Source of the DNA: an uncultured delta proteobacterium
GTDB lineage: Bacteria; Desulfobacterota; Desulfomonilia; Desulfomonilales; Desulfomonilaceae
Length of the DNA: 64,000 nt
Direction of reading: 5' to 3'
NCBI GenBank assembly: GCA_963789265.1
Contig: CAWBKB010000001.1
Location: 1,632,001 to 1,696,000, forward strand
Shown one piece after another: positions 1-64,000 of this stretch. The notes below the pieces were generated by a model that did not search any database, had not been told where the DNA came from, and saw nothing but the letters and a program-made list of their open reading frames with translations. How positions within the stretch are numbered: the stretch's first letter is position 1; each line of letters begins with the position of its first letter. The position numbers and the translations under genes are program-made.

Positions 1-51
1 GTGAGGCATCTTTCTACTCCATTCCTTCGGAGGCCCACTCCGAGAAAATCG

Positions 52-594
52 TTACGGCTCAAAACGATCGCCTTCTTCTGCTTTGACCTTTCTGAAAAAT
101 TCACACATCGCACAGTCCCTCATCTTTTCTGCAAAGGACTCTTGAGGTTTGTTCTCACAAAAAGTTCCAAGTATTTTCCAACAGTACCTGCCGGCGTGAA
201 GGCCCCTGTTTTTGCCCCAGTGGCGCCCTTCCAATGCTGCCGGGCAAACTTTCTTGTCTCCTGTGGCCCAGCCTCCCGGGGCTCGGCCGCAATTAGTTGC
301 TTCCCAGCAATTTAGCATACGCTTGCCGGATTCCAGCGCCCACATCCGCCATTGTGATGCGGAAGTGACATCCACTTCCAATATTTCGGACCATTTGATC
401 CCAAGCTCTCGAAATATTGCTTCGATCACCTCAGCGTGTGAAGCATCCCATTCGCAATACCGGCGGCCGAGCTCCAGGTTGTACAGCGTCATTTGCCAAT
501 CGGCCCGGGGATCTTGTGAAATCTCTGTCCATCTCGATTCCAGGAGCACTCTGTCCAGGTTGGTTTCGTTGTGTATGGTGAGATATTTGGGCAT
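52..594 (-). CDS. DUF4242-like N-terminal domain fused to Cys-rich two-CW domain
   Basis: N-term MPKYL...YCEWDA...I pattern; C-term NCWE..CGR..CPA..GRYCW..GT.C..C..C.F; GGAG upstream of ATG. Confidence 0.65.
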   Translation of the reverse strand: MPKYLTIHNETNLDRVLLESRWTEISQDPRADWQMTLYNLELGRRYCEWDASHAEVIEAIFRELGIKWSEILEVDVTSASQWRMWALESGKRMLNCWEATNCGRAPGGWATGDKKVCPAALEGRHWGKNRGLHAGRYCWKILGTFCENKPQESFAEKMRDCAMCEFFRKVKAEEGDRFEP

Positions 595-817
595 GGCGGT
601 CTCCTCTCTTCGGAGTTTAATGATGATGTTGTTGCGGGAAAGATCTATCCTTGGAGATGAAGTCCACTCAAGGGTTGCAGGTTTGCTCCGGCTTGGTAAA
701 CTGCCACACTATTCAGCATAACCGCCCCTGTGATTCGTTGCAAGGGTTTTTGATGAAATTGCTCAAGATGTCAACGGATCATAGCCGGTGGCTGATTAAG
801 GAGCTTCGTTAAGCCAA

Positions 818-3151
818 ATGACTGATTCACGCACAGGAGCAGCCCGGGTCAGGCAGGTCCTTCAAGAATTCATGCCTCGCGTGGTGCGGGAACTTCTTGA
901 GACCGAGGTCCATCTCGGTACAGATCGACTGTATAGACATGCAGTCGGTTTAGTGGTTGAAACGCTCCTCCCACAGACTCGGCCAGGCAAGAATCCACGG
1001 TTCGCCGCGAGTCCCACCGGGGTACTAGCCGTACTAGAAGAAATTTCCAAAAGAATTGGGACGTTGGACCCGGAAGAAATAGGCGCGGCTTATGAACATC
1101 TGAGCGGCTTCAAAATCGAAACAACAGCCGCTAATTCGTCCCGGCTGGTGCCGAGTGTCCGGAATAGGAGGAACCAGGGGCTTTTTTATACGCCTAAAGC
1201 GATAGTCAGGTACATTGTGGATCAGACGATAGACGCACTGGGCATCAAGGAACCGTCTCATTTTCTCGACCTGAAGATTCTGGATCCGGCGGTGGGTACC
1301 GGCGTATTCCTGGCTGAAGTTCTGGACCAACTCACAGTGCGCATCCTTGCGGCGATGGACAGCGGAGACAAGCTTCTTGACTATAGGGTCAAAGACATAA
1401 GTAAACGATTGCGCGCGAAAGCGAAGGAGCACGGCATCGGGATTGTGCACGACGAGGAGGCGGCGATCAAAATTCACATTGTCAGCGAATGTCTGTACGG
1501 CGTGGATCTTGATCCAATTGCTGTAAGCATTGCCCAAGCGGTTCTGTTGACGCGAGCATTCGGACGGAAACATGTCATGCTCGGAATCGAGCCGCGTGTC
1601 CGAGTGGGAAACGCCCTCATAGGAGAGGTGACCGGTTGTCTACCTTTTTCCTCAAAGGATGCCTGGGAACAGAGCCATGCTGCGGCCTATTACGGGAATG
1701 AGCAGGTCGGTAGCGAGCGTGCACGTGCATGGTCCGAAGAGAAGAGAGTATTTCACTGGTTCGTTGAATTCCCGGAGGTTTTCGATGAGCCACGGGGTGG
1801 TTTCCACGCAGTGGTTGGCAATCCGCCGTACGAGATTCTGTCGGCAAGAGAGTCCGGCTTAGACGAAAGACGCAAAGACCAAGCTTATATCAGGAAAACG
1901 TTTCGCACATGCCAAGGAAAAATCAACACCTACCGTCTCATGCTCGAGCGCGGTCTAACGCTTCTCAGAAAAAAAGGGGCTTTGGGCTTCATTATCCCTG
2001 CAACTCTGCTGGCAGACTCTACCGCAGACAAACTCAGGCGCATGATCGTGGACAATACCACTGTGCTCAGAACCGTGATTGTCCCTGAGAGAGCGCGAGC
2101 CTTCGGAGGAGTCACGCAGGCACTCCTCATCCTCGTCACCCGTAACGGTGGCGGGACTCGCTGGATTGAGCCCATTTTCTGGGAGGGGAGGGGGCCGATT
2201 CCAACGAGGGGCCGAATAGAGGTCACAAGGGACCTGATCGAGCAAACAGGATTCAGGATTCCATCCATAAAGAGTCATGAAGAGTTGTCGTTCCTCAAGG
2301 CACTATTACGACACCCCCCGTTTGGAGGAAACATGGACGTTCCTCCTGTGGGGCGAGTGCATCAGGGCGAAATCAACCTCACTATCCATCGCGAATTTAT
2401 AACCGCCGCCCGGACAGAGCATCCGTTAATACGAGGAGAACACATCGTGCCGTTACGCGTGAATCATCCATGCCCCGGCGGCCGCAGACTCGATTGGGTC
2501 TCCCCTGATTTTCTCGAGTGGTACGCAGGTCGAAAGAGGTCTTCCGAGGGCGGCCAGTCCTCAAGCATGACGATACGATCTTGCCGATTCAGAGGGACCC
2601 CATGGGAGCAAGACCGGATCGCAATCGGCCGTGTCGTAAATATGGACACGGATCGACGGCTCAAGGCTGCCATTGCACCTGCCGGCGTGTTTCTTGGAGA
2701 CATGACGAATTTTATTTCAGAGATGTCCGTGCCTATTCGCTATTTGCTGGGCCTCCTCAATTCGAGGGTTTTGAACCGGCGCATTAAGCTTACAAGCACC
2801 AATAACTATCTGTCAGCAGCGGAAATCGAGGCATTGCCGATACCGCGAGTTCCTGGCGAGGTTTCTTCGGCTATCGCAAAATACTCTGAAGAAAAGTTCA
2901 CGCAGTTGCTGATCGATCCGGCTGATTCCATACCGGATTGGCTGGTAAGACTGGAGCGACTGTCCGATCCACCGGGAGCGAATGAAGGCTGTCTCTATGT
3001 TTCCAGAATGATCGAATTAGTTGTGCAGGCCATAGAAGCACTTGCCTCGAATCCGGCCGAGGGACAAGATCAAACGGGGTCATTATGGCACCTGCTCGAC
3101 GCCTTGGTCCTGAGACTTTACGGGGTTGAATCTCACGTCGAGATTATGTGA
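818..3151 (+). CDS. N6-adenine DNA methyltransferase (Eco57I/TaqI-like)
   Basis: GLFYTP, motif I LDPAVGTGVFL, LYGVDLDP, motif IV GNPPY, C-terminal YLLGLLNS..LPIP. Confidence 0.85.
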   Translation: MTDSRTGAARVRQVLQEFMPRVVRELLETEVHLGTDRLYRHAVGLVVETLLPQTRPGKNPRFAASPTGVLAVLEEISKRIGTLDPEEIGAAYEHLSGFKIETTAANSSRLVPSVRNRRNQGLFYTPKAIVRYIVDQTIDALGIKEPSHFLDLKILDPAVGTGVFLAEVLDQLTVRILAAMDSGDKLLDYRVKDISKRLRAKAKEHGIGIVHDEEAAIKIHIVSECLYGVDLDPIAVSIAQAVLLTRAFGRKHVMLGIEPRVRVGNALIGEVTGCLPFSSKDAWEQSHAAAYYGNEQVGSERARAWSEEKRVFHWFVEFPEVFDEPRGGFHAVVGNPPYEILSARESGLDERRKDQAYIRKTFRTCQGKINTYRLMLERGLTLLRKKGALGFIIPATLLADSTADKLRRMIVDNTTVLRTVIVPERARAFGGVTQALLILVTRNGGGTRWIEPIFWEGRGPIPTRGRIEVTRDLIEQTGFRIPSIKSHEELSFLKALLRHPPFGGNMDVPPVGRVHQGEINLTIHREFITAARTEHPLIRGEHIVPLRVNHPCPGGRRLDWVSPDFLEWYAGRKRSSEGGQSSSMTIRSCRFRGTPWEQDRIAIGRVVNMDTDRRLKAAIAPAGVFLGDMTNFISEMSVPIRYLLGLLNSRVLNRRIKLTSTNNYLSAAEIEALPIPRVPGEVSSAIAKYSEEKFTQLLIDPADSIPDWLVRLERLSDPPGANEGCLYVSRMIELVVQAIEALASNPAEGQDQTGSLWHLLDALVLRLYGVESHVEIM

Positions 3152-3164
3152 ACTGCTGAGCCGA

Positions 3165-3601
3165 ACACCAATTCGTTTTCAAACAAGTGACACCGAGTTT
3201 CTGTAAGGACAGTCCCGCACACGCACATTCGCGTTAAGTTAAGGCAATTTCGTTCCTTTTCGGGAGGTCCATGCAGGCCGAGGGCGATCAAAGTCCCCCT
3301 TTTCTAAAGGGGGATTGAGGGGGATTTTCAAGTAGTTATCCTAAAATCCCCCCTGGCCCCCTTTACGAAAGGGGGGAACCCCGCGTCTCGCAGGGTTAAA
3401 TTAACACCTATGCGCCCAGCGGGATTGCCGGTCGTTGTGACCGCGTACGCGGGCATCCAGTAGGACCGGCCTCTGTGCCGGTTGTTCGCGAATCGCCGGC
3501 AGGGACGCCGGCGCTACCCGGGTCGGCGTCCGGGGTGACCCCGCGGAACGCTCCACCATATCCTGTCTTGGATTGTTACTTGTTTGACGGCGCATTGGAA
3601 T
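3165..3601. mobile_element. Composite miniature element with imperfect ~25-bp terminal IRs; inverted homolog at 41984-42424
   Basis: Left ACACCAATTCGTTTTCAAACAAGTGACA, right TGTTACTTGTTTGACGGCGCATTGGAAT; internal segments match the reverse complement of 41984-42424. Confidence 0.7.
3226..3412. mobile_element. IS4-type MITE, copy 1
   Basis: Ends CATTCGCGTTAAGTTAA / TTAAATTAACACCTATG; near-identical to 54272-54461. Confidence 0.8.
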
Positions 3602-3671
3602 CGGCCCTCAGGGGAATTGGCAGTTCATTGCTATCCGCGACAATTTTTTTGAAGTTCCGCTGTCTTTAGTC

Positions 3672-3700
3672 TTGCATTCTGTAACAATTATGAACAAAAT
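3672..3700 (+). promoter_or_regulatory. Putative sigma70 promoter of the rpsB operon
   Basis: TTGCAT-17 bp-CAAAAT directly upstream of the rpsB leader. Confidence 0.5.
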
Positions 3701-3706
3701 AAGCGG

Positions 3707-3790
3707 TTAACTCACACATCCCGTCTAGTCGGGTCGTCCCCGAAAGGGTGACGTCACCAGGGATGGAGGATAAACCCGAAAAGGAGACGT
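3707..3790 (+). ncRNA. rpsB 5' leader (t44/S2-leader-like RNA)
   Basis: CACACATCCC...GGGATGGAGGATAAACCC layout; CATCCC/GGGATG stem plus internal GAAA-loop hairpin; typical position. Confidence 0.65.
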
Positions 3791-3793
3791 CAA

Positions 3794-4693
3794 TTGTCGC
3801 TCATCACCATGAAGCAATTGCTGGAAGCGGGGGTGCACTTCGGCCATCAGACGCGGCGCTGGAACCCCAAAATGAAACCCTACATTTTTGGAGCGCGCAA
3901 CGGAATCTATATCATAGATCTACAGAAAACCGTCAGGCTCTTCAAAAGAGCCTACACATTTGTGCAGGACACTGTGGCAGCAGGCGGAGGAGTTCTCTTT
4001 GTGGGGACCAAGAAACAAGCTCAAGACGCGGTCTATGAAGAAGCGGCCCGCTGCGACCAGTATTACGTCAACCAACGGTGGCTTGGCGGCATGCTCACAA
4101 ATTTCAGCACGATAAAACAGAGCATCGAAAGGCTCAATCAGATCGGTGCCATACTCGATAAACCGGAAGAAACCAATTTCACGAAGAAGGAACTGGTCAA
4201 CCTGAGCCGTCAGTACGACAAGCTCAACAAGAACCTGTCCGGAATCAGAGACATGAAAAAACCCCCCTCAACCCTCTTCATCGTGGACCCCAAGAAAGAG
4301 AATATAGCGGTTAAGGAAGCCAAGAAACTGGGCATACCCATTGTGGCCATAGTCGACTCCAATTGCGATCCCGACGAAATCGATTACGTGATCCCGGGTA
4401 ATGATGACGCCATCCGGGCCATTCGGTTGTTCGCAGCGAAGATAGCCGACGCCTGTCTCGAAGGAAAATCCATGTTCGAAGCCTCGCTCAAAGAAGATCT
4501 GGGAGAAGCCGAAGTTGCAGCCTGGAAGAAAGCCGAGCCGGGAGAGGGAGTTGAAGAAGAGATCGCGGCGGGTGAGCCCACTGAAGACCACGCGGTCGAA
4601 ACTGCCGGTACGGCTCCTCAGGAACAAAGTGCGGAGAGCGGAGAGTCAGTGGAGGAAGGTTCGGAACAAGATCGCGCCGAACTTCCGGCATAA
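3794..4693 (+). CDS. rpsB: 30S ribosomal protein S2
   Basis: [30 protein letters not shown] start after AAGGAG. Confidence 0.98.
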
Positions 4694-4845
4694 GAATGCC
4701 CGTGGTGTTGTTCCCGGCTCTTAGGTCGGTACAATGCTGCCGACATCTCGCCCCACGGAAGTTCAAATCTAACGTGACACCCACACCCACCCTGGTGGGG
4801 ACAAGTTTCAGCATGAATCAGTGAATGGATCGAGGAGATAACCTT

Positions 4846-5439
4846 ATGGAAATAAGCGCGAAAATGGTGAAAGATCTCAGAGAGAAGACCGGCCTTGGCA
4901 TGATGGACTGTAAGAAAGCCCTGGTAGAATCACAGGGAGACCCGGACAAGGCAGTAGAATATCTCCGCAAGAAGGGGACCTTGAAGGCTGCCACGAGAGA
5001 AGGCCGTGCCACTTCCGAGGGGCGTATAGGCTCTTACATTCACATGAATGGAAAAATCGGCGTGCTTGTGGAGCTGAATTGCGAGAGTGACTTCGTGGCG
5101 AAGACAGACCAATTCGGCGAGTTGGTGAAAGATTTGTGCATGCATGTGGCGGCCAGCGCTCCGCGCTGGATTTCGTCCGACGACGTCCCGGAAGAAGTGA
5201 TCGCGAAAGAGAAGGAAATCTATATGAGCCAGGCCAAAGAAGCCGGCAAGCCGGACAAGATGATCGAGAAAATCGCGGACGGAAAGCTGAAGAAATTCTA
5301 TTCAGAGGTTTGTTTGCTGGAACAGAGTTTCGTCAAGGACACCGACAAGTCCGTGGCAGACCTGATTAAGGAAAAGGTTGCGCAACTGGGAGAAAACATC
5401 ACTGTCGGCCGTTTCTGCCGTTTTGAGTTAGGCCGGTAA
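4846..5439 (+). CDS. tsf: Elongation factor Ts (short form)
   Basis: VKDLREKTGLGMMDCKKAL, NCESDFVA; RBS GAGGAG. Confidence 0.97.
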   Translation: MEISAKMVKDLREKTGLGMMDCKKALVESQGDPDKAVEYLRKKGTLKAATREGRATSEGRIGSYIHMNGKIGVLVELNCESDFVAKTDQFGELVKDLCMHVAASAPRWISSDDVPEEVIAKEKEIYMSQAKEAGKPDKMIEKIADGKLKKFYSEVCLLEQSFVKDTDKSVADLIKEKVAQLGENITVGRFCRFELGR

Positions 5440-5443
5440 TTGC

Positions 5444-6160
5444 ATGGGGGCCTCAAAAGCATACGGCCGAGCGTTGCTAAAGATATCGGGCGAAGCTCTC
5501 GGTGGCGAGCGCGGCCACGGTCTTGATTCTACGAAGGTATCCTGGATCGCGGTTCAGATTGCTCAAGCCCGTCAGCACGGACACGAACTGGGAGTGGTAG
5601 TCGGGGGCGGAAATTTTCTCCGGGGTTCCGATGCCGCTTCTATAGGGGTTCCGTCACTGGTAGGCGATCAAATGGGAATGGTCGCAACATGCCTGAACGC
5701 TATTGCACTTCGCTGGGCGCTTGAGACCACAGGCGTACGCTCCAGGACCATGTCAGCCTTCCCGGTGGGATCCTTCATTGAACCCTTTCAGCAAGAGCGG
5801 GCCACCGAATATATTCAGCGTGGAGAGGTTGTGATTTTTGCCGGCGGCACCGGCAACCCGTGCTTTACGACCGATTCGGCCGCGGCCCTCCGGGCCGTGG
5901 AAATAGACGCCAAAGTGTTGATCAAGGCGACGCAGGTTCGAGGGGTTTTCGACAAGGACCCCAAGAAGCATCCTGATGCAGCCTTTCTTGAATCCATAAC
6001 TCCTCAGGAGGTTCTGGACAGAAGGTTATCGGTAATCGATGCAGCCTGCATTGAAATCCTGGCCAGGAGAGGCATTCCTGCAATCGTCCTGAACTTGCAT
6101 GAGGAAGGGAACATACTTAAGGCCCTCTCCGGCGAAAAAGTCGGAACCATCATAGTCTGA
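5444..6160 (+). CDS. pyrH: UMP kinase
   Basis: LLKISGEAL, GGGNF.RG, GTGNP.FTTDSAAALRA. Confidence 0.96.
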   Translation: MGASKAYGRALLKISGEALGGERGHGLDSTKVSWIAVQIAQARQHGHELGVVVGGGNFLRGSDAASIGVPSLVGDQMGMVATCLNAIALRWALETTGVRSRTMSAFPVGSFIEPFQQERATEYIQRGEVVIFAGGTGNPCFTTDSAAALRAVEIDAKVLIKATQVRGVFDKDPKKHPDAAFLESITPQEVLDRRLSVIDAACIEILARRGIPAIVLNLHEEGNILKALSGEKVGTIIV

Positions 6161-6285
6161 GATGAAAGACGCAGGGATTCAGATCATTTCGCTTTCATAC
6201 ACTAATGTGGCCGGCACAGAGGCCCGCCTGTGCGACCTGGTAGCGCCGCGTCCAGGCCGGCCAATATGGCTTGCGAGAGGAAACC

Positions 6286-6843
6286 ATGATCGACGATCTG
6301 CACTCTGAAACCAAAGCCGCCATGGAAAAGTCGATAGAGGCCCTTCAGAGGGATCTCAGGCGGATTCGTACAGGACGGGCATCACTGGCCCTGCTGGACG
6401 GCATTATGGTGAATTACTACGGAAGCCCCACTCCGATAGATCAATTAGCCACCTTGTCCATCCCCGAGGCACGACAGATAGTGATACAGCCGTGGGATTC
6501 TAATGCCGTTCCCGACATCGAGAAAGCCATCCTTAAATCCGAACTCGGCCTGACGCCCATGAACGACGGCAAGGTTGTTCGCATTGTGTTGCCCCCTCTC
6601 ACTGCGGAGAGACGCAAGGGTTTGGTCAAGATCGTCAAGAAAATGGGAGAGGAATTCAAGGTACAGGTTCGCAATCATCGACGTGACGCTAACGAAATGC
6701 TCAAAGAGATGAAGAAGGGGAAAGATATTTCGGAGGACGATCTCCACAAAGCCCAGGAACGCGTGCAGAAGACCACGGACGACGCCATAGCAAAGCTTGA
6801 TGTTATAGTATCGGAAAAAGAAAGCGAGATCATGGAGATTTAG
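6286..6843 (+). CDS. frr: Ribosome recycling factor
   Basis: IRTGRAS, LGLTPMNDG, PPLTAERR. Confidence 0.97.
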   Translation: MIDDLHSETKAAMEKSIEALQRDLRRIRTGRASLALLDGIMVNYYGSPTPIDQLATLSIPEARQIVIQPWDSNAVPDIEKAILKSELGLTPMNDGKVVRIVLPPLTAERRKGLVKIVKKMGEEFKVQVRNHRRDANEMLKEMKKGKDISEDDLHKAQERVQKTTDDAIAKLDVIVSEKESEIMEI

Positions 6844-6873
6844 CCCATTTGGCCCTAGCCCCTTGCACCGGTT

Positions 6874-7701
6874 TTGGCCGCAACCGAAAATCTTCATCCG
6901 GCGCATCCGACGGATCCGAGCTTGCGTTCTTCTCAGGAGAACTTCTTGACCCCACCTGTAGATCCAGTCTCCAACTTTCCCCGCCACGTTGCAATTGTCA
7001 TGGACGGCAACGGCAGATGGGCCCGACGCCGTTTGTTGCCGCGCCTGGAAGGTCACCGGCAGGGGGCCAAGTCTGTCAGGCGAGTGGTCGAATTCTGTCG
7101 GCGGAACGGTATACAGTATCTCACGCTCTATGCGTTCTCTACTGAGAACTGGCAGCGGCCCAGGACCGAGGTCTCCGGCCTAATGAGGCTCCTTTCACAG
7201 TTCGTGGATTCCGAACTGGAAGAAATCCTCGCCAACGATATTCAATTTAAGACCATAGGCCAACTGAACCGCCTCCCCGCTTCCTTGGTCGCGAAAATCG
7301 AAGCGGCCAAGACAAAGACAATCAACAATAAGTCCATGGTTCTCACCATAGCGCTTTCTTACGGCGGCAGGCAGGATATACTGAACGCGGCCCTCAAGGT
7401 CGCACGTGCGATTCGGTCCGGAAGCCTGCAGGAAGCAGACGTAACCGAGCAGGAATTCGCACGACATCTGGATACGGCAAATATCCCCGATCCGGATCTC
7501 CTCATAAGGACCGGAGGCGAGGTCCGCATTAGTAACTTTCTCCTGTGGCAAGCGGCTTACGCGGAATTATACTTTACACCTGTGCTTTGGCCGGATTTTG
7601 ACGATCAAGCTTTCATGCAAGCCGTAGATGCCTTCCGATCGAGGCAACGGAGATTCGGGATGATCTCCGAACAAATCGAGACGGCCCAAGAGGTCTCCTG
7701 A
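6874..7701 (+). CDS. uppS: Undecaprenyl diphosphate synthase (start uncertain)
   Basis: HVAIVMDGNGRWA, YAFSTENW.R, DLLIRTGGE.RISNFLLWQ. Confidence 0.95.
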   Translation: MAATENLHPAHPTDPSLRSSQENFLTPPVDPVSNFPRHVAIVMDGNGRWARRRLLPRLEGHRQGAKSVRRVVEFCRRNGIQYLTLYAFSTENWQRPRTEVSGLMRLLSQFVDSELEEILANDIQFKTIGQLNRLPASLVAKIEAAKTKTINNKSMVLTIALSYGGRQDILNAALKVARAIRSGSLQEADVTEQEFARHLDTANIPDPDLLIRTGGEVRISNFLLWQAAYAELYFTPVLWPDFDDQAFMQAVDAFRSRQRRFGMISEQIETAQEVS

Positions 7702-8513
7702 TGCTGCTGACGCGCATCGTAACGGCCGCAGTGGCAATTGCTGTTCTTGTGCCTGTTCTGATATGGGGTAGGGTGGAAGGCGTTGCCGTGCTCGTCGCTT
7801 TGTTTTCCGGCGTCGCAGTGTGGGAGCTTGCGCGTAACTTTCCCGGCATAAAGGGATTCCCGCGGCAACAACTGACCTTGGTGCTGGGGCTTGCGATTGT
7901 GGCGGCCTTCTACTTTTTGCCTTACAAAGGAGTGCCCGCGGTCCTCGCCTGGTTCCCGCTCGTTGTGATCGTGCTGCACTTGCTCTTATACAATGTGATT
8001 GAAAATACCGTGGAGTCCACAGGCCAGATGATTTTCGCTCCGGCGTATGCCGCGATTCCTCTGGGTCATGCCATTCTCTTGGCTCGTTTGGAGACGGGCA
8101 TCTCGTGGGTATTCTTCGTTCTCGTGGTAATTTGTCTCGGGGATGCAGGAGCATATTTCACGGGCAAGCATTTGGGAAAACACCGTTTCTCGGCCAAGGT
8201 GAGCCCCTCCAAGACCATCGAGGGACTCGTAGGCGGCGTTGCGGGAAACTTCGTCGGCATGCTCTTGATGAAGCTTATTAATCCCGACTTACAGTCCTTT
8301 CGGGTCCTGATCGAATTAACCGTGCTGTTGGCTATTGCCGGCCCCCTCGGAGACCTCTGCGCTTCCGCAATCAAGAGGCGGCTGGCTATCAAGGATTTCG
8401 GGGCACTGCTGCCGGGACACGGCGGGGTGATGGACCGGGCGGACAGCCTCATTTTTGCGTTTCCCACGGCTTTTTACTTTCTCATTCTTTCCGGTCTTGC
8501 AATACTCCGATGA
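7701..8513 (+). CDS. cdsA: Phosphatidate cytidylyltransferase
   Basis: Hydrophobic; SPSKTIEG, GDL..SAIKR, KDFG..LPGHGGVMDR.DS. Confidence 0.93.
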   Translation: MLLTRIVTAAVAIAVLVPVLIWGRVEGVAVLVALFSGVAVWELARNFPGIKGFPRQQLTLVLGLAIVAAFYFLPYKGVPAVLAWFPLVVIVLHLLLYNVIENTVESTGQMIFAPAYAAIPLGHAILLARLETGISWVFFVLVVICLGDAGAYFTGKHLGKHRFSAKVSPSKTIEGLVGGVAGNFVGMLLMKLINPDLQSFRVLIELTVLLAIAGPLGDLCASAIKRRLAIKDFGALLPGHGGVMDRADSLIFAFPTAFYFLILSGLAILR

Positions 8514-9673
8514 AAGGCTTATCCGTCCTCGGTTCCACCGGTTCCATTGGAATTCAAACCCTTGAAGTAGTGCGTCGCCACCCTGAATTGTTCAAGATTT
8601 CCGCGCTTGCCGGTGGGGGCAACGTCGATCTCTTGCAACAGCAGGTGAGGGAGTTTCGCCCATCTATCGTGGCATGTGGAACCGAGTCCGCGGCCCGAGA
8701 ATTAAGGCAACTGTTGAACGATTACTCCTATTCGCTCTGGATCGGACATTCTCTCGGCGGCCTTGAGAAAGCAGCCACAGCGACGGATGCCGATCTCGTA
8801 GTTGGCGGACTTCCCGGCAGCATTGGTTTGAAGCCCACATTTGCCGCAGTCGACGCGGGCAAAGACGTGGCTCTCGCGACCAAGGAAGTGCTCGTAATGG
8901 CGGGCAGGCTTTTCATGGACACGGTTCGCAAGCGCGGAGTGAATCTTCTGCCGGTGGATTCGGAGCAATCGGCCATATATCAGTGCCTCAGAGGAAATGC
9001 CGGTGCAGAGATCAAAAGGATTATTCTAACCGCGTCCGGAGGCCCGTTTCGGGATTTACCCGCGTCGGATATGGACAGAGTCACGAGAGAACAGGCGCTT
9101 CGTCACCCACGCTGGAAGATGGGGCCCAAGGTCACTATCGATTCAGCGACCCTTATGAATAAAGGGTTGGAAGTGATAGAAGCCCGGTGGCTCTTTGATG
9201 TGCCCGCGTCTAAGATAGAAGTGGTAATCCATCCGCAAAGCATTGTGCATTCCATGTTGGAGTTTGCGGACGGCTCGATCCTGGCTCAACTGGGCGCCAC
9301 GAACATGAGGATCCCCATAAGTTATGCTCTTGCCTTTCCGGAGCGCATTTCTTCCGGTACGCAGCCTGTGAGCTTCCCCAGACTCGGCTCGCTGACATTC
9401 CAGGAACCGGACATGGACAAGTTTCCGCTCCTGAGGGCTGCCTATCAAGCGTTGGAAGATGGTGGAGCAAGTGCGCCGATAATCCTCAACGCCGCGGATG
9501 AGGTCGCAGTCGAACTATTTCTGGCAGATAAAATCTCGTTCACCCACATATCCAGGATAGTACTCGAGTCGCTGGATACTATACCGTCGCAGAACGTAGA
9601 AACGCTCGAGGAGATCATGCAATTCCACCAGGAGGTGGTCGGTCGGGTCCGCAGCCGATGGGAATCGCACTAA
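8510..9673 (+). CDS. dxr: 1-deoxy-D-xylulose 5-phosphate reductoisomerase
   Basis: LGSTGSIG, PVDSE, LTASGGPF, HP.W.MG.KVTIDSATLMNKGLE. Confidence 0.96.
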   Translation: MKGLSVLGSTGSIGIQTLEVVRRHPELFKISALAGGGNVDLLQQQVREFRPSIVACGTESAARELRQLLNDYSYSLWIGHSLGGLEKAATATDADLVVGGLPGSIGLKPTFAAVDAGKDVALATKEVLVMAGRLFMDTVRKRGVNLLPVDSEQSAIYQCLRGNAGAEIKRIILTASGGPFRDLPASDMDRVTREQALRHPRWKMGPKVTIDSATLMNKGLEVIEARWLFDVPASKIEVVIHPQSIVHSMLEFADGSILAQLGATNMRIPISYALAFPERISSGTQPVSFPRLGSLTFQEPDMDKFPLLRAAYQALEDGGASAPIILNAADEVAVELFLADKISFTHISRIVLESLDTIPSQNVETLEEIMQFHQEVVGRVRSRWESH

Positions 9674-9943
9674 CACCAGTTCGCAATCAAGCAATGAAAA
9701 TCAGATGAATGCGGCACAAACCTGACGAGCTGCCAGCGAGGCGCTCATAGGCGTTAAGTTAACGATTTATTCCCCTCTTTCGTAAAGGGGGGCCAGGGGG
9801 GATTATGGGATATCTCATTGAAAATCCCCCTAAATCCCCCTTTAGAAAAGGCGATATTATACTTGCCAAACCCAGAAAGGGGGAGTAAGATGATACTAGC
9901 TTTTCAACCTTGCTTCTGCAACTCCCCTTTTTCTGGAGGCCCC

Positions 9944-10816
9944 ATGCAACGCATCACCTGTGTGCCGCTTGTCTTAATGGGCAATAACCTCGCGGCTTTA
10001 ATGACGCAACTTTTCCGTGAAGGCATCTATACATATAACGATCTGGCCCGGGATGCACATTGGTTAATTCAGAGCCTTGAACAGTGGGGTGCTGATACTA
10101 TTTTTTCGGGTATATCAAGCAAAGCCGAGGCAATTGGTTTGGCGGCGACACTAAAGGAAAAAACCGGTTCCGATTTTCTCAAAGAAAACGGAACGAAGGA
10201 ATTGGATCAAAAAGAAGGATTGATTTTGACAATTCAACACTTCACAAATTCTCTCTTTTTTGACCTGAATTTGGCCGAATCGTACATGATTACTCAAAAA
10301 CGAGACCGTAACATGAGTATTTTGATATATTCAGCGGAACAAGCTTTAAGTAGGCGAACTATCGAACAACTATCTGAATCCTGTCTTAAAGATATAAAGG
10401 AAGCTGGTAGATGTTTGGCGTTTGACCTTCCCACTGCTTGCGGGTTCCACATATTCCGAGCGTTAGAAACGGTCGTTCTGATGTACTTTCCTGTTTTGTA
10501 CATCCCTTATCCAGATGAAAAGAGACGGAATTTAGGGACTTACATTTTGCTACTTAGAGGCGCAAACCAGTATGGGAACAAAGATGCACAGAAAAATTTA
10601 ATATGCAGGGAAGGCGCCCTGAAAGTTAATAACAAAATTACTGGGATGCTAACCCATTTGAAAGATGTTTACCGGAATCCTTTGATTCATCCAGAAGTGA
10701 CACTTACGGATGATGAGGCTGTGAGCACATTTCAGTTCGCTATCAGCGCTATCGACGTAATGGTCCACGATATTATAGAGTGGAAGGCCGTACTCGCTGC
10801 AAACGTGTGTCAATGA
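9944..10816 (+). CDS. HEPN-domain (DUF4145-like) protein, putative RNase
   Basis: EAGRCLAFDLPTACGFHIFRALE helix and Rx4H motif RNPLIH; GGAGG before ATG 9944. Confidence 0.65.
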   Translation: MQRITCVPLVLMGNNLAALMTQLFREGIYTYNDLARDAHWLIQSLEQWGADTIFSGISSKAEAIGLAATLKEKTGSDFLKENGTKELDQKEGLILTIQHFTNSLFFDLNLAESYMITQKRDRNMSILIYSAEQALSRRTIEQLSESCLKDIKEAGRCLAFDLPTACGFHIFRALETVVLMYFPVLYIPYPDEKRRNLGTYILLLRGANQYGNKDAQKNLICREGALKVNNKITGMLTHLKDVYRNPLIHPEVTLTDDEAVSTFQFAISAIDVMVHDIIEWKAVLAANVCQ

Positions 10817-10832
10817 CGAAAGGACGTTACTT

Positions 10833-11807
10833 ATGAACCGGCCAATCATTTCCAAGCCACATTTCCAAAATGAAGACGCTGCTTACGCGTATATCGAAGC
10901 CCGGATATGGCCTAATGGTCCAGTATGTCCTCATTGCGGCGCTACTGAGCGTATAAGCAAAATGAGGGGCAGCGCAACTCGGATCGGAGTCTACAAGTGC
11001 TACGTGTGCCGGAAACAGTTCACCGTGAAGATCGGAACCGTTTTCGAGTCAAGCCATATTCCGCTTCGCCTATGGCTTCAGGCCATTTCCTTCATTGCCG
11101 TATCCAAGAAAGGCATAAGTTCTAATCAGCTTCACAGGATGTTAGGCATTACTCTGAAAAGTGCGTGGTTCATGAGTCATCGTATCCGGGAAGCTATGAG
11201 GAGCGGTGACTTTGCTCCTTTCGGCGCGAACGGCGGCGCAGTCGAATCAGACGAGACTTTCTTGTGGAACGAGCCCGGCAAAGAGGTGAGAAAGGGGTAC
11301 GCACACAAACGCAAAATTCTGTCTCTTATTGATCGCGAATCCGGTCGGTCACGCAGTATGGTTGTGGATAGTGTTGATGCAAAGACTATCGTTCCAATCC
11401 TCCAAGAAAACATCAACCGGGAAGCGCGGGTCATGACCGACGATGCAGGTCAATACTGCCACATTGATGAAAACTTTGCAGAGCATGGCATGGTTCAGCA
11501 CAGCAGCGGTGAGTATGTCTCAAAAATGGACCGCACCATCCACGTCAACTGCGCCGAGGGCTTCTTTTCGATCTTCAGGCGTGGAATGAAGGGCATTTAT
11601 CAGCACTGCAAGAAACGGCATCTTCACCGTTACCTAGCCGAGTTTGACTTCCGATACACCAACCGTTGTAGCAGACCCGAAACTAAGAAGAGGGCTGCTC
11701 GGGACGGTTTTGACGACGCTGAGAGAGCCGATATATTGCTAAAAGGTGTGGTAGGCAAGCGGCTTACCTATCAAACAATTGATCGGCAGATCGGAATCAT
11801 GCAGTAA
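10833..11807 (+). CDS. IS1595-family transposase
   Basis: Zn ribbon CPHC..CYVC, HTH (GISSNQL..AWFM), DET/TDD/N..EGFF, YLAEFDFRY. Confidence 0.93.
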   Translation: MNRPIISKPHFQNEDAAYAYIEARIWPNGPVCPHCGATERISKMRGSATRIGVYKCYVCRKQFTVKIGTVFESSHIPLRLWLQAISFIAVSKKGISSNQLHRMLGITLKSAWFMSHRIREAMRSGDFAPFGANGGAVESDETFLWNEPGKEVRKGYAHKRKILSLIDRESGRSRSMVVDSVDAKTIVPILQENINREARVMTDDAGQYCHIDENFAEHGMVQHSSGEYVSKMDRTIHVNCAEGFFSIFRRGMKGIYQHCKKRHLHRYLAEFDFRYTNRCSRPETKKRAARDGFDDAERADILLKGVVGKRLTYQTIDRQIGIMQ

Positions 11808-11956
11808 TGAGAAAAAAGAAGAAGCCGATACCGGACGATCCAGAGCAGTATCCGCGGTTCGTAGAAGCAGCCGAAGATCAATTCAACGAAGACGCAGAAG
11901 AAAAGTTTGAAGAGGCAATCAAGAAAATACTTCGACCAAAACAACCAGAACCCTAA
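11807..11956 (+). CDS. 49-aa protein overlapping the transposase stop (not in ORF track)
   Basis: TAATG overlap; MRKKKKPIPDDPEQYPRFVEAAEDQFNEDAEEKFEEAIKKILRPKQPEP*. Confidence 0.65.
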   Translation: MRKKKKPIPDDPEQYPRFVEAAEDQFNEDAEEKFEEAIKKILRPKQPEP

Positions 11957-12049
11957 GCAAGGTTCAGATCCTTAGTTGTGAAAATTCGCGCGGGAAGCGG
12001 AGTTCCTGTTGACTTTTTTGTTTACTCCTGGCATACATCCCTCTTTAGA

Positions 12050-12250
12050 ACTACAAATCGGCTAAGAAGGCTGCCAGGCTCACACTTAGCCGATGAGCAA
12101 TGTTCTTCTCGCCGCTCTTTTGCGGCCAGGTATCAAGGGGAAACAAGGAGTCTATAATGTCGCCTACCGCGCTAGGATGAACCCCTAGCTACGTTCAAAC
12201 GTAGGATGGGGAAACATTCATCCAATGTCATGCCCCACCCGCTGTCTAGC
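12050..12250. ncRNA. Candidate structured RNA inside the IS
   Basis: Consecutive stems 12057-66/12085-94, 12111-26, 12171-89, 12189-204, 12207-37; no long ORF. Confidence 0.4.
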
Positions 12251-12314
12251 TTCTTCTTAGAACATGGCAGGATTCCTGTCAAGTTTTTCGGGAGAAGTGC
12301 GCGAGGAATGAAAG

Positions 12315-12653
12315 ATGAACAATACAGTTGAATGGTCGGGATATCTATTCCATGTCTGTGATTACGAAGGATTATGGAAGAACGTTGGAGGCATTTATCT
12401 TTTTACTGGTCTTAGTCTGTGGAGCTGGAAGTATCCTCTGTATATTGGGAAAGCGAAGAATTTTCATGAGCGCATGTCGGGTCATGAAAAATGGGCCTTG
12501 GCGGTGGCGCTGGGGGCCACCCACGTCCATGCGCTAGTGGTTGACTCGGAGTTCCAGCGCATGCTGATCGAGCATCATTTGATTCAGGCTTATGATCCGC
12601 CACTAAACAAACAGTTACCAGCAAATCCTTTTGCATGGGCAACTCCATACTAA
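12315..12653 (+). CDS. Small standalone GIY-YIG nuclease
   Basis: GGIYLF..LYIGKA..R...H..E..LI..Y.P.LN. Confidence 0.75.
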   Translation: MNNTVEWSGYLFHVCDYEGLWKNVGGIYLFTGLSLWSWKYPLYIGKAKNFHERMSGHEKWALAVALGATHVHALVVDSEFQRMLIEHHLIQAYDPPLNKQLPANPFAWATPY

Positions 12654-12669
12654 CTTAGTTTCAGACGGG

Positions 12670-12698
12670 GGGGATGGTAACATAATTCCATCCCCTTG
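12670..12698 (+). terminator. Hairpin after the GIY-YIG gene
   Basis: GGGGATGG/CCATCCCC 8-bp stem, short T tail, just inside IRR. Confidence 0.5.
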
Positions 12699-12837
12699 TC
12701 GCGGGTTTGTAAACTATAATATCGCCTTAGAAAAGGGGGACTTCGATCTCTCTCGGCCTGCATTCACCTCTTGAAAAGGAACGAAATTGCCTTAAGTTAA
12801 CGCCTATGAGCGAGGCACAGGACGGCTCCCCGCATTA

Positions 12838-13617
12838 CTAAGTTGTTCTAGGCAAGACCTGTCCAAGCCAATCCTTGACATATCCTGCAACATCTTGCCA
12901 GCCGGGCTCCCCAAGGACCCAGTGAGCGTGATTCTCGAATTCTTTGTAAACTGAGACCGCTTGGTATTTCTTGGCTACTTGCCGAACAACAGAAGCAGGC
13001 GTAATCCTGTCTTCGGCTCCCGCAACGACCAAAACCGGGCAAGTCACCTTTGATTCGTCGACTCTGCACGCCTTTTTGCCATCGAAGAGCCAGTATCCGA
13101 TTTCACTCGCTGCCCGCCCCGACTCATAAACGAACTTTGCGTAGGCTTCTTTCTGCTCGCTGGGTGACAGCAAATGCATCATTGAATAAGCTGCCTCATT
13201 GAAGGTCTGACGCATCGGCTTTCTCCAGAATCCCCATGTGGTCTGCATGCTCCAGAAGCTTTTTATCACGGACGGCTTCAGAGCTAGAATCCCGGCAGGC
13301 GATGCAGGCGTCAGCAGAACCAGGGCTTTGGCCAACCCTCGGCTGCCCAAGATCTGGGCCAGCAGTCCCCCCATGGAGTGCCCCAGGATAATGGGCTTAA
13401 CACCGAGTTGCTGGATTTCCTTTTCCAGATCTTCGGCATAATCCAAGATACTGGTCGTCCCAAGCCGAGGATCGGGAGCAGCCTTGGGATCCATATCGTG
13501 GTACCGCAAAGTAGTCGTGACACACTGGTAGCCTTCTTTTTCCAGGATGCTCTTGTAGTTTTCCCAATGCCATGCCCCACCCCACATGCCGTGAATCATA
13601 AAGATGGTCTCAGTCAT
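12838..13617 (-). CDS. Alpha/beta-fold hydrolase
   Basis: HGMWGG, GHSMGG, D..ITP, NHAH. Confidence 0.9.
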   Translation of the reverse strand: MTETIFMIHGMWGGAWHWENYKSILEKEGYQCVTTTLRYHDMDPKAAPDPRLGTTSILDYAEDLEKEIQQLGVKPIILGHSMGGLLAQILGSRGLAKALVLLTPASPAGILALKPSVIKSFWSMQTTWGFWRKPMRQTFNEAAYSMMHLLSPSEQKEAYAKFVYESGRAASEIGYWLFDGKKACRVDESKVTCPVLVVAGAEDRITPASVVRQVAKKYQAVSVYKEFENHAHWVLGEPGWQDVAGYVKDWLGQVLPRTT

Positions 13618-14152
13618 GCTTCCCTCCCTGCCGGTTCAGCCCCACTTTGGGGCTCGATCCAACTTATGTTTGGATGGTTTCCAGATCAGCCTATTGCTGG
13701 ATCTTGCTTCCAGACAACACTCTCTTTAGGATTTGGTGTTTACCTTTTCCTACCAGCGGTTTACAGAGTGAATGAAATCTCGAGGTGACGATAAATCCTA
13801 TTTCCCATTGTGTTTAGACGTACAACACCGTCGTGAACCGGTCAAGAACAAACAGCATGGTAAGGGGAGAATACGCGGCAATGTTCCACGAAGAATGCCC
13901 GATTTCTCATACCAGTTCGAAATCGGTGAATGCAGCACGGATCTGACAAAGCCCTGATCCGTGGCACCCAAACACCCAGGACCTGATATTGACCGGACGC
14001 TGGGTGCCACTGACCTGAGCGCCTCCCCGGCGGCAGGTCAGTGCCCTATTGTTGAAAGTGACTTCGACAAAGCCCTTGATTTTTGCTCGCCCGCCTACTA
14101 TTGATTCTCGAACAATTGTGCCCCACGCATGGAATCCACCGGAGGAAAGGAG

Positions 14153-14593
14153 ATGAACCCAGGGAAGTCAAGCAAAGCGATCTTGCTGTTGGCCGCTGCA
14201 CTGGTGCTATCGACTTCTACGCGTGCCTTGCCGCAAGGTGAAATACTGGAATTCCACTGCCGTTCGTGCAGCTATTCCGAGCGCTTTGTCCAAGGATCGA
14301 ACGCGGAAGAAGAGTCACGAAACGTAGAAAACATAATTGTCGTCTGCGAGCGCACACATCAAATACGCAGCGTCAAAATAGCGGTGAACTCCAACGTGCC
14401 TGTCAAAGGGGAACCCCTTTTGGCCAGACAGTTCGGCGAATGCAAGTCCGACCTTCTCGATGCGAAGCTCCCGATGTTCCTGGTGCCCGGGAATACCTGC
14501 CCCCTGTTTCCTGTGACAGCCTATCTTGAGCGCAATATTTGTCCGATTGACGGAAGAGTGGGTTTTGATTTCTCCATAGTGGGCCGTTTTTGA
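14153..14593 (+). CDS. Hypothetical exported Cys-containing protein
   Basis: RBS AAGGAG, signal-peptide-like N-term, CxxC and further Cys. Confidence 0.6.
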   Translation: MNPGKSSKAILLLAAALVLSTSTRALPQGEILEFHCRSCSYSERFVQGSNAEEESRNVENIIVVCERTHQIRSVKIAVNSNVPVKGEPLLARQFGECKSDLLDAKLPMFLVPGNTCPLFPVTAYLERNICPIDGRVGFDFSIVGRF

Positions 14594-14634
14594 ATTTGGG
14601 GTAGACCTCAGGTTGGCTCACTGAACGTCGTTCT

Positions 14635-14900
14635 CCGCGTACGCAGTCTCGCGTTTCGCGGGACAGACTGGACCCCGGATCGGAGTCCGGGGTGACGGCA
14701 TGGAGGCATATCTAGCGGATGTGGTGATCCCCGAGGAACGCGGGAGAACCGCATCGCGAGACAAGTGGGACAGGCATCCTGCCTGTCAACTAGACAGGCA
14801 AGATGCCTGCCTCACCATTCCTCGTCCGGCCATATTCATGCCAGGGGTCGAATGATGCGGTTCATCCCGCGAGATGCTAGATTCACCACATCCTACCGCT
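14635..14900. repeat. Cluster of REP-like palindromes
   Basis: GACCCCGGATCGGAGTCCGGGGTGAC; GACAGGCATCCTGCCTGTC..GACAGGCAAGATGCCTG (also ~51802-51861 and ~60100); CCGCGTACGC. Confidence 0.7.
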
Positions 14901-15009
14901 TCTCGCAATAGCAGATGTTTGATACTCCGTCTGCGTTTGAATGACTGCTGACACAAGTACTCTGCGGAATTGCACCGGACGACACGGATGACGGTCTTCT
15001 CGGACTTTT

Positions 15010-15667
15010 CTACTTTTTGGGTAAACCCACCGTCTGGGCCCCTATGATCTTTTGGTCGGGCTTCAACTTCAGTGCTTCTCGCAGTTTTGGTTTGTCGATG
15101 CTGAGTCGAAACACCGTAGCCAATCCCGCAGAAGCAGAATACAGATAGACATTTTGCCCGATGAAGCCCGTTTCCAGTGCTGCTGTGAACATCTTGGCAT
15201 CTTCAGGGCCGCTTCCGGCTTTCGCGAGATCCGTGACATACACAAGGTTGATGGCAGCATTCTTTACATAGGACTGCGTGCCCGTCAGTGCGCGGATATC
15301 CCCCGAAGCCACCGGAACCAAAGTGTTTCCCTTCGCATCATAGCGATACACTCCCTGGTCGGTCGTCACATAGACGTCAATGTCCTGGCGATTGTACGCG
15401 GATGGCGCGGTTCGTTTGCCTGAATCGGGCCGGTTTATTCCCCATGCGGCCCAGAGAAGGTTTGAAAGAATTTGAGGCGAGAGATTCCCACTGCCGTACC
15501 TCCCGCGTGGTCTTCCTCTCCTTTAATACTTGTATCAATGGCTTGCTATGATCGAGTTTCGGCGCAGGCAACTGGATCGGTTTCAATTCATCTCCGAAGG
15601 TTGGCAGCATAAAGCCGACGCAGAAAATCAAAGATGCGAAGATCGAGATAAGTGTCCTTGTTTTCAT
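15010..15667 (-). CDS. SagB/ThcOx-type nitroreductase, +1 frameshift near 15499 (probable sequencing error)
   Basis: Removing one base restores RKTTREYGSGNLSPQILSNLLWAAWGINRPDSGKRTAPSA; C-term ETGFIGQNVYL. Confidence 0.8.
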
Positions 15668-15973
15668 TTTTTCCTCCTGTACAAATTAGCATGTCAGTAC
15701 CCTTATACATTAGCGAAGGTGTATGTCAATTTCATGCCCGGATTCTCCTGAATCGTGCTCACAGCTTCTCGAATGTCCAATGATATTCCGGTGCTTAAGT
15801 GCCTTGCTGAAACTTTCCAAAGGATTCATGCATCTCAGCTTGTAGATGCGAGCCCCGAGAGACGACCGGGGTATGAGGTATTTTCCATGCCCATCTGTGA
15901 CTTCAGTGATAGAACATGCCTCCCGAGCCGGGACAATGAAGCCTGGCAGAAGCGAAAAGAGTAGGGGAGATCA

Positions 15974-17047
15974 TTGTCCAATGAGACCTTCCACTCGTGG
16001 GTGTGCAACGTGGTTCCGCGAGCAATTTCGTCCCGATTATGGTTAAAATGCGCCCCTCACGAGGCCCATCAGGGGAAAATGCATCATTCGAACGGTCGGT
16101 TCAAGAATGTTAATGATTGCAAGGGAGCAAGTTTCATAGACTTTCTCAGATGGCGGTTTAGCCGGCTTGGCAAGAGTCCATCGAGGAAAGGAGTCAGCGA
16201 TTTCCCCATGGCCCGCAACGATCCGACGTTTCTGAAATCTAATCAAAGCGAGATCACACTGACCTGGATCGGCCATGCGACTTTGCTTCTGCAGATCAAC
16301 GGAAAAAACATACTCACGGACCCGCACTTTTCCCAACGTGCTTCGCCTGTCCAATGGGCAGGCCCACGCAGGGTCGTTCCGCCGGGGTTGGCGCTCGGCG
16401 ATCTCCCGGCAATAGACATGGTGGTCATTTCTCACAATCATTATGACTCGCTGGATACCGGCAGCATAACCAGGCTCTATGAACGTGACCACGGCCCAAG
16501 CACAACATTCTTTGTGCCGCTGGGCCTTGGCCGGTGGTTCAGAAATCTCGGAATCAGCCGAGTGATCGAACTGGATTGGTGGGACCGGTATGAAGCCGGA
16601 GGCTTGGAAATAATAGCCGTGCCCGTTCAGCACTGGAGCAAGAGACTACTGGAATCGGCCAACACGACGCTGTGGGCAGGTTGGATAATCAGATCAAACA
16701 GTTTTCGTTTCTTTTTCGCGGGTGATTCCGGATATGCATCTCATTTCAAAGAGATAGGGCGCAAGTTTGGACCTTTCGACCTTTGCGCCACTCCGATTGG
16801 GGCGTACGAGCCACGCTGGTTCATGCGTGCCCATCACATGAATCCCGCAGAAGCTGTTCAGGTTCACCTGGATGTGGGGTCCAAGAAATCGGTTGGAATA
16901 CACTGGGGAACTTTTAAGCTCACGGACGAACCTCTTGACGAACCCCCCGAGAAACTTGCTAAGGCCAGAAGAGAAAAAAACATTCCCGAAGATGAGTTCC
17001 TGGTTCTCAAACACGGACAAACCATCGTGCTGCCGAACTCCGGCTGA
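15974..17047 (+). CDS. MBL-fold hydrolase (NAPE-PLD/RomA-like), start uncertain
   Basis: WIGHAT, TDP.FS, SHNHYD, QHWS.R, FAGDSGY, PIGAYEPRWFM, IHWGTF. Confidence 0.88.
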   Translation: MSNETFHSWVCNVVPRAISSRLWLKCAPHEAHQGKMHHSNGRFKNVNDCKGASFIDFLRWRFSRLGKSPSRKGVSDFPMARNDPTFLKSNQSEITLTWIGHATLLLQINGKNILTDPHFSQRASPVQWAGPRRVVPPGLALGDLPAIDMVVISHNHYDSLDTGSITRLYERDHGPSTTFFVPLGLGRWFRNLGISRVIELDWWDRYEAGGLEIIAVPVQHWSKRLLESANTTLWAGWIIRSNSFRFFFAGDSGYASHFKEIGRKFGPFDLCATPIGAYEPRWFMRAHHMNPAEAVQVHLDVGSKKSVGIHWGTFKLTDEPLDEPPEKLAKARREKNIPEDEFLVLKHGQTIVLPNSG

Positions 17048-17572
17048 CGGCTTTACGACCAGTCTGCTGTATCAACTCCCCCCCTTTGAACGGGAGTTTG
17101 AGCCCCATTTCAGGTCAAAGGCGGCTCAGACCTGTTATTTTCTGCAGCGCCCAAAAGTCGCGCATCGGGCGTTTTCTATGCCAACGTGATCGGGGGTGAA
17201 GACTACCGGCCGAGCCCTGGTTTCCGCGAGGGCAATGTGCAAACGATGTTCCTCTGCACACGCACACTCCGGCAAATTGGCTACGGCTTCAACATAGCCT
17301 CGTTCCCCAAACTCTTCGGCTCCGGATCCTATTTTCTCGCCTGCGTTCATTTCAGCCTCCAATTCAGTTCAATTGTCCATTATCTCATTTACCTATTTCT
17401 CATTTATAGTCTTGCAATAATCCTAAGCATTGAACATCCCACTGGCAAGGAAGTCGAGGTATCGCGGCAAACAAATTGGGCACGAGAACGGGATTTCACC
17501 GGAAAGCTTGCTTGTAGGCATGCGCTCCCTGTGGTATCCTAATTACCAATTACGAATAGAGGGGGAATTATT

Positions 17573-18385
17573 ATGAAGAAAATTGCGTTTTTCGCAGTGT
17601 GTTTTGTTTTCACAACGATCGGAGTTTCCGGCGCCGCACAATCGGACAAATCGGAAATCAAATTGCTGGTGCCGAACGTTACTCTGATTCCGAGCCAAGA
17701 CGTTAAGTCCGGAGAGACAATGTTTGGCTTGTACAACACCGATCTTGGTTATGTGCTGCTCCCTTCAAAGATCGTCGTCGAATCCGGCGTAGACGACCGG
17801 TGCCGGAAAAATATGAAAGTCCGAGTTGAGGGCGAGAAGCAGCCTGTCCTTCTTGTCTCGGGATTGTCCTCGCTGAAGAGCGGCAAAGTTAAGACCGTGT
17901 TTTCAGGACGCAGATTCTTGTTCCCCGGTGAGTCTTTCGTCTTAAAGAATGACGAGCAGGAAGGAGGATGCCCTCCTCCTCTGAGCGACCGTTACGTTCT
18001 GACGGCTTTGGGCCGAGCAGTAAATCATGCCGACAGAGACCTGATTTACGATTACGCTGTGAAAATGTCTCGCCGCGGCCAAAGCCAGACGCTGGAATAT
18101 TACAAGGCCGCGGAGAACGCACAGCCGGATCGACCGACTCAATACGGCATTCTGGACGTGACGAACCTTCCTGGGAGATGCCACCCTGAGGATGTTAAGC
18201 GGGTTCCTGTGCTGACATGGGCCGGAGATCTGGACAGAGACGGAAAGCCGGATCTATTTATGTGGTGGCCGTGCCCCGGCAAAGATGCGGGTGTGCAAGA
18301 GCTCTTTCTCTCATCTAAGGCCAAGGGTACTGATTTTGTAGAGAAAATTCCCTCGGTCGTCCTAACTCCACCATTATGCAAGTGA
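17573..18385 (+). CDS. Exported hypothetical protein with an FG-GAP-like motif
   Basis: Signal peptide; WAGDLDRDGKPDL. Confidence 0.7.
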   Translation: MKKIAFFAVCFVFTTIGVSGAAQSDKSEIKLLVPNVTLIPSQDVKSGETMFGLYNTDLGYVLLPSKIVVESGVDDRCRKNMKVRVEGEKQPVLLVSGLSSLKSGKVKTVFSGRRFLFPGESFVLKNDEQEGGCPPPLSDRYVLTALGRAVNHADRDLIYDYAVKMSRRGQSQTLEYYKAAENAQPDRPTQYGILDVTNLPGRCHPEDVKRVPVLTWAGDLDRDGKPDLFMWWPCPGKDAGVQELFLSSKAKGTDFVEKIPSVVLTPPLCK

Positions 18386-18491
18386 CTGTTTGGGGAATTT
18401 CCGGTTGTGTTGGGTGGCCTTTGGCTGCTTGCATGATCCAGTTTCTATGACGGCCCCTGTCAAGACGTGGCAATACTCCCTTGAAAGGGCG

Positions 18492-19460
18492 TTAGTGTTG
18501 ATTGTTGAGAAAGGCAACCGCCCTCGACTCCGACCAATACTCTCCTAATCGGTTAAATGCAATGAATCCCACATGACCGCCGAATTCGGGAAGCTCGAGA
18601 AAGAAGGACTTGCTCTCTCGTGCTTCTTGCACCGGATAGGCAGCTTCGGCCAAAAATGGATCGTCTGCGGAATTGACCAGCAGGGTGGGGATGGAGATTC
18701 TGGGTATAAATGGTCTGCAAGAGCTCTTTTCATAGTAATCCAGAGCGTCTTTGAAGCCGTGAAGAGGGGCCGTGTAATGATCGTCGAACTCCTTGAGTGT
18801 TAAGATTTTATTGTAATCTTTGTCATTAATCAGATCCGGCATGATCCGTTTCTTCATCTTAATCTTCTCATGCAAAAGTCGAAGAAATCGTTTGAGATAG
18901 ATTCCACCTCCCGATTTCGTGATTTTTTCTTCGCACGCCGTCAAATCGCATGGCACGGAAAACGTAACCGCTTTCTTGATGGAGGGGTGAAGGCTCGTGG
19001 CCTGCTCTCCCAAGTATTTCAGCACGACATTGCCTCCCAAGCTGAACCCGATGAGAGCCAGATTCGAGTACCTATTTGCGGCAATAATGTGCAAAATCAC
19101 GGTGTGCAGGTCCTGTGTGTCGCCGCTGTGATAAAAGCGCGGCTTTTTATTGCACTGGCCGCTGCATCCTCTGAAATTCATTGCCACCGCGTCCCAGCCG
19201 GCATGGTTGACTGCCTTAACCATCCCCTGAACGTAGGAACGGCTTGAATCACCTTCCATCCCGTGCAGAACGACGGCCAGTCGATCTGTGCCGCGTGTTG
19301 ACCAGTCAAGATCCAGGAAGTCGTTGTCCGGCGTGTCGATTCGTTCCCGCCGGTAATTTACATTCGCGACTTTCCGCAGGAGGCTGGGCATTATTGTCTG
19401 GACGTGAGCATTAGAACAGAGCATTGGAGGTGAATAAGCGGATGGATTGATTACAGGCAT
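18492..19460 (-). CDS. YheT-family alpha/beta hydrolase
   Basis: HGMEG, FRGCSG, GFSLGGN, DDPF, GGHVGF. Confidence 0.9.
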   Translation of the reverse strand: MPVINPSAYSPPMLCSNAHVQTIMPSLLRKVANVNYRRERIDTPDNDFLDLDWSTRGTDRLAVVLHGMEGDSSRSYVQGMVKAVNHAGWDAVAMNFRGCSGQCNKKPRFYHSGDTQDLHTVILHIIAANRYSNLALIGFSLGGNVVLKYLGEQATSLHPSIKKAVTFSVPCDLTACEEKITKSGGGIYLKRFLRLLHEKIKMKKRIMPDLINDKDYNKILTLKEFDDHYTAPLHGFKDALDYYEKSSCRPFIPRISIPTLLVNSADDPFLAEAAYPVQEARESKSFFLELPEFGGHVGFIAFNRLGEYWSESRAVAFLNNQH

Positions 19461-19531
19461 GCTATTAACTCCCGAGGACCTCGGCCCAGTGACCTGGAGT
19501 CGAATTGAATCCCGCCGTGCGAAGGACTTGA

Positions 19532-19765
19532 CTAATGCCGGAAAAACCAGAGTAGAGCATTCAGCAGTAAGGTAATGACAATACTGATGATGATACTCGT
19601 CGCCAACGGAAAACGGAACGAGAACCCCGGTCGTTCCACTCTTATGTCACCGGGAAGGCTGCCGAAGGGAATGCCTATTTTTCCTGCCAGCCAAACCAAG
19701 AGCCCGACTGCGATAAGCCCCAACCCGAGCAAAATAATCCATTTGCCTAAAGCTGAGAAATCCAT
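19532..19765 (-). CDS. DUF2905-family membrane protein
   Basis: G.LPGDI...FPLATSI.IS motif. Confidence 0.85.
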   Translation of the reverse strand: MDFSALGKWIILLGLGLIAVGLLVWLAGKIGIPFGSLPGDIRVERPGFSFRFPLATSIIISIVITLLLNALLWFFRH

Positions 19766-19981
19766 AATACAAAGTTACACTCTCTTGCACCCTTGTGCCA
19801 ATGTGCTGCGACGGGTAACCAAATTCGCTATTTATTTGACACAGGGGCCTGGAGTGGGCTGCATCCAAACCTCGCATAGCACCCGGTACGCTACGCGATA
19901 CCTTTACAGGACATGCTGCGCCCGCCCAATTGGAAAGAGAGTTCAAGTCTTGATACACCCTACTCTGAAGGCACCAAATCC

Positions 19982-22474
19982 TTATTCGGAGTCGTCGTCA
20001 CTGCCGTCGCCGCCTCCTTTGACTGCCTCCTCGGCAGCCACCTCGAATTCTTTTATTCCTCGCGCCAGCTCGTCCAGGCGCTGATCCACCAGATAATTGA
20101 TCGTCTCCTCGGGATAATTGCCTTCTGAATCCCTCGCACCAGCAGGAACACCGGTGAGTATCTCGATACCCTCATCAATGTTATCCACCGCCCAAATATG
20201 GAATTGTCCGTTTTTCACCGCTTCCAGGACGTCAGTATGGAGCACTAGATCTCCCGTGTTCAGTCGAGGAATCATGACCCCCTGGGTTCCGGTGAGGCCC
20301 TGGGCGCGACATACCTTGAAGAAGCCTTCTATTTTTTGATTGACCCCCCCTATGGGCTGCACTTCTCCGTGCTGGTTCACACTGCCGGTGACCGCTATTC
20401 CCTGGTCAATCGGCTTTTGAGAGAGTTCGCTCAAGAGGCCGTATAGTTCCGTGGAAGAGGCGGAATCACCATCAACTCCACTGTAAGATTGCTCGAATGT
20501 TATGCTCGCCGTCAGGTTCAGAGGTTTGTCCTGGGCGAAGCGAGCCCGCAGAAAGCCCGACAGTATGAGGACTCCCTTGTTATAGCTCTGCCCTGACAAC
20601 TCGGCTTCTCTCTCGATATTTATGATTCCCAATTTACCCATACTAGTCTTTACCGTGATTCTAGACGGGCGCCCAAATGAAAATTCAGGAAAGCTGTACA
20701 CGCTCAACCCGTTAATCTGCCCCACGCGTTCTCCCTTAGTGTCAATCATTAGGGTGCCGTCTTCTATATACTCCTGAATCTTGTCTTCCATCATATTGAG
20801 GCGCTCGATGCGATCCGCGTTGGCTACTTCCACATGGGAGGCTGCGATTACTGATGAATCAGCTTCACGCGCTCTAAAGTCCGCTTCGCGGAATAGATCC
20901 GCGATGAGCTCAAACCTGGCTGTGAGCTTCTTCTTTCTCCCAGCCCAACGAGTAGCTAGCCTGGCAATTTCTTCCACTCCCGAAGGATCGCACGCCAGCA
21001 GTTCCTCCTCCGAGCAGATACGTGCAACGAATCCGACCAGTTTGGCTATATTTGTCTCGTTGTTTGGCATGGTCAGGTCGAAGTCCGCTTTGATCTTGAA
21101 GGTCTTGCGAAAATCTTCGTCGTACCAATGTAGTAGCTCATAGATTTCCGGATCGCCGACCACAATCACTCTCACCTTGATCGGAATCTTTTCAGGTTTC
21201 AACGCCGTGGTGAAAAGAAAACTGAACGGATCGGTCTGCATCTCAAGCACCTGGTCGCGAAGGCTCCTCTTGAGAGTCGGCCACACTCCCACTTCTATGA
21301 GGAAGTCTCGGGCATTGAGCACGAGGTACCCGCCATTTGCCTTCAAGAAACTTCCTGCCTTGATTTGACGGTAGTCGGATAACCACATCCCGCTGCGATC
21401 CATGACTCGCTCAATCGTGCCGAAAAGATTGCGAAAAGTCGGGGTGTTTTCAATCACTACGCGTGGCTTGGCAGTCTCCGAATTGTCCACGAGAAGATTG
21501 ACCTCATAATCAGCGAACTGGGTAGGGTTGGGAGGAACGATCATGGGCGGGCCGGGGGTTTCCCCTCCGGTTGGGGTTGGAACTATTCGCGGTCGAAACC
21601 TCTCAAGATGATTCATGATGTCAGCTTCTATCTCTTCGAGGTATGTTTTTACGGACTCCTCCGGATGCTTTTCATGTATCGGCGCCATCAAGTCCTTTAG
21701 CATAGGTTGAATCCAATGCTTGGCGAGTTCTTCCAGGTCTTCTTGAATTGTCTTGTCTATGTCTCTGGCTGTTTTGAAAATCTTTTCCATCTCTTGGGAC
21801 AATTCTTTGTATTTTGCCTTGATTCTTTCGAGTTCCTCAGCAGAAAACTTACCTTCTTCCACCAAAGCCTCGAGCTGTTCGATCTTCATTGGATTGCCGA
21901 CGATTACCGGAGCCAGATCGGGACGAGTAAACGGCCCTACCTGCACCTGGACCATCATGAAATTCTCAGCGGAGACCTTATTCTCGAAGTTCTTGAAAAG
22001 GGCCTTTTGAGATCCCATGTGGCGGTTAATGATTTCATTTCGAGCTGATTGAAACTCTTCACTTTCGAATATAGCGGGGACCTTCTTCTTGAGTGAGCCG
22101 ATAAGATCGCTCATCTGCTGTTTGAGAACTATCCCTCGCCCTGCATCCAAAGCCAAAAGTCTCGGCTGGTCCGGATTCTTAAAATTGTTTACGTAGCAGA
22201 GATCCGGTGGTATTGGTCCTCCGACATTGAATTCGTCCAGGAGCTTGAGAACCGTGGCAGTTCGTCCGGTGCCGTTGCTTCCGGCTACAAAAATGTTGTA
22301 GCCGCTACCTTTCATTGCAAGACCGCGCCGAATTGCCTTCACAGCTCGGTCCTGGCCAACGATCTCCTCGTGAGGCTCTACGTCGGCGGTCGTATTCTTT
22401 ATGATCCCCTCCGCCGGCCCACTCCAACTCAACTCCTCCAACGACAACTCCAGCCTGTCTCGCAAACCTGTCAT
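19982..22474 (-). CDS. Lon-like AAA+ protease (peptidase S16)
   Basis: GQDRA, G.NGTGRT, EQSY.GVDGDSASS, IGGVNQKIEGF. Confidence 0.9.
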   Translation of the reverse strand: MTGLRDRLELSLEELSWSGPAEGIIKNTTADVEPHEEIVGQDRAVKAIRRGLAMKGSGYNIFVAGSNGTGRTATVLKLLDEFNVGGPIPPDLCYVNNFKNPDQPRLLALDAGRGIVLKQQMSDLIGSLKKKVPAIFESEEFQSARNEIINRHMGSQKALFKNFENKVSAENFMMVQVQVGPFTRPDLAPVIVGNPMKIEQLEALVEEGKFSAEELERIKAKYKELSQEMEKIFKTARDIDKTIQEDLEELAKHWIQPMLKDLMAPIHEKHPEESVKTYLEEIEADIMNHLERFRPRIVPTPTGGETPGPPMIVPPNPTQFADYEVNLLVDNSETAKPRVVIENTPTFRNLFGTIERVMDRSGMWLSDYRQIKAGSFLKANGGYLVLNARDFLIEVGVWPTLKRSLRDQVLEMQTDPFSFLFTTALKPEKIPIKVRVIVVGDPEIYELLHWYDEDFRKTFKIKADFDLTMPNNETNIAKLVGFVARICSEEELLACDPSGVEEIARLATRWAGRKKKLTARFELIADLFREADFRAREADSSVIAASHVEVANADRIERLNMMEDKIQEYIEDGTLMIDTKGERVGQINGLSVYSFPEFSFGRPSRITVKTSMGKLGIINIEREAELSGQSYNKGVLILSGFLRARFAQDKPLNLTASITFEQSYSGVDGDSASSTELYGLLSELSQKPIDQGIAVTGSVNQHGEVQPIGGVNQKIEGFFKVCRAQGLTGTQGVMIPRLNTGDLVLHTDVLEAVKNGQFHIWAVDNIDEGIEILTGVPAGARDSEGNYPEETINYLVDQRLDELARGIKEFEVAAEEAVKGGGDGSDDDSE

Positions 22475-22663
22475 GATATAACTTCTCCTACAATTTGATC
22501 AACTCTTTGATTTCATTCTTCGTCCATGGGAAAAGAGGGTCTTTTGCCTCCCACAATATGTCTAGTATTTCCTGTTCCGCCAACACGCCCTTATTCTTCA
22601 GGAGCTTCATCGTTTCTACCAGGACCTGTTCCAGATTGAAGCCACGACTGTCTTCTTTCATTT

Positions 22664-23107
22664 CTATTCTCCGCGGCGACGCTGCGAACTCCGCCGAGCA
22701 AGGGCCTGTGTTTGCTGCAAGAAATCACGCAATACCGTAAGCGCCTCGACCTGAATGTCCACGAAACCGACACCCACAGAGAAAGCGTGGCCTGTCACGG
22801 TTGAGCGTCTCTCGTACCATTCCACTTGACCGAGCATCTCTATCGGGCTGAACCTTCTTCCCAGATCCAAAACAATCTCGAGAAAATTGCGAGCGAAAGT
22901 CCCCCCCGAGAAAGACAAGTGGAATCCATCGGCCTCCATCTTCTGCGTCTCAAATATAAGGCCACTTAGGCTTAATGACCGTGTCAATGCCTTGTATTGC
23001 GGCGATCGCCGTGTCGGGTTCTCTCCATGAATAACCGTGTATTTGAACCTAACCTGGATTTCCGCTGCAATCGTTGAATGAATTAGGATGTTGGTTTTGT
23101 CAACCAT
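22664..23107 (-). CDS. PilZ-domain protein
   Basis: TRSLSLSGL, GQVEW, VGVGF. Confidence 0.6.
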   Translation of the reverse strand: MVDKTNILIHSTIAAEIQVRFKYTVIHGENPTRRSPQYKALTRSLSLSGLIFETQKMEADGFHLSFSGGTFARNFLEIVLDLGRRFSPIEMLGQVEWYERRSTVTGHAFSVGVGFVDIQVEALTVLRDFLQQTQALARRSSQRRRGE

Positions 23108-23359
23108 GTATTTCTCTGCTTTTCCGAGGGGCTCCGAGTCCATTGGCCTGTCTGAAATTGGTCGATGGCGAGTTCTCACGGACACTTGAACGTCGAATGC
23201 GTCGTACCAGTGCGAATTCAAGCGAGCAGGGCCTCAGCAAATCTGGGCATGCTGCTACAGGCGGACCTCCTTCACTGCAAGCGCCAACGACGGATATGGT
23301 TCCGCGCAACTTTCCCAGTTGGCTGCCGGCTACGTCAATTGCTACGCGACGCACCCGAA

Positions 23360-23965
23360 TCATCCCCCTTTTCCAGTTCCGAAAAGTATGCGGTCCACGA
23401 CTTCTACGATGGCGTGTCCGATGGTTATGTGAACCTCCTGAATGCGCGGTGTGGCTGCGCCCTCCACATGAAGATAGTAACGGCAGAACTCTTTCATAGG
23501 GCTATCCGCCGGTCCGCCAATGCCTATAGTAATGAGTCCCAGTTGCTCGGCTGCCTTGAGACCTCTGAGCACATTGGGAGATTTACCGGAGGTGCTGATT
23601 CCCATCGCCGCGTCCCCCTTCTTGCCCAGTGCCTTTATCTGTTTTTCAAAGATCTCTCTGTAGTCAAAGTCGTTCGAGATTGCCGTCAAGACGGAGCTAT
23701 CCGTCGTCAGGGCAACGGCCGGGAGTGGGGGCCTGTCCATTATATACCGGTTCACGAACTCGGCTGCGATGTGCTGTGCGTCCGCGGCAGATCCCCCATT
23801 GCCGAAAAGCAGGATCTTGTTTCCTTGGCCCAGCACGCTTGCCAGTATCCGCGTCACGGCTTCAAGGGTCTCCATGTTTGTCTGCAGGAAGCTTTCCTTA
23901 AGTCTTACACTCTCTTCGAAAATCTCCAGGATGCGATTTCTCAAGATCTTGTCCAACCCTATCAA
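23360..23965 (-). CDS. gmhA: Phosphoheptose isomerase
   Basis: GNGGSAADAQH.AAE, STSGKS.N, RIQEVH. Confidence 0.93.
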   Translation of the reverse strand: MIGLDKILRNRILEIFEESVRLKESFLQTNMETLEAVTRILASVLGQGNKILLFGNGGSAADAQHIAAEFVNRYIMDRPPLPAVALTTDSSVLTAISNDFDYREIFEKQIKALGKKGDAAMGISTSGKSPNVLRGLKAAEQLGLITIGIGGPADSPMKEFCRYYLHVEGAATPRIQEVHITIGHAIVEVVDRILFGTGKGG

Positions 23966-24198
23966 GATTTCGGTGCGCCGCTGACCACGTGTCCCAGTTT
24001 TACATTATCATTAAGCCCCGGACAATGAATTTTCTATTGCAACATGTCAAATATATTCTTTTATTATTTCATTGGACATGTCGATAAAGGCGTTTGAAGG
24101 CTCGACGAGACAAAAAAATATTAGCCTTAAACCCGTTGCCTTTGTTAAATTACTATTATCGAGAAGCTTCCACAGGGTATAGAGTAATTGGCTTGGGT

Positions 24199-26198
24199 AT
24201 GACCTTTTCGAAACACGATATCGTAGATTACTATGACAGTCGCAGGATTTCATGCGGGTTAGTCATAGAGGTAGATGATCGGCGGCTTCGTATCCTCAAC
24301 GACCAGGGCAAAGAAACGAAGATATCGTTCAGCCGCGCCCTAATCGCTGGAAAGGACCCATCTTTCCCGTTCGAGGGAAGCCGGGACGAACAGGTAAACA
24401 GGCTCAAGGAGATTAACTCTCGGAGGGAGGAAATCAAGACGCGTATAGACCTTCGGGAACTCTGGGATGTCGTCGGCCTAGAAACGGGTGAAATCGATAT
24501 TGAAGATCTGACCGAGCTCTTTTTCGGTAGCGCACACGATCCTAACTATGCGCCTTCGCTTCTTAGGGCAATTTTCGAGGACAGGCTCTACTTTAAGATC
24601 CGCCCCGACAAAATTGAAGTGCCCAGACCGGAGCATGTCCAGCAAGCCCTGATCCAAAGAGAGAAGGAAAGGGATCGAACAGCCTTTATAGCTCGTTGCT
24701 CCGAATTCTTGGCCCGGTTTAAGGAGACCGAGAGAATAGATGTTCAGGAGGCCCCGGAAGGACTCATACCTCTGTTGGAGGAGGCAGCGCAATATGGTCG
24801 GGATTGGCCTACGCTCAAGGCCGTAAAAGACATTTTTGCGCAAGCGGGCTTGTCTCAGAAACCTGGATCCTTTCCGAGTGCTTGTCAAACTGAGTGTCTG
24901 GCCGGAGGATGAGAACGTAAGCCTGCGGGCCGAAAAGATTCCTGTGGAATTTTCTCCCGAAGCGGAGGCAGAGGCACGCGAGGTTGCAAATAGACCTGTG
25001 CCCGATTCGGTCGAAGATCTTACCGGCGAGGATCTCATAACCATCGACTCTGTCTTTACTCGAGACGTGGATGATGCACTGTCCCTTCGTTTGGAGGGCG
25101 ATGGAGCGGTTATCGGCATTCACATCACCGATGTTGCTTATTTGGTGGATCATGATTCCATGCTCGACCGGGAAATCCGCGAGCGAGGAACCTCCATATA
25201 TCTCCCGGATATTACAATCCCCATGATCCCGCGGGTTCTTTCCGAGGGAGCGGCGAGCCTAGTGGTGGGAGAGGTCCGGCCGGCCATAAGCCTTATGGTC
25301 AGGCTGAGCACCGATTTGAAGCCCGAGGATTTTACAATCCTCCCTTCTAAGATCTGCGTGAAAGAGCGCCTCTCTTACGAAGAGGCGGATAAGAGAATAT
25401 CAATTCGAGGTTCCAGGGAAGCGAAAATCTTCGCAATCGCTAATTCTCTTAGGGAGGATAGAATTGCCTCAGGAGCTCTCATCTTCAAGGATCCTGAACT
25501 ATCCGTGCGTGTGGATCGCGACAAAAAAATCGAGGTGGCTTGCAGAGACAGGGAGAGTCCGTCGCAAATCCTTGTATCCGAAATGATGATCCTCGCGAAC
25601 AGTCTCTTTGCCCGTTTCATGAAGGAACGTAACCTTCCCGGCCTGTTTAGGAGCCAGCCTCCTCCTCTGGAGAAGATAGACCTCGGGCCCGACTACGACC
25701 CCGTCTTGTCCTATCGAAGCAAGAAGGTTTCTGGCCCGCGGGGACCTTGGCACTGAACCGGCGCCCCATTCCACTTTGGGCCTGACCATTTATACAACCG
25801 CTACCTCGCCCCTACGTCGGTACCCGGACCTTTTGGTCCAGAGACAGCTCAAAACGGCCTTACAGGACCGGCCTTCGCTCCTGGGCCGAGACGAGTTGGA
25901 GAGCATCCTCGCCCAAATAGGCTATTCACTCGAACGTGCCACCCTCCTGGAGCGGGAACGCACGCGGTATTTCCTCCTGAAGTACCTGGAGCAGAGGAGG
26001 CACGAAGAATTCGAGGCTGTGGTGCTGCAACGTTTCCCGAGGTTCTATCTCGTTCAAATAACTCAGTACGGTTTTAATGCTGCTTTGATCACCTCGAGCA
26101 ACGTTTCGCTAAATTCTTATGATCGGGTTATAATACGCGTTGAGAAAATCAACCCCAGGGACGACAAACTTACCTTGTCCCTGGTAAAACTATTGTGA
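24199..26198 (+). CDS. RNB-domain exoribonuclease (RNase II-like), +1 frameshifts near 24859 and 25729
   Basis: TIDS..TRDVDDALS, HITDV, SEMMILAN, TSPLRRYPDL spread over three frames. Confidence 0.85.
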
Positions 26199-26202
26199 AG
26201 TA

Positions 26203-29200
26203 ATGGCGGACGAAAAAGTAATAATAAAGATCACCCCTACTCCTGCGGTCCAAGATATCTCCCGGATGGATTTACTCAGACTGTCGCGAATGACCGGACT
26301 GGCCCCGGAAAAGGTCAACCAGCGGATCTCGACCGGCAAGGGGATCGCCATCATTACGCGCATGCACCCGAAGGTGGAAGAGGTAGCCCAACTCCTCAGG
26401 CGGATCGGCTTTTCCGTTACCACCGGACCCGTAGAAAACCACAAAGACCTACTCACTTCTCCGCGCGCGTCTTCGCCTGCGCAGGTGCATGAAGAGAGCG
26501 AATGGAAGGTTGGTGAGGTCATCGAAAACCTCTATGAAGTCCGGGACATCAAATACGGAGGAATGGGGGCTGTCTATCTGGTTCGCCACCGCCGATGGGA
26601 CATCATGATGGCCGTCAAGTCGCTGCTTAGCCGCTTACGTGAAATTGAAGAGGATCGAGCTCTGTTCCTAAAAGAGGCGGAGACATGGATAGACATAGGA
26701 TTTCATCCCAATATTGCTTCCTGCTACTACGTGAGGAACATCCAGGACAGTCCTAGAATCTTCATTGAGTACGTTGACGGAGGTGCCCTGAATGAATGGT
26801 TGGCTCGGCATAGCCCGGTGGGGTGGGACCTAATTCTCGATCTGATGGTCCAGTTCAGCGACGGCCTGGAACATGCTCATTCCAAAGGGCTGGTTCATCG
26901 AGACGTAAAGCCGGGCAATTGCATGTTGACCAAAGACGGCGTCTTGAAGGTCACCGACTTCGGCCTGACCAAGAGACGCGGTCAGTCACAGGGGAGCGAT
27001 CAAACATTTGACCCATCCATTTCGGGAGCGACGATGACGCTGGAGAGGGAATCGGTAACCGCGGCCGGAATGGGCACGCCCAGCTACATGGCTCCTGAAA
27101 TGTGGATTCCCCATTCCGAGGTAGGGCCGCCGGCGGACGTCTATGCCTTCGGAGTGATGTTCTTTGAGATTTGCTGCGGGCGAAAGCCATTTGTCATCCA
27201 GGCCGGGGACAAACGAGCGAAGCTGGGGTTAGCTCATGTGAAGCAAGCGCCGCCGCGTCCTTCCACATTCCGCAGCAATATTCCCCCCGCGATCGAGGAG
27301 ATGATTCTCAAGTGTCTCAGAAAGGACCCTTTAGAGCGCTATGGCTCGTTTCGACAGATAAGACAAGAACTGGCCGGCATATATGAGGATATTTGCAAGA
27401 CACGATTTCCTCGCGAATCTCCCGACGAAGTCAAGTTGTTCTCAGACGCGTTGAACAATCGCGCAGTTTCCCTCATGGACTTGAATCATGAGGAGGAGGC
27501 GGAGAGGGCTTTCATGAGGGCCGTGGAATCCGATCCGCATCACCCCGAAGCTGTGTATAATCTCGGGCTCTTGGAATGGCAGCGCACAAAAAATCCTGAT
27601 AGGGAATTGGTCGTTCGCATGGAAGAAGTCGTGAAAACTCCCGAGTATGTGGGGCGAGGTGCAAATCTGTTGGGCCGGTGCCTGCTCGCTCTGGGAGATG
27701 CGCGAAAGGCTCTTACCGCCTGCGAGCTCTCACTTTCCTCGGAAGATGCGACTGAAGCATGGCTTAAGCATTACGCGATAGCGTTGATCGGCGTGGGCAA
27801 AGAAATTGATGCAATTAAGCATCTTGAGACCTATTTAATCAGTTTTCCAGAGGACGAAGAGGCGGTGGGCTGGCTGATCGGCGCTATGGTACGAAGCGGA
27901 CGCGAGAAAGAAGCTCGCGATAAAATCGGATCTCTGCCGGACCCTTCCGAGATTCGTCACACGGAACTTCAAGAGATCTCGCGGCGATTTTTCTTTTCAG
28001 GCTTGACCGAGACCTTGGTCCTCCGAGGCCACGGCGGTTGGGTAACCTGCCTTGTGCAATCACCGAAATCGAATCTTTTGATAACAGGGGCCCGGGACAG
28101 AACGATCAAGATATGGGATGCCGTTACGGGAGAGGAGTTAAGGACACTTAGCGTTGTCGGCGAGCCGCCCGCGGCCCTGTGGATTTCGCCTGACGAGCAG
28201 CTTTTGGCTATCGCAGCCTCGCTGGGGGACATTCCCGTAAAGATATTGGATCTGCAATCCGGGCGATTCGTGGGACACCTGATTGCTCACGGCGGAGTCG
28301 TCACCGCAGGAGGCTTCTCACCTGACGGCAAACATATAGTGACGGTAGAACAGACAGGCGTGATGCGTTCGTGGGAAGTGGAACACGTCAAGGCCGTAGC
28401 CACCTTCAAGATTCCCGCACACACCTCCGCAGCCATTACCTTCGATGGAAATTCCAAACCGGTTGTGTTCATATCGGGTTTGGACCGAACGGTCAAGAGA
28501 ATACTCCCACTGGATGCCGGAACAAGGGCCTTCGAGCGGGTGCATCGCGAACTGGTCACGGCCCTGAAGGTGGACCGGTTCGGCGAGCATGTCTTGACCT
28601 GTGGGAAGGACAAACAGACGATAACCTGGGATGCTCGTACGGGCAAGGTGATTACCGTTTTCCAGGCCCATCAGGACCCGGTCACGGCATTGGCGCTGTC
28701 TCCGACAGGTGACTTGTCTGCGAGTTACGATCCGAAAGGCGGGATCAAAGTTTGGGACTCCCAAAGCGGTATCGTACACAGGAATTTCCATGCAGGTGAT
28801 GGCGAGGTGAACTGTCTCGAATTTTCATCGGATGGGGAACGACTTTTTGCGGGCGGCAAAGACATGAGCTTGCGAATTTGGGATGTTCGTGGGCGTCCAA
28901 TTTTTCCTAACATGGCTCTGGCGAAGATCCGACCTATTAGGAAGCAGATGAAATCCGACCGCAAATTCAAGGCTATGGTAGACGCGGCCAAAAAAGCCAT
29001 GAAAAGAGGAGCGTTTTCGACCGCCTACTCGATGCTCCGCGAAGCACAGATTCTGCCCGGGTACGAACGCTCGGACGTGACTCTGGACCTGATCGTCCGC
29101 ATGAAGGAGCATGGAACGCGACTCGGCCTTCGCGGCGGATGGATGCGAAGAACATGTGAGACCTCATGCAGCGTGATGGACATTTCATTTTCTCCGTCAG

Positions 29201-30069
29201 CAATCAATTTCCTGACGGCCCAGGCGGATCACACCATACGGCTGTGGAATACCAAGACTGGTGACCGCATCAAGACCTTGCACGGCCATACTAATCTGGT
29301 AGCCGCACTTTGTTTTTCGCCGAACGGTCGCGAAGTCGCTTCAGGAGGAGACGACCGCTCCGTTCGACTCTGGGACCTGCATACAGGCAAGGAGTCCCTG
29401 GTGTTGAAAGGCCACACGGAAAGCGTCAGTTCTGTGGCATATTCTTACGACGGCACGGCGCTGGCTTCAGGATCCTGGGACGGGACCGTCAAACTGTGGC
29501 GCCTACCGGACGGCGGGCTCATCAGGACCCTTAAGGGCCATGACGACAAAATAACGTCCGTGGCTTTTATCCGTGATGGTGAGCAGATAGCCTCAGCAGG
29601 ATTCGAAGGCACAGTCAAGATCTGGGAGGTCCCTTCAGGTAGAGTGTTGCGGGAACTCAAGGGGCATAAACAGCGAATAATGTGTCTGAGCGTATCGCCC
29701 AAGAGCAATTTCTTGGCCAGCGGCTCAATGGACGGCACTGTCGGACTTTGGGACATCCGCCGAGGATCATTGATAAGGACACTGGAAGTCGATAAGAGCG
29801 GCGTTAGAGCGGTCGCATTTTCACCGGACGAAAACTTCCTGGCCACCGGGGGTAACGACACTGTTTTGAGGATATGGAATGTGCGGACTGGCGAATGTCG
29901 GAGAGAATTTCAGGGGCACACACGCGAAATTACCACTCTGGACTTCTCGTCTAACGGGCGTTTCGTAATCAGCTCGTCAATGGACGGCAGTGTCATGATT
30001 TGGGAGCTGGACTGGGAATGGCGGTTCGATGACAAGAAGGAAATGAAGACGTCGGAACCCTCTTCTTGA
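26203..30069 (+). CDS. Ser/Thr protein kinase with TPR and WD40 repeats
   Basis: GGMGAVY, HRDVKPGN, DFG, APE; TPR segment; many GH...WD repeats. Confidence 0.92.
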   Translation: MADEKVIIKITPTPAVQDISRMDLLRLSRMTGLAPEKVNQRISTGKGIAIITRMHPKVEEVAQLLRRIGFSVTTGPVENHKDLLTSPRASSPAQVHEESEWKVGEVIENLYEVRDIKYGGMGAVYLVRHRRWDIMMAVKSLLSRLREIEEDRALFLKEAETWIDIGFHPNIASCYYVRNIQDSPRIFIEYVDGGALNEWLARHSPVGWDLILDLMVQFSDGLEHAHSKGLVHRDVKPGNCMLTKDGVLKVTDFGLTKRRGQSQGSDQTFDPSISGATMTLERESVTAAGMGTPSYMAPEMWIPHSEVGPPADVYAFGVMFFEICCGRKPFVIQAGDKRAKLGLAHVKQAPPRPSTFRSNIPPAIEEMILKCLRKDPLERYGSFRQIRQELAGIYEDICKTRFPRESPDEVKLFSDALNNRAVSLMDLNHEEEAERAFMRAVESDPHHPEAVYNLGLLEWQRTKNPDRELVVRMEEVVKTPEYVGRGANLLGRCLLALGDARKALTACELSLSSEDATEAWLKHYAIALIGVGKEIDAIKHLETYLISFPEDEEAVGWLIGAMVRSGREKEARDKIGSLPDPSEIRHTELQEISRRFFFSGLTETLVLRGHGGWVTCLVQSPKSNLLITGARDRTIKIWDAVTGEELRTLSVVGEPPAALWISPDEQLLAIAASLGDIPVKILDLQSGRFVGHLIAHGGVVTAGGFSPDGKHIVTVEQTGVMRSWEVEHVKAVATFKIPAHTSAAITFDGNSKPVVFISGLDRTVKRILPLDAGTRAFERVHRELVTALKVDRFGEHVLTCGKDKQTITWDARTGKVITVFQAHQDPVTALALSPTGDLSASYDPKGGIKVWDSQSGIVHRNFHAGDGEVNCLEFSSDGERLFAGGKDMSLRIWDVRGRPIFPNMALAKIRPIRKQMKSDRKFKAMVDAAKKAMKRGAFSTAYSMLREAQILPGYERSDVTLDLIVRMKEHGTRLGLRGGWMRRTCETSCSVMDISFSPSAINFLTAQADHTIRLWNTKTGDRIKTLHGHTNLVAALCFSPNGREVASGGDDRSVRLWDLHTGKESLVLKGHTESVSSVAYSYDGTALASGSWDGTVKLWRLPDGGLIRTLKGHDDKITSVAFIRDGEQIASAGFEGTVKIWEVPSGRVLRELKGHKQRIMCLSVSPKSNFLASGSMDGTVGLWDIRRGSLIRTLEVDKSGVRAVAFSPDENFLATGGNDTVLRIWNVRTGECRREFQGHTREITTLDFSSNGRFVISSSMDGSVMIWELDWEWRFDDKKEMKTSEPSS

Positions 30070-30151
30070 CCATATATTCTCGGAAATCCGCGCTGAAGAA
30101 CCGGCCCAGGATTCGTTTTTCCCGAAAAACACCGATGGATTGACAGGCACT

Positions 30152-30796
30152 ATGGAAATGACCGACGAAAAAGATCCGTTATGGACTCTACCCTGTTTTG
30201 AGGTGGAGCTGACTAAAATGCTAAAGTCCCGCAAGAAGAGGACACTTCCTCCTGACGGGATGATCACCGCCGCTGTCCTCGTTCCACTATTTACCAAGAA
30301 CGGTCAACCGCACATTCTTTTGACTCAACGTTCCGACTTTGTTGAACACCACAAGGGAGAGATTTCGTTCCCTGGCGGAAAGCTGGATCCCGCAGATCCG
30401 GATTTCCTTGCGTGCGCTCTTCGTGAGACCGCAGAGGAGGTGGGGGTTGATCCTGAGGATGTACGGATCGTAGGGGAACTGGACGATTTCTACACAGTAG
30501 CAACCGGTTTCCTCGTTGTCCCCTTTGTGGGCTTGATTCCGTATCCGTATGAGTTCCGGCCAAGCGCCCGGGAGATTGCCGGGCTCCTGGACGTTCCCCT
30601 GGAAGTATTCTTCGACCCCACTCGGAGGAGGGAGGAGACGTGGATAATGAAAGGACAACCTAACCAGGTGATTTTCTATGATTGGCATGGACATAACATC
30701 TGGGGCGCCACAGCACGGATTCTCAGACACTTCACCGAACTGGTGGAGGAGTGGCAGTCCAATCGCCACCTTGGAGACAACTGCTGCCCCGAGTAG
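30152..30796 (+). CDS. Nudix CoA pyrophosphatase
   Basis: AAVLVP, H.GEISFPGG, ALRETAEEVG, IWGATA. Confidence 0.9.
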   Translation: MEMTDEKDPLWTLPCFEVELTKMLKSRKKRTLPPDGMITAAVLVPLFTKNGQPHILLTQRSDFVEHHKGEISFPGGKLDPADPDFLACALRETAEEVGVDPEDVRIVGELDDFYTVATGFLVVPFVGLIPYPYEFRPSAREIAGLLDVPLEVFFDPTRRREETWIMKGQPNQVIFYDWHGHNIWGATARILRHFTELVEEWQSNRHLGDNCCPE

Positions 30797-30913
30797 GTTA
30801 TTCCTTCAAACTGTTTGTACCGGTGCGCGATCAAACGGTGAACAATCAAAGAAATACAGCCCGGAATTTGCCTCTCGCGCGTAGGGCTTCATGAATGATT
30901 GAGGGTACCGGAC

Positions 30914-31537
30914 ATGAATACACTTGATGATTTGCCCGACGACTTTCGTGAGTCCGTGCGGTTCCACGGGCATCTTTGCCCCGGGCTTGCCATAGGATAC
31001 GTCGCGGCCAAGGTCGGTTCTCAATTACTTGGCATCGGCACCGCCGAAGATGAAGAAGTCGTGGCTGTAGTGGAGAACAATTCCTGCGCTGTCGATGCGA
31101 TTCAAGTGCTGTTGGGATGCACTTTTGGCAAGGGAAATCTCATCTTCAGGGATTGGGGAAAACAAGTGTTCACTTTCATAGACCGCAAATCGGGCCGCGC
31201 TGTCCGTGTAGCGTTCACTGGGCCCCTGCCCGAACGGGACGAACGCCGTGCCCTGAAGGCCCACATCGATTCCGGCAGTGCCACCGATGCTGATATGGCA
31301 AGGTGGCAGGAGTTGCGCCATCGCGCGGTGAGAAAGCTCATATCGGCAGACCCGCACGACTTCTTCGAGATTCGGGAAGTGCGGGCTGAAGCCCCGCCAA
31401 AAGCAGAAGTGGTGGCCACACAGCCGTGCGGACTCTGCGGCGAGGCAACCGTGATCGCCCGCATGTTGGAAATGGACGGCCGTCTTGTGTGCCGCGACTG
31501 TGCAGACGCCTCCTATGCAGCGTGGGGTATCCTTTAG
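30914..31537 (+). CDS. FmdE-family protein
   Basis: FHGHLCPGL..G, C.VDAIQ...GCTFGKGNL, C-terminal CxxC..CxxC. Confidence 0.9.
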   Translation: MNTLDDLPDDFRESVRFHGHLCPGLAIGYVAAKVGSQLLGIGTAEDEEVVAVVENNSCAVDAIQVLLGCTFGKGNLIFRDWGKQVFTFIDRKSGRAVRVAFTGPLPERDERRALKAHIDSGSATDADMARWQELRHRAVRKLISADPHDFFEIREVRAEAPPKAEVVATQPCGLCGEATVIARMLEMDGRLVCRDCADASYAAWGIL

Positions 31538-31578
31538 AAGATCGTTCATAATTCAATTCCAATGAAAGTCCGGCACCG

Positions 31579-32244
31579 ATGAAAATTGCAGAACACCTTT
31601 ACGTGCACCTTTGGGCGGATCCTCGTGAAAATAACTGCAACAGCATATTCATAGACGGGAAGGTCCCTCTTCTGATTGATCCGGGACATCGGCATCGAAT
31701 TGAGAGCCTTGTGGACCGTATTCGGGGAGACGGCGTGGATCCCGCGCGCCTCAAATTGATCATTTGCACCCACGCGCATCCGGACCACTTCGAGGGCGCA
31801 GAGGCTCTCAGAGATAAGTCGGTGAAAGTGGCCATGTCCCGGCAAGAGGAAGACTATGTCGAGGAGATCGGGCGCATCACGTACACTCAACAAGGACTTG
31901 CAATGCCTGACTACCACGTTGACTTTCATCTGAAGGATGGAGACCTGGTTCTGGGAAGACATCAGTTTCAAATACTTCTGACTCCGGGGCACAGTCCAGG
32001 AGGTCTTTCCATTTATTGGCCCAGGTACAAGGTTCTTGTGACCGGTGATGTGGTTTTCGCCCAGGGCGTGGGAAGGGTGGACTTTCCGGGCGGAGATGCC
32101 AAAGCCTTGGAACAAAGCGTGGAACGACTGGAGAAGTTGCCGGTGGAGCTTCTGATTCCGGGACACGGCCCTGCGCTTCAAGGCGCTGATCGGGTGCGGC
32201 AGAATTTCGAGTATATAAAGAAGGTTTTTCTCGGGGTACGTTGA
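31579..32244 (+). CDS. MBL-fold metallo-hydrolase
   Basis: THAHPDH, TPGHSPG, TGD, PGHG. Confidence 0.9.
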   Translation: MKIAEHLYVHLWADPRENNCNSIFIDGKVPLLIDPGHRHRIESLVDRIRGDGVDPARLKLIICTHAHPDHFEGAEALRDKSVKVAMSRQEEDYVEEIGRITYTQQGLAMPDYHVDFHLKDGDLVLGRHQFQILLTPGHSPGGLSIYWPRYKVLVTGDVVFAQGVGRVDFPGGDAKALEQSVERLEKLPVELLIPGHGPALQGADRVRQNFEYIKKVFLGVR

Positions 32245-32462
32245 GACACGTTCAAAAATTCGGCAGGTGGAGGTAGAATTTTTGTACATCAAAACGTTAG
32301 GCATATCGGCATGATAGTTCGCCGTCATCATGGTGTCCAAAAATTTTGACAAAAAGAAGCACTTCTTTGCCTGACTGTAATTCGAGATCTCGAAAGGGAT
32401 AAGTAGCGTAACGTGTTGCTATGACTTGATAAATAGTGACAGAGATGGTTGCTCTTCATATC

Positions 32463-32478
32463 TGGCACAGAGGTTGCA
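32463..32478 (+). promoter_or_regulatory. Sigma54 (-24/-12) promoter
   Basis: TGGCAC-AGAGG-TTGCA consensus; imperfect palindrome TGTCCAAAAATTTTGACA at 32334-32351 upstream. Confidence 0.7.
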
Positions 32479-32561
32479 TCATTGACGGACAAGAAAAGAA
32501 TCTATTCCTCCTACGCCAACTGCATTACGACAGTTGGTTTTTTTTTGAAGGATGACGAGTT

Positions 32562-34148
32562 GTGCAAGGCCTCTTCATGATTCTTTCCTCGGGCAGAATT
32601 GCCTCCAGTTTTCTCACTGCCGTCATTGGCTTTTCTTTATTGCTCGCGTTCGTCGCAGAAGCTTCCGCGCCGGCTGCAGAATCCCGAAAGATTTTTGTCC
32701 TACCATTCTATGTGGGGCCGGGGTCGAGTGAGAAAGAACTTCAGAGTTTCAGCGAATATGCCAACGAGAGAATCCGGGCAATGCTCGCTGGTCTCGATTC
32801 AAGTTACAGCATAGAATCGGAGAAAGCCACGACAGAGCTTCTCAAGGGGCGCCAGGCACCGACAAATGATGAAGAGGCCCGCTCTTTGGCTTCGAAATCG
32901 GGAGCGGACCTGGTCATTTGTGGATTCCTGACCCGAGATGATTCTCGCTATCAGATGAGAGGATACATGTGGGACACGCGGAGCAACCACGCTGTGGTCC
33001 GAATAGAAATGAAGGTGGCAAATATTTACGCTTTGCGAGGGGTCTTGCAAATATTTGTCAATAGTGTCAATACACGACTTCACGGCAGACCGAAACTCTC
33101 CTTTTACAGAAGCGAGCCGGCGGGTGCGGACGCTATGTCCCGTTCGGATAGGCTCCATACCCTGGTGGACCTGCCTAAAAACACCGCGCCGTGGAGAAGC
33201 CCCGATCTCGAGTCCGCACTATGGGCCGTGGACATCGGAGACCTGGACGGAGACAAGAAGAACGAAACAGTTTTGCTGGAACCGGGCCGCATCACCATAA
33301 GCCGTTTTGAAAACGGTAGCCTGGTACCGCTCACTCAGTTCTCCCAGCCGCCCGCCGCTTATATCAGCGCTGAAGCTAAGGATCTGGACGGCGACGGAGT
33401 GGCCGAGCTTATACTCTGTTACCGGACACCCAGCGGCATGGAATCCGCTATCATCAAATACGAAAATAGAAACATCAGGGTACTTGAAAAATTCCCGAAT
33501 ATGATCCTGAGGGCGGTCAGAGAATCTGCACAGGACGACAAGACGTTGCTGGTAGGACAGCGAACCGATGGCGATGACATGTTCAGCGGTGATATGATCC
33601 GCTTCACGTATCAAAACGGTGAGTTTGTCCCGGCGGGCAAGCTCACGCTTCCTCCGGGGACGTTACTGCTGAGCTACGATTCGGGCTCGTTGGGCAAACA
33701 TGGAGAATTTGTGCGAGTCATCTTGAATCAAGATCAGCGTCTCATGGTCTACGACCGGCAAAATAGGCTGTTGTCACAGATACCTGACCGCCTATACGGC
33801 CTGGATAGGCGAATTCGCATTCCTTCCAGGAGCGGGACCAAGGAGCTCAGTCTGCCCGGAAGGATTCTCATCGCCAGTACCACCGGGGCTTCGGGCGGAG
33901 AAAATGAGTTGCTGGTCACCAAGCAGGTCGAAGGGGGCAGTGTGATTCAAGCTCTGGAATGGGACGGAAAAGACCTCAAGGAAAAATGGAAAACCGTCAG
34001 GAGCCCTGGGATCATCACCGATTTCAGAATAGGCGATTTTAAGAACGAAGGGCTTCGATCTCTAGTTCTCGTCCTCATCAAACAGAACCCGTTCGCCGCA
34101 TTAACGGGCCCACGCAGTATCATTTTCGCATACGATCTGATCCCGTAG
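32562..34148 (+). CDS. Exported FG-GAP/VCBS-repeat protein
   Basis: Signal peptide, VLPF motif, GDLDGDKKNE, DLDGDGVAE, GDFKNEG. Confidence 0.8.
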   Translation: MQGLFMILSSGRIASSFLTAVIGFSLLLAFVAEASAPAAESRKIFVLPFYVGPGSSEKELQSFSEYANERIRAMLAGLDSSYSIESEKATTELLKGRQAPTNDEEARSLASKSGADLVICGFLTRDDSRYQMRGYMWDTRSNHAVVRIEMKVANIYALRGVLQIFVNSVNTRLHGRPKLSFYRSEPAGADAMSRSDRLHTLVDLPKNTAPWRSPDLESALWAVDIGDLDGDKKNETVLLEPGRITISRFENGSLVPLTQFSQPPAAYISAEAKDLDGDGVAELILCYRTPSGMESAIIKYENRNIRVLEKFPNMILRAVRESAQDDKTLLVGQRTDGDDMFSGDMIRFTYQNGEFVPAGKLTLPPGTLLLSYDSGSLGKHGEFVRVILNQDQRLMVYDRQNRLLSQIPDRLYGLDRRIRIPSRSGTKELSLPGRILIASTTGASGGENELLVTKQVEGGSVIQALEWDGKDLKEKWKTVRSPGIITDFRIGDFKNEGLRSLVLVLIKQNPFAALTGPRSIIFAYDLIP

Positions 34149-34167
34149 GGTGCGTTCCCATGCAAAA

Positions 34168-34200
34168 ATACCCCGGCGCCACGCAGGGTCACCGGGGTAT
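34168..34200. terminator. Hairpin between convergent genes
   Basis: ATACCCCGG/CCGGGGTAT with A-run on the left (T-tail for the minus strand). Confidence 0.65.
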
Positions 34201-34234
34201 GTGCATCGGCAACAGAGTTACCGGAACGGTAATG

Positions 34235-36325
34235 CTATCTCACTAAAAACGGCACGATCAACAGGGCTACCATGTTTACGACCTTGATAACGGGGTTCAA
34301 AGCGGGCCCCGCAGTGTCTTTGTAAGGATCACCCACAGTATCGCCGGTTACCGCAGCTTTGTGGGCCTCGCTCCCTTTGCCGCCGAGGTTTCCATCTTCG
34401 ATGTACTTCTTGGCGTTGTCCCAGGTCGCACCACCGGTTGTCATGGCAATGGCCAGGAAAAGACCGACTACGATGCTCCCGATTAACATGCCGCCCAGAG
34501 CTTCCTTACCCAAACCAGGCGTGAAGGCCACAATAAGAGGTATCACGACGGGAAGCAGCGACGGTATAATCATCTCTCTCTGTGCAGCCGCAGTCACGAG
34601 GTCCACGCACTTGCCATATTCGGCCTTAACGCCCGGAAGACCTTCCTTAAGGCCCTTGATCTCACGGAATTGGCGTCGAACCTCATCCACGATCGCGCCG
34701 GCAGCCTTTCCAACCGCAAGCATACAAAGCGCAGCAAAGAAATAGGGGATGATCCCGCCGATCAGCAAGCCAATCAGGATCTTGGGGTTGGACAGGTCAA
34801 AGTGCATGGCCTTGCCGGTTAGTGCTTCAATAGCCCGAGTATACTCGGCAAAGAGCACCAGGGCTGCCAGAGCCGCGGAACCGATTGCGTATCCCTTGGT
34901 AACCGCTTTGGTGGTGTTGCCGACTGCGTCCAGCGGGTCGGTCCTATTGCGAACCTCTTCCGACAGCTCAGCCATTTCAGCAATACCGCCGGCGTTGTCC
35001 GTGATGGGGCCGTACGAGTCAATGGCAACGACCATTCCTGTCATCGAGAGCATAGAGACGACAGTGACCGCAATGCCAAAGAGGCCGGTGCCGGGGTTAC
35101 CCGAGAAGCCTCCGCCAAGCGCGTACCCGATCATGATCGCTACAGCGAGTGCGATGACGGGCAGGACTGTTGAAATCATACTGATGGCCAGCCCGGCGAT
35201 GATGTTTGTCCCATGACCGGTGGTACTTGCTTGGGCCACGTACTTGACCGGGCCGTACATGCCGGTGAACCACTCGGTAATGATGACGATCAGTCCCGTG
35301 AGAACCAAACCGAGGACCGCCATCCAGAAGATATTGAGAGGGGGAATCACAAAGGGCATTCCTTTAAGTGGTGCACCGAGAGGCAAAATCCGGGCCACCA
35401 CGTAAAAGAAAATGGCTGCAAGAATCCCGGCCAAAGCCAATCCTCGATACAGGGAACCCATTATGTAAAGATCTTTTTCGGCTTTGGTCCTGCTTAACCT
35501 TACGGCAAAGGTGCCGATAATGGATGCGATTATCGCCACGCCACCGATGAGTAAGGGCATGAAGAACGCTGTGGATTTACCGTAAATCGTCATGGCCAGG
35601 AGCATGGCTGCAACGATTGTGACGGTGTAGGTCTCGTACAAGTCCGCGGCCATGCCCGCACAGTCGCCGACGTTGTCGCCGACGTTGTCCGCTATGACTC
35701 CCGCATTACGGGGATCGTCTTCAGGGAGATCCGCTTCCACTTTACCAACCAAGTCCGCGCCTACGTCGGCTGCCTTGGTATAAATACCGCCACCCACGCG
35801 GGCAAAGACGCTCATGAGGGAGCTGCCGAACCCCAAACCGACTAGGGCGCTGAAGAGTTGGTGCGGATCCGAAATATGCCGGCTGGCAGCCCAATAGAAT
35901 CCGGCCACACCGAATAGCGCCAAACCGGTAACCACAATGCCGGTAACCGACCCGCCCTTGAAGGCAACATCCATAGCATCGGGCAGGCTCTTACCCGCTG
36001 CTGCAGCTACCCGCACATTGGCCTTGGTGGAAACCTTCATCCCAATGAAGCCGGCGAGACCGGAGCCTACGAGACCGATAACGAACCCGATTGCCGGCCA
36101 AATCCCCAAGGTCAAGGCCAGGATGATGACAAGGATGACGGCTATTATCGCCACCACTTTGTACTGGCGGGTAAGGTACGCCATCGCACCCTCCGCCACG
36201 TAGCTGGAGATGTCCTGCATACGCTGATTGCCGGCGTCCTGTTTAAAGACCCACCCGGCGGTGATCAGGCTATAAGCCACACCCAGGGCCCCGCAGATGA
36301 GGGCCGCATACACAACCCATTCCAT
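34235..36325 (-). CDS. hppA: Membrane pyrophosphatase pump, K+-independent type
   Basis: [44 protein letters not shown]. Confidence 0.95.
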
Positions 36326-36473
36326 GCACCTACCTCCTTACCTAAAATGATCACATTCTAAAGGGAAAAAACGATGGTATCAACGCAGATTATCGACATT
36401 TACGCTATTATGTCAAGGACAATCAGGAGCAGTGAGTATGCATTCAGTTACAGCCGGAATTTGCGGGTGGCTT

Positions 36474-36552
36474 CGTGGGGTGGGCTTTCTAGCCCGCCAT
36501 TGAACAGGGGTTTTCCCGGCAGGCAGTCCCGCGCCTCGCGGGACGGCCCCAC
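36474..36552. repeat. REP-like repeat with embedded GTCCCGCG..CGCGGGAC palindrome
   Basis: GGTGGGCTTTCTAGCCCGCC and GTCCCGCGCCTCGCGGGAC; similar inverted unit at ~42463-42520. Confidence 0.6.
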
Positions 36553-36635
36553 AAGACTGAATGGTTACAGCAGAGAGCAACCACTCAGATACGAGTGAAA
36601 AAGAGAACTCGTCGTCCCGGCCTTCCGAGACACTG

Positions 36636-37328
36636 CTATTTCCCGATCGCGCAAATCATGATCGGCTTAATGTCAGCCGGCAGTTTCAAAGCTGCGGCCA
36701 CCTGAGCGTCCACGAAGGCCCCCACGCCGGCCACGTGAAGGCCAAGCGATTCGGCCTGCAGGAACACGTTTTGATTTGCCGCTCCGGCATCCATATATAC
36801 GTACTGCACTCCGCGGTCACCGTACTTGACCATGGTTCTCTGAAACACCGCTCCGATCACCATCAGCGCCGGTGCTTGAGCAAGAAAGAGCTGGTGGTGG
36901 GCCGCGTAAGCTACCAAGTTGCGCTTGTCGCCTGCTGCAATGGATTGGAGGGAATTCCCCCGGGAATTGTATCTGTACACACCCGCGGGAAGTCTCCCCA
37001 CTGTGTTTTGACCACACACGAGAAAGACCTCAAGCGGATAAAGTCCGCCGGCCGAAGGAATCACTTTCGTCGTGGCGCTTGTGACTGCATCCGCGGGCAG
37101 GTTGCCGTTGGCCGCCCACAGCATCTGGGAGGCTTGGGCTAAAGTCAATGGAGTTCGGCTGAAGTCACGCACCGAGTGTTTACGCACTACAGCGGCTTCA
37201 AACGAAAGTTTCCCCGAAAAAGTAGGCTTAGGTAACTTGACTTCGTTTCCCGCGGCCGCAGAGGTCAACGGCATCAAGGCCAGCAGCGTCACACCGACAG
37301 CAAGAGACATTCGGCAAGAAATTCTCAT
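36636..37328 (-). CDS. SagB/ThcOx-family nitroreductase
   Basis: SVRDF, PSAGGLYPLE, KYGDRG..Y..MDAG...QN. Confidence 0.88.
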   Translation of the reverse strand: MRISCRMSLAVGVTLLALMPLTSAAAGNEVKLPKPTFSGKLSFEAAVVRKHSVRDFSRTPLTLAQASQMLWAANGNLPADAVTSATTKVIPSAGGLYPLEVFLVCGQNTVGRLPAGVYRYNSRGNSLQSIAAGDKRNLVAYAAHHQLFLAQAPALMVIGAVFQRTMVKYGDRGVQYVYMDAGAANQNVFLQAESLGLHVAGVGAFVDAQVAAALKLPADIKPIMICAIGK

Positions 37329-37554
37329 CCGTGCCCCCGTGTATTGTAATTTCACGTCAAAGCTATAGCTCAAGGATCAGGGAATTTCAATCTCTTGATC
37401 TTCTGACGTCTGACGGCGAAGTTGCCGTGGAGTAGAAGAGATTTCAAGGATTACCCCTGTTCGCGCTCATAGTACGAACTTCTATTCGTGTGTGCGCCAC
37501 TGGGGCTGTTTGCCGACGACAGACATTACTGTACGGCTCTAGTAAAGAAAGAGC

Positions 37555-37583
37555 TTGACAAGGTTTGTAGGAACCCCTAGGCT
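37555..37583 (+). promoter_or_regulatory. Sigma70 promoter
   Basis: TTGACA-17 bp-TAGGCT. Confidence 0.6.
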
Positions 37584-37628
37584 GAAACCAGTGGCAACCT
37601 AGTTATCTCCTGGCGTAGAGTCTCGCTC

Positions 37629-38072
37629 ATGACACGACTGAGGAAATTGAGGCCGACGATTCGAATCACGCTTGTGGTCTATCTATTTGTCGTCGGCTCG
37701 GGTGCGGCCATGGCTAGGAGATGCTGTTATCTTCATTGCGGTCAAGGGATGCACCACGCGGACGTATGTGCCCGTTTGCATGCGCATGGTAGTGATTGCG
37801 CAGTTCACGATCACAATCCTACCTCAAAGTACTCAGCAGCCATGGACCGGCAATGCCACTGCTTAATCCTGCCAACGGGTACGGTTAACTCTTCCATAAA
37901 CCCCTTTGAGGCTGCGGAATTCTCCAGGTGTATTCATGGTGCTGCTTATGCTCCATGTTTGACAGGCTTAACGCTTGATTCGCAGGCCACTAATGGAGGT
38001 CGTCACCCACCCCGACTTTCTGACTTCAAACCTGTCTCTGAATCCCTTCAGACTGTCTCTCTGCTCATTTGA
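37629..38072 (+). CDS. Cys/His-rich small protein (leader-like #1)
   Basis: Hydrophobic N-term, CC..C..HH, CHC, C-term SLQTVSLLI. Confidence 0.65.
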   Translation: MTRLRKLRPTIRITLVVYLFVVGSGAAMARRCCYLHCGQGMHHADVCARLHAHGSDCAVHDHNPTSKYSAAMDRQCHCLILPTGTVNSSINPFEAAEFSRCIHGAAYAPCLTGLTLDSQATNGGRHPPRLSDFKPVSESLQTVSLLI

Positions 38073-38196
38073 CCGTCTCGGAAGAATAGCCACAGAATCC
38101 GCTCGCCTTGGTTTCTAGTTAGAAGCCCGGGAGTTCTGTTCAGAAGTTCGCGTGCTTCCGCTTAACGGGGGTCGCGGCAAGAAGGGAGATACGAAT

Positions 38197-39048
38197 ATGC
38201 CCCAGAGAATCGGGATTGGGAGCGTTGGTGCCAAAGACTGCCTGTTTGCCCAAGATGCAGAAGGGCTTAAGGAATTGGTCGAAGCCGCCGTGGCGAAGGG
38301 GGTTGACCTGACCTTGGCCAAACTCGAAAGAGAAGATTTGTCTTTTGCTGACTTGTCGCACGCCAGGCTGAACGCTGCGGATTTGTCAGGGACGATCCTT
38401 GCGGGAGCCAGATTAGATGGAGCCCGTCTTTCCGTCGCGAAGCTGGATAAGGCTGACTTGTCCAACGCGGATCTCTCGAATGCCGGTTTGCTCGGAACCA
38501 CGCTGACGGGTGCCAAACTCGTCGAGGCCACTCTCAAGGGGGCTGTCTTGTGCGGCGCGAATTTATGCGGCGCAAATCTGTGTAAAACAGATTTGTCGCA
38601 GGCTGATCTGTCCAGGGCGAATCTGTCAGGAGCAAATCTTTCCCAAGCGATACTCTCCTTTGCCACTATTGCAGGTGCTTTCCTCTTGGGAACGAAACTC
38701 GACAAGGCAGCGCTGGCCGCTGTCGAGCTGTCCCGAGCCGATCTATCAGGGGCCAATCTCGCGAGTGCGGACATGACTGGAGCAGTTTTGGCGGGGGCCA
38801 GATTGAACGGTACCAATCTTGTAAATGCAGACCTGTCTTATGCCGATTTCACTGGAGCTCAACTCATGGGAGCAGATTTGTCAGGGGCCGATCTCACCGG
38901 AGCTGATTTACGCGGAGCCGACTTATCGGGCGCGAACCTTTCGGGTGCGCAGATGATGGGAGCCGATCTGACCGATGCCGATCTATCCGGAACCGATTTG
39001 AACGGCGCAGATTTGAACGGTGCGAACCTCGATGGAGCACGAAGATGA
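38197..39048 (+). CDS. Pentapeptide-repeat protein
   Basis: Continuous A(D/N)Lxx repeats; RBS AAGGGAG. Confidence 0.9.
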   Translation: MPQRIGIGSVGAKDCLFAQDAEGLKELVEAAVAKGVDLTLAKLEREDLSFADLSHARLNAADLSGTILAGARLDGARLSVAKLDKADLSNADLSNAGLLGTTLTGAKLVEATLKGAVLCGANLCGANLCKTDLSQADLSRANLSGANLSQAILSFATIAGAFLLGTKLDKAALAAVELSRADLSGANLASADMTGAVLAGARLNGTNLVNADLSYADFTGAQLMGADLSGADLTGADLRGADLSGANLSGAQMMGADLTDADLSGTDLNGADLNGANLDGARR

Positions 39049-39177
39049 AGGCTTCTCTCTCATTGCGCGGCACAGTAAAACAGGGGGGATGGCGGGAATG
39101 CTCGTAAAAGAAACAAGTCTGGACCTTCCTTGCGGCTTAATCATATTGATATATACTGTTGTTAGAGGGAAATAGCG

Positions 39178-41139
39178 GTGAGCCCAACTACCAAGACGCC
39201 ATTACTGGAAAATGGGACTATCCTCAACGGCAAATGGGAGATTTTGGAACACATTGCTACGGGAGGGAAAGGGGAAGTTTACTGCGCTCGCCAGACGAAT
39301 CTCAATCGAGAAGTGGTCGTCAAGACAGTATCTACCGAGTATCTCGCGGAATTTGGAGACGACTTGGCGGAGGTGGAGACTGAAATTCAGCGTTTCCATC
39401 GAGAGGCTTCGGCAATGGCCCAGATACGGCACCCATACGTGGTTCAGGTCTACGACCAGGACGCGGCTACTATCGTAAAGAACGGAGAAGAGATTACGGT
39501 CCAATACGTTGTCATGGAATACGTTCCCGGCAACCGGACACTGCGGCAGACAATGCCGCTGGAGGGATTCAAGGCAAGGGAAAGAGATTTGAGGCAGTGG
39601 ATTAGAACCTATTTTCTTCCCATGTTTGACGGACTGGCGACAGTTCATGCCCTTGGCATAGTCCATCGCGACATGAAACCCGAGAACGTTCTCTTGGATG
39701 GCGCCACTCCGAAGATCACCGACTTTGGAATTGCAGGAGGGCCTCTGTGGTCGCACCTTACCAAAAGCCACCATGTTGAAGGCACAATCACCTATATGGC
39801 CCCGGAACAATTCATGGACTTGGGTGAAGCTGACGGCCGAGCCGATGTATATGCCCTGGGCAAGATGTTGTACGAGGCAGTCGAGGGAAAGATGGTGGAC
39901 AGCAAAACCGCATGTCCCCTTAGGGGTGTATGCCTCTCAAATCCCTCCACCCCCTTCCTGAAAGAATTGGACCTCATCATACAACAGGCCACCGCGGAGG
40001 ATAAGGAAGCAAGAATTCCTTCCGTCAAAGCCATGCGGGAGGATTTGGAAAAGCTGCTGTACAAAGCTGATGTTGCGGACCGTCCACTGCTCAAAGGTCT
40101 TTCTCGCAAAGAAAAGATGCTTATCGTCGTCCTGATTGCGATTTTAATGGGACTCATCGTCTTCTCCAATATAGTTCACCACTACTTCATGCTGCATGAA
40201 GAGGCAGCCTCAATGCACCATTCGGCAACGGTTTCCGTGCACGGCCCCGCCATGAAGAAGAACAGCGGCAAGGGAGCTTCAACCCTCGAACAGAAATCTT
40301 CTGGTTCCGTGCTACTCGGTAAAGACGGCTCCACGATGCGCCTCGTCCCCGGAGGAGAGGTGACCGTTTCAGACCTTCAGGGGCGAAAGCAAGGGCCGCC
40401 CCTTAAAGTGAGCCCGTTTTATATGGACGAAACTAAGGTTACCAATGCCGATTTCGTCGAGTTTTTGAATCAGGTTCTACCGAAACTCGCTGTAAAAGAC
40501 GGCGTGGTTTCGAACGACGGCCACATCTGGTTCTTTCTCGGTCACGTTTACGGCGGATATGAACCCATTATATTTCGTGACGGCAGATTTTCGTTGAAAG
40601 ATGATTCGTTTGCTTCTTACCCGGTAGTTCGAGTAACGGGATATGGGGCCGCGGCCTACGCACGGTTCTACAGCAAAGTGCTGCCCACAGAATCGCAGTG
40701 GCTTCAGGCAATAATACAGGGCAAAGACGATTCCGGCCACGGTACGAAACCCGGTTCTACTCCGGAAACTTCTCAACTCGAGAAAGATATGAAGTCTTGG
40801 GTGGAAGCTTATGGTTCACAGGATCAGATACCGGAAAATATCTCCAGATCGACCGCGTCACAAATCCCGTATCCTGTTTCAAAGTTTGGCCCTGACAAAC
40901 TTGGAATCCGAGGGTTGGAAGAAAACGTTAGCCAATGGGGCCTACGAGCTATAGGCCGGTCTAAGAAAGCCGGGTCAAGAAATGAATACGTTGTCTTGGG
41001 CGGGTTGAGAGGGGATCTGGTACTAGACTCCACTCTTGTCCCCGGTGTCCCACAGGACCCCTCGCATGCGTTTCAGGATGTGGGCTTCAGATGCGTGATT
41101 GCCGCGGACATCAAGACCCTGCGCAGTGCGGCCCCTTGA
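39178..41139 (+). CDS. Ser/Thr kinase-TM-FGE/SUMF1-domain fusion
   Basis: GGKGEVY, HRDMKPEN, DFG, APE; TM; FYMD.T.VTN, PVV.V, LPTESQW, DVGFRCV. Confidence 0.88.
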   Translation: MSPTTKTPLLENGTILNGKWEILEHIATGGKGEVYCARQTNLNREVVVKTVSTEYLAEFGDDLAEVETEIQRFHREASAMAQIRHPYVVQVYDQDAATIVKNGEEITVQYVVMEYVPGNRTLRQTMPLEGFKARERDLRQWIRTYFLPMFDGLATVHALGIVHRDMKPENVLLDGATPKITDFGIAGGPLWSHLTKSHHVEGTITYMAPEQFMDLGEADGRADVYALGKMLYEAVEGKMVDSKTACPLRGVCLSNPSTPFLKELDLIIQQATAEDKEARIPSVKAMREDLEKLLYKADVADRPLLKGLSRKEKMLIVVLIAILMGLIVFSNIVHHYFMLHEEAASMHHSATVSVHGPAMKKNSGKGASTLEQKSSGSVLLGKDGSTMRLVPGGEVTVSDLQGRKQGPPLKVSPFYMDETKVTNADFVEFLNQVLPKLAVKDGVVSNDGHIWFFLGHVYGGYEPIIFRDGRFSLKDDSFASYPVVRVTGYGAAAYARFYSKVLPTESQWLQAIIQGKDDSGHGTKPGSTPETSQLEKDMKSWVEAYGSQDQIPENISRSTASQIPYPVSKFGPDKLGIRGLEENVSQWGLRAIGRSKKAGSRNEYVVLGGLRGDLVLDSTLVPGVPQDPSHAFQDVGFRCVIAADIKTLRSAAP

Positions 41140-41156
41140 TCTGAAGGTACTAAGAA

Positions 41157-41936
41157 TTAGTTGCAAATCATTATCACTGTTATGTTGTCTTCGCCGCCCT
41201 TGATGTTAGCTGCGGTCACGAGATCGTTGCAGGCCTGCTGGGGCTCGGGTGCTGATCCCACAATGGCAAGAATTTCCTCATCTTCAAGCATATCCGTAAG
41301 TCCGTCTGTGCACAGAAGTAGACAGGCGCTCCTTTCCCACGGCCGGACCACCACTTCCGTTTCCACGTCGTCGGCCACACCCAAAGCCTCAGTCAACCCA
41401 TGACGCGCACGGTGGGAGCGGGCCTGCTCTTTGGTGATGAGCCCTTCTTTCATCCACTCAAATACAAACGTATCATCGTCGGTGAGCTGCTTTATTTCGC
41501 CTTTTAGTATGGAGTAGGCCCGGCTGTCTCCCACATGGCCGATAATGACCTGTGGGGGAACCGCGAGGGCAATCAGCAACGTAGTACCCATTTCCTCCCA
41601 CGCGGGATTGTTCAAGGCGTTTTCGAAGATTGATCTGTTGGCCTGTGCAATAGCCTCACGAACAACCCGATCTGCCTCCTTTCCCGCTTCGAGGCCTTCC
41701 CGAACCGATTTTGCAGTGACCTGGACGGCCATTCGACTCGCCACTTCACCAGCGTTGTGACCTCCCATGCCGTCGGCCACGATGAATAGCCCCAGGTTCT
41801 CGTCAACGTACAAGCTATCTTCGTTGATTTCTCTCTGCTTTCCCGGATCTGTAAGCCATCCGACTTTCAAGGTGCTCTCCTCGGAGATTGTGCCCCTAGA
41901 TACTATTTTTTGTAGTCTGATTCGATAGAAGCTCAT
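41157..41936 (-). CDS. PP2C-family Ser/Thr phosphatase
   Basis: R..NED, VADGMGGH, GTT, HVGDSRAY, CTDGL, GGEDNIT. Confidence 0.92.
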   Translation of the reverse strand: MSFYRIRLQKIVSRGTISEESTLKVGWLTDPGKQREINEDSLYVDENLGLFIVADGMGGHNAGEVASRMAVQVTAKSVREGLEAGKEADRVVREAIAQANRSIFENALNNPAWEEMGTTLLIALAVPPQVIIGHVGDSRAYSILKGEIKQLTDDDTFVFEWMKEGLITKEQARSHRARHGLTEALGVADDVETEVVVRPWERSACLLLCTDGLTDMLEDEEILAIVGSAPEPQQACNDLVTAANIKGGEDNITVIMICN

Positions 41937-41983
41937 TCATATATAGGCATGTTCGATTGAACGGGCAAGTAATAATACCTCTT

Positions 41984-42424
41984 ATACCAATGCGCCATCA
42001 AACAAGTGACAATCCCGGAGGATATGGTGGGGCGATCCGCGGGGTCACCCCGGACGCCGATCCCGGCTATGTCGGGGCGGACCCGCGTGTCCACCCGGGG
42101 CAGACACATGGGTCTGCCCCTACAATTGATGCCCGCGTACGCGGGCATGACGCCATGTAAGGGCGGGTTTGAAACCCAATGCTGTTGACTCAAGAGATCT
42201 CCGTCTAGCAGCACCGTCACCCCGGCGAAGGCCGGGGTCCAGAGAAGATTAGGAAAACCTGGATTCCGGCCTCCGCCGGAATGACGAGGCCAGGGCCTCG
42301 TGGAAAGCAAGACTCCTGGGCAAGAGACATCCAGCTTAAGTCAACAGCATTGGGTTTGAAACCCGCCCCTACCAAACTGTCCCACTAAAAACACGGTGTC
42401 TCTCGTTTGAAAGCGAATCGGTAT
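41984..42424. mobile_element. Composite miniature element, inverted homolog of 3165-3601
   Basis: Ends ATACCAATGCGCCATCAAACAAGTGACA / TGTCTCTCGTTTGAAAGCGAATCGGTAT. Confidence 0.7.
42177..42352. mobile_element. Second IS4-type MITE (176 bp) inserted in a palindromic repeat
   Basis: TIR CAATGCTGTTGACT(C/T)AAG 17/18; exact 11-bp TSD GGTTTGAAACC at 42166-76 and 42353-63. Confidence 0.85.
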
Positions 42425-42671
42425 TAGAAGTCCAGTCGAAGATATTGTTATTTCTCGTTCATAGTCCCGCGTCTCGCGGGGACTGCCTGGGAATACCTGC
42501 CCCAGAGGCTCTGCCTCGACTGTCATAGTGAAATAATGGCTGTTTGAGGGCAGAGCCCACGAGACGCGGGATTGGGAACCAGAACTATTTTACTTGATAA
42601 AGCAACTAGTCAATGAGGAGAGACTTGACTTTTCAAAGAACTAGGATAATCATAGACAACAGAGAGCGATC

Positions 42672-43073
42672 ATGAAACGGGCATCCGCAATAATACTCAG
42701 TTTACTGCTCTTTTGGGCCGGTGTTGCCTACGGGTTCCCCGGTGCGTGTTGCTGCGCAACAGCGTGTGGGCGCTTGATGAAGTTCGCGGACGACGGTTGT
42801 GGACCCGAGCAAGACCATTCGTGCAATCACAACGGATTTGGTTGCCACTGTAAGGGCGGCTGTCTTTCTCTGCAATGCGCCGGAGAACTCGATGCAATGG
42901 CTCTGCCGCAAGCCTATTCCGTACGCGCTGAGCATCAAGTTTTTGCGTTGCCCGCGCCAATTGTGATTGTCGAGGCGGGCCTGCGTTCCGCCCGGTCGAT
43001 ATCGCGCCAATTTCATTCCTTCCACTGGAACACCACAAATCTTCTCCTACAAACTTGTTCCTTCCTTTCCTGA
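42672..43073 (+). CDS. Cys-rich small protein (leader-like #2)
   Basis: Signal-like N-term, CCC..C, CHC..C..C, C-term LLQTCSFLS. Confidence 0.65.
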   Translation: MKRASAIILSLLLFWAGVAYGFPGACCCATACGRLMKFADDGCGPEQDHSCNHNGFGCHCKGGCLSLQCAGELDAMALPQAYSVRAEHQVFALPAPIVIVEAGLRSARSISRQFHSFHWNTTNLLLQTCSFLS

Positions 43074-43269
43074 CTAAAAGGACATCTGCTTGCACTTCGG
43101 GGGAAACCGATGCTTGTCGAATTTGCGCTGTTTCTCCTCGACAGCGCAAGTCGGCCTCTGTGCGGCTGCAATGGCGGTGATTACTGAAGCAGCCGGAGGT
43201 TTATAGAATAGAAGATCTGAAGCCTTCTGTTCGTAATGGACTCTGTGGGGTCCGGAGAGAGAGGTAAAC

Positions 43270-45054
43270 ATGCCCGCCGCAAATCGTGCCATGCGGTTGC
43301 AAAAGTCCATTATTTTGTGCTCGGCCTGCGGCATTCTGATGGTGGGGGTTATAGTTGCTGCTGCCAGCATACTGCCTCTTTATGACCATCTGAAAAAGGT
43401 GGAGGAGAGCCATCTCAGGTGGGCACTGAATACCAAAATCCAAAGCCTCGAAACGTACCTGGCAAGATCCGTCAATGCAGCCTCGAGAATTGCCTGGATT
43501 GCTAAGGCTGCGGAAAGCCTTGAAGATTACGACAATAGCCTCATCGGTCACGACAAGGTGACGGCGACAACGGGGAAGGCGCTGTCCAATGCGATGCGCT
43601 ATTCCAATGGCGTAGCTGGCGTCACTCGCTTTGATAGGAAGGGTCAACTACTGGTGCAGGTTGGTCAGGAATTGCCCGAATTAGCGAGTCTCGCGAAATT
43701 GCCGGCACGAGGAGACTCCCGTTCCGCTGGCCCTTTAGTCGTGGCCACTTCGACCTTGTGGGGCTTGATGATTGCGATACACGGCAGAGAAGGGGCCCGA
43801 ATCGGGACAGACTTTGTAACCTTCAGGACATCTGATCTGGAACAAGCTCTGGGATACAACACCGACGATCTTCGGGGAATGAGTAAGACGGTTTTGGCAG
43901 CCACCGACCGCAACCGGATAACACCAATCTTTCCCCCCCACGACCCGGAAAACATACGGACTACTTCTTCCGCCCTCGGGTTGGCTTTGAAGCGCGCAGC
44001 CTTGAAACAGACAGGTCTCTTGTTTCCGGGCAAAGATCATACCGGAAATGAGGTCGTCGCGTATGGACCTGTGCCCGGGACCCCTTGGGTCGTCGCGGTC
44101 ACGACGGACAAAAAGGCGCTGTATGCCCCGGTGTATCCTCATATTATCTCGACGTCGGCGGTCATTGGAATGCTCATACTAGTGGGCACGTTCGGCATGA
44201 TCTTGCTGGTTCGTCCGCTAACCGGAAAAATGGTTATCCACGCGGATGAACTGGAGCAGCAAGTTCGGGAAAAGCTGAAAATCATTGACAATCTCTACGA
44301 ACATATCGTCCAGTCTGAAAAATCCAAAGCCATTGCCGAACACACAGCCGAGGTGGCTCATGAGTTGAGACAGCCGCTGGCTATTATTGGTGGCTTTGCC
44401 AACAGAATGGCTCAGCACTTCGAATCTCAGGGCACTTGGGGGCCGGAGCAAAAGGAATCCTGCGGGATCATAATTTCGGAGATTCGGAGGCTGGAAAAAA
44501 TCCTGGGTGGTCTTATCGACTTCACGAAAAGGCGAAGCCTTAGCGCGGAGAAGGTCCAGCCCAATGACGTGATCCAAAATGTTATAGTAGCGTATGCCGG
44601 TAAGTTGACGGAGAGAGGCATAAAGCTAGAAACTGATCTTGGCAGCGAGGTCGGCGAGGTCGTCTTGGATCCGAACCGTTTTGAGCAGGTCATCCGGAAC
44701 CTTCTGTCCAATGCTATGGACGCATCTCCTGCGGGCGAGTCGATATCCATTCAAACTAGAATATTAGTTCCCGGAGATAAAGCAAGAGAGATCGGGGAGC
44801 TTGAGTCAAAAAGCTATTTCGAAATGAGAGTTCATAATTACGGTCCTGTAATCTCCCCGGAACATTTGCAGAAAATTTTCAGCCCCTTCTTTACTACGAA
44901 GGATGGTGGAAACGGCTTGGGTTTAACCGTGACCAAGAAAGTTGTGGAGGACCACAATGGTTCCATTTCTGTCAAATCCGATGAGGAGGGGACGGCGTTC
45001 ACCGTGTGGCTTCCTATTGGTCAAGATCCTTTAGACCGGGGCATCGGAAAATGA
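43270..45054 (+). CDS. Membrane sensor histidine kinase (no adjacent response regulator)
   Basis: Two TMs, AHELRQPL H-box, [19 protein letters not shown]. Confidence 0.9.
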
Positions 45055-45225
45055 AGGTCGGAGATGTCGGAGCGGGTTTTGTGGGATCGACGTCAGCGGA
45101 CGCGTTGGTTATGACGGGTGTGGGAAGCGAAATTGTGCTCGCGGATAAGAATCGTAGCCGGGCTGAAGCCGAAGACATTTTTCATGCCGTGCCTTTTGCC
45201 CACAGCGTTCGGATCACTGCGGCCT
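45051..45225 (+). pseudogene. ldh: N-terminal remnant of L-lactate dehydrogenase
   Basis: [43 protein letters not shown]; similarity ends after ~57 codons. Confidence 0.75.
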
Positions 45226-45277
45226 GCTGCGACCTGTATAAAAAACAGTCGCTACGCTCAAGAAATGGGAGAGAGCA

Positions 45278-46838
45278 ATGAATGACACGGTTTCTATACC
45301 CAAGAAGACGTTGAAAAGAATTCTCTTGGGATCCCTGATCCTCGCCGTACTGGCGGTGGGCCTCCTGCTGATCAGAGGTTCAAAAACGGAACAACCGTCT
45401 GCTGAATCCCAGAACTCTAAACCTGCTCCAATGGCATCCATGGGAAAGGAGAAAAGTCCGGCAAGTCCGGCAATGAAGGGCCACACGCAAGGCGCGCCCG
45501 CTGCAACGTCGCAAGCGCCCGGTAAAGGCCCTGTCCGATACACTATGTCGCCGGAAGCTAAGATGCTCGCGGAAGTGCAGACGGCAAAGGTGAAACGAGA
45601 GCGGGCGGTAAAGCACTTGCGAATGGTTGGGATGGTTTTCGATGCCGAGACCAGGATCGCGACCCTGACAGCGAGAATTCCCGGGCGTCTCGACGCGGTC
45701 TACATAGATTATACCGGGGTGAAGGTCAATGTGGGAGATCCGATGGTGATGATCTGGAGCCCGACTCTGATCACGAGTGAAGTCGAATTGTTTACGAGCA
45801 TTAAAAAGCCCGATATCAACCTCGATACCAAAGGGATCATCCGCGGGGCAGAAGAAAAGCTCAAACAGTACGGGATGACCAAAGAGCAGATCAAAAAAAT
45901 CCGGGAAACCGGAAAGCCGGACGAGGTACATAACTCTCAAGGCCCCCATCAGTGGAATTGTCATGCAGAAGAACGCTATTGTCGGCCAGTTCGTGAAGGA
46001 AGGCACAGAGATGTTCGTAATCAACGACTTGTCCCATGTATGGGTCAAGCTCGATGCCTACGAACCTGACCTGCCCTGGATCAGGTACGGTCAGGAAGTC
46101 ACTTTCACGACGCCGTCTTTTCCCGGGAAGACCTACAAGGGTAAGGTCATCTTCATCGATCCTGTCCTGGACATGCCGACTCGGACCGTGAAGGTAAGAG
46201 TCGATGTGGCAAACCCGAATTACGAATTGAAACCCCACATGTTCGTCAACGGGGACCTGGAAGCCGAAGTAGACGATCACGGCCGTGTCGTGAAGCCGGA
46301 GTGGGTCGGAAAGTACATCTGTCCCTTTGATCCTCGAGAAGTAAGCTCGACTCCCGGGACATGTTCAAAGACCAAGCAGCCTTTGCAGCCCGCGACTGCG
46401 TATGGGTATTCCGGCGTGACAAATCCAGTCCCGCCTCTGGTCATACCCGAGACAGCCGTGCTGTTCACAGGCAAGCGATCCATTGTTTACGTTGAAGTCC
46501 CCAATCAGCCTGATCCCACTTACGAGCAACGGGATGTGACCCTGGGGCCCGAGGTTGGGAACTATTACGTGGTCCGCGACGGCCTGAAAGAAGGCGAGCA
46601 GGTAGTTGTCAAAGGCAATTTCCAGATCGACAGTTCGATCCAGATTCTCGGCGAGCCTAGTATGATGAATCCGGTTGAGTCTCAGGCGCCGCCAACAGTG
46701 GAAATGCCAAGCTCTCACACGACCCCCGAGAAGGATTCCCATCAAGGCACGAAAGAGCAAGGGACGGGTTCAATGTCGAACATGCCTATGAACACGGCTC
46801 CGAGTCCTCATCCCTCTCATGGGAAGGAGGGACGATGA
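45278..46838 (+). CDS. cusB: CusB-type RND periplasmic adaptor, +1 frameshift near 45926
   Basis: G.LD.VY.DYTG, repaired [33 protein letters not shown]; Met/His-rich tails. Confidence 0.8.
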
Positions 46839-49800
46839 TGTCAACTCATAATAGTGAAACAGAAGTTGCAACGCCCACACTTTTCTCGAAAATGATGCGC
46901 TTCTGGATGACCCAGAAGCTGCTGGTGTTCATAGGTTTGATCGGCCTTATCGCAGTGGGTTTGGTAGTCGCTCCTTTTGATTGGAATGTACCGCTTCTGC
47001 CGCGAGACCCAGTGCCCGTGGATGCAATTCCCGACATTGGCGAAAATCAGCAGATCGTATTTACCAACTGGATAGGGCGATCTCCTAAGGATGTGGAGGA
47101 CCAGATTACGTATCCTCTGACCATAGCACTCCTGGGAATCCCTGGAGTGAAGGCCATCAGAAGTTATTCATACTTTTCATTCTCCAGCATATACGTCGTT
47201 TTTGAAGACAAGATCGATTTCTATTGGTCCCGAACCCGTATCCTGGAAAGGCTCAGTTCTCTCCAGCCCGGGACACTGCCGGCAGGAGTTCAACCTGTGC
47301 TTGGTCCGGACGCTACGGCGGTGGGGCAGGTCTTCTGGTACACAGTTGAAGGCAAAGGCTTTAGCCTGGACGAACTTAGAACTATTCAGGATTGGTACGT
47401 CCGATACTACTTGGAGTCGGCCAAAGGCGTAAGCGAAGTTGCCTCCGTGGGAGGATACGTCAAGGAATACCAGGTAGACGTGAACCCCAATGCAATGAGA
47501 GCGGCCGGGGTAGTGCTGCAAGATGTTTACACGGCAGTACAACGGTCCAATCTCGATGTCGGGGCCCGTACGATCGAATTGAACAACGTGGACTACATAA
47601 TACGAGGTTTAGGATGGATCGGCTCTACGAAGGACCTTGAAAATGCCGTCGTAAAAATGACTCGGAATATCCCAATCCGGGTGAAGGATGTGGCCAAAGT
47701 ATCGCTCGGGCCTGCATTCAGGGAAGGGGCGCTCAATAAGGGGGGAGCTGAAGCCGCTGGCGGCGTGGTAGTCGTTCGTTTCGCGGAAAATCCGTTGCAG
47801 GTGATCAAGAATGTCAAAGCCAAGATCAAAGAGATTGCTCCTTTCCTCCCCAAAAAGACCCTGCCGGACGGCACGGTTTCTCAGGTCAAGATTGTGCCGT
47901 TCTATGACCGCACGCAACTTATCCATGAAACCCTTGGGACATTAAAAAACGCTCTGTCTGATGAAACCCTGGTTGCGATCATCGTCGTGATCGTGATGGT
48001 CAACAATCTGATCAGTTCGGCCCTCATTTCACTTGTTCTGCCCTTGGCCGTGCTCATGACCTTCATAATAATGAAGGCATTCGGCGTGGACGCCAACCTT
48101 ATGGCGCTTTCCGGAATTGCTATTGCCATCGGAGTCATGGTGGACATGGGAATTATTCTCTGTGAGAATATCTTGCGTCATATAGAACATGATCCACCGG
48201 GAAAGAGTAGTTTCCAGATTATTCATGAGGCAGCGACCGAGGTGGGAGGCGCTGTGATCACCTCCGCCTCCACGACGATCATAGCCTTTCTGCCGGTATT
48301 CACGTTGACCGGTCCTGAAGGAAAACTGTTCAAACCCGTGGCGTTCACCAAGACGTTCGCCATAGCAGCTTCGCTCGGTACTGGCCCTTTCCGTTATACC
48401 TCCCCTGGCCCACATCTTGTTCACCAAGAGGAACCTGAGAGCGAAAACGCTGACCATCGCGTACGGAGTGGTGACAATCGCGGGTTTGGTAATAGGGTAC
48501 TGGGTATCGTGGCCCATTGGCTTCGCGGTGATGCTCATGGGAGTCGTGAAGCTGGTTTCGCTCTTTTTACCGCCGGCGATACGAAGCAGGGTCTCGATGG
48601 CCATGAACCTGATCGCCTTAGTTTTGGTCGTGTTCCTGCTCACGGAACACTGGATGCCTCTCGGCTTGGAAAAAGGACTGTTCAGGAACATGGTTTTCGC
48701 CGCGGGAATCATTTTCCTGCTTTTGGGGTTCAACAAGCTCGTCACCATCTACTACCCTCGTGCCTTGGCCTGGGCTTTGGGACATAAGGCGACTTTCTTG
48801 GCCATCCCGATTTCTCTCGTGATTCTGGGAGTTACGATGTGGCTCGGATTTGATCGCGTTTTCTCATTTATCCCCGGGGCCGCTGAGTGGACAGGGCTGG
48901 TGCGCCCCGTGTCAATGGAGCAAATGAAAGAAACGCCTAAAACCAAGGCTCCTCAAACCAGTATGCCCGGCATGAGCATGCCCGGCATGAGTATGGGCAA
49001 GCCTGGCGAGGCAGAAATCCCAAAAGGCCCGATACGCTCCACCTGGGTTTGGCGGAAACTCGCGCAGGTTTTTCCCGGCTTCGGCCAGGAGTTTATGCCT
49101 CCTATGGAGGAGGGCACATTCCTTTATATGCCTACGCTCATGCCCCATGCATCGATCGGGACTGCGCTTGATGTCATTCGCCAGCAAAACCTTGCAATCC
49201 AGGCGATTCCTGAAGTGCAGTCCGCGGTAGGAAAGATCGGCCGCGTTGAAAGCGCACTCGATCCGGCACCCCTTTCAATGATTGAGACTATCATCAACGT
49301 GAAACCGGAATACAAGACCGATCCCAAAACGGGCGAGCACGTGCTCGACCCGAAGACGGGCCTTCCCATCCGGTATTGGCGGCCGCAGATCAAATCTATG
49401 AACGATGTCTGGAATGAGATTGTCAAAGCAGCCGACGTTCCGGGCACAACAGTGGCCCCCAGGTTGGAGCCCATAGCAGGCAGAGTAGAGATGCTCTCAA
49501 CCGGCATGAGATCGGCCATGGGAGTAAAAATCAGGGGGAACAGCCTGGAGGATGTCAACAAGGTCGGCCTTGAAATCGAAAAGTATCTCAGGGAAGTGCC
49601 GAGCATTGAGCCGACCTCAGTCATCGCGGACCGCTTGATCGGAACGCCATACCTGGAAATCAATATCGATAGGCAAGCTATAGCCAGGTATGGGGTCAAT
49701 ATTCAGGATGTTGATGATGTTATCGAAATAGCGATCGGAGGCAAGCAAATCACGACTACGGTGGAAGGCCGGGAGCGCTACCCGGTGAGAGTTCGCTACG

Positions 49801-50702
49801 AGAGAGAACTACGCGACTCGGTTGAAGCACTGAAGAACATATTGGTACCCGCGTCCAACGGTGCGCACATTCCAATGCGTCTGGTGGCAGACATAAAATA
49901 TGTTCGCGGTCCAATGGTCATCAAGAGTGAGAACACTTTTCTGGTCGGCTACGTGCTCTTCGACAAGAAACCCGGTTTTGCCGAAGTAAGCGTGGTTCAG
50001 AACGCGGATAAGTTTTTGAAACACAAGATCAGCATGGGAGAGCTGAAACTGCCCCCGAATGTCTCGTACTGGTTCGCCGGCTCATACGAAGATGCGGTTC
50101 GGTCGCAAAAGACCATGATGATCGTGATTCCGGCGACCCTGTTGGTGGTGTTTCTGATCCTGTACTTTCAGTTCCAGTCGGTGCCGACTTCTCTGAACGT
50201 CTTTTCCGGAATTTTCGTGGCATGGTTTGGAGGCTTTTTGCTGATATGGTTGTATTCCCAACCGTGGTTCCTTGATTTCAGCATTTTCGGCGTCAATATG
50301 AGGCATCTGTTTCAAGTAAGGACGTACAATCTCAGCGTGGCTGTGTGGGTAGGATTCCTCGCCTTATTCGGTATCGCCACGAATGATGGGGTGATCTATT
50401 CTACGTACTTGGATCAGGTATTCGAGAAACACGCGTTCCATTCCGCATCCGAAATCAGACAAGCAACCGTCGAAGCCGGCATGAAGAGGATCAGGCCCGC
50501 TCTTATGACCGCCTCTACCGCCATCCTTGCCCTTATCCCAGTGCTTACGTCGACGGGACGCGGCTCGGACGTCATGGTGCCTATGGCTCTGCCGATTTTT
50601 GGAGGTATGCTCGTGGCCACGATTACTATCTTCGTGGTTCCTACTATCTATTGCCTGGAGAAAGAAATCTTGTTCAAGCGGCGAAAGGAATCGGCAAGCT
50701 GA
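46835..50702 (+). CDS. cusA: CusA-type heavy-metal RND permease, +1 frameshift near 48379
   Basis: DAIPDIGENQQIVFT, LGPDAT.VG, NLMALSGIAIAIG, EGKLF.P, RIRP.LMT. Confidence 0.88.
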
Positions 50703-50793
50703 GATAATGTTAGAGGAAACGTAAAATAATTGGAAATTCGGTTTGTGTCATACAGTTTTCAGTTTCCATTCGAAGGAACTTTGGAGGCAAGAG

Positions 50794-51648
50794 ATGAAAA
50801 CAGGTTGTCGATCCGTGTTGTTCGTGGCGGGAATCCTTCTGATGCTCGTCTCGGTCACATCGCAAGTAGGTGCAGACGAGAACGCCGTCAGAGTCTATGG
50901 AGCAACCACGTTTGCCGAGCCGATGCGAATCCTTGGAAAGGGATTCATGAAAGAACACCCTGCTGTTCGGGTGGGAGTCCTCGGCAAGACTTCCGAATTT
51001 GGATTCTTATCATTATTGAACAAAGAAACGGATCTCGTCATGGCCGCACGTAAGCCCACGGTAGTGGAGAGACGTTTAGCCGAACAAAAAGGTATCCAGT
51101 GGGCGGGAGCACGCGTGGCTTGGGAGAGGGTGGCTGTGATTTCCCACCCCGGCCTTGGAGTGACCGAACTAACCGTGGATCAACTTCGGAAGATTTATAC
51201 GGGCGAGTACAAAAACTGGAGGGACTTGGGCGGAATAGACCAGCCTATCATGTTGCACAGCCTGCCTTATCCGCAAGATGATATCGCGGTTCGGTTTGCG
51301 CACAATGTTCTCAGCAAAGCTGAGTTCACTTCAGGCATAATCTGGGTCGAGACGCCGGATTTCCTTGTTCAGCATGTGAGCGTCCACAATGGGGCAATAG
51401 CGTATTTGGGCAACCTCCAGTTCACGGGCATCGTCAAGCGTCACCCCCTGCGGAAGGTCCAGGTCATCAGCATGCGTGCAAATAGCGAGTCGCCGGCGAT
51501 CAGTCCTTCTGCCGAGATTTCTATAAAGGGACAATATCCGCTGACCGTTCCGCTCTTCCTTTTCTGGAAGAAAAAGGAGCCGAATAAATGGACCGAGCAA
51601 TTTGTACGCTATTGCATCGAAAAGTTTCAGGAGGCGGTCAGAAAATGA
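50794..51648 (+). CDS. PstS-like substrate-binding protein
   Basis: Signal peptide, GATT, LRKIYTG..KNW..LGG, YPL..PLF. Confidence 0.75.
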   Translation: MKTGCRSVLFVAGILLMLVSVTSQVGADENAVRVYGATTFAEPMRILGKGFMKEHPAVRVGVLGKTSEFGFLSLLNKETDLVMAARKPTVVERRLAEQKGIQWAGARVAWERVAVISHPGLGVTELTVDQLRKIYTGEYKNWRDLGGIDQPIMLHSLPYPQDDIAVRFAHNVLSKAEFTSGIIWVETPDFLVQHVSVHNGAIAYLGNLQFTGIVKRHPLRKVQVISMRANSESPAISPSAEISIKGQYPLTVPLFLFWKKKEPNKWTEQFVRYCIEKFQEAVRK

Positions 51649-51927
51649 GGTACCGAATCGGCAAGGCGACCGGCGCGGAGGCCGGTGCTACCAAATAGGG
51701 TTCCGGCCACAGGCATCAGGCACATCAGAATGCGTGATCGAATTTATGAAATAGGGCCTAAGCACTCGTTTAACAAGTTCGGCGACATATTCCGGGTTGT
51801 AGTGGGACAGGCATCTTGCCTGTCTATTTCATGATCGACGGGCAAGATGCCCGTCGCCACCAGGTCATTTGCCAAATCGGTCATCATATTTGAGAACCGC
51901 CATAGCTGTCAAAAAGGAGAAAAACAA

Positions 51928-52695
51928 ATGCAGGCAAAGCACAGAAGTGCTTTAGCGAAAACACTAGGTATATTGGTTGCGGCCGCGGTCGCGATGCTTG
52001 TTCCGTTGGCTTCTGGCGCCGTGGATCTCTTGCAGTTGCCGGACGGGTCGAAGATAGACCTTGCCCAGAAGTGTCCGGTTTGTGGCATGGTAATCGGTGG
52101 AACGGCCAGGCAGGCCGTCACCGTCACCTTCAAGGACGGACATGTAACGGGTTTTCATGGTGTGGCGGCAGCAGTCTTCAAGGATGGCCAAGTGGTGGGA
52201 TTTGAAGGGGCTCGCTGTCTCTTCATTTACAATTCCGTTCCCCAGAAGTACCACGTCAATGTTGCGGATATCGCTCACCAGTATGTCACGGATTACACGA
52301 GCAAAAAGATGATTGATCTGGCCAAGGCTTTTCTTGTTCTCGGCAGCAATGTAAAGGGTCCAATGGGTTACGATCTTGTGCCCTTCAGTAGCAAAGAGGA
52401 AGCAGCAAAATTCGCATCCGAGAATGATGGCAAGTGGATTGTGCAGCTCCACGAAGTATGCAAGGCAGCGCAAGAAGGAACCGATAGGTCCGGACCAACT
52501 CCAGCCTCCGTGACTCCGAGTGTGACTGAAAAGAGCTCACCGGTTCCCGCGGCAATCGCCGGGTCAGATCAAGCCGGAACATCGCGTTCCCGAGAAGCCT
52601 GTAACGCCCCCGGTGCGCCCACAACCACAAGGCCGAAAATCCATTCCGCCGGCCTCCAGGAAAGGCGGCTGTTAAGCCGAGTTGACAATAAGTAA
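51928..52695 (+). CDS. NosL-family protein (C-terminus possibly frameshifted)
   Basis: CPVCGM, F.G.RCL, V.DY, GPMG..LVPF..EAAKF. Confidence 0.8.
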   Translation: MQAKHRSALAKTLGILVAAAVAMLVPLASGAVDLLQLPDGSKIDLAQKCPVCGMVIGGTARQAVTVTFKDGHVTGFHGVAAAVFKDGQVVGFEGARCLFIYNSVPQKYHVNVADIAHQYVTDYTSKKMIDLAKAFLVLGSNVKGPMGYDLVPFSSKEEAAKFASENDGKWIVQLHEVCKAAQEGTDRSGPTPASVTPSVTEKSSPVPAAIAGSDQAGTSRSREACNAPGAPTTTRPKIHSAGLQERRLLSRVDNK

Positions 52696-52705
52696 ACGGC
52701 AATAG

Positions 52706-52892
52706 TTCGCCGTGGAGAACACAGAGACCGCGGAGAATTCGGTTTCGCGTGTACGTCTATCCGCTTAAACACTGCAAGTTCTGGCGTGCAACAGCGAGGG
52801 CAATTCCGGCATGACTGTCCGCGTGGGTGACTCACCTGGCGTTGAATAAGCTACCTTTTTTCTCTGCGTTCTCTGCGCACTCCGCGGTGAAT
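52706..52892. repeat. Inverted repeat pair
   Basis: TTCGCCGTGGAGAACACAGAGACCGCGGAGAA ... TTCTCTGCGTTCTCTGCGCACTCCGCGGTGAA. Confidence 0.55.
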
Positions 52893-53058
52893 CCTGAATA
52901 CCGGGTGAACGGTTAGGGAAAACGGCTTATTATTACATTGCCCTTGCCTGCTCCCAAACGATCGGCTTTGTCAAGGAATTGCATTACCGCTGATTGACAT
53001 AGCGATTGTGCGTGCTTACATAAATTATGTAGAGGCTTTGGAAAGGAGAAGCCGGGCA

Positions 53059-53459
53059 ATGATGCGGCTAATGCTCCCCAGGATACGTCAACTACTGGTA
53101 CTAGGTCTTGGGCTTCCCGTGGCTCGATGGCTCTTGCAATTCCATTGCATTGCTACTGTGACATCGGTCACGAGAATTACGGGTGTTCGCTTGGGGGTTA
53201 TCATTCCTCACGTGGGCTCATCTTGGAGGCCGCTTGTGCCGGCTGTGATTGTGAAGCATGTCCGCAGCGGCCCGTTTGGCTGAATAACTCCAATGTCAAA
53301 CAGGACTTCTCTGAGGCGACGTCGTCTCAGACTTCTGCTCTGTCGCTGCCGGGATCTTCGTTCGCTGCTTCTTCAAGCCTACCTGTTTTGTCATCTTACC
53401 CGTTTCTGAAATTCAGCTCCACTGTTGATTCTCTCCTTACAATCGTACTACTGATCTGA
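53059..53459 (+). CDS. Cys-rich small protein (leader-like #3), frameshift near 53108
   Basis: TTGACA at 52994, RBS AAGGAG; hydrophobic N-term in one frame, CYC..CAGCDCEAC..LLTIVLLI in another. Confidence 0.55.
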
Positions 53460-53624
53460 AAACCATCTTCATCCAGAGCCCGTTGTAGCGGATATTCACA
53501 GAGCCCCGCGTATGCGTGATTAGACGTGATGAGATCCCGTGAAACCTCGTAAGAACCTTGGCATGGGATCCTCGATGCGCATGTCGACGGAGCGAGAATG
53601 GTTCGAGAAAAGAGGAGAAAGACA

Positions 53625-53858
53625 ATGAAAAGGATTATCGCTCTATGCGCCGTACTGGCCTTGCTGACACCCGCGTATGCCTTCGCGCATGGTGACACCA
53701 TGTATAGGTTGCAAAAGAAGTGGCAGCTTGAGCAAGCTCAGGAACAGCGAGAGTTGCCCTCCATCAAAGGCATCAAAGCTGATGTAGCGAAGGCAATGAA
53801 GTCTTTCCAGACTTGCAAGATTTGCTCAATCCAACAGGAACCGATCAATTCGAAGTGA
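53625..53858 (+). CDS. Small exported protein
   Basis: RBS AGGAG, signal ending AFA-HG, C-term CxxC. Confidence 0.65.
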   Translation: MKRIIALCAVLALLTPAYAFAHGDTMYRLQKKWQLEQAQEQRELPSIKGIKADVAKAMKSFQTCKICSIQQEPINSK

Positions 53859-53930
53859 TCTAGAACCGGATCTGAACAGTGGTCTTAGCCTGCAAGGGTG
53901 GGCCATTGTTCAATCCGGAGGTGCTTTGTC

Positions 53931-54164
53931 ATGAGAAACGTCATTATGGCATTAACTCTCGTCGGGTCTTTGGTCTTAGTTTCCGCTGCTTGGGCACGCG
54001 GAGGGGAAGGAAGAGGAGAGCTGGACCGGATTTGGCATGAACAACGGCTCCAGCAGAGGGAATTGGCCTGTGCACTGAACAAAACCTGTCCGGCCAAGGC
54101 TAAGGCCCTCAGAAACTACATAAACAATCTGCCGAGAATCTGGAAGGCCGACGAAGATGGATGA
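53931..54164 (+). CDS. Small exported protein
   Basis: RBS GGAGG, signal ending AWA. Confidence 0.65.
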   Translation: MRNVIMALTLVGSLVLVSAAWARGGEGRGELDRIWHEQRLQQRELACALNKTCPAKAKALRNYINNLPRIWKADEDG

Positions 54165-54246
54165 CTAAAGACCGGGCTACTGGAATGTCTTGGCGGACTA
54201 TGACTACGGTGGCCGGTGTTCCCGCAGTTATGGGCGGCAAGAGATT

Positions 54247-54533
54247 GTCATTGCGAGTCCCGCGGGACGCGCATTCGCGTTAAGTTAAGGCAATTTCGTT
54301 CCTTTTCAGGAGGTCCATGCAGGCGGAGGGCGTTCAAAGTCCCCCTTTTCTAAAGGGGGATTTAGGGGGATTTTCAAATAGTTATCCAAAAATCCCCCCT
54401 GGCCCCCCTTACGAAAGGGGGGGAACCCCGCGTTTCGCGGGGCGTTAACTTAACGCCTATGCGCGGGACGCGGGAAAGCAATCTCTTCCTCTAATGGCGT
54501 AGATTGCTTCGTCGTTTCACTCCTCGCAATGAC
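54247..54533. repeat. GTCATTGCGAG...CTCGCAATGAC REP-like doublet hosting MITE copy 3
   Basis: GTCATTGCGAG..AAGCAATCT / AGATTGCTTC..CTCGCAATGAC. Confidence 0.7.
54272..54461. mobile_element. IS4-type MITE, copy 3
   Basis: Ends CATTCGCGTTAAGTTAA / TTAACTTAACGCCTATG; exact 11-bp TSD CGCGGGACGCG at 54261-71 and 54462-72. Confidence 0.88.
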
Positions 54534-54687
54534 GGAGAACCGCGAACTCCCCCGTGTGACCGAATGCTTGCGGTCACGGCTGGAAAGGGCTTTACAATGC
54601 TCGCTGCCTACTATAAAAATTGAGGGTAAGCATACGTCTTGCAGATAATGCCCGGACTTGATCAGGCCGGTCTTAAAGGAGGAAAAT

Positions 54688-55101
54688 ATGCAGAGGACCT
54701 TGTCCATAATAAAACCCGACGGCGTCTCAAAGAAACTCATCGGAGAGGTTATCGAGATCTTTGAGAACGCCGGCTTCAAGATAGCTGCTGTAAAGATGAA
54801 GATGTTGAGCCGCGCGGAGGCGGAAGGTTTCTATTACGTGCATAAGGAACGGGCGTTTTTTCAAGAATTAGTGGAATTTATGATATCCGGACCGGTTGTC
54901 GTCATGGTCCTGGAAGGCGACGATGTAATAAAACGGAACCGAGAAATCATGGGCGCCACTGATCCTGCCGAAGCCGAGCCCGGGACCATTCGGGCCAAAT
55001 GGGCAGACAACAAGCAAAATAATATAGTCCACGGCTCCGATTCGGAAGAGAGCGCAAGATTCGAGATTGGTTATTTTTTCAGTGGGATTGAAATCTTTTG
55101 A
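54688..55101 (+). CDS. ndk: Nucleoside diphosphate kinase
   Basis: [27 protein letters not shown]. Confidence 0.97.
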
Positions 55102-56165
55102 TGTCCTTCAATACAAATACGCATTTTCAATCAAACAGTCCCGATCTGGTGGGGATGTCTAGCCCTGAACTGGAGACTTTTCTCTCCGATCTAGGAAAGG
55201 AACGGTACAGGGCGGCTCAAGTCATGAAGTGGATCCACCAGGAGCTGGAGGAATCTTTTGAAGGGATGACCAACCTTTCCAAGGCTCTGCGCGAGGAACT
55301 TTCCTTCAGGGCCCACATCGGTCGCCCGCAAATTATCAAAGCCTTCCAATCGGATGACGGGACTAGCAAATTCCTCCTGCGCCTTGAAGACGGGCTCTGC
55401 ATCGAGACCGTATTGATTCCGGGAGACGATCACGACACCCTTTGTCTTTCCACCCAGGTGGGATGCGCAATGGGATGTCGAATGTGCCGGACGGCCAAGA
55501 TGGGTCTGATACGTAATCTCACGGCAGGTGAAATCGTCTCTCAGTTGTTGGCCGTGCGCAAAGCTATGCCCGAAAGCCGTGTCACCAATGTGGTTCTCAT
55601 GGGCATGGGAGAGCCATTGGCAAACTTCACAGAGACCGTCAAGGCCATCCGCATCCTTACTCATCCGAACGGGCCGCAGATTTCGTGGAGACATCTGACG
55701 GTATCCACAGCGGGACTGGTTCCCCGGATTCGCGACCTTGGGAACGAAGTCAGGGTAAAATTGGCTGTAAGTCTAAATGCGGTGACCGACGATCAGAGAA
55801 GTGCAATCATGCCCATTAGCCGGACGTACCCGCTGTCTGATCTACTCGATGCACTAAAGACGTATCCGTTGGCCAGGCGTGATCGCATTACCATCGAGTA
55901 TGTCCTGATACGCAAGTTCAACGATTCCGATGCAGACGTGCGGCAGCTTGTGCGGCTGCTCGATCCGATCCGGGCAAAGGTCAATCTTATCCCTTTGAAT
56001 GACGAAGCGGCACCTGACCTTCAACAGCCTACACCACAACGTGTCCAACGGTTTCAGGAAATTCTCATGTCTCGGTCTGTAATGGCGATAGTTCGAAAGT
56101 CCCGGGGGAGGGACATCCTTGCCGCGTGCGGTCAGCTTGCCTCCGAGACGAGGAGCCCCCAGTGA
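55101..56165 (+). CDS. rlmN: 23S rRNA m2A2503 / tRNA methyltransferase
   Basis: CLSTQVGCAMGCRMC, MGMGEP, AACGQL. Confidence 0.95.
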   Translation: MSFNTNTHFQSNSPDLVGMSSPELETFLSDLGKERYRAAQVMKWIHQELEESFEGMTNLSKALREELSFRAHIGRPQIIKAFQSDDGTSKFLLRLEDGLCIETVLIPGDDHDTLCLSTQVGCAMGCRMCRTAKMGLIRNLTAGEIVSQLLAVRKAMPESRVTNVVLMGMGEPLANFTETVKAIRILTHPNGPQISWRHLTVSTAGLVPRIRDLGNEVRVKLAVSLNAVTDDQRSAIMPISRTYPLSDLLDALKTYPLARRDRITIEYVLIRKFNDSDADVRQLVRLLDPIRAKVNLIPLNDEAAPDLQQPTPQRVQRFQEILMSRSVMAIVRKSRGRDILAACGQLASETRSPQ

Positions 56166-57739
56166 CCGGCAGGCTCGATGACCTGATTCCGGCTCTTTCC
56201 GATCCTTCCATATATCCTCACCACCCTGATTCCGTTCAAGTTGTTCAGACCCACATTTCAGTCGTCTTCATCGCCGGAGACCTGGTTTACAAGATCAAGA
56301 AGCCTGTGGATTTGGGGTTTCTCGACTTCACCACTTTGGAGAAACGCAAGTACTTTTGTCGGCAGGAAGTGCGCCTCAATTCGCGCTTCTCTGAAGGAAT
56401 CTACCTCGGTGTTGCCGCAATCCACGAGGGCACGTCAGGGATCAACCTGAAAGGAGAGGGGGCCGAGGTGGAATCTGCCGTGCTGATGCGCAGAATACCT
56501 CACGATCGACTATTGATCAGTATGCTGGAGAATGACCGGGTTACTCCGCAGCTACTCGAGCGCCTTGCCGACCGGCTTGCCTATTTTCATTCGCACGCAG
56601 CCAAAGGACCGCAGATCGCCAGCTTCGGCTCGTCCCAGGTCATCCATCAGAATCTGACAGAGAACTTCGAGCAGACACAGCCTTACATCGGGCGCACTAT
56701 CGACGCGCAGACGCATGAGGCCATTGCGATCCGCTCCCTTGAGTTCCTCGAGAAGCATCAAAGTCTATTTCAGCAGCGGATCGCCGACGGGTTCATCCGC
56801 GACTGCCACGGCGACCTTCATCTGGAGCACGTGGTAATACTGGATGGGATCATGCTCTACGACTGTATCGAGTTTAACGATCGTTTACGTTACGGCGATA
56901 CGGCTGCGGATTTGGCATTTCTACTTATGGACCTTGATTTCCAAGGGTATCCGGCTTACGCGGATCAAATCGGCCTCCGATACGCGGGCACGTCCGAAGA
57001 CGGAGAAATCCTCGGTTTGTTGGGCTTTTACAAATCATACCGCGCCTTTGTTAGAGGGAAGGTGGAAGGATTTATTCTGGACGATCCAGAGATCTCAAAC
57101 ACTGAAAAGGAGGCTGCCAGACAAGTCGCCAAAGATTATTTTCAGCTCTCCTTGGCTTATCTGAATCCACCTCCGCCCCCTGTGCTGGTGATCACCGTGG
57201 GGCTCATGGGAACAGGCAAGAGTTGGCTGGCTTACCGCTTGGGAAAAAGGCTGGGCATCGAGCCGCTTCGCTCTGATGTTATCCGAAAGGAGATTCACGG
57301 GCTATCCCCGCTTGAACGTCGATGGGAGCAGTATGGCACTGGAATTTATTCGGCACAGGCCACAGAGCAAACCTATGAATCTCTCTTGAAAAAAGCTGCC
57401 GAAGCTTTGGAGCGCGGAGAATCCGCCATAATCGACGCGTCTTTCAGCCGGTTTCGTTATCGAGAGAGCGCCCACGATTTGGCCGTCAGGACCGGGGCGA
57501 GGTTCAGACTGATCGAATGCACAGCCCCCGATACGTTAGCAAGGAAAAGGCTGGAAAAGCGAAGCATCAAGGCCGACGAGCCTTCGGATGGAAGGTGGGA
57601 GGTCTTTAAAATCCAAGAGGCCGACTTTGAACATTTAAGAGACAGCGAGCGCCCACACGTCCGACGGCGGGATTCTACGACGGATCAGAACAATTTTCCT
57701 GGAAGCTTTGTGCGGGAACTCTTGTGTGCTTCACAATAG
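56162..57739 (+). CDS. Aminoglycoside-phosphotransferase-like / P-loop ATPase fusion
   Basis: QTHIS, YKIKKPV..GFLDF, CHGDLH, DCIEFN, GLMGTGKS. Confidence 0.88.
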   Translation: MTGRLDDLIPALSDPSIYPHHPDSVQVVQTHISVVFIAGDLVYKIKKPVDLGFLDFTTLEKRKYFCRQEVRLNSRFSEGIYLGVAAIHEGTSGINLKGEGAEVESAVLMRRIPHDRLLISMLENDRVTPQLLERLADRLAYFHSHAAKGPQIASFGSSQVIHQNLTENFEQTQPYIGRTIDAQTHEAIAIRSLEFLEKHQSLFQQRIADGFIRDCHGDLHLEHVVILDGIMLYDCIEFNDRLRYGDTAADLAFLLMDLDFQGYPAYADQIGLRYAGTSEDGEILGLLGFYKSYRAFVRGKVEGFILDDPEISNTEKEAARQVAKDYFQLSLAYLNPPPPPVLVITVGLMGTGKSWLAYRLGKRLGIEPLRSDVIRKEIHGLSPLERRWEQYGTGIYSAQATEQTYESLLKKAAEALERGESAIIDASFSRFRYRESAHDLAVRTGARFRLIECTAPDTLARKRLEKRSIKADEPSDGRWEVFKIQEADFEHLRDSERPHVRRRDSTTDQNNFPGSFVRELLCASQ

Positions 57740-57902
57740 CCTAATGAATCTATTATGTAATAAAAGACATATTAAATTAGTATGTTAATATGGTTAATTA
57801 ATGCGTAAATTTAATGAAATATTGTAACTACCATGTAATTCTGATATAGACCTGAGCACATGGATGAGCCGGTCATCCAATCTCTCCTGGAGTCGGAGAC
57901 AA

Positions 57903-58805
57903 ATGAAGAATCTGGTGACGCTGTGCTGGTGCGTGGCTGCAACTGCGGTTGGGATGTGGGGCTGTGTGCCTCTAATGAATAGCTCTAGGGGGGACGTGAA
58001 GAAGGACGTGCAACTGCACTATCAACTGGGCATAAGCTATCTGAGCGAGGGGAAGACTCCCCAAGCCGTCAAGGAACTGCTCGCAGCCGAGGCATTGGCG
58101 CACTCAAATGGAGATATCGAACACGCGCTCGGCCTGGCTTATCAGCAGAAAGGGCTGTACGACAAGGCTATAGAGCAATACAAAAAAGCTCTTAAACTCG
58201 AGCCGAAATTGACCGAGGCGCGCAATAATCTTGGCACGGCATATTTAGCTAAAGGTCAATACGACGAGGCGATCAGTAAGTTTCAGGAGTGTTTGAAGGA
58301 CCCACTTTATTCGACTCCGGACAAAGCGGCCTACAATATAGGGGTTGCTTATTTCAAGAAGAAGGATCTGGACAAAGCCATCGAGAATTACGAAAAGGCC
58401 GTGAGATTAAAAGAAGATAATACCAGTGCCCTCTACAATCTTGCATTCTGCCTCCAGGAAAAGAAAAACTATGCCAAGGCATTGGAATGCTACAAGAAGG
58501 TGGCAAATCTGGACCCTACATTCAAAGAAGCGTATTATAGGATGGGCCTGATCTACGAAGACCAACAAGATTACCCCAAGGCATTAAGGTCATTAAATAA
58601 AGCCACTGCGACCGACCCGGACTATATGGTTGCGTATTTCCATGCCGGTAGTATACTGGCCAAGACCGGTGAAGTGGACAAGGCGCTGAAAAAATTACAG
58701 ATGGTGGCAAAGGCTGAGCCGGAAAGCGCCATCGGTAAGAAGGCCAGAGAAATTATCGGCCACTTGAATGTCAAACGGCTTTCTGCCAGACGCTCCGGCG
58801 GTTGA
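57903..58805 (+). CDS. TPR lipoprotein (PilF/PilW-like)
   Basis: Lipobox-like WGC, repeated TPRs, DPLYSTP. Confidence 0.8.
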   Translation: MKNLVTLCWCVAATAVGMWGCVPLMNSSRGDVKKDVQLHYQLGISYLSEGKTPQAVKELLAAEALAHSNGDIEHALGLAYQQKGLYDKAIEQYKKALKLEPKLTEARNNLGTAYLAKGQYDEAISKFQECLKDPLYSTPDKAAYNIGVAYFKKKDLDKAIENYEKAVRLKEDNTSALYNLAFCLQEKKNYAKALECYKKVANLDPTFKEAYYRMGLIYEDQQDYPKALRSLNKATATDPDYMVAYFHAGSILAKTGEVDKALKKLQMVAKAEPESAIGKKAREIIGHLNVKRLSARRSGG

Positions 58806-58884
58806 ACTCCACCTCACTTCACAGGATCCGCGATGGGCGAGGGCAGGGCCGAGATTTGGCCCCGGCACATAAAGGGAGTTTCGT

Positions 58885-59490
58885 ATGCCGAAAATTGAGA
58901 GAGCGCTGATAAGTGTGACTGACAAGGCCGGCATTGATGATCTGGGGAAAGCCCTGGTCGAATTCGGCGTAGAAATCCTTTCCACGGGCGGAACGGCCCG
59001 CGCCCTGTCTAATGCGGGAATCAAAATCCGAGAGGTCTCAGACTTCACCGGCTTTCCGGAAATGCTCGACGGTAGAGTCAAAACTTTGCATCCCAGGATA
59101 CACGGCGGCATACTGGGCATTCGATCCTTGCCTGAACATGTCCGAGCGATGGAAGAGCATAAGATACTGCCCATCGATCTGGTGGCTGTCAATCTTTACG
59201 CTTTTGAGAAGGCTGTCGCGTGGCCTGACTGCACCCTTGCGCAAGCCATCGAAAACATCGACATAGGCGGTCCGACTCTGCTCCGCGCTGCTGCGAAGAA
59301 CTATCCGTTTGTGACGGTCATAACCGACCCCGCTGACTATGCACTGATAACAAGTGAAATGAGACAATCCGGCGGGTCCGTGTCGGAGGCGACAAACTTC
59401 AAACTCGCCAAGAAGGTTTTCCGCAACACGCAGGCGTATGATGCTGCAATCACGCGGTATTTAGATACAGTGGCCGGCACGGGAAACTGA
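58885..59490 (+). CDS. purH: IMP cyclohydrolase (PurH N-terminal domain only)
   Basis: [31 protein letters not shown]; stop at aa 201. Confidence 0.88.
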
Positions 59491-59517
59491 GTGCGCCGGG
59501 CTGCTTTCGCGAAAATC

Positions 59518-60039
59518 ATGTCAATTCAAGTCGGTATAGTAATGGGCAGCGACTCGGATCTCCCCGTGATGAGGAAGGCTGCGGAGATTCTCGAACGATT
59601 CGATATTCCTCATTGCATGACCGTGGCCTCGGCACATCGGACTCCGGAAAAGGTTGCCGCGCTTGCCCTAAGGGCGGAAAAAGAGGGCTGGAAGGTCATT
59701 ATAGCCGGCGCGGGCATGGCAGCGCACCTTGCAGGTTTTCTGGCGGCTCATACCATTGTGCCGATCCTCGGAGTCCCCCTGGCGTCGTCAACTCTGGGGG
59801 GCTTGGATGCCCTTCTGTCTACAGTGCAAATGCCGAGCGGTGTGCCCGTGGGAGCCATGGCCCTCGGGGCTGCGGGAGCTAAGAATGCCGGACTCTTTGC
59901 CGTCCAGATCCTGGCCGCGTCAGATCGTTCCTTGCAAGAGAAATTGCGTCAATATCGTCGAGAGCAACGAGAATCCATAGAAGAGAAAGCGGCACAAGTG
60001 GAAGCGGGAAGGGAAGGAGAACAGAGAGAATCGGAATAA
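59518..60039 (+). CDS. purE: N5-CAIR mutase
   Basis: MGSDSD, SAHRTP, IAGAGMAAHL, STVQMP.GVPV. Confidence 0.95.
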   Translation: MSIQVGIVMGSDSDLPVMRKAAEILERFDIPHCMTVASAHRTPEKVAALALRAEKEGWKVIIAGAGMAAHLAGFLAAHTIVPILGVPLASSTLGGLDALLSTVQMPSGVPVGAMALGAAGAKNAGLFAVQILAASDRSLQEKLRQYRREQRESIEEKAAQVEAGREGEQRESE

Positions 60040-60225
60040 GCGCTCCTTTAATCTTGCCGCTACACTTCGCGTGTGCGCAGGGAATGACGAACATTGAATC
60101 GGCGGGTAAGATGCCCACCCTACTGTCAGGTGTGGGATGTGGTGAACCCGCCAACGACGGGAGAACCGCATCTGTAACGGCTTTGCCCCTGTCTCTTACT
60201 TCATCGGTACGTCAGCCTCTTCTTC

Positions 60226-61524
60226 TCAGTCCTCGAAATTTCCCTCGGGTCTTCTGTCCCTGCCCAACGATGCCCCTCTCTCCCTGATCTTCTCCTCAGT
60301 CCATTGGGCTGAGTCCTCTATCATCCGGGATGCTTTGGGCCCTAAATGGTACGAACCTGCCTTCAGTATGGCCTCAACAGCCAACGGTGCCGTATCATTC
60401 CCATTAAAAACCGCGGTGATAAGGCGATAAACGAAGTCTTCCACCGCTTGGACCATTCTTTCCCGCTCTTCACGGGCGAGCCCTAGCAGCTTGTTCTCAA
60501 AGGGACGGTTTAATTTCTTGAAGTCACCGCCCTTCCAGCCCTTCTCTTTGGCGTATGAGGTCATCTTCGCCCACATGGGGACAGAAGGCCCTGTGTCCGG
60601 CATTTTGATAAAGTCTCCGTCCTGATCCTGTAAAGCGTTGCCGTACTCATTTACCTTGAGACCCCATGAAACCATCTGGAGCGCTGTCGCAACATTTGCT
60701 TTGGTGGTATGAGTTTCACGGGCGATTGCACGCAGCCGCTCGAAACTGTTTCCGGAGGTGCCGTGCTGGGCTCCCGAGATGTGGAACTTCTCCAGAGCCC
60801 TGTGAATATTGGCCGTCAATTCCACTTGTATACCCGCATCGCTGGCCTCAATCCCGTGCGTAGTGCCGTTGTTAAGTGCGATCCAGTCAGGAAATATGTC
60901 GTGCGCGGTCAAGCCCTGAATCAGAAACAGCGCCTCCTCAGCAGTAGAGAGCCCTTCTTTTCCCTTGATCTCCCCCACTTCAGTTTCGTAGCCCGCCCAA
61001 GCAGGGAAATATTTGTTCAATTCGATATTTGCAAGGAGGTTGTCCGCGTCGGGAAGATGGGAGGCGTCAATGGCGATGGACGTGATCCCTGCGTCGAACA
61101 TGCTGGGAATCTCCACCTTAGCGGTTTCTTTGTCTTTATAGCTCTTAATCCCGTAATGGTCTGCGTGAATCGCGACAGGGACTGTGATGCCCAATTCGTT
61201 ACAGATGGCATCCACCAGTCTGGCCATATTCCAGAGGCTGACGTCACAATAGGCTTCCGCTCCGCCTTCGGACTTGGCGATTTCTATAAGGATGGCCGAA
61301 TTAGCCTTCTCTGCGGCCCTCAATGCACCGCGCGCGACAAAGGAACTCCGTACGCTCGCGGCAATGGCTATTGCATGCCCCTTGGCGATCATGGCTCGGT
61401 CGATTACCTTGCCACTGACAATGAGCGCCCTGGAATTCGGAAACAATTTCTTTACATTGGGCGGCCGCCCGATTTCCAAAGCCTTGTTAAAGTCGCTTGT
61501 CGAAGTGCCTGTATGTGCTTGCAT
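60226..61524 (-). CDS. Class II fructose-bisphosphate aldolase-family protein
   Basis: IHADH, DASH, E.EVGEI, NGTTHG, QHGTSG, KANVAT. Confidence 0.88.
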   Translation of the reverse strand: MQAHTGTSTSDFNKALEIGRPPNVKKLFPNSRALIVSGKVIDRAMIAKGHAIAIAASVRSSFVARGALRAAEKANSAILIEIAKSEGGAEAYCDVSLWNMARLVDAICNELGITVPVAIHADHYGIKSYKDKETAKVEIPSMFDAGITSIAIDASHLPDADNLLANIELNKYFPAWAGYETEVGEIKGKEGLSTAEEALFLIQGLTAHDIFPDWIALNNGTTHGIEASDAGIQVELTANIHRALEKFHISGAQHGTSGNSFERLRAIARETHTTKANVATALQMVSWGLKVNEYGNALQDQDGDFIKMPDTGPSVPMWAKMTSYAKEKGWKGGDFKKLNRPFENKLLGLAREERERMVQAVEDFVYRLITAVFNGNDTAPLAVEAILKAGSYHLGPKASRMIEDSAQWTEEKIRERGASLGRDRRPEGNFED

Positions 61525-61919
61525 GGTTTCCTCCATTGACTTTCTTTTCAGAGCTGCAAAGGTTCAAAAAAGACGGCCAACTGTTTCTCGCGGCTCACCG
61601 ATCCGAGACTCAGCCTCCGTCTGGTCGCAACGGTATCACATCAAATATCGCAACAATGTAATCTGTCAGCATTGAGAAATTAAGTTTCCACGTGTAGGGC
61701 TGCCCTCCGATCGGTCGGTAATCGTTGCCATCCCCGCGTCTAGAGTATAATAGCAGAGCGCTCCTCACACAACACTTAGATAACTTCTGTGGATTATCTC
61801 TTTGCGAGAGGGGAGAGGGGCCGTGATCCGCCGACCCGGGGAAAGAAGCGTCCGGTTCTATCGCCGCTTTTTCAGCTATGACGCAATGCAAGCCACCACG
61901 GCCTGCAACAGGAAGACAA

Positions 61920-62414
61920 CTAATTCCTCGTACCAGTGCTTCTTGATTTGACTGCAACTTTCTTGGCGCTGCGCTCCCACTGGATTTGGGCGGGGGGATA
62001 ACCGGAGGCATTAAGTATCTTGAGGTCGTAGTCGATCCGCCTAGGGCCCGATGGTGCCTTCTTCAGGATGCATCTGACCGCCCCAAAATGCAGGGGACGG
62101 AAGGCGTCGGAATCGCGCAGAAGGTACCGGGTACCGTCAAAATTGAACTCAGCGTTCTTAATCCACCACAAAGTCCCGTTATGGAGTTCGACTTTCAAAT
62201 AAGGAGTCCCGTCATCTTCGCGGAATCGGAGATACCCGGTTGCGAAGACTTTACTTAGATCGGACTCGCCGAGTGCTTCGTACGGAGGGGTAGAAATGGA
62301 GCCTTGAAGCATCCACGCGACAATACCCATTGCTGCCATAAAGACCACACCGATTACGGCAGCAACAAGGTATATCTCGTTTCGCCTGAATGTCGCCAGT
62401 AACCGTTTTCTCAT
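61920..62414 (-). CDS. Hypothetical membrane-anchored protein
   Basis: Single N-terminal TM; ATGA overlap with the upstream pilin-like gene. Confidence 0.65.
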   Translation of the reverse strand: MRKRLLATFRRNEIYLVAAVIGVVFMAAMGIVAWMLQGSISTPPYEALGESDLSKVFATGYLRFREDDGTPYLKVELHNGTLWWIKNAEFNFDGTRYLLRDSDAFRPLHFGAVRCILKKAPSGPRRIDYDLKILNASGYPPAQIQWERSAKKVAVKSRSTGTRN

Positions 62415-62860
62415 CCAGTCCCGTCCTGGACTCGCGATACCGTGGTCATCTTTCCCGCTTCAGAGTCATAACGGTGCAACACCTTGCTCGCACTGTAAAA
62501 AGACTGGCCGGTAAACGCTGTCTTGTCTTTTCCGCGTGCCTTCAGGCTCAAGGTTACCTTCGGCGGTATCTGGACTTTAGTTTGCTTCCCGTCAGGTGTG
62601 GAGAGAAAGACATCGTCGCCATTACCCGACAATTCCGCATCAAAGTAGTGATGCTGTTTGGCGAAGAAATCCTCTTCGGCCTTAGCTGCCAACATCAGGA
62701 CCCGCGCGGCCTGCTCACTCATCCTGCGCTCCCGGTAGGAGTCGATAAGAGAAAAATAGATTACCGACAATACCGCAATAATTGCAATCGCACACACCAT
62801 CTCGAGAATCGTAAATCCAGCCTCGGATCTTGAAACGTTCATTGCAGAAAATCTCCTCAT
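62411..62860 (-). CDS. Type IV pilin-like protein
   Basis: Prepilin site AG|FTILEMV followed by a hydrophobic helix. Confidence 0.85.
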   Translation of the reverse strand: MRRFSAMNVSRSEAGFTILEMVCAIAIIAVLSVIYFSLIDSYRERRMSEQAARVLMLAAKAEEDFFAKQHHYFDAELSGNGDDVFLSTPDGKQTKVQIPPKVTLSLKARGKDKTAFTGQSFYSASKVLHRYDSEAGKMTTVSRVQDGTG

Positions 62861-63024
62861 CGCTCAGCCGTTTTTCCCGAATCTCAAACAGGCCAAGTAA
62901 CCTGCCTCTCGGTCATTTCGCCACACATCACCATGGACTCCGGTGCGGAACCGGCAGGCAGTCTACTTCGAACACGGTTACTAATTCATATTGAGCTGAT
63001 TGTCAAGATATATAAGCTGTAGAT

Positions 63025-63873
63025 TCAAATGGTTATAGAGCCTTCAAAAACAGATACGGCATTTCCCGTCATAACAACGGTAAATCCAAGGCCTTTCCAC
63101 TCTATTATCAATTCGCCACCTCGAAGCTGCACCGTGGCTGTGGAATTTACCAGCCCCTTGAGACCTGCCGCGACCGCGGCCGCGCACGCGCCGGTGCCGC
63201 AGGAGAATGTTTCCCCGCTGCCCCGTTCCCAGACCCTCATCACAATGCTGGTACGATCGACCACTCGGATGAACTCGACATTGGTCTTAGCCGGGAATAG
63301 CGGGTGATTTTCGATTGCCGGCCCGTATCGTTGGGGCAGGGGCCCCGGATCATCCTCGACCACAATAACGCAGTGAGGATTGCCCATAGAGAGAACCGAA
63401 GCTGAGAAAGTCCGGCCTTCAATTTCCACTGGATAATTCAGGACAGGGGTAGCGGCCGAGTGAATTTTGGCGGGAACTCTTTCCGGCTCAAAAATCGGTT
63501 CGCCCATGTCAACTCGCACTGCATTCGTTTTCCCGTCGGGGCCGAGAATCAGTTCAAGGGTCTTTATACCGGCCCTGGTTTGCACCTGGAGAGTTGTTTT
63601 GTGGGTCAGGCTCTTGTCGTATGCATACTTGGCAAGACAACGAATTCCGTTGCCGCACATTTCTGCCAAAGAGCCATCCGCGTTAATATAATCCATGAAG
63701 AAGTCGGCTGCTGAGGAATTCCTGACTATTATTATCCCATCGGCCCCCACTCCGGCGCGGCGATCGCAGACATGGGCGACCTGCTCGGGAGAAAGTGTCA
63801 CACAGTCCTCAAGATCGTGGAACAGGACAAAGTCGTTAAGTGTTCCGTGCATTTTCTGGAAATTGATTCTCAT
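63025..63873 (-). CDS. dapF: Diaminopimelate epimerase
   Basis: KMHG..NDF, NADGS.AEMCGNGIRC, GNPH, WERG.GET..CGTGACA. Confidence 0.95.
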   Translation of the reverse strand: MRINFQKMHGTLNDFVLFHDLEDCVTLSPEQVAHVCDRRAGVGADGIIIVRNSSAADFFMDYINADGSLAEMCGNGIRCLAKYAYDKSLTHKTTLQVQTRAGIKTLELILGPDGKTNAVRVDMGEPIFEPERVPAKIHSAATPVLNYPVEIEGRTFSASVLSMGNPHCVIVVEDDPGPLPQRYGPAIENHPLFPAKTNVEFIRVVDRTSIVMRVWERGSGETFSCGTGACAAAVAAGLKGLVNSTATVQLRGGELIIEWKGLGFTVVMTGNAVSVFEGSITI

Positions 63874-64000
63874 AGGAGAAGAATATTCGATTTTCAACCT
63901 CCGGACAACCTCCAGTCCATAAGCAGGCTGCTCCGCGCCCACCACTCGCTTGCCACTCCGGTCTAGGGCGTGGGATAATCACACCTACGCCCGAGCGCCG

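What the first reader, a model, noticed from the sequence alone, without database searches (positions are those of the whole stretch)
11957..12653. Hairpin-dense non-coding region directly upstream of a minimal GIY-YIG nuclease
Seen: ~360 bp with no long ORF in an otherwise compact element. It contains a perfect 10-bp stem (ATCGGCTAAG/CTTAGCCGAT), further stems GCCGC/GCGGC, GCTAGG/CCTAGC, CTACGT/ACGTAG and TGGGG..ACATT/AATGT..CCCCA, two GGGGAAACA..AATGTC units 71 bp apart (12137, 12208), and inward-facing -35-like boxes (TTGACT 12009 on +, TTGACA 12282 on -; -10 boxes weak). The 112-aa nuclease has no separate DNA-binding domain. Inference, by analogy only with transposon RNA-nuclease pairs (TnpB/IscB) and RNA antitoxins: an RNA partner for the GIY-YIG or HEPN protein.
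Basis: inference. Interest (0 to 1): 0.72.

Follow-up and report, generated by a model that had tools for sequence, protein, structure and literature searches.

The report
Antisense-RNA leader before transposon cargo nuclease
The folded non-coding stretch is a real, uncatalogued RNA control cassette, with two promoters facing each other, that sits in front of a small DNA-cutting gene carried by a transposon; relatives put the same cassette in front of unrelated genes, so it most likely holds down expression of the gene behind it rather than guiding the nuclease.

Summary
The hairpins and inward-facing -35 boxes are real. The region lies in a complete 2,877-bp IS1595-family transposon (9850-12726) carrying HEPN-like and GIY-YIG passengers.

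I found five other full-length versions and two partial ones, all within the host's family. They share one plan: a weak sense promoter; hairpin H1 with covarying stem; a variable middle; a long sense hairpin next to the ribosome-binding site; and, inside that hairpin, a minus-strand promoter (TTGACA-17-TA in 6 of 7). The H1 loop carries YUGG on one strand in 7 of 7, but which strand varies. That fits sense/antisense kissing loops of the CopA/CopT or Inc type.

The cassette precedes GIY-YIG (3 loci), Cas2-like (2) and unknown genes (2). It is absent from 65 of 65 other GIY-YIG loci and from 9 of 11 HEPN-like passenger loci. The GGGGAAACA units are not conserved.

Best reading: a portable cis-antisense leader that represses a cargo gene, type-I-toxin-antitoxin-like. 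It is probably not a TnpB/IscB-style RNA partner. Transcription and toxicity are untested.

The parts
9850..12726 (+). IS1595-family transposon with passenger genes (2,877 bp)
   Evidence: Terminal inverted repeats and transposase; four sister elements in the genome share the same ends
9842..9849 (.). Left 8-bp target-site duplication (TTAGAAAA)
   Evidence: Sequence
12727..12734 (.). Right 8-bp target-site duplication (TTAGAAAA)
   Evidence: Sequence
9850..9873 (+). Left terminal inverted repeat; holds the -35 (9863-9868) of an inward promoter-like site TTGCCA-17-TAAGAT
   Evidence: promoter read from sequence (inference)
12703..12726 (-). Right terminal inverted repeat
9890..10816 (+). HEPN-like passenger gene (about 308 aa, start uncertain); R-x4-H motif near the C-terminus
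   Evidence: No Pfam or PADLOC match; R..H kept in sister proteins; nearest named Atlas cluster DUF4145 at 0.87, a lead only. The HEPN label is inference.
10833..11807 (+). IS1595 transposase (Zn ribbon plus DDE), 324 aa
   Evidence: PF12762 E 7e-30, PF12760 E 4e-13
11807..11956 (+). 49-aa ORF commonly found after the transposase in sister elements
   Evidence: no family match
11977..11990 (.). Imperfect palindrome upstream of the sense promoter; related site in L149 and, inverted, in L150; possible operator
   Evidence: Sequence comparison; function not tested
12009..12037 (+). Weak sense promoter candidate TTGACT-17-CATACA
   Evidence: TTGA kept at this position in 4 of 4 aligned leaders; -10 degenerate; not found by the strict scan
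12047..12105 (+). AGAAC ... TGTTC segments flanking hairpin H1
   Evidence: AGAAC in 4 of 4, TGTT in 3 of 4 aligned leaders
12057..12094 (.). Hairpin H1: 10-bp stem, inner loop CTGCCAG (12071-12077; CUGG on the minus strand). Proposed kissing loop and antisense terminator
   Evidence: 9 of 15 pairs change on both sides in 4 sequences; followed by a modest U-rich tail on the minus strand
12106..12131 (+). Hairpin H2 (GCCGC/GCGGC)
   Evidence: 2 of 5 pairs change on both sides in 3 sequences
12132..12243 (.). Variable middle: GGGGAAACA units, three small stems, a TIR-like 12-mer (12152-12163), an SD plus 7-codon mini-ORF
   Evidence: Units and TIR-like 12-mer absent from 6 of 6 homologues
12246..12302 (+). 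Hairpin H3, long sense-strand hairpin ending just before the Shine-Dalgarno (12303-12307)
   Evidence: 5 of 12 pairs change on both sides, covariation score reached by 3 of 500 shuffles; more stable on the sense strand in 7 of 7
12254..12282 (-). Antisense promoter candidate TTGACA(12282-12277)-17 nt-TAAGAA(12259-12254)
   Evidence: TTGACA in 7 of 7 and TA at 17 nt in 6 of 7 leaders
12049..12247 (-). Predicted antisense RNA, about 199 nt (ends inferred)
   Evidence: Fold z -2.4; 99-229 nt in the other five full leaders; no transcript data
12315..12653 (+). Stand-alone GIY-YIG nuclease, 112 aa; Y28, Y43, G45, R53, H57, E86, N98 invariant
   Evidence: 868 representatives at E up to 0.001
12667..12698 (+). 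G/C-rich hairpin after the nuclease gene, possible terminator
   Evidence: Read from sequence; not tested

Best explanation
The region is a cis-antisense-controlled leader for the cargo gene of an IS1595 transposon. (1, inferred) A weak sense promoter near 12009-12037 makes an mRNA with a leader of about 270 nt. (2, structure supported by covariation) The leader folds into H1, H2, a variable middle and H3; H3 ends next to the ribosome-binding site. (3, inferred from conservation) A minus-strand sigma-70-type promoter inside H3 makes a 100-230-nt antisense RNA that ends at H1. (4, inferred by analogy) The complementary H1 loops of the two RNAs kiss through a YUGG U-turn and the duplex extends, which blocks translation or destabilises or terminates the mRNA; convergent transcription may add interference. 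The result is a low level of a probably toxic nuclease, released when the antisense RNA decays, as in type I toxin-antitoxin loci. The cassette is portable and is reused in front of unrelated cargo genes.
For: Five further full-length leaders (L149, L150, L167, L089, L010) and two partial ones (L281, L292). Minus-strand TTGACA in 7 of 7 and TA at exactly 17 nt in 6 of 7; mean agreement is 7.0 of 7 in the -35 against 4.5 of 7 in the spacer. L292 was not in any model and also shows TTGACA-17-TA. In this genome TTGACA-17-TA is about twice as common as at spacings 15, 16 and 19 (315 against 129-157), and the TAnnnA form is also raised (80 against 27-53). Covariation in H1/H2: 11 of 20 pairs, 0 of 500 shuffles; in H3 3 of 500. 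H1 loops read YUGG on the sense strand in 4 leaders and on the antisense strand in 3. One L149 loop is UUGGCG, the target-loop motif named in the title of the ColIb-P9 Inc RNA paper (reference lists). YUNR U-turn loops start binding in CopA/CopT (PMC10798244 passages) and in bsrG/SR4, where the partner is the antisense terminator loop (PMC4152353 passages). Cargo differs: GIY-YIG in 3, Cas2-like in 2, unknown in 2. Among GIY-YIG relatives a reverse TTGAC lies 10-60 nt before the start in 15 of 52 non-redundant loci, against 47 of 959 control genes.
Against: No transcript or toxicity data. The homologues are few, come from one family and are kin; models R1 and R3 were built on the 3' module, so conservation of TTGACA is partly built into how they were found. 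Covariation rests on 4 and 6 sequences, with structures derived from the same alignments. The -10 ends in T in only 2 of 7, and L150 lacks TA at 17 nt. The U-tails after H1 are weak. The predicted antisense RNA does not overlap the Shine-Dalgarno, so repression must be indirect, and I could not show how: the H1-loop/H3 pseudoknot shows no cognate advantage (409 of 720 permutations) and a leader ORF through H3 is inconsistent. Mean unpaired probability of the SD region ranges from 0.03 to 0.69. Of the 15 GIY loci with reverse TTGAC, 2 were found through the model, 8 are kin (family B) and only 7 have a plausible -10.
Confidence: 0.62

Rival explanations
1. Same-strand switch: the leader, or a small RNA cut from it, controls the gene by pairing its own loops with downstream sequence (P1 C4 / P4 CI or ColIb-P9 pseudoknot style); the reverse TTGACA is kept as RNA, not as a promoter.
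For: H2 loop against own start region is slightly better than non-cognate pairs (29 of 720 permutations). The window's H1 loop can form 6 bp with H3. The tip of H3 plus a U-run scores as terminator-like at 12265-12281. In family B the GUCAA is invariant while the -10 is not.
Against: The H2 result is one of four tests in that call, with loops assigned by me. H1 loop against H3, start region, H2 loop and all downstream sequence shows no cognate advantage (409, 710, 683 and 661 of 720). It does not explain TA at a fixed 17-nt spacing or the flipped loop.
Confidence: 0.17
2. Convergent promoters act mainly by transcriptional interference; the hairpins are terminators and RNA-stability elements and no RNA pairing is needed.
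For: Both promoters are conserved and face each other about 220 nt apart. Interference between convergent promoters is a described mechanism (PMC4374534 passages).
Against: A conserved YUGG/CCAR loop class in 7 of 7 H1 hairpins is not needed for interference.
Confidence: 0.1
3. The RNA is a bound partner of the GIY-YIG nuclease (guide or scaffold like the TnpB/IscB omega-RNA) or a protein-binding antitoxin for the HEPN-like protein.
For: Three IS1595 elements keep leader and GIY-YIG together although the proteins are only 35-41% identical to the window's. A second conserved leader family lies before 8 other GIY-YIG genes, one with a HEPN-like neighbour. The nuclease has no extra domain.
Against: Same leader before Cas2-like and unknown genes; absent from 65 of 65 other GIY-YIG loci, many of which look like integron cassettes or have their own simple promoter; absent from 9 of 11 HEPN-like loci; loop flips strand; the RNA does not run out through a transposon end to pick up a guide; no conserved repeats.
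Confidence: 0.05
4. The region is a relic of nested transposition (old IS end, repeats) without current function.
For: A 12-mer one mismatch from the TIR lies at 12152-12163 (about 0.011 expected per 2.9 kb). Several homologous loci are decaying (frameshifts in L150 and L167; split H1 in G001).
Against: The 12-mer lacks the subterminal part of true ends and is absent from 6 of 6 homologues. H1 and H3 covary.
Confidence: 0.06

Closest known systems
Plasmid countertranscript systems: R1 CopA/CopT and ColIb-P9 Inc RNA/repZ leader
   Same: Antisense RNA against a folded mRNA leader; recognition hairpin with interior loops and a YUNR loop (UUGGCG in L149, its complement in L167); control acts upstream of the ribosome-binding site (PMC10798244 and PMC3753616 passages; Asano titles in reference lists).
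   Different: The controlled gene is a transposon passenger, not a replication initiator. No Rfam match. No consistent leader peptide and no covarying pseudoknot.
Type I toxin-antitoxin loci (hok/Sok, bsrG/SR4; nuclease-type RalR/RalA, title only; SymE/SymR recalled)
   Same: Folded mRNA next to the SD, a cis-encoded antisense RNA of about 100-200 nt, on a mobile element; in bsrG/SR4 the antisense terminator loop makes the first contact.
   Different: Described toxins are mostly 20-60 aa (PMC8594479 Introduction). Here the gene is a 112-aa GIY-YIG nuclease or a Cas2-like protein, interchangeable behind one cassette. Toxicity is untested.
IS1595-family transposons with passenger genes
   Same: Zn-ribbon DDE transposase, TIRs starting GG, 8-bp TSD (PMC8101967 passages).
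   Different: A leader/antisense cassette on the passenger was not found in the paper searches. Assignment to the ISNwi group is from recall of the TIR pattern only.
TnpB/IscB omega-RNA systems (recalled)
   Same: Small nuclease plus structured non-coding region inside an insertion sequence.
   Different: DDE transposon, not IS200/IS605. The RNA is internal, is not tied to one nuclease and has no variable guide at an element end.

Membership tests
IS1595 family | DDE_Tnp_IS1595 transposase with N-terminal Zn ribbon | tested here: met
IS1595 family | Terminal inverted repeats and 8-bp target duplication | tested here: met
   58 uninterrupted target-like sites in the genome
GIY-YIG nuclease | Fold and conserved Tyr/Arg/His/Glu/Asn set | tested here: met
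   Pfam PF01541 is below cut-off (E 0.033)
GIY-YIG nuclease | DNA cleavage activity | not testable with these tools
   Needs an assay
Cis-antisense leader control (CopA/CopT type) | Convergent antisense promoter inside the leader | tested here: met
   As a conserved sequence pattern only
Cis-antisense leader control (CopA/CopT type) | Recognition hairpin with a YUNR loop on one partner | tested here: met
   YUGG on one strand in 7 of 7 H1 loops; stem covaries
Cis-antisense leader control (CopA/CopT type) | Discrete antisense transcript that represses the gene | not testable with these tools
   No expression data in hand
Cis-antisense leader control (CopA/CopT type) | Match to a catalogued family | tested here: not met
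   Rfam: none in the window; only two tRNAs in 20 related loci
ColIb-P9 repZ pseudoknot switch | Loop pairs with a cognate sequence near the RBS | tested here: not met
   409 and 710 of 720 permutations as good
ColIb-P9 / R1 leader-peptide coupling | Translated leader ORF through the RBS hairpin | tested here: inconclusive
   An ORF with a start runs through H3 in 5 of 6, but frames and SD quality differ; none in L089
Type I toxin-antitoxin | Small toxin of 20-60 aa | tested here: not met
   112 aa nuclease; size range from PMC8594479
Type I toxin-antitoxin | Gene product is toxic and is neutralised by the antisense RNA | not testable with these tools
   Needs expression tests
Type I toxin-antitoxin | SD sequestered by mRNA structure | tested here: inconclusive
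   Mean unpaired probability 0.03-0.69 in six leaders, 0.45 in the window
TnpB/IscB omega-RNA | RNA strictly linked to one nuclease family | tested here: not met
TnpB/IscB omega-RNA | Conserved scaffold next to a variable guide at the element end | tested here: not met
   The leader is 400 nt or more inside the right end; the variable part lies between two conserved modules
HEPN RNA antitoxin (type III / AbiF-like, recalled) | RNA element co-occurs with the HEPN gene; tandem repeats | tested here: not met
   2 of 11 loci (loci cover only 1.5 kb either side of the transposase, L262 less); repeat not conserved

The most novel reading that the evidence does not exclude
A plug-in antisense 'safety catch' that lets transposons carry interchangeable nuclease toxins: the same convergent-promoter, kissing-loop cassette turns a stand-alone GIY-YIG or Cas2-like gene into a type I toxin-antitoxin or abortive-infection unit. 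This would be a type I class defined by its RNA cassette rather than its toxin, and a role for the large unassigned family of stand-alone GIY-YIG proteins. The second leader family before GIY-YIG genes in metagenome contigs suggests that the design is wider than this lineage.
Probability: 0.3. Interest if true: 0.68.

Novelty: new variant of a known kind. Interest (0 to 1): 0.45.

Why it matters
If right, it shows how insertion sequences carry potentially lethal nuclease passengers. A short, portable RNA cassette supplies tight control whatever gene follows. It would extend antisense (type I-like) control beyond small membrane peptides to GIY-YIG and Cas2-like nucleases. It also gives a testable role for a family with 868 representatives, and natural loop variants in both orientations for testing kissing-loop specificity. 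It removes this locus from the list of likely RNA-guided nucleases.

Tried and rejected
Rfam: no family in the window, and none but tRNA in 20 related loci. No tRNA/tmRNA. blastn of the leader against plasmids and phages: no match.

Sequencing runs: no RNA holder listed, which is no evidence either way.

GIY-YIG search in genome contigs: 41 pattern hits, none confirmed. Pattern searches: the family-level 18-mer matched at about the control rate apart from G000 and G018; viral 16-mer hits were chance; metagenome scan 0. Searches used a wrong gap length (10-12 and 14 instead of 13), so they say nothing and genome contigs was never properly searched for the leader. The corrected viral scan gave 66 loci, 0 of which scored with R1.

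R2 found no match in 20 other leaders, including L010, L089 and family B, so those 5' parts are alike in plan only. R3 in a 151-genome phylum sample hit only G000 and G018. Weak model hits L151-L169 other than L167 were partly inspected (10 of 18) and rejected as coding or ordinary promoter sequence; L289, L293 and L294 likewise.

Rejected by reading the sequence: hammerhead (CCGAUGA, not CUGAUGA; core recalled), HDV-like ribozyme, REP, attC. Pseudoknot and leader-peptide models were not supported.

Paper searches found no description of this cassette (listings only). Most subscription journals and bioRxiv supplements are outside the library, and no supplements were read; RNA-motif catalogues held there could bear on novelty. 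Earlier findings: nothing by sequence, place or the first word search.

Full report
Setting. The finding lies in a complete insertion sequence, 9850-12726, with inverted repeats beginning GGCGATATTATA and an 8-bp target duplication. It has inserted into a repeat of about 190 bp that is abundant in the genome. Gene order is HEPN-like passenger, IS1595 transposase, 49-aa ORF, 358-nt gap, GIY-YIG gene. Four sister elements in the same genome have the same ends but other passengers and no similar gap. These features match the IS1595 family as described in PMC8101967 (passages).

Observation. The gap folds better than shuffles on both strands (z -4.53 and -3.14). The 10-bp stem is reached by 5 of 500 shuffles; the 9-nt repeat by 70 of 500. 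There is no Rfam match. The 112-aa protein models well and matches UvrC N-terminal GIY-YIG domains, with the expected residues invariant in 18 of 18 aligned sequences.

Finding homologues. A DNA search of 61 genomes gave one outside hit, 58 nt of the 3' end in G018, upstream of an unrelated 87-aa ORF. Searching 70 family genomes with that locus gave a second such case in G477. These ORFs are Cas2-like (PF09827 E 1.8e-4, below cut-off). A model of the 3' module searched over 122 genomes found L149, L150 and L167. L149 and L150 are IS1595 elements with the order transposase, small ORF, leader, GIY-YIG (35-41% identical to the window's protein). L167 is in a different IS1595 element before an unknown gene. 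Later models added two partial copies in G001: L281 (5' part, E 0.018) and L292 (3' part, E 1.4e-9). In a 151-genome phylum sample only G000 and G018 matched, so this sequence family was found only in the host's family.

Shared anatomy. (a) TTGA at the same place on the sense strand in 4 of 4 aligned leaders, with a degenerate -10. (b) Hairpin H1, flanked by AGAAC and TGTT, then H2; 11 of 20 pairs change on both sides, 0 of 500 shuffles (four sequences, structure taken from the same alignment). L010 and L089 have H1-like hairpins at this place but do not score with that model. (c) A middle that varies in length and sequence; the GGGGAAACA units are found in 0 of 6 homologues. (d) Hairpin H3 ending beside the Shine-Dalgarno; covariation score reached by 3 of 500 shuffles and more stable on the sense strand in 7 of 7. 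(e) Inside H3, on the minus strand, TTGACA in 7 of 7 and TA at 17 nt in 6 of 7, while the spacer varies. The -10 ends in T in only 2 of 7, but TAnnnA at 17 nt is itself enriched in this genome. The predicted antisense RNAs are 99-229 nt and end in H1 plus a modest U-rich tail.

The loop. H1 loops are UUGGCG (L149), CUGGCAG (L150), UUGGUAG (L089) and UUGGCAG (L010) on the sense strand, and the complementary type in the window (CUGCCAG), L167 (CGCCAA) and L281 (CUGCCAA). One strand therefore always carries YUGG, but either strand will do. This is expected if sense and antisense loops pair with each other, and hard to explain for a loop read by a protein. YUNR loops start binding in CopA/CopT (PMC10798244 passages) and bsrG/SR4 (PMC4152353 passages). 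UUGGCG is the ColIb-P9 target-loop motif (seen only as a paper title in reference lists). Recognition hairpins with interior loops are discussed in PMC3753616 (passages). That ColE1 RNA I has a UUGGUAG loop is recalled, not checked.

The cassette precedes GIY-YIG in 3 loci, Cas2-like genes in 2 and an unknown family in 2. It was found in 0 of 65 other GIY-YIG loci. Those genes sit in apparent integron cassettes, prophage immunity regions or operons. The HEPN-like passenger occurs in 11 of 17 close transposase loci, and the leader in 2 of these 11. In favour of a link to GIY-YIG: three elements keep the pair, and 8 metagenome loci have a second conserved leader (family B; 16 of 33 pairs change on both sides) with a similar plan but no detectable sequence match. 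A reverse TTGAC lies 10-60 nt before the start in 15 of 52 non-redundant GIY-YIG loci against 47 of 959 control genes (67 loci in, 4 dropped for lack of upstream sequence or start, 11 as duplicates; 2 of the 15 were found through the model and 8 are family B kin; only 7 have a plausible -10). Recurrent leaders fit a gene that needs tight control as well as they fit a bound RNA, and the cargo swap favours the first.

What I could not show. The antisense RNA stops short of the ribosome-binding site, so repression must be indirect. An H1-loop/H3 pseudoknot has no cognate advantage (409 of 720 permutations) and a leader ORF through H3 is inconsistent. Prompted by earlier AI notes on same-strand kissing leaders, I tested four more pairings; only H2 loop against start region was mildly cognate (29 of 720), the rest not. 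No transcript or toxicity data are in hand.

Verdict. A real, uncatalogued, portable leader with a convergent promoter. It most likely works like plasmid countertranscript or type I antitoxin control of a transposon cargo nuclease (0.62). It is not a member of any Rfam family and does not meet the small-peptide criterion of type I loci (PMC8594479 Introduction). Paper searches found no description (listings only, limited library). New variant of a known kind; interest 0.45.

Noticed in passing
window 9742-9849 and 12727-12812: The IS sits inside a roughly 190-bp MITE-like repeat with 21-bp terminal inverted repeats, present in dozens of copies in the genome; three sister IS copies also sit in copies of this repeat, suggesting a preferred target.
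   Followed up: partly
window 9863-9891; sister elements: The TIRs hold inward-facing -35 boxes; the left one has a -10 at 17 nt that overlaps the start codon region of the first passenger gene.
   Followed up: partly
window 12152-12163 and 10765-10776: Internal TIR-like 12-mers (1 and 2 mismatches; expected 0.011 and 0.14 per 2.9 kb) bracket the transposase and could mark an older, smaller element; none in the four sister elements.
   Followed up: partly
window 11977-11990; L149; L150: An imperfect palindrome lies upstream of the sense -35 and is inverted between L149 and L150; possible operator. 41 similar sites in the genome, 1 with a nearby TTGAC.
   Followed up: partly
L272 (G468:C380), downstream of the transposase: A sister IS1595 carries a 44-aa peptide ORF followed by a hairpin and a minus-strand TTGACA-16-TATTTT, a layout like a type I toxin-antitoxin locus with a 3'-overlapping antisense RNA.
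   Followed up: no
L104, L106, L112, L113, L114, L119, L126, L127: A second uncatalogued leader family before GIY-YIG genes, ending in invariant GUCAA, often beside transposase gene ends, with a conserved downstream hairpin; L119 also has a converging HEPN-like gene.
   Followed up: partly
L012, L013 (viral contigs, around 4001-4330): The GIY-YIG gene lies between divergent Cro-like and CI-like genes and is flanked by a long-range inverted repeat spanning the gene.
   Followed up: no
L011, L100, L115, L121 and others: Several GIY-YIG homologues look like integron gene cassettes with attC-like flanks (read by eye).
   Followed up: no
L281 (G001:C11) and L292 (G001:C32): The 5' and 3' parts of one leader appear on two contigs, broken within the 3' arm of H1, as if split by an insertion or rearrangement.
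   Followed up: no
L167 and L292, middle of the leader: Both keep a strong SD and an ORF starting MY..HRGQVAACPF; possible leader peptide in this subgroup.
   Followed up: no
L003 (G000:C4:37929-41518): A sister IS1595 has a frameshifted transposase and carries an AAA ATPase plus partner gene pair resembling a defence or type IV toxin-antitoxin module (family not scanned).
   Followed up: no
window 12145-12180 and 12206-12331: AAGGAG plus ATG opens a 7-codon mini-ORF; a 41-codon ORF runs through H3 and overlaps the GIY-YIG start by 17 nt but has a poor SD.
   Followed up: partly
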